The position numbers and the translations under genes were made by a program. Shown piece after piece: positions 1 to 47,166 of a stretch of 47,166 bases of DNA. Origin of the DNA: Octopus sinensis (lineage: Eukaryota); the NCBI RefSeq assembly GCF_006345805.1, contig NW_021835722.1, positions 1-47,166 on the forward strand, given 5' to 3'. Each line of letters opens with the position of its first letter. Position 1 is the first letter of the stretch. The notes beneath the pieces were generated by a model. That model made no database searches and was not told where the DNA came from. It was given only the letters and a program-made list of their open reading frames with translations.

Positions 1-175
1 CTACTACTACTAGTAATGCTACTACTACTACTACTACTATTACCACTAATAATAATAACATTAACAATAAAAGTAATAATAGTAATAATAACAACAACGA
101 TAAAAGAAATAATAATAAATATAATGATAAATATAATAATAATGATATCAACAAGAACAACAACAACAGGAATAA
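1..175. repeat. Compound trinucleotide microsatellite (CTA)n/(AAT)n/(AAC)n
   Basis: Directly visible tandem triplets. Confidence 0.9.
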
Positions 176-959
176 TATGCCGCAAATGTTAGAGTCCATA
201 AAATAAGACAAAGGTAGAAATGAAAGAGGGCACAAAGAACAATGCTATAAATTGTGATGCTTACACTTCAAAGTCAAACATATCCGCACACACAAACGAC
301 TTTTGAAATAGCACGAATTATTGAAAATGAAGAGAGAAAATACTAAGAGATGCATCGCAGTCACACACAAATATTTATCCAGGATACACCAGTTACTATG
401 AGAAAACCAGGATGAAAGGAAACGAAAACCACCTACTGCATATACTAAAATGATAAGCCGCAACTAAACAATAAAATATAGCGCTTGTGAAGCCACAAGG
501 CAGGCAATGACAACATAAAGGAAAAAAACGCAAGAGTAAGTTATACACGTATCACAAAATAATCCTTAAACGACCACAAAAGTAAAATAATAAAAAAATA
601 AAGAAAGGAAATGAAATGAAAGGACTTTCCACACATGAAACTCAAAATAGTGGAATGTAGAAAATGAAGAGAAAAAGAGTAGGAATTCTGATGTTGGCAA
701 TGGTGACAATGTTGTCGGTAATGAAAACAAACAGGGTGATATCTAGTGACGAAAGATGCATAGTGCGAATATAACGTTAATATAAAATATTGATTCAGTT
801 GAAGTTCAGCTAACGACCAAAAAGATCTATTAGTAACATTAAAGAAATCGCACGTGACTGTGACAAAATCAGTGAGAATGTATCTGCAGATATACCTGAC
901 CAAAGAACTGAAACAAAACCATCTCTAATCAGCAATGGTTAAATGAAAATCGGTTCTGT

Positions 960-1736
960 TGGATGCGATTTCCACAAAAGGAAACAGCAATATCATCCCA
1001 TTAAGAAGCTGAAGACGAAAGCGGTTCTGATATTATCAGAGTCAGCTTCTCATAATCGGCGAGAAACTGTAGGAAATAAGATATGATTTGCATATGAAAA
1101 GCACAATAGAAAATAACATATCCTTACTTAGTAAAATGCGGATGGGTTTGTGTATGAACCGAAAATGCAATCAGAGAACAAACACAAAACAAAGAGGAAG
1201 GGACATGGAAATAATATACAACATAAATTAGAGACGTATACCGAAACAAAAAAGAAAATAAGAAACAGGGAAAGAGCTCATCTTATGGAAGTGAAGCTGA
1301 ATAAGATTGCTTCGTATAGCGGAAAAAGCTTTTATATAGCAATAAATTATTTTAAGGAAATAGTGAACAATTCTAGATATATCGAATTACACTATCAATA
1401 TGAATTGGACTATTTTGGGAGATATATATACAACAAAGGCACTAAGCACAATCAAAGCGTATAATGGATTATTAAGGCAAGGATTAAAGACGATTGCAAT
1501 ACGCCAAAGAACCAGGTGTTGCATAAACAAAGCGAAATACACGACGTTGGCAAATAAAAGATGAAACTGGAAAAGCATTTGGTGTTTGCTCTTACTAAGA
1601 AATATAGTTAGTACTCGTGCTTGTGTAGTGTCAACATTCGCTTTGTTGTGAAACAGAACAGCGTCAAGATTTCACCGGTTATTTGAATGATATAGCTTTC
1701 GCAGATAAGAAACTAACTGAAATGAGAATCGTTAGT
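960..1736 (+). pseudogene. Heavily decayed RTE-clade LINE reverse-transcriptase/C-terminal region
   Basis: Broken frames give DYFGRYIYNKG...WIIKAR (~1408-1482, cf. YLGSxI...RIxKAR), KMKLEKHLVF (~1558, cf. KxxLxxALVF) and FE*YSFRR (~1682, cf. FEMWCWRR), in the order expected upstream of the RTE tail at 1737. Confidence 0.4.
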
Positions 1737-2013
1737 GGCAGATCAGGCCGAAAATGTCGCTAGAAGCTAGGATCACCAAGCATAGATTGGCATATTTCGG
1801 TCATATTATGCGGAGAAAATCCCTGGAGCAGGACATCAAGCTCGGAATGGTCAGTGGCAAGAGAGGAAGAGGCCGACCAAGAACCTGGTGGCTTAAACAC
1901 CATCAAGAGTGATACCGGAATGGACATAGCCAATCTGAAAGAAACGGCCCAGGATAGAACTGAGTGGAGGACACTGATCCAACGAGTGACCAAGACTCAC
2001 TTCGACTTAGCGG

Positions 2014-2048
<35 letters not shown>

Positions 2049-2345
2049 TATAATATATATATAAGTTCTTAAGCAGATCAGGCCGAAAAGTCGCTAGAAG
2101 CTAGGATCGCCAAGCATAGATTGGCATATTTCGGTCATATTATGCGGCGAAAATCCCTGGAGCAGGGCATGATGCTTGGAATGGTCAGTGGAAAGAGAGG
2201 GAGAGGCCGACCAAGAACCCGCTGACTTGACCCCATCATGAGTGATACTAGAATGGACATAGCCAATCTGAAAGAAGCGGCCTAGGATAGAACTGACTGG
2301 AGGACGCTGATCCATCGAGTAACCGAGAGTCGACTTCGACTGAGC

Positions 2346-2383
<38 letters not shown>

Positions 2384-2870
2384 TATATATATATATAAGG
2401 TTAATCCAAACGGAAACAGAAAAAACAACAACACGTGGAACAATTACAGTATTATTATTATTAGGCGCTCAGGAAAAGAAGAAGGAGGGTATGACGTTCC
2501 GAGCGAGCTCTTCGTCGGAAACATAAGAGAAGAAAGAAAGAAGAAACAAAGATCCCGATGTGGGCGAACAGAGGGAAAAAAAAAAGATAAGGCCGAAAAT
2601 GTCGCTAGAAGCTAGGATCACTCAGCATAGATTGGCTTATTTCGGTCATATTATGCGGAGAAAATCCCTGGAGCAGGACATCAAGCTCGGAATGGTCAGT
2701 GGCAAGAGAGGAAGAGGCCGACCAAGAACCCGGTGGCTTGACACCATCAAGAGTGATACCAGAATGGATATCGCCAACCTGAAAGAAGCGGCCTAGGATA
2801 GAAATGACTGGAGGACACTGATCCAACGAGTGACCGAGAGTCGACTTCGACTGAGCGGATATATATGTAT

Positions 2871-2935
<65 letters not shown>

Positions 2936-3234
2936 TATATATATTATATATATAAGTCTTAAGCAGATCAGGCCGAAAATGTCGCTAGAAGCTAGGATTA
3001 CCAAGCATAGAGTGCCTATTTTGGTAATATTATGTGGAGAAAATCCCTGGAGAAGGACATCATGCTCGGAATGGTCAGTGGCAAGAGAGGAAGAGACCGA
3101 CCAAGAACCCGCTGGCTTGACACCATCAAGAGTGATACCAGAATGGACATAGCCAATCTGAAAGAAGCGGCCCAGGATAGAACTGACTGGAGGACACTCA
3201 TCCAACGAGTGACCGAGAGTCGACTTCGACTGAG

Positions 3235-3284
<50 letters not shown>

Positions 3285-3570
3285 TTCTTAAGCAGATCAG
3301 GCCGAAAATATCGCTAGAAGCTAGGATCACCAAGCATAGAATGGCATATTTCGGTCATATTATGCGGAGAAAATCCCTGGAGAAGGACATCAAGCTCGGA
3401 ATGGTCAGTGGCAAGAGAGGAAGAGGCCGACCAAGAACCCGCTGGCTTGACACCATCAACAGTGATACCGGAATGGACATAGCCAATCTGAAAGAAGCGG
3501 CCCAGGATAGAACTGACTGGAGGACACTGATCCATCGAGTAACCGAGAGTCGACTTCGACTGAGCGGATA
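1737..3570 (+). mobile_element. Tandem array of five ~280-bp RTE-clade LINE 3' ends separated by (TA)n
   Basis: Copies at ~1737-2013, 2064-2347, 2584-2859, 2955-3239 and 3283-3570. They encode LAYFGHIMRRKSLEKDIxLGMVSGKRGRGRPRTRWLDTI...AAQDRTDWR, the typical RTE/BovB-like ORF C-terminus. Confidence 0.9.
2398..2583 (-). mobile_element. Penelope-like terminal fragment with degenerate hammerhead motif (2488-2523)
   Basis: Minus strand GTTT-CCGACGA-A-GAG(CTCG)CTC-GGAA-CG-TC resembles the CUGANGA...GAAA core with substitutions. The fragment runs into (TA)n at 2397. Confidence 0.45.
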
Positions 3571-4479
3571 GACAGATAGTGGCATTTCATTGTTGGAATT
3601 ATCACTGAAATACTTTATATATTTTAAAGATGAGGTGGTTCACCTAGAAAGTAATAACAATTGAGCATTTCAGCAGATGTATCAGAATGGGAGGATAAGC
3701 TGTCAAAACGATTACTGGTGTATAGAGCATATTATTGCAGAGAGCAATTAGAGAACGAATCATTCATATGTGTCATGGATTGAATATCAAATATTTAGAG
3801 GCAGCATAGCACAGTCACAGATATTGGATATACTAAACGAAACCGAAAGCAGTATATCAATCATATGGCGTAAAAAGTAATTCAAACAATCAACATGATA
3901 ATAAAAGTCAGTCACATTTTCCTTTACAAGAGACTATATTAAAGTATAAGCTGAAAGCAATACGAATCACTATGCAGTTTGTGCAAAGAAAGTGGTAGGT
4001 CTTTCACTAAAAAGATATTATATAAACTAGAAACTTACGTAACAGCCAGTTGTGAGGAAAATGTAATAACATTACAAATTGTAAATAAGCTAAGAAAAAA
4101 ACTAATTGAAAATGAGATTAGAAAACTTTTATTTTTTGGAAAGCAGTGTGAGAGTCTACATCACTGCCATAACTGACAAGATTAAACAAAGCAGAAACAA
4201 AAAATTGTAAAAAGTGTAGCAATTTCGATCTGATCGGTTGGGTACTCAAAGTTGAAACGAAATGAATAATGTATTGTGGTAAGAAAATGGCTGGGAAGCA
4301 ATAAGACTTACGTTATTTAAAACCAGCAACTATACTCGTCACTCGCAATGAAATATGAATTGGTAGAATGTAGCATGCTTTTCCTAACCATTTCAGAAGA
4401 CTTAGTTGATACCTGCCGATAGCGTCAATGTTTGAGCCAACCAATGTCACATTACAGAATATGAGAGTTGGAGGGAGGA

Positions 4480-4630
4480 ATTATAGTGCCAGCACTTGGT
4501 ATATATTTCAGCTGATTGAAATGGAGCGACGAGAACGGATGTCTTTTTGTGAAAGAGCAGGCACGCTGCCTGGTTCAAAATTGAACCCCATTTTAACGAT
4601 CATGAATTCCTATTTTAACCTACTCTGCCT
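4480..4630 (-). mobile_element. Old degraded tRNA-derived SINE (SINE-C-like)
   Basis: Reverse complement loosely aligns to the 14024-14170 head/body (B-box ggttcaat, ...gctcca...tcagctg). Confidence 0.45.
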
Positions 4631-6230
4631 TCATGCTCATGCAAAATTACTGTATCGCAAACTTGCATGGCAAAGTAAAGATAAAGTTGACCAATTGAAT
4701 TTCACGCAAGAAGTTACGGCAACAAATGAAATGATTACAACAAGGTAATGGCACAAACATTTTCCAGAAAAAATGTTTTGGTATATTACAAGTTAATGAT
4801 CTTAAAAATTGTATTATGGCCCGTGTATATTTAAGCGGCCGCATGAATTGGAAGTGAACAACGAAGGCAAAAACATCAGTGTAACAAATTGAGTTTCATT
4901 ACAGATAGAGAAGATACGATTTATTCGTTATCCTATTATTATTGGCAACTTAAATTTATATGTTGATAACGGTGTGTGACGTCAAGGAAGCCTCGACTTG
5001 GAATTGTGTAAAGTATGAGAATATAACAATTCAGACTGAAAAATAAGACATATTTTGGAACCTCCAAGAGAATAGGAGATACGGTAGATTTTCTATTGTG
5101 TTTTCTATAAATCCGTAGTAAGAAATTAAATTAAGAGATATGTGAAAAATATGCGATATAAAATAATCTATTTTAGTAAAGAAAATTGCATATCTTCTAT
5201 CTGCATATCGAGCCATAACATGATAACTATTGGACCAAGATTATATACCACGCTCAGTGGAAAAAAGTTTTGAAAATATCATATGCAATATTAATAAATA
5301 TGACATTATGAGGCATTGTATTCCAAGAAACATATAAAACAGCATTTACTGAACGTACGAAATTTGCGAAAGGTGTCATTTAAGTGTGCGATAGTACAAA
5401 AATATGGCAAATATATTATTTCTACTGAAACCAAAATATTGCAAAGTAAATTTGCTGTTCATATTCGAAGCAATGCAGCTCAAACTGAATATAGAAGCTG
5501 CAATATAATTAGAACAGGAAAATAACATTAACGCGTAAGACTTCGTATGTAGTTAGAATTTTATTTGAATGTTCTGTAAAAATTCATCACATGATATTAG
5601 AGAATAATAATTTAGACTGTAATTAACGTCAAAATATTTTGTACATCATATTATAGCAACAATGGATAAATGGTTTAAATTATTATTCGTGTAAAGGAGT
5701 AAAAATCTCTGCAGAAAAAGATCATTGCCTATGTGACAAAACCTTTTAAAAGGACAGAACCGCTGGTCTGCTATTATACGAGGACCATACCTTCTATGCT
5801 GTACATAAATAGGTATGTTGTAGTTAATGTCTCTACAGAACTACCATCATTAACATTTTTTCTAACATACATTTATATCTTATTTCTCCGTACATTTCGT
5901 GATCAAAAATAATATTGAAGCTACGGTTTTCCCTTCATCTCTCGAAGTAGTGTTAATAAATCAACTTTCCTTCAGTAATTTACTTAAATAATTTAACACA
6001 GTATTATACATTCTGCGCTTCTAGATTTAAAGTCACATCACGAAACACTTACCCAAATTTTGTACTTAGCTGTTTAAAGTTATCTACAAAATGCCGTGAA
6101 GCGTTGCCTTATGGACGAAAAACTACATATCCGAATAAGCTCTGCATCAATTCTCAACGTATAATTTATTTATTCCTTCGTGAGTGATACCCATATAGAT
6201 AGATAAGCACACAGACATATGGCATATATA

Positions 6231-6555
6231 TCTCTCTATATATAAACGGCAGTTTGTCTGTGCGTGTTTCTGTGTGTCTGTTTTCTCGTACCCTCACTCT
6301 GACCACGGCTTTCAACCGATTCTGATGAAACTTGACACACACATAGCCCAATGTCATAATTCAAAACTAACGCAGCGAAAATTTTGAAAAGTTCCCCCAG
6401 TTCTGAAAAAAATCGATAAATTCGACATGGGGTCGAGAATCAGAAACCCAAACCACAGACCATCATTTGTTTTCCATTTTTTGGCTATAACTCTCTAAAA
6501 ATGCTTTATAGTTATTTCCCTTACAAACCCGAGCAACGCCGGGCGATACTGCTAG
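6231..6555 (+). mobile_element. Non-autonomous Helitron (325 bp)
   Basis: A|TC 5' end, 3' hairpin CCCGAGCAACGCCGGG followed by CTAG|T, inserted in an AT target with no TSD. Confidence 0.85.
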
Positions 6556-6572
6556 TATATATATATATATAT

Positions 6573-6812
6573 AATAATAATAAATATTAGGGAATAAATC
6601 CAAATTTACAGGGAAAAATCAGATTTAGGACTGAATCCAATTTTATAGTAAAATATTATATAATATTAATTAGAGACAAAATCACTATTATTCAAATCAA
6701 ACAAAGAAAGGCTTAATCCAATACATAAAAAAATTTATATAAATTAACTAAAATGAAATTCGCCACTACAATTGTTTCGTGTCTCTTCTAAGGACATTCA
6801 TCAGGTGGTATT
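6573..6812 (-). mobile_element. Penelope-like/retrozyme terminal fragment
   Basis: Carries a hammerhead motif at its 5' side and ends in (ATT)n/(TA)n at ~6572. Confidence 0.6.
6763..6808 (-). ncRNA. Minimal type-I hammerhead ribozyme
   Basis: CCAC-CUGAUGA-A-UGUC(9-nt loop)GACA-C-GAAA-CAAUUG-UA-GUGG: 4-bp stem I, intact core, palindromic stem III. Confidence 0.75.
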
Positions 6813-7012
6813 CAGATCTTCTATTCAATTTTAAGTTATGAAGTAACACCCAACGAAACAAAATATTGTTGCTGGAGTACTTGATAAAGCAGTATAATTC
6901 TGGTGTAAAAGTTTGGCACAAGGCAAGTAATTTTGTTGTAAGGGGTAATTGGATTACGTCGAACCTATTGCTAAAATATTTTTTATTTCAACGAACACCG
7001 AAATGATGAAAT

Positions 7013-7097
<85 letters not shown>

Positions 7098-7234
7098 TTG
7101 GCCTGCTCGCTTAGCCAGCGGGGTGGCGTCATTTGAAGGCTAAAACAATGCGAAGCGCATTGTGACCAGCGATGTATAGTAATATCAGATAGCCTGGTTG
7201 GTCACGGTGATATATATATACATATGTATATATT

Positions 7235-7362
7235 CGACGGGCTTCTTTAATTTTCCATCTACCAAATCTACTCACAAGGCTTTGGTTAGCCCGAGGCTAT
7301 AGTAGAACAACCATGACCAAATTGCTACGCAGTGGTTGAGAAACAAGATTCTTACCACACCG
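7235..7362 (-). mobile_element. SINE-A 5' fragment, degraded
   Basis: cgacgggcttcttt...taccaaatctactcacaaggctttggttagcccgaggctatagtagaa matches the other SINE-A copies. Confidence 0.8.
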
Positions 7363-7514
7363 TCATACATATATACACACACACATGTAGGCGTGTCTAT
7401 GTGTGTGTGTGAATGTCTGTTAACCTACATATGTATGTGTGTGTGTTTGTGTCTCTGTGTGTGAGTGCAAATGATAGTAAAACGTGTAACAACGCAATTT
7501 ATGTTTTATAGTGC

Positions 7515-7725
7515 CAAGCGGGAAGAGGAAATTAGCACGTCGGGCAAATTGCTTGGCGGATGGCGTCCGGCTTTACGTTCTGATTTCAAATTCCGCGGAC
7601 GTCGAATTTGTATTTCATCATTTCGATGTTCGTTAGAATAAATAATATTTTAGCACTAGGGTCGACATAATCCAGTTCTCCTTACAACAAAATTGCTTGC
7701 CTTGTGCCAAACATTTACACCAGAA
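7515..7725 (+). mobile_element. SINE-B, degraded copy
   Basis: ttagcacgtcgggcaaattgc...ttcaaattccgcggacgtcga aligns to 13767 and 35171. Confidence 0.7.
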
Positions 7726-8291
7726 TTATATTTTGTATCGTTGGGTACAGTTGAGGGTTAAAAACAAGGTAAATCTTCTTTCTGGATGAAAAACGATGAA
7801 AAGACTCAGATGACCATTTTTATAGTGAGTAAAGACAAATCACATGACGATGACAATGGACGATTTTTATCCAACAGGTTTCGAGACTCGCAAAATGAAG
7901 AAAAAAATATTTTTCAAATATGGCGAAGATGAGAATTTCTGTTAAATAAATATAAATCACAAACGTTGAGAAGAAAATTTACAAGCAATTATGAATATAG
8001 CGCAGCTGCGGCATATGTCTCTACAACAGGAAAAACAGTCACCGGAAGAACAAGAAGACATACAATATTGAATAAAATATGAGTGTCTTGCTGAAGATAT
8101 ACTCTGTATGGAGACGTATTTATACATATTTACAAAAGTATACGGCGCACGCACATACATAGAGACACACTCGTCCACACACTCAAACACCGTCCAACCT
8201 ATATGGCTGCTTTTGTGCGTGAGAATGTGTTTGTCTATATATGTATATGTATGTCTGTATCTATACATATACGTGTGTGTGTGTATGTATA

Positions 8292-8321
<30 letters not shown>

Positions 8322-8323
<2 letters not shown>

Positions 8324-8331
8324 GAGTGCTT

Positions 8332-8376
<45 letters not shown>

Positions 8377-8379
8377 TGC

Positions 8380-8422
<43 letters not shown>

Positions 8423-8426
8423 TGCT

Positions 8427-8471
<45 letters not shown>

Positions 8472-8475
8472 TGCT

Positions 8476-8514
<39 letters not shown>

Positions 8515-8533
8515 GAGTGCTTGTTTTATATAT

Positions 8534-8564
<31 letters not shown>

Positions 8565-8572
8565 GAGTGCTT

Positions 8573-8609
<37 letters not shown>

Positions 8610-8715
8610 TGCTTGTTTTATATATATATATATGAGTGCTTGTTTATATATATATATAATATATATGAGTGAGTTTTTATATATATATATATATATACGA
8701 GTGAGTTTTTATATA
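8322..8715. repeat. Minisatellite: ATGAGTGCTTGTTT + variable (TA)n, ~10 units
   Basis: Directly visible. Confidence 0.9.
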
Positions 8716-8889
8716 TATACATATATATATATATATTTAGATTTATATATATGTTTGTGTATGTATGTATACATGTATGTTTGTGTGTGTTAGTTCATGT
8801 TATTGGAGAAGCACAAAAATATACAAATGCTTATAAATGGAAATCTATGTTACTGAACTGTATACAATGTCGTTTATTGTTTATATTCA

Positions 8890-9065
8890 TTTTTGTTTTA
8901 TTGGACTGAAGCCATGCTGGGGCACTGTGTTGAAGAATTTGAACCGAGTTAACCGTTCCCCGCACTTATATAACGTTTGACGAATCTCTTTCGTTTACTA
9001 TCAGCATCTTCTGCCGAACGACTAAGTTGCTCATTCTAAACACTCAAACACTGATTGTCAACCGG
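8890..9065 (-). mobile_element. Degraded SINE-A-like 3' half
   Basis: gactgaagccatgctggggcac...tgccgaacgactaagtt...aaacactgattgtcaa resembles the SINE-A tail. Confidence 0.55.
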
Positions 9066-9469
9066 TCTTTACTGGATTCTATTACATGATGCATATTATT
9101 ATTACGGGCAAATATCTCTGTGAACTTTAGAAACATTTAAAAAAATATTTTGTTTATTATTTTGAATAATTATTATTTCTTTCTCGTATTTCTTTTTTCC
9201 ATTATATTGTCAGCACTCACAAATGATGATCCGTTATACTTATTACTGTTTTGCATTTTAGCCTTTGATTATTTAAATTAATATTCCCCCCGCAAAAATA
9301 AATTCCAATTTTTGCAGGTTACATCTCATGCCTACTACCAAAATCCAGAGAATTTTCCAAGTATTCTAGACGTTTCGACTTTGACGGTGAATGTGTATTT
9401 TCTTTGGCACTATTAGAAAGGGCAGTCATTCTTCAAACATGTATTATGCATGTACATATGTATGTCTAC

Positions 9470-9681
9470 TCACAAACACACACACACACACACACGCACA
9501 CACATAATACACACCTCTCACACACACGCACACACACATAATACACACACACACACACATAATACACACTCACACACACATTACACTCTCTCTCTCTCAC
9601 ACACACAATACCACTCTCTCTCTCACACACACACATAATACACACTCTCTCTCTCTCTCACACACACACACATAATACACA

Positions 9682-9713
<32 letters not shown>

Positions 9714-9890
9714 TAATACACACTCTCACACACATAATACACTCTCACACACACACATAATACAGACTCTCACACACACACACATAATACAGACTCTCTC
9801 ACACACACCACACACACAATACACTCTCTCTCACACACACACACACATACATAATACACACATAATACACTCTCACACACACACATATAT
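9470..9890. repeat. Compound (CA)n/(CT)n microsatellite with TAATACAC nodes
   Basis: Directly visible. Confidence 0.9.
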
Positions 9891-9959
9891 ATATATGTTT
9901 GTATCTATGTATGATTGTGTATATATAGACACACACATACATATAGAGAAATATATGTG

Positions 9960-10004
<45 letters not shown>

Positions 10005-10288
10005 ATGCACATACGTGTATAAATTGAAAGGTTAAATACACGTTCCAATTTGTCAAAACAACTATATAACATTCCTTTATTATAATAAATCGAACATAAA
10101 TATATAATAAGACATCACCACATCTTCAGTGGTAAAAGACAATAGAATAAAATATACTCATATATACGAATAAAAGGTGATAAAACCTAAAAGGGTAATA
10201 CTATTGATGTCGAATGAAGAAAAATAGAATATATGGATTCAATTAATGCACTGGAAAAGCGACTAAAAATTCAAGGCAATGAAACACA

Positions 10289-10338
<50 letters not shown>

Positions 10339-10645
10339 ATATAGGGTAAAGTAGTACCTACATAAGGCTCCATTCAAACCTTTTTCTACGATTGTGTCAA
10401 AAGATATTGCCGTACTTTGTCAATATATAATTCATTCAGAAATTGCAAAGGCAATGTCATTTTCTTCAGGGCAAAATTTACAAGTCTCAGATTTCTGGTT
10501 GCCAAGTGATGAAGAAAGATCATTGCTACAATTTATTTCTCCTTTCGTCTTGGAGTAACCTGAGCACTTCCATCTCCAGTCCTGTTTTTGTGCTTTGATT
10601 TAACGATATTAAAAGCATTATCCTGATACACACACACACACACAC

Positions 10646-10989
10646 ACTCTTTACTCGTTTCAGTCATTTGACTGCGGCCATGTTGGAGCACCGCCTTTAA
10701 TCGAGCAACTCGACCCCGGGACTTATTCTTTTGCAAGCCCAGTACTTATTCTATCGGTCTCTTTTGCCGAACCGCTAAGTTACGGGGACATAAACACACC
10801 AGCATCGGCTGTCAAGCAATGCTAGGGGGACAAACACAGACACACAAACACATACATGCATATATATATATATACATATATACGACGGGCTTCTTTCAGT
10901 TTCCGTCTACCAAATCCACTCACAAGGCTTTGGTCGGCCCGAGGCTATAGTAGAAGACACTTGCCCAAGGTGCCACGCAGTGGGACTGT
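10646..10989 (-). mobile_element. SINE-A, 5'-truncated within the tRNA head
   Basis: Near-identical to the copies at 18016, 18756, 34313 and 36463; stops at the B-box region. Confidence 0.9.
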
Positions 10990-11122
10990 ATTATTATCCA
11001 GTATGTATATATATTTGGAAACGATTTAAGGTGTTTTCCTTTATTTGTTATCTGTGTTAGAATTTTTTACACGTGCAAGAATTTAGTTTGGAAATGCTAC
11101 GCCTTCCAAACTAAATACTTTG

Positions 11123-11157
<35 letters not shown>

Positions 11158-12689
11158 GATAAACAATTAAATGCAAACATTAGGTAGTTATTGTTTCGGA
11201 TTAAAATGTTCAACCATACTCTCTATTTTCAAATTACGATGTAATGAATACATCCTTACATCCAACAACAATAATAGAGAGGGTAAAAACACTCTACGAA
11301 ACTTGTAATTTGATGGGGAGATTTAATACTTATTCAAGCATTAAATGGAAATTTGTGTAGACAAATGAAACAACACGCTTTTCATTTCGAAGGGAAATAG
11401 TTTAGACAGAATGAATTGAATTATGGTAAGTAGATTAAATGAATGAAATAATTTTAAAAGGAGTATGTTTTATTTAATGAAATGTAAAGGAGAAAAAGTA
11501 TATGTTATAGTTTTAAAAAAGGTGATTGTAGTTATAAAATGGTAAGTATTTAGTGTGATTTTAGGCAATTAAGTTAATTATCGAAGTAAACACAGGGATT
11601 ATTTGAACAGTTAGGGAGGAATTAAAGTGTTCTAAGATTTAAGAGATTAAATCAACGAATAATGTGGTAATTAGAAATCTAAAAAGAAAGAAATGGTTTG
11701 GGCTTTTTTGTAAATATTTCTGTATTAGGTTATAAATAAAGCTAAAATACATGGTGGAATGTTAGAAGCAGAGTAAACCTAAGGCTAAGAAAATATTAAC
11801 AAATAAGATGAAATTATATTTAAACACCATAAATTGCACAATGGGGATGATGTTAACGGTTACACGATAATGTATAACGAATATAATGTATGCGTAAACT
11901 AATTTGATAAATTCAAGATATGAAATTTTTACAAAGTTCAATGTACATGAGATAAAGTGTTTCAGGATATGAATAATATTTATCGTTCAATGTACGGTTA
12001 AATACTAGTTAACTAATATGTTGCCTATAGAATATTAGAAGTAAAAGTGTGAATCCACTTTATTACTTTACGCTATATTGTGGACATCTTAATTTTCGAT
12101 TTCTCACGTTTCCAAGTTGCAATCCTTTTACCTTGTTTATTATTAAGTATATTGCCCTTAGCGAATAACACATCTAAGTAACTGAATAATTGAAAATGCT
12201 TCCCTCGGATCCTGAAGGCACTTAAGGACATTTTATAGGTTCACACATTTTCATATTATTCATTGTAATCTAAGTTCTCATGAAATTAGGGAATATGTTT
12301 AATTAAGATCTAATATAACATATTTAGCAAGATTTATCAATTTTAATCATTGGCGGACATGCTAAATCAACATTATTTCAATTGAAAGGCATGAAATTGA
12401 ACCAAGGATACTCTGAGATGAGAGGACATCATCAACTGGGCCTTCGTGGAATATTGCTTGATTTACGCGTCGCATGCTTTCGGAAAGAACCAACAATCTT
12501 CGTTACCCTGAGCAGTCATTTTACAACGGGGTATCGCATGTATAAAATCTGTTTTCATTGGCTCTCTTATGAAAGACGCTGTTTCTTATAGCATTCAGGG
12601 AAGTAAATGTTTCGGGTATTACTATACTGTATTATTATACTTCATACACTTTTTGATGCTTATCGGTCATAAAACCTACACGATTTCAT

Positions 12690-12969
12690 AGATATCGAGC
12701 CCTTCTGTGTATTAGCGCGCGTCTACGATGAGTCTACGATTTAAAAAAAATTTACCATCAATTTTTCCTATTTTTAATGCATTTTTGGCATATATAAGGG
12801 TAGTAACTCTCTAAAAATGTATTATTAAATCTCAGAACGTAAAAAGCTACAGTAACCCCCCCCCTTTGTGGTTAGCCATATTGAGATGGCAATTATACTT
12901 TACACCTCTAAAAATGCTTATATAGTTATTTCCCTTACAAACCCGAGCAACGCCGGGCGATACTGCTAG
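12690..12969 (+). mobile_element. 5'-truncated non-autonomous Helitron with captured TIR fragment
   Basis: Body matches 17430-17560, and the 3' hairpin and CTAG|T match 6528-6556. Segment 12842-12904 matches the TIR at 16257-16319. Confidence 0.85.
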
Positions 12970-13007
<38 letters not shown>

Positions 13008-13766
13008 TTCTAGAACATTCGGCACATTAAATACATACGCGTGCATCTACACACGTATATATTCATATATTGAGTGTTGTAGCTCTTAACAATCGTGGTG
13101 CATGTGTTATTTCATTTCTAAGTTTTGTATTATATCTGAGGGCTGCTACTTGGATAGCGCGATGGCTTTGCGTGTTTCGGTCGTATAATCATTATTGCAC
13201 AATGAAAATATTTTATAAGCAGTTATTACAGTATCACATATAATTATTATCCTCCATAGCATTTCTAGTGGTATATCATCTGTTAAATCTAGCATCGTCT
13301 ATATAAAAAAAAAATTCTGTTTCCTTTGGATAGGTCCTGGAATGGTGCTGTGTGTTTATCTTGTTCAAGGTCCCAATCTTAGTAGTAATTTTCTGCATCT
13401 CGAATTCGTGATAATCTTGCTTAAATATTGTTCCCCTTGTTAAGCATTTTCCACGTAATAGATATGTAATTATTCTCCTGAAGTTGCACCATCAAAAGGG
13501 AGTAAGCTTGTTCCGGTGCATTTGAAACATGTAATGATTATGTACCTGCTCTGATGCATATTCGTCCTGGAATTGATATGCATATGTTCCGGTCGATTTA
13601 AATGCGATTGTTGAAGCTCTCTACAGTGTAATATGATGCTGAATTTGATTTCTATATGGTGTTTTCTATAATTATTCCTTGTCCATATATTTTCTGCTCT
13701 TCGGGTTTAAAAATTGGGTCAGTTGTTCTCGGATGAGTAGTATTTAATACGCTATACTAATAAGTT

Positions 13767-13991
13767 GAGCTGGGCGAAACGTTAGCACGCCGGGCGAAAT
13801 GTGTAGCCGTATTTCGTCTGTCGCTACCTTCCGAGTTCAAATTCTGCCGAGGTCGACTTTGCCTTTCTTCCTTTCCGGGTCGATAAATTAAGTACCAGTT
13901 ACGCACTGAGGTCGATGTAATCGACTTAATCCCTTTGTCTGGCCTTGTTTGTCCCCTCTGTGTTTAGCCCCTTCTGGGTAGTAAAGAAATA
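13767..13991 (+). mobile_element. SINE-B with target-site duplication
   Basis: Flanking direct repeat TATACTAATAAGTTGAGCT at 13753-13771 and 13992-14010; B-box-like gagttcaaatt; central gtcgactttgcctttc...cctttccgggtcgataaattaagtacc. Confidence 0.9.
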
Positions 13992-14023
13992 TATACTAAT
14001 AAGTTGAGCTTACTATTGAATCT

Positions 14024-14356
14024 GTGAAGGCGCATAGCTCACTAGTTAGAGCATCGAGCTTACGATCGTGAGGTTGTGAGTTCGAATCCCAGACCGGGCT
14101 GCATGTTGTGTTCTTGAGAAAGACACTTTATTTCACGTTGCTCCAGTTCACTCAGCTGCAGAAATGAGTTGCGACGTCACAGGTGCCAAGATCTATCGGC
14201 CTTTGCATTTCTCTTGAAGAACACTGGTGGCGTGGAGAGACGAGGCCTGTGTGCATGGACGACTGCTGGTCTTCCATAAACCACCTTGCTCGGAGGTGAG
14301 CTTTCTAGGTGCAATCCAATGCTTATTCATGATCGAAGGGGGTCTCTACATGTCTC
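14024..14356 (+). mobile_element. SINE-C, full-length tRNA-derived SINE
   Basis: A-box tagctcactagttagagc, B-box gagttcgaatccc, TSD TACTATTG(A/G)ATCT at 14011-14023 and 14357-14369. Confidence 0.9.
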
Positions 14357-14962
14357 TACTATTGGATCTAGATATAGTCTGAAAGACACTCTTATATACT
14401 TCACCGTGTTTTTTATGAGCCCTTACCTATTTATTGTTGCTGGTGTTTGAATGCACTTACTTTTAGAACTACACAGATGCAGGTGTTTGTTAAACATTTC
14501 TTTTAAGAATTTCTTTATATTTTCCGGTTTCCGGAATTGGATTCATCATGTTGGTTGTTTGACATTTAAACGCTAAATAGAAAAATATCACTAAAGATTT
14601 CTCATCGAGTAATGTACAATGCTCCATATTTGAAACGAGGTGATACATTCAGCTGAATATTAAGTATATCTTTATAATTACCAGTCTAAGAACAACATAA
14701 CAAGCGTAAAATAGCAAAAAGCATATACATGGGTATTTGAAATTAAGGTTGAGATTGGTGCAATGTTGAGAGACGACGAATCACAGCTTTCTATTTTGTA
14801 ATCTGGCCTGTGTAACTGTAACGATCTTTATTCTTTTTTAATGTAAAGTGTTATTGCTTAACAGTTGTCCGTGTTATTAATAGACCACTGTAATGGGAGG
14901 ATTGTTAGAAGTACAGGAAGGGTTTTAAAATATTTGTTAAATAAATGCTGTAAATATGGTGT

Positions 14963-15019
<57 letters not shown>

Positions 15020-15489
15020 CATAAACACATCCGTGTAGACATAGAGAAACCGTGTATGATCAAAATATGTTTATAAATTTATGCTACTTTGAGACAATGG
15101 CTCTTTAAATCATACACTATCTTTCTCCCAGGAACTCATGTCCTATTTTTTTGTCAATTCATATTCCGAATAGAATTATGACAATAAATAATACATATTC
15201 ATATTGTTCCTCATATTTTACGAAGAAAAAGAACAATTATCACAAAGACAATCTTTGTAAACAATTGTTATTTAATAATGATTTTCTTTCATTTTAGAGA
15301 CATCTGGCATTTTCATATTTCATCTACATATTTTGAAATGTTAAACGTCAAATTCGTGAAATTCCATTTATACTTACACTTAACTTTACATAAATCTTTA
15401 AAAATATCTGAGATGAAATTTCGCAAAGAAGTTGAAAAACCAATCTTTTATCAGCAATTACGACAGCGAATATTCTTTTCTTTTTTACT

Positions 15490-15757
15490 GTGTGCACATA
15501 GACCGAAATTCTGGGGGAGGGGGCCAGTCGATTAGATCGACCGCAGTACGCAACGGGTATGCAATTTATCGACCCCAAAATGATGAAAGGCAAAGTCGAC
15601 CTCGGCGAAATTTGAACTCAGAACGTAGCGGCAAACGAAATACCTATTTCTTTACTACCCACAAGGGGCTAAACACAGAGGGGACAAACAAGGACAGACA
15701 AACGGATTAAGTCGATTAGATCGACCCCAGTGCGTAACTAGTACTTAATTTATCGAC
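15490..15757 (-). mobile_element. SINE-B dimer fragment (two monomers with different tails)
   Basis: Reverse complement aligns to 35290-35520; the second monomer ends with the 17890-17930-type tail. Confidence 0.85.
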
Positions 15758-15912
15758 GAAGAAAAAGAAGGGATACTGGACAACACGTCGGGAAAAACTA
15801 ATACTTCTCACTATGTATATTTATATAACGCTATGATCTTGATGGACATATTTGGCGGAATATAGGATGGAATGAATAATAACAGTGTAAATTATATAAA
15901 TATAATTTTATA

Positions 15913-16675
15913 TTTAAAGTATAATAGCCATCTCAATATTGCTAACAACAATGGGTGGGTGTTACTGTAGCTTTTAGCCCCAGGAATTCATCGTCTCCGG
16001 CTGGCTTTAGGCACACTATCTGCGCTCTTATGGTATTTGCAAAGGGAGGTCATCCCTTTCTCGTAAGCCTACGTGATACGCACGGACTTCAGTTCGAGGT
16101 AGTTGCTTCTTGTCAACGGGCGGTAATCACCGGTTTACGATGAAAAGGAAGACCTTGTATGCAAATACTTATGTGTTATTCTAGTAATTTTGCAAATACG
16201 ATAAGGGCACAGATAGTGTGCCTAAAGCCAGCTGGAGACGATGATCTCCTGGGGCTAAAAGCTACAGTAACACCCACCCTTTTTGGTTAGCCATATTGAA
16301 ATGGCTATTATACTTTACATTGTCGAGCGGTTACTGTTTACATCTCGTTCAGAGATTTATTATTGCTTGCAGACAGTTTTTCGAAATCAGTGACGGAAGT
16401 TACTAGAAAAACACTTAAGTATTTACATACAAGGTCTTCCTTTACATCGTAAACCGGTGATTACCGCCCGTTGACAAGAAGCAACAACCTCGAAACTGTG
16501 GTCCGTGCGTATCACTTAGGCTTACGTGAGAGGGATGACCTCCCTTTGCAAATACCATAAGGGCACAGAAAGTGTACCTAAAGCCAGCTGGAGACGATGA
16601 TCTCCTGGGGCTAAAAGTTGCAGTAACACCCACCCTTTGTGGTTAGCCATATTGAGATGGCTATTATATTTTACA
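15913..16675. mobile_element. Long-TIR foldback/MITE-like DNA element with three arms
   Basis: 15913-16187 is inverted at 16400-16675 (~275 bp) and again at 16188-16319 (~130 bp). Ends are ...TTTACA, and ATTTTATA flanks both sides (15905-15912, 16676-16683). Confidence 0.85.
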
Positions 16676-17312
16676 ATTTTATATTTATTATCCCTATATT
16701 ATTTGTAAATAATCTAATGAATATGTTGCTTGTCATTACTTTGTTTTACAGCCTGTCTAATATTATTATACTATTTGAATAAATTGCGTCAATCCCAGTT
16801 TCATTTGCAATATGTTGCCTGTGTCCAGGTGTCATGAGAATTTCTTCGTGATCATTAAGAACACTAGAAGATAATTCGTCTTCAAATATGTTTTGGATTT
16901 TGAGTATACTTCCACAACAATTTTGACATAGATATGAGTGACGAAACAGGTATGTATAAGACAGATCATTTATAATTCATTTCCTAAACATTATACTTAA
17001 TTGGAACATTCGAGGTATTAAAATAGGAATGTCATTGTAAAATCTGTCACGTAGCAATCATTAACAAGGCTGTAGATAACAAAGAAGTCGTTAAATATCC
17101 GTATATAAATACAACCAAAAGTACATTCTATTTATCATCCCATATACTTCAATATTTCATATGCTGCATAATTATAGTATACGAAGTTAATAGAATTAAT
17201 AAGACATTCGGAGAAAAGCGTTATTAAAACATTCAGAGAAAAGCATTATTAAAACATTCAGAGAAAAGCATGGACACACACAAGCACATAAGAATATATA
17301 GTTATTAAGATA

Positions 17313-17711
17313 TCTTTATATATAAAAGTAAGTTTGGGTGCTGTTTGTCTCCTACGATTTAAATTCCTAACTACTCCCAGATTTTGCGGTGCAGTGTATC
17401 CAAAAGCGGGTATCTTATAGTCGTGATACATATCGAGCCCTTCTGGGTATTAGCGTGCGTCTACGATGAGTCTACGATTTAAAAAAAAATTACCATCATT
17501 TTTTTCCATTTTAATGCATTTTTTTCGCTATTATATAAGGGAAGTAACTCTCTAAAAATGTCTACGATGAGTCAACGATTTAAAAAAAAATTACCATCAT
17601 TTTTTTCTATTTTTAATGCATTTTTTTCCTATTTTTTGGCTATAACTCTCTAAAAATGCTCATATAGTTATTTCCCTTACAAACCCGAGCAACGCCGGGC
17701 GATACTGGTAG
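17313..17711 (+). mobile_element. Non-autonomous Helitron with internal ~100-bp tandem duplication
   Basis: A|TC start, same 3' hairpin, GTAG|T end (variant of CTAG); tctacgatgagtc...ctctaaaaatg is repeated at ~17460 and ~17560. Confidence 0.85.
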
Positions 17712-17723
17712 TTTACATATAAA

Positions 17724-17937
17724 AAGGCAGCGAGCTGGGCAGAATCTCTAACACGCCGGGCGAAATGCTAAGCGGTATTTTGTCTCCCGTTACGTTCTAA
17801 GTTCAAATTCCGCCGAGGTCAACTTTACCATTCATCCTTTCGGGGTCGATAAATTGAGAACCAGTTACGTATTGCGGTCGATCTGATCGACTGCCCCCTT
17901 CCCTAAAATTCGGGCCTTGTGCCTAGAGTAGAAGAGA
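17724..17937 (+). mobile_element. SINE-B monomer, alternative tail
   Basis: aggcagcgagctgggcagaa head; tail ccccttccctaaaattcgggccttgtgcctagagtagaa. Confidence 0.85.
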
Positions 17938-18015
17938 CTATTTACATACATATAGCAGGTATATACACACATATATACATACATATGTTGATATATATAT
18001 ATATATATATATATA

Positions 18016-18388
18016 TACTCTTTTACTTGTTTCAGTCATTTGACTGCGGCCATGCTGGAGCACCGCCTTTAGTCGGGCAAATCGACCCTGGGACTTATTC
18101 TTTGTAACCCCAGTACTTATTCTATCGGTCCCTTTTGCCGAACCGCTAAGTGACGGGGACATAAACACACCAGCATCGGTTGTCAAGCAATGCTAGAGGG
18201 ACAAACATATACATACACACATATATACGACAGGCTTCTTTCAGTTTCCGTCTACCAAATCCACTCACAAGGCATTGGTCGGCCCGGGGCTATAGCAGAA
18301 AACACTTGCCCAAGATGCCACGCAGTGGGACTGAAACCAGAACCATGTGGTTGGTAGGCAAGCTGCTCACCACATAGCCACTCCTGCA
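18016..18388 (-). mobile_element. SINE-A, full length
   Basis: tRNA-like head gcaggagtggctatgtggtg...; tail gactgaaacaagtaaaagagta. Confidence 0.9.
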
Positions 18389-18674
18389 TATATATATATA
18401 TATTGAGGTCTCTTTCTTTCTTTTGTTATCTTACCGTTTTATCAATATATATATATACATATATATTTATATATTTACTCATGATTATGCATGTGATTGG
18501 GTATGTATGTATATACAAACTTTTAAAATTATGTGTATAATTATAATGAGGTTTCAGCAAAAATTTTTCCCCACCACATACCGAAATTAAGAAATAGCAG
18601 TTAAAGCTAGGCATTTCTCAACAACCAACGAAATAGAAGAGAAAAGATAACGAATCCACCCGGCTTTGATTAAT

Positions 18675-18752
18675 TGTAGACGCGTTTAGTAGTTAGATAG
18701 ATGTGAAATGTAACCACCACATTTCCACTCTATCATTCTCACTCTTCAGTAT
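18675..18752 (-). ncRNA. Decayed hammerhead motif with long stem II in a Penelope-like terminus (~18403-18752)
   Basis: CUGAAGA-GUGAG...GAUAGAGUGGAAAUGU/ACAUUUCACAUCUAUC...CUAC-UAAA-CGCG-UC. GAAA reads UAAA, and the 5' strand of stem I is cut by the SINE-A copy at 18756. Confidence 0.5.
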
Positions 18753-18755
18753 ACT

Positions 18756-18979
18756 TTTTCTCTTTACTCTTTTACTTGTTTCAGTCATTTGACTGCGGCC
18801 ATGCTGGAGCACCGCCTTTAGTCGAGCAAATCGACCCCGGAACTTATCCTTTTGTAAGCCCAGTACTTATTCTATCGGTCTCTTTTGCCGAACCGCTAAT
18901 GAACGGGGACACAAAAACACACCACCATTGGCTGTCAAGCAATGCTAGGGGGACAAACACAGAGACACAAACACACACA

Positions 18980-19017
<38 letters not shown>

Positions 19018-19184
19018 TGCGACGGGCTTCTTTCAGTTTCCGTCTACCAAATCCACTTACAAGGCTTTGGTCGGCCCGAGGCTATAGTAGAAGACACTTT
19101 GCCCAAGGTGCCACGCAGTGTGACTGAACCCGGAACCATGTGGTTGGTAAACAAGCTACTCACCACACAGCCACTCCTGCGCCT
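18756..19184 (-). mobile_element. SINE-A, full length
   Basis: Head aggcgcaggagtggctgtgtgg, internal (TA)n, (AAGAGTA)n tail. Confidence 0.9.
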
Positions 19185-19371
19185 ATAGTAATTCAAGATT
19201 TTAAATTTGAGAGCACTGTAAAAAATTAAACGTACTTATCTGATCAAGCATTATCAGACATCATACATCTACCAAAACTACTTTCGAATTCAAAAAGACG
19301 AATGAAACCTCGTATTCATCCTCACTTACCTACGTGTGCTCATGAGTAAAATGTTACAGATTTACATATAC

Positions 19372-20135
19372 AGGCGCAGGAGTGGCTGTGGTAAGTAGCG
19401 GGCGCATTCCTAAGGGAAGTGTAAGCCAGGTCTGGGAGGAGGGGCTTTGTGTATTTTATTTATATCATATGTAACTATTAAACTATGTTGTTGTTAGTAA
19501 TGGACTGTTAAGTCCAAAAATTGAAAAGTTGTAAAATTGTAAGAGGTTTAATACCTCGTTTTGTGTTTGTTTTCAAAAGAACAATGTTTTAGAGAAGCAG
19601 AAGTCGGCGGGCGCTTTTTGTCTTCTCCCATCCCCATCATCTTTCTTTCAGTATCATTCATTTCATTAATGTCCTCGTCCAGCCCGCAAAGCTAACTTAC
19701 TCTATGTACTGCCTTTATGGCAAATGTTATGAAATAAAGTAGCTTGATTACCAACCACATGGTTCCGGGCTCAGTCCCACTGCGTGGCACCTTGGGCTAG
19801 TGTCTTCTACTATAGCCTCGGGCCGACCAAAGCCTTGTGAGTGGATTTGGTAGACGGAAACTGAAAGAAGCCCGTCGTATATATGCATATGTATATATAT
19901 ATATATATGTGTGTGCGTGTATGTTTGTGTGTCTGTGTTTGTCCCGCTAGCATTGCTTGACAACCGATGCTGGTGTGTTTATGTCCCCCGTCACCTAGCG
20001 GTTCGGCAAAAGAGACCGATAGAATAATTACTGGGCTTAAAAAGAATAAGTCCCGGGGTCGAGTTGCTCGATTAAAAGGCGGTGCTCCAGCATGGCCGCA
20101 GTCAAATGAATGAAACAAGTAAAACAGAGAGAGTA
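19372..20135 (+). mobile_element. SINE-A interrupted by a 337-bp insertion
   Basis: Head 19372-19399 resumes at 19737 after a duplicated AAGTAGC. Confidence 0.9.
19400..19736 (+). mobile_element. Unidentified insertion, probably a 5'-truncated LINE 3' UTR
   Basis: 7-bp TSD AAGTAGC (19393-19399, 19737-19743); ends in GAAATAAA; no ORF or TIR. Confidence 0.6.
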
Positions 20136-20263
20136 AAATATGACACCGCAGTGTATATAATTGCCTTCTCTCCAAGTGGTGTATGAATATTTGATATTGT
20201 TTTAGAGTCAAGCTTTGACTGTTATATAGCATGAAGGTATATTTTAGAAACCCTAATTATATA

Positions 20264-20296
<33 letters not shown>

Positions 20297-21160
20297 GTAC
20301 ATACAAATACACAAATTTATATTTCTTTGTAATGTTGCACATCGTTATACATATGAAAGCATGTGAATGCATATATATTACTTCTTTTCTTTAATGTTCG
20401 TAGACTGAGGGTAAAGTGAGATATAGAAATCATTTACTAATTATTTTATGTTGGGAAGCAGGTGTTTCCATTCCATTATTTCACTTAAATCCGCAATATT
20501 TCCTCTTTGCAAGCAATAATTTTCGTTTAGCTAGTGCTTTTCGTAGTTTATATAGTTAACATATGTACAATATATACATGTGTGTGTGAGTGTGAATTTG
20601 TAAGTGTTTGTGTGTGCGTGTGAATTTGTGTGTGTGCGTGTGTGTGTGTGTTTGTTATTCAAGTATACTTAGGAATAAAACCTACTTAAAGAAATATTTT
20701 ATCAAAAGTATTTCCGAAGTGTACTGCCGAATATATTACTGATGAAGATAAATAATGGAGCAGACAGAACAGAATATGTAGCTATGTTACAATCTAAACA
20801 TTGGGTCTAAAATTATATTGGGAACTAATTGAAATTTCCTACAGATTCTATCGTTAGATAATTGGAGTTTTCTAGAAATAGTACAAAGAGTTTACACACC
20901 TTAAATTAATTAAGATGTGTACTAAGTACTATATATGATCATTATGCAGATGTAATCCAAATGTTGGATTTTGGTTTGTGTCAAAGTGCATGTTGGTAGA
21001 ACGATCTTCATCAATACAAAGTTGGTATTTGAATGTTCTATGCATTGTTACTATTTAGGAGTTTTTCTTTTATGGTATTTCATTAGTCGAAATTCATTAG
21101 TTTAAAGTTTGTTCCGTACAAAATACTTAGGTACTATTTGAGAAAGTTTGAATCAAAAGT

Positions 21161-21390
21161 GTTGCATTTAAAATAAAACTGGATTTCTTCCTGTCAGGTG
21201 TCCCAGATGAACCAACTTCATGGCAGGAGGTGCAGATGAGGGCAGCTGCATCGAACTCTGATGCACCAAATGGAAATTGCTAATAAGCATTCGTGAAGTA
21301 AAATCATGTAGCAACACCAAATGGCGGTGCCCCAGCATGGCCACAGCTCGTGAGCTGAAACTAGATAAAATAAAATTAAAAAATAAAATA
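21161..21390 (+). mobile_element. CR1-type LINE 3' end
   Basis: Translates AFKIKLDFFLSGVPDEPTSWQEVQMRAAASNS (FKxxLDxFL...PDEP...SNS is a CR1-group ORF2 C-terminus), followed by a short UTR and a (TAAAA)n tail. Confidence 0.8.
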
Positions 21391-22168
21391 ACCGAGGCCA
21401 GCGGTTGATTTATCTTCCAAAACTACCAGATGTGCACTGTTGCACTGTTGTACCCAGTTCATGTTGTAGCCCACCTTTGTCATCGACTCCTTATTCTGGA
21501 AGGCTATTTTTCAATAAAACAAACAGTATTACAGATCCATGTTCAGATCTATGTTTACAGATTCACGTTCAGTCCCTTCTTTCTAACTCCTTCTGGCAGC
21601 CTTTGTGTGGTTCAATATAATGTCTGCCATTCACGGTTCACTTATATTCGAGAGAATGAAAGACTTTAACGTCATTCCAAAAAATTCACTCAGTTTGTAT
21701 GCCGAATGTTAAATGTTAATTTCTTAGTAATTAGATATTAATTTCTTAGAACTTAAAAGTTAATTTCTGATATGTCTAACTTATCACGGCAGATTTCTCT
21801 GAGTCTCTCTTACAAAGTAAGTGTTAAATTCAGGAACACTATCTTGCCTCAATGTCTAAAAATCCAATATTTTCCCAGGGTCTTCGCGACGACATTCCAG
21901 CTGTGTAACAATGGATTGTAATTGAGTCTTTCATGTGAATTTAATCATACACTTCCTATGTCGACTGGCATCAGGAGTCGTAGATGAAAACCCCAAACCG
22001 TGGTTAATCATCAAACTACTTCTCTTCTTGAAATTCCTTTAACCATTTATGCACATTGACATCATCACTGACGCCAAATATGTCATTTTCGTAAACAGCT
22101 CTGAACCTTCTGAAGATACCGAAGATTGCACTTTGCAGACATCGAGAACAACGTCACGACACAACGAT

Positions 22169-22237
22169 CCAGATAGATTCTATTATTTGCCTAAAGTGAA
22201 GAAAGACGAGAAAGCTTCCTATAGGGGAAATCTCAGT
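22169..22237 (+). pseudogene. Possible Penelope-like RT fragment
   Basis: PDRFYYLPKVKKDEKASYRGNLS resembles the PLE motif PxFYxLPKxHK...RPIVS. Confidence 0.4.
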
Positions 22238-22291
22238 TTAACAACTCTGTGGAATTGAAAACACCTATGTTGCGAAGTAACAAAGCTATCT

Positions 22292-22693
22292 CATTCGGTT
22301 GTACAAATTCTCTGCGCGGGAAACCTTCCCTGTGTGGCGTGTTTCCCGATTTTGTAGAATTTGCTTTCGGGCTTTCTTAGCCATTTTCTGTTTTGGGCAT
22401 GGCGTCTTCAAGCCATGAAGTCGTCGTTGAAAAGAAGGCTGGTCTCCTTGACAACGCTTTACGAAGTTGATTTCTTTACACTCCCTTCCCCACAGCTTCA
22501 CGAGGGAGGGAAGAAGGGGTAGAAGCAACACAGGTGCAGGTGCGAGCATCGACGCCAACTCCGTCGCCATGGACACACGAAAAATTTGGAAGAACCCAGA
22601 CGAGAGCTTCACAGTCATATACTACTACGGACCCCTCTGCCACAAACACCACCAGCACCACTACAACTACCACCATGACCATCACTACCACCA
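22292..22693 (-). repeat. Dispersed ~400-bp module, inverted copy of 30717-31110 (Helitron-associated)
   Basis: Almost the same KLWGRxCKEIN.VKRCQGDQPSFQ frame appears in ORFs 22286..22618 (-) and 30899..31114 (+). Confidence 0.85.
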
Positions 22694-22980
22694 TATATAT
22701 ACCACAATATATACAACGCATGGTCGTTGAAATGCTTTCTCATATTCCTTCCTACAACAGATATTGTATTAAAAACAAATAAGAATTATTTCAGACATCT
22801 TAAGCTTACACGTGGTACATAACCTTTATAGAAATAGCTGAGCTGAAATCCACAGGAGAAAAAATCACTAAATAATCACAATAAATTGTATATATTGTTT
22901 CAAGTAAAGTACAAAGAATGTTATTAACTGCAATTCATGACAAACGATTTTCCACTTCAGCACCGGAAAATACCACTTAC

Positions 22981-23144
22981 ACCACCAAGTACGTTTGTGA
23001 TGAAAGACTTTTAGTTTGGTTAAGGAAGAATGAATAATGGTAAGAAAGTAGTAATAATATCTTCGTTTCGAACAATATTCTACTTCGTATCATCGTTGAT
23101 GGTATGAGTAGATTGGCTTGTAAATGTCGATTTGTAACATCCAT
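22981..23144 (-). CDS. Candidate first coding exon with signal-peptide-like sequence
   Basis: acaATGG start; MDVTNRHLQANLLIPSTMIRSRILFETKILLLLSYHYSFFLNQTKSLSSQTYLV; donor GT|GTAAGT, phase 2; unique sequence. No downstream exon identified. Confidence 0.35.
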
Positions 23145-23359
23145 TGTTGCTCTGCACGATAGATGTCTCCCTCGTAAGATATTATTATCTCGTAAGAGTA
23201 AACATCGAAGCAGATACACACGCACACACACAAGCATGCACACAGGCACGCACACACACGTATAGCACACACACACACGTATTCACTGACGCACACATAT
23301 GTGTGTATGTTTGTATGCATTTGTGTGTATGTATCTATTTACGTATCTACCCCTCTTAT

Positions 23360-23363
23360 CTCC

Positions 23364-23394
<31 letters not shown>

Positions 23395-26300
23395 TAAACA
23401 CACATACATACACATGAATGTATATATATGTATATATATATATACACATATATATTTATGTATATATTCATACAATATATATAATATATATCCATACAAT
23501 ATATATATATATATATATCCATATATATATATATATATATATCCATATATATATATATATATATATCCATATATAATATATATATCCATATATATATATA
23601 TATATATATCCATATAATATATATATTATATCCATATATACATATATCCATACATATATATCCATACATACATATATATACATATATATCCATACATACA
23701 TATATATACATATATATCCATACATACATTATATACAATATCCATACATACATATATATACATATATCCAACATACATATATATACATATCCATACATAC
23801 ATATATATACATATATCCATACATATATATATATATACATATATCCATACATATATATATATATACATATATCCATACATATATATATATATACATATAT
23901 CCATACATATATATATATACATATATCCATACATATATATATATACATATATCCATACAATATATATATATATACATTAATCCATACATATAATATATAC
24001 ATATATCAATACATATATATATATACATATATCCATACTATATATAAATATATCCATACATATATATATAACATATATCCATACATATATATATATACAT
24101 ATATCCATACATATATATAATAATATATCCATACATATATATATATACATATATCCATACATATATATATATACATATATCCATACATATATATATATAC
24201 ATATATCCATACATATATATATATATACATATATCCATACATATATATATATATACATATATCCATACATATATATATACATAATCCATACATATATATA
24301 TATACATATATCCATACATATATATATATACATATATCCATACATATATATATATACATATATCCATACATATATATATATACATATATCCATACATATG
24401 TATATATACATATATCCATACATATGTATATATACATATATCCATACATATATATATATACATATATCCATACATATATATATATATACATATATCCATA
24501 CATATATATATATACATATATCCATACATATATATATATACATATATCCATACATATATATATATACATATATCCATACATATATATATATACATATATA
24601 CATATATATATCCATATATATTTACACATATATATATATCCATATCCATATATCCATATCCATATATACATATATATATTTATCCATATATACATATATA
24701 TATTTATCCATATATACATATATATATTTATCCATATATACATATATATATTTATCCATATATACATATATATATTTATCCATATATACATATACATATC
24801 TACATATACATATCTACATATACATATCTACATATACATATCTACATATACATATCTACATATACATATCTACATATACATATCTACATATACATATCTA
24901 CATATACATATCTACATATACATATCTACATATACATATCTACATATACATATCTACATATACATATCTACATATACATATCTACATATACATATCTACA
25001 TATACATATCTACATATACATATCTACATATACATATCTACATATACATATCTACATATACATATCTACATATACATATCTACATACATATCTACATATA
25101 TATCCATATATACACATACATATATATTCATATATACATATACATATATATCCATATATATACATATATATATATCCATATATCCATATATACATATCCA
25201 TATATACATATTCATATTCCATATATATATAATATATATCCATATATACATATAATCCATATATATATATATATATATATCCATATATATATATATCCAT
25301 ATAATATATATATATCCATATATATATATATATCCATATATATATTCATACATATATATATATATATCCATATATATATTCATACATATATATATATATC
25401 CATATAATATATTCATAAATATATATATATTATCCTATATATATTCATACATATATATATATATATACATATATATATCATACATATATATATATATCCA
25501 TATATATATTCATACATATATATATATATCCATATATATATTCATACATATATATATATATCCATATATATATCATACATATATATATATATCCATATAT
25601 ATATTCATACATATATATATAATCCATATATATATTCATACATATATATATATATCCATATATATATTCATACATATATATATATCCATATATATATTCA
25701 TACATATATATATATCCATATATATATTCATACATATATATATATATCCATATATATATTCATACATATATATATATATCCATATATATATTCATACATA
25801 TATATATATATATCCATTATATATTCATACATATATATATATATCCATATATATATTCATACATATATATATACCATATATATATTCATACATATATATA
25901 TATCATATATATATTCATACATATATATATATCCATATATATATTCATATATATATTCATACATATATATATATATCCATATATATATTCATACATATAT
26001 ATATATATCCATATATATATTCATACATATATATATATATCCATATATATATTCATACATATATATATATATCCATATATATATTCATACATAATATATA
26101 TATATCCATATATATATTAAACATATATATATATATATCCATATATATTCATACATATATATATATATCCATATATATATTCTACATATATATATATCTA
26201 TCCATATATATATTCATACATATATATATATCCATATATATATTCATACATATATATATATCCATATATATATATTCATACATATATATATATATCCATA

Positions 26301-28400
26301 TATATATATTCATACATATATTATATATCCATATATATATATTCATACATATATATATATATCCATAATATATTCATACATATATATATATATATATCTA
26401 ATATATTCATACATATATATATATATATCCATATATATATTCATACATATATATATATATATCCATATATATATATATCCAATATATATTCATACATATA
26501 TATATATATCCATATATATATTCATACATATATATATCCATATATATATCCATACATATAGATATCTCATATATATATTCATACATATATATATCCATAT
26601 ATATATTCATACATATATATATCCATATATATATTCATACATATATATATCCATATATATATTCATACATATATATATCCATATATATATTCATACATAT
26701 ATATATCCATATCAATATATATATTCATACATATATATATATATATCCATATCTACATACATATCTACATACATATCTACATACATATCTACATACATAT
26801 CTACATACATATCTACATACATATCTACATACATATCTACATACATATCTACATACAATATCTACATACATATCTACATACATATCTACATACATATCTA
26901 CAACATATCTACATACATATCTACATACATATCTACATACATATCTACATACATATCTACATACATATCTACATACATATCTACATACATATCTAATACA
27001 TATCTACATACATATCTACATACATATCTACATACATATCTACATACATATCTACATACATATCTACATACATATCTACATACATATTACATACATATCT
27101 ACATACATATCTACATACATATCTACATACATATCTACATACATATCTACATACATATCTACATACATATCTACATACATATCTACATACATATCTACAA
27201 CATATCTACATACATATCTACATACATATCTACATACATATCTACATACATATCTACATACATATCTACATACATATCTACATACATATCTACATACATA
27301 TCTACATACATATCTACATACATATCTACATACATATCTACATACATATCTACATACATATCTATACATACATATCTACATACATATCTACATAAATATT
27401 CATACATATCTACATACATATCTACATACATATCTACATACATATCTACATACATATCTACATACATATCTACATACATATCTACATACATATCTACATA
27501 CATATCTACATACATATCTACATACATATCTACATACATATCTACATACATATCACATACATATCTACATACATATCTACATACATATCACATAATATCT
27601 ACATACATATCTACATACATATCTACTACATATCTACATACATATCTACATACATATCTACATACATATCTAATACATATCTACATACATATCTACATAC
27701 ATAATATCTACATACATATCTACATACATATCTAATACATATCTACATACATATCTACATACATATCTACATACATATCTACATACATATCTACATACAT
27801 ATACATACATATCTACATACATATCTACATACATATCTACATACATATCTACATACATATCTACATACATATCTACATACATATCTACATACATATCTAC
27901 ATACATATCTACATACATATCACTACATATCTACATACATATCTACATACATATCTACATACATATTCTACAACATATCTACATACATATCTACATACAT
28001 ATCTACATACATATCTACATACATATCTACATACATATCTTACATACATACTACATACATATCTACATACATATCTACATACATATCTACATACATATCT
28101 ACATACATATCTACATACATATCTACATACATATCTACATACATATCTACATACATATCTACATACATATCTACATACATATCTACATACATATCTACAT
28201 ACATATCTACATACATATCTACATACATATCTACATACATATCTACATATATATCCATATATACACATACATATATATCCATATATATACATATACATAT
28301 ATATCCATATACATATATATCCATATATATCCATATACATATATATCCATATATATACATATACATATATTCATATACATATATTCATATATATAAATAT
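23360..28400. repeat. ~5-kb (TA)-derived compound satellite
   Basis: Blocks: ~24-28-mer ATATCCATAC(AT)n (23600-24650), 14-mer TACATATACATATC (24795-25080), ~28-30-mer ATTCATAC(AT)nCCAT (25340-26745), 12-mer ATCTACATACAT (26748-28245). Confidence 0.95.
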
Positions 28401-28533
28401 ATGTGTGTGTGTGTGTGTGTGTTTGTGTATGCGTATAAACAGAGAGGGGAAGACAATGAGAGAATGAGAGAAAGACAGAAAGAGAGACTGTGTGCGTGTG
28501 TGTGTGTGAGACTGTCCGATACCAAGTAATTAC

Positions 28534-28673
28534 AAAGTTGGCGTATGTTGCTGAGACACTGACTGCGTGGTCCTGAATACACCGTAATGATAAAAGCAGG
28601 TAAAGAACAAAAGAGACACGACTGGCGATCCGGAACTCCATCGTCTCAATCTTATACTGATCTCCGTGTCCAT
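28534..28673 (-). CDS. Candidate first coding exon with signal-peptide-like sequence
   Basis: gaaATGG start; MDTEISIRLRRWSSGSPVVSLLFFTCFYHYGVFRTTQSVSQQHTPT; donor TT|GTAATT, phase 2. An alternative frame from 28641 (MEFRIASRVSFVLYLLLSL...) is also hydrophobic. Confidence 0.35.
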
Positions 28674-29414
28674 TTCTTATTCAGAATCGAATAGATATTT
28701 ATTTCTTACAAGAAACACATTTATCAACTGTGAGATGAATATTCTGTATATTACATTTGCAGAGATTTTATTGTAAAGATAACTATGAATATGTAAAAGC
28801 AATATAGGAAAAATATATTCAATTTCCGAATGCAATAAATACGATTTACACATGGTTATAAGCTTGCTGTAAAGGAATTTCCGGACAAAAATTTGATATA
28901 CGGGATTTGAGCAAGCTGACATTAAATCATACATCAGTGTAATCAGTGTTAAAGGTACGTAGTAGAGAGAAAAGTATTTGCGAATAATGTAAATAGAAAG
29001 ACAAATAAGTAAAATGAATTATAAAGTAAGAATCATCAAGTACAAATAATATACGGTCATATGTGATGACCCCCGTATAGATAAAATTGAATATATATCA
29101 GTTGAAACGGCAGAAAAATATAGAATGATTTCCATACGCCAGAAAGATCAATCACCGTTATATACACATAACGAACTCGTCTCATTTCAGTTATAAGATG
29201 TTTGGCAAGACGACAGGGGATAAACAACATCGGGAAAGTGATAAAAATTGCTGAAATCAGAATTCGGTGCAGAGATACGTGCGAGGATTAATGTATGTCT
29301 ATATCTAACTCGCTACCTGTCTCTTTTTTGTCAGTCTCTCTGTCTATCCATTTCTTTATTTATGTACCTACTTATACCTATATAGCTACTTATTTACCTG
29401 TCTCCTATATATAT

Positions 29415-29629
29415 TATTTTACTCTTTTACTTGTTTCAGTCATTTGACTGCGGCCATGCTGGAGCACCCCCTTTAATCGAGCAACTCGACCCCGGGACTT
29501 ATTCTTTTGTAAGCCCAGTACTTATTCTATCGGTCACTTTTGTCGAACCGCTAAGTAACGGGGACATAAACACACCAGCATCGGTTGTCAAGCAATGCTA
29601 GGAGGACAAACACAGACACAAACACACAC

Positions 29630-29662
<33 letters not shown>

Positions 29663-29777
29663 CGACGGGCTTCTTTCACTTTCCGTCTACCAAATCCACT
29701 CACAAGGCTTTGTGGGACTGAACCCGGAACCATGTGGTTGGTAAACAAGCTACCTACCACACAGCCACTCCTGCGCT
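29415..29777 (-). mobile_element. SINE-A with ~50-bp internal deletion
   Basis: cacaaggcttt is joined directly to gtgggactg at ~29711. Confidence 0.9.
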
Positions 29778-29898
29778 TATTTATATATATATAAATTCAG
29801 GGTGAATACTTGATAATTGTAAGCACCTGTATATACCATTTAGTGGTGTAGGTGATAGAGTATATTAATCAAAATAAAAACATGATGCAGAGGATTTA

Positions 29899-29976
29899 GC
29901 GGTACATATGTTTCGGGCCTTTATTAGACGGTTATATAACAATGCATAATGTGTGTCTATAGCCTTCTTCAGCCGC
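29899..29976 (-). ncRNA. Type-I hammerhead ribozyme with extended stem II
   Basis: GCGG-CUGAAGA-A-GGC...UAGAC...GUCUA...GCC-C-GAAA-CAUAUG-UA-CCGC. Confidence 0.75.
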
Positions 29977-30230
29977 GTACAATTACTACTTCAAGGACAT
30001 GTATTGCATTATAAGTTTTACGTTAGGGATGCAAATCCTCATAGTCGCGTACGACAGAGTGGGGCACCAACACAGAATCGAAGCGTCCATCCCGTTTTTC
30101 ACTCGATTCTACATCGATGGACGCTTCGATTCTGTGTTGGTGCCCCACTCTGTCGTCCGCGACTATGAGGATTTGCATCCCTAACGTAAAACTTTTAATG
30201 TTGTACATGTCCTTGAAGCAGTAATTGTAC

Positions 30231-30308
30231 GCAGCTGAAGAAGTCTATAGACACACATTATGCATTGTTATAAAACCATCTAATAAAGGCCCGAAACATA
30301 TGTACCGC
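30231..30308 (+). ncRNA. Second hammerhead copy, stems I and II weakened
   Basis: GCAG-CUGAAGA-A-GUC...GCC-C-GAAA-CAUAUG-UA-CCGC; core intact, with stem mismatches. Confidence 0.6.
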
Positions 30309-30642
30309 TAAATCCTTTGCATCATGTTTTTATTTTGATTAATATACTCTATCACCTACACCACTAAATGGTATATACAGGTGCTTACAATTATCAAGTA
30401 TTCACCCTGATTTTATATATGTATATATATATATACAGGCACACATATATACATATACATATAAAGGAGTTCACTTTTAGTGGATTCCCTCTCATATGTA
30501 TCAATATTATTTACTGAATCTCAGTTTTTTATGCGCTAAACCATTGGTGTTAGACTGATATTATTAAATTAATATACCCTTTTTCACCCTCATTTTGATT
30601 TTAATTCTATATATATATATATATGAAAAATATATGTATACG

Positions 30643-30716
30643 CTTTTACTCTTACTTGTTTCAGGCATTTGACTGTGGCCATGCTGGAGCACCGCATTCA
30701 CTCGAGCAAATCGACC
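30643..30716 (-). mobile_element. SINE-A 3' tail fragment
   Basis: ttttactcttacttgtttcaggcatttgactgtggccatgctggagcaccgc...gagcaaatcgacc. Confidence 0.85.
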
Positions 30717-31363
30717 TTGGTGGTGTTGGTCGTCGTGGTAATGGTGGTGGTGTTTGTGGCAGAGTTGTCCGTAGTAGTATTTGACTGTGAAGCTGTCGTC
30801 TGGATTCTTCCAATATTTTCGTGTGTCGATGGCGGCGGCGTTGGCGTCGATGCTTGCACCTGCACCTGTGATGCTTCCCTCCCCTTCTTCCCTCCCTCGT
30901 GAAGCTGTGGGGAAGGCAGTGTAAGGAAATCAACGTCGTAAAGCGTTGTCAAGGAGACCAGCCTTCTTTTCAACAACGACTTCATGGCTTGAAGACGCCA
31001 TGCCCAAAACAGAAAATGGCTAAGAAAGCCCGAAAGCAAATTCAACAAAATCGGGAAACACGCCACACAGGGATGGTTTCCCGTGCAAATAATTTGCACA
31101 ACCGAATGCTTTAGTTGTTGCACAAATTTTACATACGAAATATTATCCGAACACAAACTTTTGAAGGCAATATTGTATGGCGATGGTATTTGTGAAATAT
31201 GGTAATAGATTTAGTAGCCAAAAGGAGAGAGCGGAGGCATAGTATGGTGGTGGTGGCGGCGGTGGTAGTGGCAGCGGTGGTGGCGGTGGTGTTGGTAGTG
31301 GTGATGGTGGTCGTGGTCGTGGTGGTCGTCGTGTTTGTGGTGGTGATGGTGGTCGTCGTCGTG

Positions 31364-31395
<32 letters not shown>

Positions 31396-32887
31396 CGTCG
31401 TGATGGTGGTGGCGATGGTGGTGGTGGTGGTGGTCATGGTGGTAGTGGTGATGGTGTTGGTCGTGGTGGTGGTGGCTGAAGCCGTCGTCTGGGTTCTTCC
31501 AATTTTTTCGTGTGTCGGTGGCGGCGTTGGCGTTCATGCTCGCACCTGCACCTGTGTAGCTCCTCCCCTTCTTCAATCCCTCGTGAAGCTGTGGGGAAGG
31601 CAGGGTAAGGAAATCAACGTCGTAAAGCGTTGTCAAGGAGACCAGCCTTCTTTTAGAACAACGACTTCATGGCTTTGAAGTCGCACAAAACAGAAATCGC
31701 TAAAAAAGCTGAGACAGATCCACAAAAACGGCAAAAACCGCCACACAGGGCAGGTTTCCCGTGCAAACAATTTGCACAACCGAATGTTTTAGTTGTTGCA
31801 CAAATTTTACAAAAAATATTATCCGAACACCAACATTTGAAGTTTAGTATTGTCTTTTTTTCATTTTTAACGCTTGTGCAAAATTTGATTTGTTTTTGGT
31901 GGTAGTGTTGGTGTCACTTGTAGTGGTTGAGGTTGTAGTAATAGTGTGGTGTTGTTGGCAGTTACGGTAGACGGCGAAACGACGATATCATTGCTGTTGT
32001 TGTTGTTGGTGGTGGTGGTGGTAGTGTCGGTGTTGGTAGTGGTGGTAGTGTTGGTGTCACTTGTAGTGGTTGAGGTTGTAGTAGTAGTGGTGGTGTTGTT
32101 GGCAGTTATGGTAAACGGCAAAACGACGATATCGTTGTTGTTGTCGTTGATGGTGATAGTGGTGGTTGTTGTGGTGGTAGTGATGATGGCGGTGGTGGTC
32201 GTCGTCGTGGTGGTGGTAGTGTTGGTGTCACTTGTAGTGGTTTAGGTTGTAGTAGTAGTGGTGGTGTTGTTGTTGGCAGTTATGGTAGACGGTAAAACGA
32301 CGATATCGTTGCTGTTGTTGTTGTCGTTGTTGGTGGTGGTGACGGTGGAATTTCTCAATTCACTGGAGCCTCCTGGACTACTTCCACACATATTAGCACT
32401 TACAGTTGGAACTCCTGTAATGCTACTCCGCAATCTGGAACCACCAAGAGTTTCCAATGGAACACGACTGGTGATAAAGAAAATGATGTCACACGTTATC
32501 GAAGCGATCATTCTTTCTGGATGTGGAAAAGCTGATGACGTCTTTATTCTAAGATTTCCTCTTACTCCATCAGGAGCAGAAATTCCATTTACATTCAGAA
32601 GACTGCAATTCCCCCTTCGTATCAGCCTTGCCATGTCCATTAACAAATCTCAGGGTCAAACCCTCTCAGTAGTTGGTCTTCTCTTGAAAGAGCCATGCTT
32701 CTTGCATGGGCAACTGTATGTTGGCTGCTCAAGAGTAGGAACCAAAAGAAACCTTTTTGTATATGCTCCGCAAGGAAAAACAAGGAATATTGTTTACAAC
32801 GAGGTGTTATTATCTCAACAGCCAGAAGGTATATACGTGATCCCCTTTTTTAACGAACTTCATGTACATTCATGTCTTTATATTAAA

Positions 32888-32945
<58 letters not shown>

Positions 32946-32949
32946 ATCC

Positions 32950-32984
<35 letters not shown>

Positions 32985-33001
32985 GGTGTGTGTGTTGTAT
33001 T

Positions 33002-33043
<42 letters not shown>

Positions 33044-33114
33044 ATATATAAAAAAAAAAAAAGTCTAATACTTCAATTGAATGTAACAGGGCAACGCCGG
33101 GTATCTCTGCTATG
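30717..33114 (+). mobile_element. Composite 5'-truncated Helitron derivative
   Basis: Two tandem ~400-bp modules (30717-31150, 31470-31850), GTG/GTT-rich repeats, a PIF1 fragment, and a degenerate 3' end ACAGGGCAACGCCGGGTATCTCTGCTATG at 33086-33114. Confidence 0.65.
32345..32809 (+). pseudogene. Helitron Rep/Hel PIF1-like helicase C-terminal fragment
   Basis: EFLNSLEPPGLLPH.L.L.VG.PVMLLRNL...NGTRL...RRLQFPLRISLAMSINKSQGQTL...HGQLYVGCSRV...TRNIVYNEVL; open frame but no N-terminal motifs or Rep domain. Confidence 0.95.
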
Positions 33115-33119
33115 TAAAT

Positions 33120-33138
33120 ATGTGTGTGTATATATATA

Positions 33139-33170
<32 letters not shown>

Positions 33171-33209
33171 ATATGTATATATATATGTATATATATGTGT
33201 ATATATATA

Positions 33210-33254
<45 letters not shown>

Positions 33255-33642
33255 ATGTGTGTGTGTATATGTATATATATATGTGTGTGTATATGTATAT
33301 ATATGTATATGTGTGTGTATATGTATATATATGTATATGTGTGTGTATATGTATATATATATATATATGTGTGTGTATATGTATATATATGTGTGTATAT
33401 GCATATATATGTGGTGTATATGTATATATATGTGTGTGTGTATATATGTATATATATATATGTGTGTGTGTATATATATATATGTGTGTGTGTATATATA
33501 TATGTGTGTATGTATATATATTTGTGTATATATATATGTGCATATATATATGTGTATATATATATATGTGCATATATATATATGTGCATATATATATATG
33601 TGCATATATATATATGTGTATATATATATGTGTATATATATG
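33120..33642. repeat. (TA)/(TG) compound microsatellite
   Basis: Directly visible. Confidence 0.95.
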
Positions 33643-34312
33643 CAAGGGGGAGCGGAGGAGATAAAGGGAGAGAAATGAGGATTGAAAATCGGTCTGAAAC
33701 GATGATTATTTATGCTTAAAAATACTCTTAAAATGTAAGGTAACTTTCGGTGTAAAAGTAAGTGTGTTAGTACATATACGTGTAAATTTAATGTGTTAAA
33801 TGTAGCCGTTTGGAGAAGCAAAAAAAAGTAACAGAATTTTCTGAGAATTGGAATATTCATAAAATGAATTATCTGGATTTACCCACTTTCTACGATCTTC
33901 ACCGACTTCATTACTAATTTAGTTGCCTGTAATTAAGCTGAGACCGGCTTTAGGTTCATTAGACCCGATGGCAACTGAACTTTATAAACTGAATAATTAA
34001 TTTAGATTCAGTGCTTTAAATAATTTAAATATTTCAGGCTAAAATATGGGGGTAAATTCAATTATCTCGAAAAACGCCACTTTAAAGAAATACATAATCA
34101 TTGTGAGTAATTATATTTAAAATCAAATTGAATAATTGAATATAGTTAATTAAAATTTAAAATGCAAATCAATAAGCTAAGATTGAAAATTAAAATTATA
34201 TGTTTAAAACGTAGAATTAAAAGTTCAACGAGGCAAAATTTACATTTATGAGGAGCTAAGTAAACAAATATGAGAGAATTTAAAATTATATTTTCAAAAA
34301 TAATGCAAATAA

Positions 34313-34491
34313 TGCAGGGGTGGCTGTGTGGTAAGTAGCTTGCTAACCAACCACATGGTTCCGGGTTCAGTCCCACTGCGTGGCATCTTGGGCAAGTGTC
34401 TTCTGCTATTACCCCGGGCCGACCAATGCCTTGTGAGTGGATTTGGTAGACGGAAACTGAAAGAAGCCTGTCGTATATATGTGTATATATA

Positions 34492-34551
<60 letters not shown>

Positions 34552-34776
34552 TGTGTGTCTTTGTTTGTTTGTCTGTGTTTGTCCCACTAGCATTGCTTGA
34601 CAACCGATGCTGGTGTGTTTACGTTCCCGTCACTCAGCGGTTCGGCAAAAGAGACCGATAGAATAAGTACTGGGCTTACAAAGACTAAGTCCCGGGGTCG
34701 ATTTGCTCGACTAAAGGCGGTGTTCCAGCATGGCCGCAGTCAAATGACTGAAACAAGTAAAAGAGTAAAAGAGTAA
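34313..34776 (+). mobile_element. SINE-A, full length
   Basis: A-box gtggctgtgtggtaag, B-box ggttcagtccc, internal (TA)n, (AAGAGTA)n tail. Confidence 0.92.
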
Positions 34777-35170
34777 TGCTTTAGATTAAACATTTCTTCA
34801 CATTGAAATATCTTTTTTATTAAAACTAGAAGAAATTGAATAACCTCAGGTAGGCTGAGGTTACTCATGGAGAAAATTGTTCGTATCTGAATATTTTTAC
34901 TTACTCCGAGAATCTCAGGTAATGAGATTTTCAATAACTGTGTCGTGTACATTACAGATTTGCATATACGCGTATATTTCATCCCGTTCTCTTCGTTGAG
35001 ACTGGAATATACGAATATCTTGGTGAAAGTATATTACAAAAGAATTCTCTGCTAAATTCAACAGCAAAATCTATATTACCCTGATAGAGTCAAAATGTTG
35101 ACAAACATTCTAGATGTGCTTTGTAGACGCAACAGCTACATATATATCTAGGTAGAATACGATATTTTTA

Positions 35171-35588
35171 AGGCGGCGAGCTGGCAGAAACGTTAGCACG
35201 CCGGGCGAAATGCGAATCCGTATTTCGTCTGCCGTTACGTTGTGAGTTCAAATTCCGCCAAGGTCGACTATGCTTTTCATTCTTTCGGAGTTGATCAATA
35301 AAGTACCAGTTCCGCACTAGGGTCGGTGTAATCGACTTTATCCGTTTGTCTGTCCTTGTTTGTGCCCTCTGTGTTTAATCCCTTGTGGTTAGTAAAGAAA
35401 TAGGTATTTCGTCTGCTGTTACGTTCTGAGTTCAAATTCCGCCGAGGCCGACTTTACCTTCCATCCTTTCGGGGTCGATTAAATAAGTACCAGTTATGCA
35501 CTGGGGTCGATATAATCGGCTTAATCTGTTTGTCTGTCCTTGTTTGTCCCCTCTATGTTTAGCCCCTTGTGGGCAATAAAGAAATAAG
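35171..35588 (+). mobile_element. SINE-B dimer
   Basis: Full monomer 35171-35402 plus a second monomer lacking the first ~48 nt (35403-35588). Confidence 0.9.
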
Positions 35589-36159
35589 TATTCGATATCC
35601 TTTCTACAATACCACCCGATATTACCATGTTAAGGTCATAATCATCACCACAGCAGACCTGTAAGAGATTTTCAATTAATTTTCTCATAACATAGTACAA
35701 ATTAAACAATTTTTAATCTGTAAGCATTTTTCACATGAAATGCTTATAAATAAATATTTATAGGTTTATCTACATTATATGTTTGATATATTCTGGACAG
35801 CTATGCCATTTATATTTATAAACTTTTATATTAAATAATCCTCCAAATAGTTGTTTGCCATAAAATGAGGGCGCCGCTTATTTCACGTAAAAATATGGAA
35901 CTCAAAATCTAATTTCTGAATTAATTGTTAAATATACTAGGGAGAAATTAGAAAGGTCTGATGTCGAATAACGTCCCCACTGCTAAATCTCACGTAAATG
36001 GTTTTATATTTCGTTACATTGTATCCTCTTTGTGAAAAGTCTGGCTGCATACACGTTAGCATATGTCAAGTGCATACAATTGACAACACAGTTAAGATTT
36101 ATTCAGTGAGTTCTATTCAACACATGTTTACACGTGGAATTAACAGAATCATTATTAAC

Positions 36160-36339
36160 TTTAGATGGCTCGCAGGCGAGGTGAACAAATTAGTGAGAGA
36201 GATAGACTGGCAAAACTTCTACGCCGTCTTGCAGTCTTGGGAAGAGCTATCTGAGCGGAAAATTCGTGGATGTATTCAACATCAAACTCGTGTTCGGCGT
36301 GAAATAGTTGACTGTCGTGGTGGTAACAGATTCGTGTAA
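36160..36339 (+). pseudogene. Possible Tc1/mariner-like transposase C-terminal remnant
   Basis: VLQSWEELSERKIRGCIQHQTRVRREIVDCRGGNRF* fits the W..I....I......R...VI...GG terminus; bracketed by a ~28-bp inverted repeat (36023-36052 vs 36384-36412 and 36910-36939). Confidence 0.45.
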
Positions 36340-36462
36340 TAAATTTTGTGTCTATTTTTGTTTCATAATATATATATTTTTTCGGATGCAACCAGACTTT
36401 TCACACAAAGATTATTCATGTATACTAACAGGCGTAGATTCTCTATGAATATATGCTAACAT

Positions 36463-36669
36463 ATACTCTTTACTCTTTTACTCTTTTACTTGTTTCAGTC
36501 ATTTGACTGCGGTCATGGCGGAGCACCGCCTTTAGTCGAGCAAATCGAACCCGGAACTTATTCTTTATAAGCCCAGTACTTATTCTATCGGCCTCTTTTG
36601 CTGAACCGCTAAGTGACGGGGACGTAAACACACCAGGATCGGTTGTCAATCAATGCTAGGGAGACGTAA

Positions 36670-36704
<35 letters not shown>

Positions 36705-36901
36705 GAGACACACATATACACATATACATACATATATACGACAGGCTTCTTTCAGTTTCCGTCTACCAAATCCACTCACAAAGCATTGGTCGGCCCGTGG
36801 CTATAGCAGAAGACACTTGCCCAAGGTGCCACGCAGTGGGACTGAACCCGGAACCATGTGGTTGGTAAGCAAGCTACTTACCACACAGCCACTCCTGCGC
36901 C
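36463..36901 (-). mobile_element. SINE-A, full length, between ~87-bp direct repeats
   Basis: Matches the other copies; flanks are 36375-36462 and 36902-36988. Confidence 0.92.
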
Positions 36902-37565
36902 TATTTTTCGTATGCAGCCAGATTTTACACACAGAGATTCTTCATGCATACTAACAGGCGTAGGTTCTCTATGAATATATGCTAACATGTAAATACACCT
37001 AAGATAAATATCAATCCGAAAAACAAGAAAGGAATTCAAGATTTATCCTGGTAAGCTACGGCTCTATATAACTCTTCTGAAAGCTAGTTCCTTTCGTTGC
37101 TAGAGTACAAGATAATATTTTTGCATTAAAGATTTGCAAAAGGAATTCCGATCGTGATACACAAACGGTGCAGCCGTGATCTTCATATAAATGTCTATAG
37201 AATTTTTTATAATTAAATGACCAATTAATTATGAATGCCGCCTAACTGTATACGCTGATAACTGACTGCTAAAGATTCGGTGATTTAGAATATTAATTCT
37301 TTAAGAGAAGCAAAAACGCTTAGTGAGAAAAGGCAAGTTCTTTAGGCATTGATCTCAAAGATTGCTTAGATGCTTTCCTCTATTTAGAGAAAAATCGTAT
37401 GATTTCAATTCGTCTAAGCTCTCACAATTTAGGGGAGAAAAAAAGATCTCCCCGCCCCCCAAATAGAAGTAAAAATGAAAAGAGTGCAGTTTATTGGTTA
37501 TATAATTATGTTCTCTCAAGATATTGTCAAATACACTATATTCCGTAACATATATTACATATATG

Positions 37566-37947
37566 TGGAGGCGCAATGGCCCAGTGGTTAGGGCAGCGCA
37601 CTCGCGGTCATAGGATCGCGGTTTCGATTCCCAGACCGGGCGTTGTGAGTTTTTATTGAGCGAAAACACCTAAAGCTCCACGAGGCTCCGGCAGGGGAAG
37701 GTGGTGATCCCTGCTGTACTCTTTCACCACAACTTTCTCTCACTCTTACTTCCTGTTTCTGTTGTACCTGTATTTCAAAGGGCCGGCTTTGTCACTCTGT
37801 GTCACGCTGAATATCCCCGAGAACTACGTTAAGGGTACACGTGTCTGTGGAGTGCTCAGCCACTTACACGTTAATTTCACGAGCAGGCTGTTCCGTTGAT
37901 TCGGATCAACCGGAACCCTCGTCGTCGTAACCGACGGAGTGCTTCCA
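37566..37947 (+). mobile_element. SINE-D, full-length tRNA-derived SINE
   Basis: A-box tggcccagtggttagggc, B-box ggtttcgattccc, 12-bp TSD ATTACATATATG (37554-37565, 37948-37959). Confidence 0.92.
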
Positions 37948-37969
37948 ATTACATATATGCATATACCTA

Positions 37970-38016
37970 GGTATGTATATATATATCTATCTATATATAT
38001 ATACATATATATATCC

Positions 38017-38065
<49 letters not shown>

Positions 38066-38328
38066 TGCATATATATACATGCATATAGATACATACATAT
38101 AGATACATACATATACACACACACATACATGCACACACATACATACATGCACACACACGCATACATGCACACACACGCATACATACACACACGCACATAC
38201 ACAAACACATACATACACACACACATATACATACATACACACACACACACATACATACACACACATATACATACACACACACACACGCATACATACACAC
38301 ACATATACATACACACACACACACACAC

Positions 38329-38365
<37 letters not shown>

Positions 38366-38366
38366 T
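37970..38366. repeat. (TA)/(CA) compound microsatellite
   Basis: Directly visible. Confidence 0.95.
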
Positions 38367-38469
38367 CGCAGCTAATAACTTTGTGGTAACTAATTTTATT
38401 TCATTACTTCTCATTCACGTTGCATCTCTCGCAAATCGCGCACGCACGCTCATACAGGCACGCAAGCAA

Positions 38470-38503
<34 letters not shown>

Positions 38504-39304
38504 GTATATACATAAAAGTACATGTGTGTGTGTGTAGGTAAGTATATGCGTGTGCATGAATGTACCAGTGTACGGGCTTCTATGTCTATTTCTTACTTGA
38601 ATGCTTTCACGTTCACGTATATTGTTAATCTCAGCAGGTACTTAGCTCACAAACAGAAAAAAAAAACCACTAGTAATTTCCGATCAGCAAATACTACGAA
38701 ATGTAAAATTTAGTTTAGCCTAACCAGGAGCGTGGAAATAATTTTGATTAGAACGCGAAATATGTTCAGTACCTGTATTTACGGTTAGAAATATATTATA
38801 TTGAACAAAAGATGAACGAATTCACAAAAAAAGAAAAATGGAGTTCAGCAGTACAATTCGGGAAATGAAGCAATTAGCTGTTACGGTATTTCAATATTCT
38901 TCAAAATATTTTTTTTTATCTAGTACACGAGCATTCTGATAATTTAATTTTTGTTTTATCTAGTACATGAGCATTCTGATAATTTAATTTTTGTTTCTTT
39001 CGAGAAAATTTTTGCTTGTAGATCTTTTAATTTACACTTTGCAGCATATAATTTTGCGAAATACGCATTGACCCAAATACATTTTCAATACCTATCACGT
39101 TTCAAAATTGCAGAATAAGCGACTGTCTACATGTACTGCTGTTTGCTATCTTCTTACATCAGCATGGTTGAGTTTATTCTATTGAATCTTGGCCTGTAAC
39201 TATATTTAAGCTGAATGATGTGCTTAGTCATCCATCCATCCAAACATCCCCCTATTTATTTATGCTTATATATATCTAGCTAATGAGCTAGGTACCTATT
39301 TGCC

Positions 39305-39404
39305 AATCTATCCCTTCAGCTATCTTTATCTGTCTATCTAAGTATCTATCTATCCCTTCAGCTATCTTTATCTATCTATCTATTCAGCTATCGAACAACT
39401 GATG

Positions 39405-39437
<33 letters not shown>

Positions 39438-42260
39438 TCAGCTGTCGAACAACTGTTGTCACGTGTGGGACGAGTCGGTTTATCAGCTGAGTCTGTCGTC
39501 AATATTGCCACGCCTCCTTCCTTCAAACGGGAAGGAAGAGCTATTTTCATCATCCTTGTGGCTATGGCGAAAGAATGTATCTGGTGGACGCGTCTGAAAG
39601 GATTGGAGACAAACACTTTCCTCTCTGGTCAATCTCTCACCAACTTCTTCAAGTACCACTTGAAAAGGATAGTGAGAGTAGAGAGGCAAGTTTTGTCTAG
39701 CGTATGTTTTAAAAAAGATGGGTGAATGTAGCAAGGATGGCACGTATGAATGACGAAGCCACCTTGACATAATCCTATGAACCCAGAAATTGAAAACAGA
39801 GGGTTACCCACTTGCAAACAAATGTGGTAACATATAACAATATTGACCAAGGTTACCGTGGTCTTTTTCGTAGGCTTTTCTTCCCATGGATAAACCTTAC
39901 TTGCTTTCCCCTTTACACCATATATCATATCACTGTGATACACGATCCCTATTGATCGTTTTTTTCCTCTCCCCCTTTTTTCTTTTTTCATTTCTCTTTT
40001 CTTTTGTTCCTTTTCTTTTTTTTTTAATTTTATTTTATTTTATCTTTTTTGTTCTTTTTCCCTTTTACGATCCCTTTTGATCGAAAAACTACGCCACCCT
40101 TTTTTTCTTTTGTTTTTTTTCATCCCCCAAAGAAAAGCTCTACCTTGTAACTTGTCCCATCTGTGTGCAGCCCTGTGTGGCCAATAAAGAAACTTATCTA
40201 TTCAGCTATCTTTATCTATCTGTCTAATCGGATATCTTTATCTATCTATCTAATCGGATATCTTTATCTATCTATCTATCCCTTCAGCTATCTTTATCTA
40301 TATATCTATCAATCTATCTATCCCTTCAGCTATCTTTATCTATCTATCTATCTATCTATCTCTTCAGCTATCTTTATCTATCTATCTATCAAGCTATCTT
40401 TACCTATCTATCTATCAAGCTATCTTTACTATCTATCTATCTATCCCTTCAGCTATCTTTATCTATCTATATATCTCTTCAGCTATATTTATCTCTCTAT
40501 CTATCTATCTCTTCAGCTGTCTTTATCTATCTATCTATCAAGCTATCTTTATCTAACTATCCCTTCAGCTATCTTTATCTATCTATCTATCAAGCTATCT
40601 TTATCTATCTATCTATCCCTTCAGCTATCTTTAATCTATCTATCTATCCCTTCAGCTATCTTTAATCTATCTATCAATCAAGCTATCTTTATCTATCTCT
40701 TCAGCTATCTTTATCTATCTATCTATCTATCTCTCAAGCTATCTTTACTATCTATCTATCTATCTCTCAAGCTATCTTTACTATCTATCTATCTATCCCT
40801 TCAGCTATCTTTATCTATCTATCTATCTCTTCAGCTATCTTTATCTATCTATCTATCTACCTCTTCAGCTATCTTTATCTATCTATCTATCAAGCTATCT
40901 TTATCTAACTATCCCTTCAGCTATCTTTATCTATCTATCTATCAAGCTATCTTTATCTATCTATCTATCCCTTCAGCTATCTTTATCTATCTATCTATCT
41001 CTTCAGCTATCTTTATCTATCTATCTATCTCTTCAGCTATCTTTATCTATCTCTTCAGCTATCTTTATCTATCTATCTATCTCTTCAGCTATCATTATCT
41101 ATCTATCTATCTCTTCAGCTATCATTATCTATCTATCTATCTCTTCAGCTATCTTTTTCTATCTATCTCTTCAGCTATCTTTATCTATCTATCTATCTAT
41201 CTATCCCTTCAGATATCTTTATCTATCTATCTATCTATCCCTTCAGCCATCTTTATCCATCTATCTATCCCTTCAGCTATCTTTATCTATATATCTATTC
41301 AGCTATCTTTATCTATCTGTCTAATCGGATATCTTTATCTATCTATCTATCCCTTCAGCTATCTTTATCTATATATCTATCAATCTATCTATCCCTTCAG
41401 CTATCTTTATCTATCTATCTATCTATCTCTTCAGCTATCTTTATCTATCTATCTATCAAGCTATCTTTATCTATCTATCAAGCTATCTTTATCTATCTAT
41501 CTATCTATCTCTTCAGCTATCTTTATCTATCTCTTCAGCTATCTTTATCTATCTATCTATCTATCCCTTCAGCTATCTTTATCTATATATCTATCTATCT
41601 ATTCAGCTATCTTTATCTATCTGTCTAATCGGATATCTTTATCTATCTATCTTTATCTATCTGTCTAATCGGGTATCTTTATCTATCTATCCCTTCAGCT
41701 ATCTTTATCTATATATCTATCAAGCTATCTTTATCTATCTATCTATCTCTTCAGCTATCTTTATCTATTTATCTATCAAGCTATCTTTATCTATCTATCT
41801 ATCTCTTCAGCTATCTTTATCTATCTATCTATCTATCTATCTATCTCTTCAGCTATCTTTATCTATCTATCTATCTATCTCTTCAGCTATCTTTATCTAT
41901 CTATCTATCTATCTATCAAGCTATCTTTATCTAACTATCCCTTCAGCTATCTTTATCTATCTATCTATCCCTTCAGCTATCTTTATCTATCTATCTATCA
42001 AGCTATCTTTATCTATCTATCTATCACTTCAGCTATCTTTATCTATCTCTTCAGCTATCTTTATCTATCTATCTATCTATCTATCTCTTCAGCTATCTTT
42101 ATCTATCTATCTATCTATCTATCTATCTCTTCAGCTATCTTTATCTATCTATCTATCTCTTCAGCTATCTTTATCTATCTATCTATCTCTTCAGCTATCT
42201 TTATCTATCTATCTATCTCTTCAGCTATCTTTATCTATCTATCTATCTCTTCAGCTATCT

Positions 42261-42301
<41 letters not shown>

Positions 42302-42314
42302 CCTTCAGATATCT

Positions 42315-42347
<33 letters not shown>

Positions 42348-42360
42348 CCTTCAGATATCT

Positions 42361-42393
<33 letters not shown>

Positions 42394-43480
42394 CCTTCAG
42401 ATATCTTTATCTATCTATCTATCTATCTATCCCTTCAGCCATCTTTATCCATCTATCTATCTATCCCTTCAGCTATCTTTATCTATCTATCTATCTAGCT
42501 ATCTTTATCTATCTATCTATCTATCTATCTATCAATCTATCTATCTATCCAGCTATCTTTATCTATCTATCTATCTATCAATCTATCCAGCTATCTTTAT
42601 CTATCTATCTATCAATCTATCCAGCTATCTTTATCTATCTATCTATCAATCTATCCAGCTATCTTTATCTATCTATCTATCAATCTATCCAGCTATCTTT
42701 ATCTATCTATCTATCAATCTATTCAGCTATCTTTATCTATCTATCTATCAATCTATTCAGCTATCTTTATCTATCTATCTATCAATCTATTCAGCTATCT
42801 TTATCTATCTATCTATCAATCCCTTCAGCTATCTTTATCTATCTATTCAGCTATCTTTATCTATCTATCTATCTATTCAGCTATATTTATCTATCTATCT
42901 ATCTATTCAGCTATCTTTATCTATCTATCTATCAATCTATCTATCTATTGAGCTATCTTTATCTATCTATCAATCTATCTATCTATTGAGCTATCTTTAT
43001 CTATCTATCCATCAATCTATCTATCTATTGAGCTATCTTTATCTATCTATCCATCAATCTATCTATCTATTGAGCTATCTTTATCTATCTATCCATCAAT
43101 CTATCTATCCAGCTATATTTATCTATCTATCAATCTATCTATCTATTCAGCTATCTTTATCTATCTATCTATCTATCAATCTATCTATCTATTCAGCTAT
43201 CTTTATCTATCTATCTATCAATCTATCTATCTATTCAGCTATCTTTATCTATCTATCTATCAATCTATCTATCTATTCAGCTATCTTTATCTATCTATCT
43301 ATCAATCTATCTATCTATTCAGCTATCTTTATCTATCTATCAATCTCTCTATCTATTCAGCTATCTTTATCAATCTATCTATTCCTTCAGCTATCTTTAT
43401 CTATCTGTCTCAGTATCTATCTGTCTCAGTATCTATCTGTCTCAGTATCTATCTGTCTCAGTATCTATCTAGCTACCTAT
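39305..43480. repeat. (ATCT)n-derived satellite with TTCAGCTATCTTT nodes, interrupted by a LINE fragment
   Basis: Variable ~20-45-bp units over ~3.3 kb (40195-43480) plus 39305-39443. Confidence 0.95.
39444..40194 (+). mobile_element. 5'-truncated L1/Tx1-type LINE (ORF2 C-terminus + T-rich 3' UTR)
   Basis: ...IFIILVAMAKECIWWTRLK...FFKYHLKRIVRVERQVL...FKK(frameshift)RWVNVA fits a Tx1-group ORF2 end; terminates AATAAAGAAA; candidate TSD TATCTATTCAGCT (39431-39443, 40195-40207). Confidence 0.75.
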
Positions 43481-43707
43481 ATATCTATCTACCTACTTAT
43501 CTATCTACCTATCTATCTCGCCCTCTCTTTTCTTTCTCTCCGTGTCTCACTCACTCTCTCTTATGTTGTGAAGCAACCATGACATTGACCGCAACACGAA
43601 GATAAATGTGTCTAGTGCTGCACAATTCTGTTTTCTGCACTATGTCTCGGAGTGTTTGGCCCTCGACTGCAGGTATATCAAGGCACTGAAGTGAATAAAA
43701 GAAGATT

Positions 43708-43964
43708 TAGTGATTAGGACATTCGGTTAACAATCGTAGAATTTTGAGTACAATTCCCGGTGACGTGTTGTACCCTTCAGCAAGCCACTTTATTTCGAAT
43801 TACTGCAGTCCACTCAGCTGGCAAAAGTGGGTAGTTCCTGTATTTCCAAAGGCCGGCCTTGTGACACTCTGCCAGATTTAAAACTATACATTTAATTTCA
43901 AGAGAATATTGTTCCGTTAAATATATCAACTGGAGACCAAGTCCTCGCAAGTGGCAGAGTGCCA
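43708..43964 (+). mobile_element. Old SINE with SINE-C-like head/body and SINE-D-like tail
   Basis: cactttatttc...cagtccactcagctg matches 14124-14158; cctgtatttccaaaggccggccttgtgacactct...tgttccgtt matches 37767-37910. Confidence 0.7.
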
Positions 43965-43966
43965 CT

Positions 43967-44007
<41 letters not shown>

Positions 44008-44028
44008 GTGTGTGTGTGTGTGTATATA

Positions 44029-44998
44029 CTAGCTTTATGACTCGGCGTGGCCGGGTCATAGTTCTAGTTTGGTATAAATTTGTTAAATTAAAAATTTGGG
44101 GTAATAAAACATACAATGACATATTAAAAAGACGAATTAAAATTCCAGAGAATAATACATAGAAGATAGATATACAAATTTACAAAAATACATAAAAGTT
44201 AATCTCGTTTCAGAGATGCACCAGTTAATATGAAACATATATATTTAAAATTGACACTCCCCTCGTCAGGATGTTTTTTACACACAACACATAGTACACG
44301 GAAACAAATGCACAATTACATACCTGCTACATACGAAAGACCAGACATAACGTACTCCCAAAAATTCTCATAGATACTGAATGCTACTGTATAAGCATAT
44401 AATTCAATCCAGCAGCTATAGTAAATCCTATGCGCACAGCCCCATCTGGACTAGTTCACTTCTGCACTCAAATTTTTTATCTTTTAATTTCTCCCATTCA
44501 TACAAAGCCACATATTCGAGTTCGAGTCCTTGATGCATTTTATACTAATTGCTATTTTTCTTTTAATTGTTATATTACGATTTAACTACCATTTTAATAA
44601 AATAAAATATATTTAATTACTGTTTACTATATTTACTATTTAATTCAATTGTTATTATTACCTGCAACTTTTATTGCAATTTTTATTTCTAAATAGCTTC
44701 TGGAACGTCGAGAGAATCTTATGCGTACAATATATTTTTATATGATGTTTATATATTTATATACTATATATTTCTAAACGTCGGGATCTACGTCTGTTCT
44801 GTAGATATCAATGAATATATGAATATATGTATGTGTGTGATCTCTCTGTGGATTTTGTAGTGCTCTTGTAGTTGCTGCTCGCATAGCCTCCCCTCGGATT
44901 AAAAAGTGTATACAGCTCATTTGAGCACTACTATCCCAGTCTGTTATATATTTTGAGCGTTGTCGTCGCTAAAGATATAACTTTATATTTTGAAATAT

Positions 44999-45076
<78 letters not shown>

Positions 45077-45312
45077 CATATACATACAATAGAGAGATGT
45101 TTTTGTTTCACTTTTAACACTCAAATAGTGGAGAAGATATATATTGCTGTGGGCTCGCTCTAGGCAAGAAGTTAAACATTGTTTTTGCCCATGATACTAC
45201 AGGGACCCTAAGTAAGGCACGTGTAAAATTTGAATGAAATTGGTTGTGTTGTTCTCAAGTTTTAGGGAAACAGACAGACAGACACACATTCTCAGTTTTA
45301 TATACAGAGAGA
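44029..45312 (-). mobile_element. Non-autonomous Helitron (~1.28 kb), second family
   Basis: Minus strand A|TCTCTCTGTATATAAAAC...(TGTC)n start; 3' hairpin TATGACCCGGC-CAC-GCCGAGTCATA then AAGCTAG|T. Confidence 0.85.
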
Positions 45313-45448
45313 TAAGAGACAATGGTGTCATTGAGACCCAAAGGTGTCAGGTAATGCAGAATACGTGCTATAGACAGACCATAATTAAGTTTCAGATTTG
45401 GTAATATTGCGAATAAAGGGTTCAACGTTGTTTCTATGTCAACGTGTG

Positions 45449-45572
45449 TATATATGAATTGTATGCATAATGAGATAAAAAAAACCAAGGCTCTATAGAT
45501 ATTAGAGCGTTTATAGATATCTATACAGCCTTTGTTTTTTTTTTATCTCATTACGCATAAAATTCATATATA
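45449..45572. repeat. ~124-bp imperfect AT-rich hairpin
   Basis: tatatatgaattgtatgcataatgagataaaa...aaggctctatagatat pairs with atatctatacagcctt...ttttatctcattacgcataaaattcatatata. Confidence 0.8.
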
Positions 45573-45589
45573 TATATATATTCATCTTG

Positions 45590-46411
45590 AATGATGCCTT
45601 TGTTACATTGTGGGGCTTTTTCTCCTCAAACTGCCTTTTCAAAACACCGCACGTATATACTATTTGGTTTAAGTTAGGTGACATGGTAGGCCAAGCAATA
45701 ACTTTAACTTTTTATCCGATAAAAACTTAGTTGTCATATTTGAAGAGTCATCATAAGGTTGGAATATGGAACGTCTTCTTTTCAGCAATATGTCACAATA
45801 AAGCCTTGAATCCATTCTTCTCTCAATAAATATGCTTCCTCTCACACTAGCCGCATGTATAACACTTCTGCCGCCGTGTTTCACGGTAGGTACGGGTTAG
45901 TTACCGTTATTATCTTCACATGGTCATCACCATACTGGGATTTTGTTTAACCAAAGCGTTTAGTATATTATACCGGATAACGGATTTAGGCCTTCATCTT
46001 GGTTTATTTTCAAGGCTATCATCATCTAAATGAGAGCTTTGGAATAATTTCTGAACAGTTCTAATGTCCACAAAACCATTACCAAAGACCCGGGTAATCA
46101 GGAGAGGCGATCTACGAAGAATGCCTCCTTGAAGAGCACACTGGTTCAAACTTCGGGGAAATCTTGGTTCGGATACAATTTTTCCACTGACAGAAGGCAC
46201 TTCTCGGGCCAAAGATGAAGCGGTACGACGTCTATCATTTGTCACGTAATTCTGTCAGCCATCATGTTCTTCTGAATTACTTTGGCAACCGTATTTACGC
46301 TAATATGTATTGTTTTGCTAACTAAATTTTGTCCTAAACCATTTTTGTTCAAATTAAAACTAATTTTCTGCAAACCCTTAGACAATTATTGTTATATTTA
46401 GGAATGGTCAT
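45590..46411 (-). pseudogene. Decayed Tc1-family transposase
   Basis: In order: N-terminal HTH (..SKTIHISVNTVAKVIQK), second HTH (DRRRTASSLA...SGKIVS...LRRSPLL), PTVKHGG.SV, IFQ.YDD and WPTMSPNLNQI; with frameshifts and deletions. Confidence 0.85.
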
Positions 46412-47166
46412 TTTTGCCAGTTTAACCAATAAAAACACACGCACTATATATATTTTGTTATTTTGCTTCAGTGTTATTAATTTTTTACATTAACCTTAAT
46501 CTTATTTCGGCCAGAGTTATTTCGTCACACTCCTGTGACCGCATCAGTGGTCCTTTGTTTTCTTCTTTCTTCTTTGTGTCTCTATTTACTAACCGTCAGC
46601 CAAATATATAAACGTACCTTAGACAATTCTTTTCCTTTTCCAACCATTGTAATGACAATGAGGAATATTTTCAAAAGTGTACAAAAATTAGAATTCTTAG
46701 CGGTGCAACACCAATGACCGGTGAAAACTGCAGGGAGAAATAATTTATTAGAACTGAAATTATCAGCAATATTTCAATTTAGTAAAAAAAGTGAATAAGT
46801 TATCGAATATAGCAAATTTTGTTTAGGGTGTGCATATTTTTGTAACGTTTGAAAATCAATTCTTCGTTCAAATCTTTGAAAACATTTATAGTTTTGCGTT
46901 CCAATTTTGTATGATATTTGCATGTATAATATATTTTATACAGTATAAATTTCGTTTGATTTCCCTTGATAATATCAGAGTAATAGCAATTTTGCTGAAT
47001 TTTTTAAGGATTGTTCATACTTCTCTGAGATAATATGCGTGTGTGCATGCATATATATATCTATATATTAATATATATATATATATATATATATGCATGT
47101 TTTTATACGCATATATGTATGTATATATGTGTATACATACATATATATATATATATATATATGCAT

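What the first reader, a model, noticed from the sequence alone, without database searches (positions are those of the whole stretch)
29787..30420. 634-bp palindrome with an outward-facing hammerhead ribozyme in each arm
Seen: 305-bp inverted arms and a 24-bp spacer. Each arm has CUGAAGA...GAAA-CAUAUG-UA, and both terminate in (TA)n. The left copy has perfect GCGG/CCGC and GGC/GCC stems plus an unusually long stem II (UAGAC/GUCUA extension); the right copy has stem mismatches. Established: Penelope-like elements carry minimal type-I hammerheads with palindromic stem III that can cleave as dimers, and often have inverted terminal repeats. Inference: this is a non-coding head-to-head PLE derivative or retrozyme. 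A transcript from either strand would carry one ribozyme plus its antisense, so a ~300-bp dsRNA would compete with self-cleavage, which matters in animals with heavy ADAR editing.
Basis: partly seen in the sequence, partly recalled or inferred. Interest (0 to 1): 0.75.

Follow-up and report, generated by a model that had tools for sequence, protein, structure and literature searches.

The report
Head-to-head Penelope retrotransposon stub, two-tailed
This mirror-image repeat is two short copies of the end piece of a common jumping gene (a Penelope-like retrotransposon) joined head to head, each with a predicted self-cleaving RNA; the layout is a known trait of these elements and is frequent in this genome, and the only oddity is that both halves carry a tail that is normally on one half only.

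Summary
The palindrome and both hammerhead motifs are real. Each arm is the terminal repeat (pLTR) of a high-copy Penelope-like element. Related copies flank an 842-aa frame with a telomerase-like reverse transcriptase and a C-terminal endonuclease bearing the Hydra-clade motifs. Outward-facing hammerhead pairs are the family's usual insertion form: 26 outward and 0 inward pairs among the first 100 of 1,542 motif hits. The junction is unique, so the palindrome does not move as a unit and is not a retrozyme. The 24-bp 'spacer' is element sequence. Both arms share two rare alleles and then decayed separately, so they likely come from one template in one insertion. Of 68 pairs, 64 have a 71-nt tail on exactly one arm; this locus is the only terminal pair with two. 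Any read-through RNA is predicted to bury the ribozyme in a 300-bp hairpin; transcription, cleavage and editing are untested. The architecture is published, and this scan noted it before on other DNA (313 findings). Ordinary, with one small mechanistic clue.

The parts
29790..30107 (-). Left arm: pLTR plus tail of a Penelope-like element, 318 nt, ending 7 nt short of the family's common 5' end
   Evidence: (84% to the pLTRs of full-length copy L109)
29790..29860 (-). Left tail, 71 nt: sequence between the family's two 3' end points; in tandem copies it runs on into the leader of the ORF
29899..29976 (-). Left minimal type I hammerhead motif, stems intact; predicted cut between 29903 and 29902
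30106..30107 (.). Head-to-head junction, 2-nt overlap (AT) shared by both arms; 30106 is the A at which 5' ends of family copies pile up (likely transcription start)
   Evidence: sequence
30106..30417 (+). Right arm: pLTR plus tail, starting at the common 5' end, with a 13-nt deletion between 30117 and 30118 bounded by GA/GA
   Evidence: sequence compared with copies
30231..30308 (+). Right hammerhead motif, decayed (30233, 30244, 30278); predicted cut after 30304
30347..30417 (+). Right tail, 71 nt; the anomaly: partner arms normally stop at the position equal to 30346
   Evidence: loose (TA)n ends at 30346 in 3 of 4 public runs
29778..29789 (.). Left (TA)n target, at the end of a high-copy SINE-like repeat (label recalled)
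30418..30435 (.). Right (TA)n target; no target-site duplication can be told

Best explanation
The palindrome is two short copies of the terminal repeat of a Penelope-like retrotransposon joined head to head in a TA run, likely made in one insertion when both cut DNA ends primed copying of the element's RNA, and it is now a decaying stub whose ribozymes are predicted to be silent. Shown: identity of the arms, the parent element, the two family 3' end points, the pile-up of 5' ends, the unique junction, shared rare alleles. Inferred steps: the element's RT-endonuclease cut both strands of (TA)n; each 3' end primed reverse transcription downstream of the hammerhead on uncleaved (or re-joined) RNA; both cDNAs ran to or near the RNA's 5' end about 325 nt away; the two cDNA ends were joined through a 2-nt overlap with a 13-nt deletion. 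Normally one cDNA starts at the near site and one at the far site, giving one tail; here both likely started at the far site. The hammerhead is a passenger of the pLTR; with one sense copy per strand, preceded by its own antisense, it would neither fold nor find a dimer partner in a read-through RNA.
For: Full-length pLTR-ORF-pLTR copy L109 and inverted-pLTR copies L061 (91% to the arm), L110, L111, L113. ORF model matches telomerase RT best (E 8e-9). 26 outward and 0 inward pairs within 6 kb among the first 100 of 1,542 hits, gaps 75-4,887 nt. One tail in 26 of 26 of those loci and 64 of 68 pairs overall; 61 of 68 have TA runs at both ends. 13 of 223 copies begin within the same 2 nt against 19 in a 100-nt stretch upstream. 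Both arms carry alleles seen in 1 of 63 and 1 of 67 other copies; 11 of their 12 differences are alleles found in at most 8% of 72 copies. In vitro, a PLE protein cuts and extends both strands, starts at two internal sites that bound the tail, and does not need hammerhead cleavage (PMC11167929).
Against: No step of the mechanism was assayed. Arms of a pair are not in general more alike than the best outside copy (higher in 16 of 46, equal in 6), so the one-template claim rests on two alleles at this locus. The double tail breaks the family rule and could be secondary. The transcription start is inferred from DNA ends only. Loci were chosen by searches, not at random; 15 of the 68 pairs were found through a tail pattern. 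Arkhipova et al. read such junction palindromes as self-priming on an antisense RNA (PMC3846280).
Confidence: 0.72

Rival explanations
1. Same origin, but the locus began with one tail and gained the second later, by template switching or gene conversion between the arms.
For: The one-tail rule is very strong (64 of 68; no opposite-strand pair within 6 kb among the first 100 of 127 exact tail hits). The tail has 1 difference in 71 nt against 11 in 231 nt of the body, with a 93-nt identical run.
Against: That contrast is not significant (Fisher p 0.31); the mirror image does not extend past the TA run into unique flank.
Confidence: 0.13
2. The inversion arose by fold-back self-priming of one cDNA or of an antisense RNA rather than by priming at both DNA ends.
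For: Junctions often hold short palindromes or filler; proposed in PMC3846280; explains shared alleles.
Against: A fold-back copy should reproduce the same 3' end, yet 64 of 68 pairs have different ends at two fixed points; arms of unequal 5' length and gaps up to 4.9 kb are common. It fits this two-tailed locus better than the family.
Confidence: 0.08
3. A mobile or functional unit: a MITE-like or retrozyme-like palindrome, or a kept source of double-stranded RNA.
For: Symmetric ends; the left hammerhead is intact; 11 of 26 pairs on contig 1 are under 600 nt.
Against: Junction 25-mer occurs once at up to 2 mismatches; junctions differ among short pairs; no tandem array; decay hits the stems without compensation.
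Confidence: 0.03
4. Assembly or read fold-back artefact on a small unplaced contig.
For: The window is a whole 47-kb contig; this is the only terminal two-tail pair.
Against: Arms differ by 12 substitutions and no indel, two of them CpG-type; flanks are unique on both sides; the right arm holds 7 nt of family sequence that the left arm lacks.
Confidence: 0.04

Closest known systems
Endonuclease-positive Penelope-like elements with an inverted 5'-truncated pLTR and a one-sided tail (PMC3846280; PMC8557442)
   Same: Head-to-head inverted pLTRs, tail at one end in the family, microhomology junctions, microsatellite targets, hammerhead in the pLTR.
   Different: Tail 71 nt (up to about 83 in some copies) against the 30-40 nt described, and it ends upstream of the ORF's first ATG; this locus has a tail on both arms and no ORF.
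Hydra clade of PLEs (Craig et al. 2021, PMC8557442), e.g. Penelope-13_HM and Hydra-1_Obim
   Same: DKT, RW(K/A), CxCX5C linker, CxxC and CxH at the C terminus, no GxKF/Y, (TA)n targets; hammerheads with a 4-bp stem II behind an unpaired 10.1/11.1 position; Penelope-13_HM is listed with an inverted truncated copy and a hammerhead on each strand.
   Different: Unit about 4.8 kb with a 1.9-kb 3' UTR against generally under 3 kb; hammerhead sequence unlike that listed for Hydra-1_Obim; loop II of about 40 nt against 3-10 nt in the listed Hydra motifs. No tree against reference proteins was built.
Minimal type I hammerheads of metazoan PLEs (PMC4209133)
   Same: Short stem I, palindromic minimal stem III; that paper already reports pairs 100-700 bp apart on opposite strands.
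   Different: Activity not tested here; no Rfam model matches.
Non-LTR retrozymes (PMC7229834, listing only; bioRxiv 10.64898/2026.07.22.740005, first part)
   Same: Non-coding, type I hammerhead, related to pLTRs.
   Different: Retrozymes are head-to-tail tandem repeats with a ribozyme in consecutive units; this is one inverted pair of an ORF-bearing family.

Membership tests
EN+ Penelope-like element | Single ORF with telomerase-like RT | tested here: met
   In linked full-length copies, not in the window: 842-aa frame, FDI and YRDD motifs; model pLDDT 82.8, best fold match TERT. Pfam and PDB sequence searches missed it.
EN+ Penelope-like element | GIY-YIG endonuclease at the C terminus | tested here: met
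   YIG motif and linker cysteines conserved in 40 of 40 aligned proteins; Pfam support weak (1 of 40, E 0.0055); one homologue is named a predicted GIY-YIG endonuclease.
EN+ Penelope-like element | pLTRs flanking the ORF, direct or inverted | tested here: met
   L109 direct; L061, L110, L111, L113 inverted.
EN+ Penelope-like element | Hammerhead in the pLTR | tested here: met
   141 of 157 copies spanning the site match the motif.
EN+ Penelope-like element | Optional tail, usually at one end | tested here: met
   64 of 68 pairs; longer than described; two tails at this locus.
EN+ Penelope-like element | Retained spliceosomal intron (some families) | not tested
   No raw RNA reads available.
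Hydra clade | DKT, RWK, CxCX5C, CxxC-E, CxH; no GxKF/Y | tested here: met
   DKT132, RWA45 (K in 29 of 40 homologues), C702/704/710, C799/802, C829/H831; no GxKF/Y.
Hydra clade | Insertion into (TA)n | tested here: met
   61 of 68 pairs have TA runs at both ends, 7 at one.
Hydra clade | Placement in an RT tree with reference Hydra proteins | not tested
   Reference proteins were not available as stored sequences; filed as likely Hydra by motifs only. Length (4.8 kb) exceeds the usual, a descriptive trait.
Minimal type I hammerhead | Core CUGANGA, GAAA, UH with stems I-III | tested here: met
   Left copy intact, right copy with broken pairs.
Minimal type I hammerhead | Stem covariation | tested here: inconclusive
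   0 of 19 pairs change on both sides within the family, 96% identical. Across 15 other motif classes in the loci, 9 have a fully palindromic stem III, which the descriptor did not demand.
Minimal type I hammerhead | Self-cleavage as dimer | not testable with these tools
   Stem III self-duplex of 8 bp, -7.0 kcal/mol, is a prediction.
Non-LTR retrozyme | Head-to-tail tandem units each with a hammerhead | tested here: not met
   One inverted pair; 3 same-strand neighbours against 26 outward pairs.
MITE or fold-back element | Recurs as a unit with fixed internal structure | tested here: not met
   Junction found once.

The most novel reading that the evidence does not exclude
Each inverted insertion of this Hydra-type family records one asymmetric reaction: a dimeric RT-endonuclease primes from both cut strands on one RNA at two fixed sites 71 nt apart and runs off at the transcript's start, which is why exactly one arm has the tail; this locus is the rare case in which both active sites used the far site. 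That would extend the two-site initiation seen in vitro for one Poseidon element to another clade, with a longer tail lying outside the ORF.
Probability: 0.45. Interest if true: 0.45.

Novelty: new member of a known kind. Interest (0 to 1): 0.22.

Why it matters
How Penelope-like elements build their inverted ends and tails is still open (PMC8557442, PMC11167929). This locus adds no new kind of element, but its family gives countable rules: one tail per pair, two fixed 3' ends, one 5' run-off point. These can be tested against an in vitro reaction. Hundreds of such inverted pairs in a genome that is likely a cephalopod's are potential double-stranded RNA sources, but nothing here shows that this one is transcribed or edited.

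Tried and rejected
Rfam: no hammerhead hit. Pfam and PDB sequence searches did not name the ORF; the fold search did. My first clade guess, Neptune, was dropped after reading the Hydra definition. Within-family covariation: none. Arm identity within against between loci did not separate one template from two. Tail against body divergence: not significant. A cap-derived G before the 5' end: G in 7 of 18 ends, with near-duplicate loci and misclassified rows, inconclusive (that script used 14 ends where one search lists 13, so its P value is slightly too small). Public runs: no RNA holder listed; only assembled contigs, which match the family, and no listed piece bridges the junction: neither confirms nor refutes the locus, expression or editing. 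A>G differences at 29835, 30025 and 30310 occur in DNA-type runs too, so they are family variants. No target-site duplication can be read in the TA runs. Look-up of earlier findings by sequence returned nothing. Five paper searches returned no description of this family or of counted one-tail frequencies; subscription papers, Repbase and most of the Craig supplement (57 of 59 parts unread, one term search) were not seen.

Full report
Observation. The inverted repeat is at 29778-30091 and 30116-30429, with 12 substitutions and no indel in 302 element-derived positions. Both arms hold a minimal type I hammerhead motif facing outward. The left one has intact stems; the right one has three stem-breaking changes. 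Rfam does not detect them, but a strict descriptor finds 135 hits of this family in the fetched DNA and none in three shuffles.

What the arms are. A search of the own genome (2.7 Gb) with one arm gave 2,055 candidates, 40 scored, 57 matches at up to 96% outside the window. Many copies continue upstream for more than 1 kb. Walking upstream reached an endonuclease frame and an RT thumb in L061, whose repeats are 91% identical to the arm, and then full elements: L109 reads pLTR 2710-3027, 842-aa frame 3088-5613, 3' UTR, pLTR 7479-7793, with pLTRs 84% identical to the arm. The protein has 517 homologues at E<=0.001, 120 listed. Its model (40 of these aligned) matches telomerase RT best. It carries the motifs that Craig et al. 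give for the Hydra clade (PMC8557442 section 11). Their supplement lists an octopus Hydra family with a different hammerhead, and a Hydra element with an inverted truncated copy and a hammerhead on each strand. That the host is an octopus is my inference from a recalled SINE sequence and argonaut homologues.

How common the layout is. A 23-nt hammerhead word occurs 1,542 times. Among the first 100 places listed, all on contig 1, neighbours within 6 kb form 26 outward pairs, 0 inward pairs and 3 same-strand pairs; 26 of 71 clusters hold an outward pair and 11 pairs are under 600 nt. The window's junction occurs once. So the layout is made anew at each site. It is published: inverted truncated copies and one-sided tails (PMC8557442 passages; PMC3846280 passages) and hammerhead pairs 100-700 bp apart on opposite strands (PMC4209133 parts 1-2 of 4). 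The scan's own notes hold 313 findings with these words in at least 39 genomes; they are unchecked and agree with the reading below.

Ends. Copies stop at two 3' points 71 nt apart: 87 tailed, 78 tail-less, 13 other of 178; public contigs show the near point too. In tandem copies the tail runs into the ORF leader. Of 68 head-to-head pairs with both ends visible, 64 have exactly one tail, 1 none, 1 a partial second, and 2 have two; one of these two is an internal tandem junction (L104), the other is this locus. The 26 loci taken in order from contig 1 all have one tail. None of the first 100 of 127 exact tail hits has an opposite-strand partner within 6 kb. On the 5' side, 13 of 223 copies begin at the A of TCATTC or one base later, against 19 in a 100-nt stretch upstream; 73 continue beyond 140 nt. 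The motif looks like an initiator (recalled), and PLE transcription starts in the pLTR (PMC6765202 passages). The right arm starts at that A (30106), the left arm 7 nt later, overlapping by AT, so the 'spacer' is element DNA.

One template, then decay. Against 72 close copies, both arms share two alleles found in 1 of 63 and 1 of 67, and no other copy examined has both. Of the 12 differences, 3 are rare alleles of the left arm, 8 of the right arm and 1 is a common variant. Arm identity of 96% is at the low end for this subfamily (median 97.2%, n 22) and below younger subfamilies (median 99.2%, n 34). A general test of within-locus against between-locus identity was uninformative.

Mechanism. 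For the anole element PAc the protein cuts AT-rich DNA on both strands, extends both, starts at two internal RNA sites that bound the tail, is modelled as a dimer, and inserts uncleaved RNA (PMC11167929 parts 1-2 of 4). Our anatomy fits: both arms point away from the junction as two first-strand cDNAs would, both include 42-113 nt beyond the predicted cut, and both end at the inferred RNA start. I take twin priming with both starts at the far site as most likely (0.72); later copying of the tail, fold-back priming, a functional unit and artefact share the rest.

The ribozyme. Stems I-III are conserved but invariant, with no compensatory change in 39 distinct copies; the extension proposed as a long stem II is the weakest helix. 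The 4-bp stem II behind an unpaired position matches most listed Hydra motifs. In a read-through RNA from either strand the antisense arm comes first and pairs the whole motif. Such motifs cleave weakly and as dimers or with protein help. No data here bear on expression or editing of the locus.

Verdict. A decaying, ORF-less inverted insertion of a Penelope-like element, likely of the Hydra clade. New family member, known architecture; the two-tail exception and the counted one-tail rule are modest clues to an open mechanism. Interest 0.22. Other papers seen: bioRxiv 10.64898/2026.07.22.740005, part 1 of 5; PMC7229834, listing only.

Noticed in passing
window 6763-6808 (-): A second, unrelated minimal type I hammerhead motif (stem I CCAC/GTGG, palindromic CAATTG), solitary, in AT-rich DNA between TA runs.
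   Followed up: partly
window 32246-32830 (+), with ~680-bp repeated units at 30718-31840 and a similar piece near 22300-22780: Frame with a Pif1 helicase 2B domain (E 3e-12), likely a Helitron-like fragment.
   Followed up: partly
L099:2386-2663 and L099:5561-5953: Two other hammerhead families also in outward-facing pairs; 15 other motif classes in the fetched loci, some with 9-11-nt stem III.
   Followed up: no
L109:3088-5613, L104:3946-6471, L106:1783-4308: Younger subfamilies keep uninterrupted 842-aa frames with two low-confidence Asn/Arg-rich inserts (residues 494-553, 639-697), recalling the N-rich inserts in rotifer PLEs.
   Followed up: partly
L148 (G000:C1:52555300-52558300) and L105/L106 (G000:C19): Whole head-to-head units repeated in tandem (about 1.1 kb and 5.3 kb), either local duplications or assembly repeats.
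   Followed up: no
window 1738-3570: 330-bp tandem units ending in (TA)n with RT-like C-terminal words, likely LINE 3' ends (label recalled).
   Followed up: no
window 23373-28402 and 40195-43518: Long strand-skewed microsatellite arrays of 5 kb and 3.3 kb.
   Followed up: no
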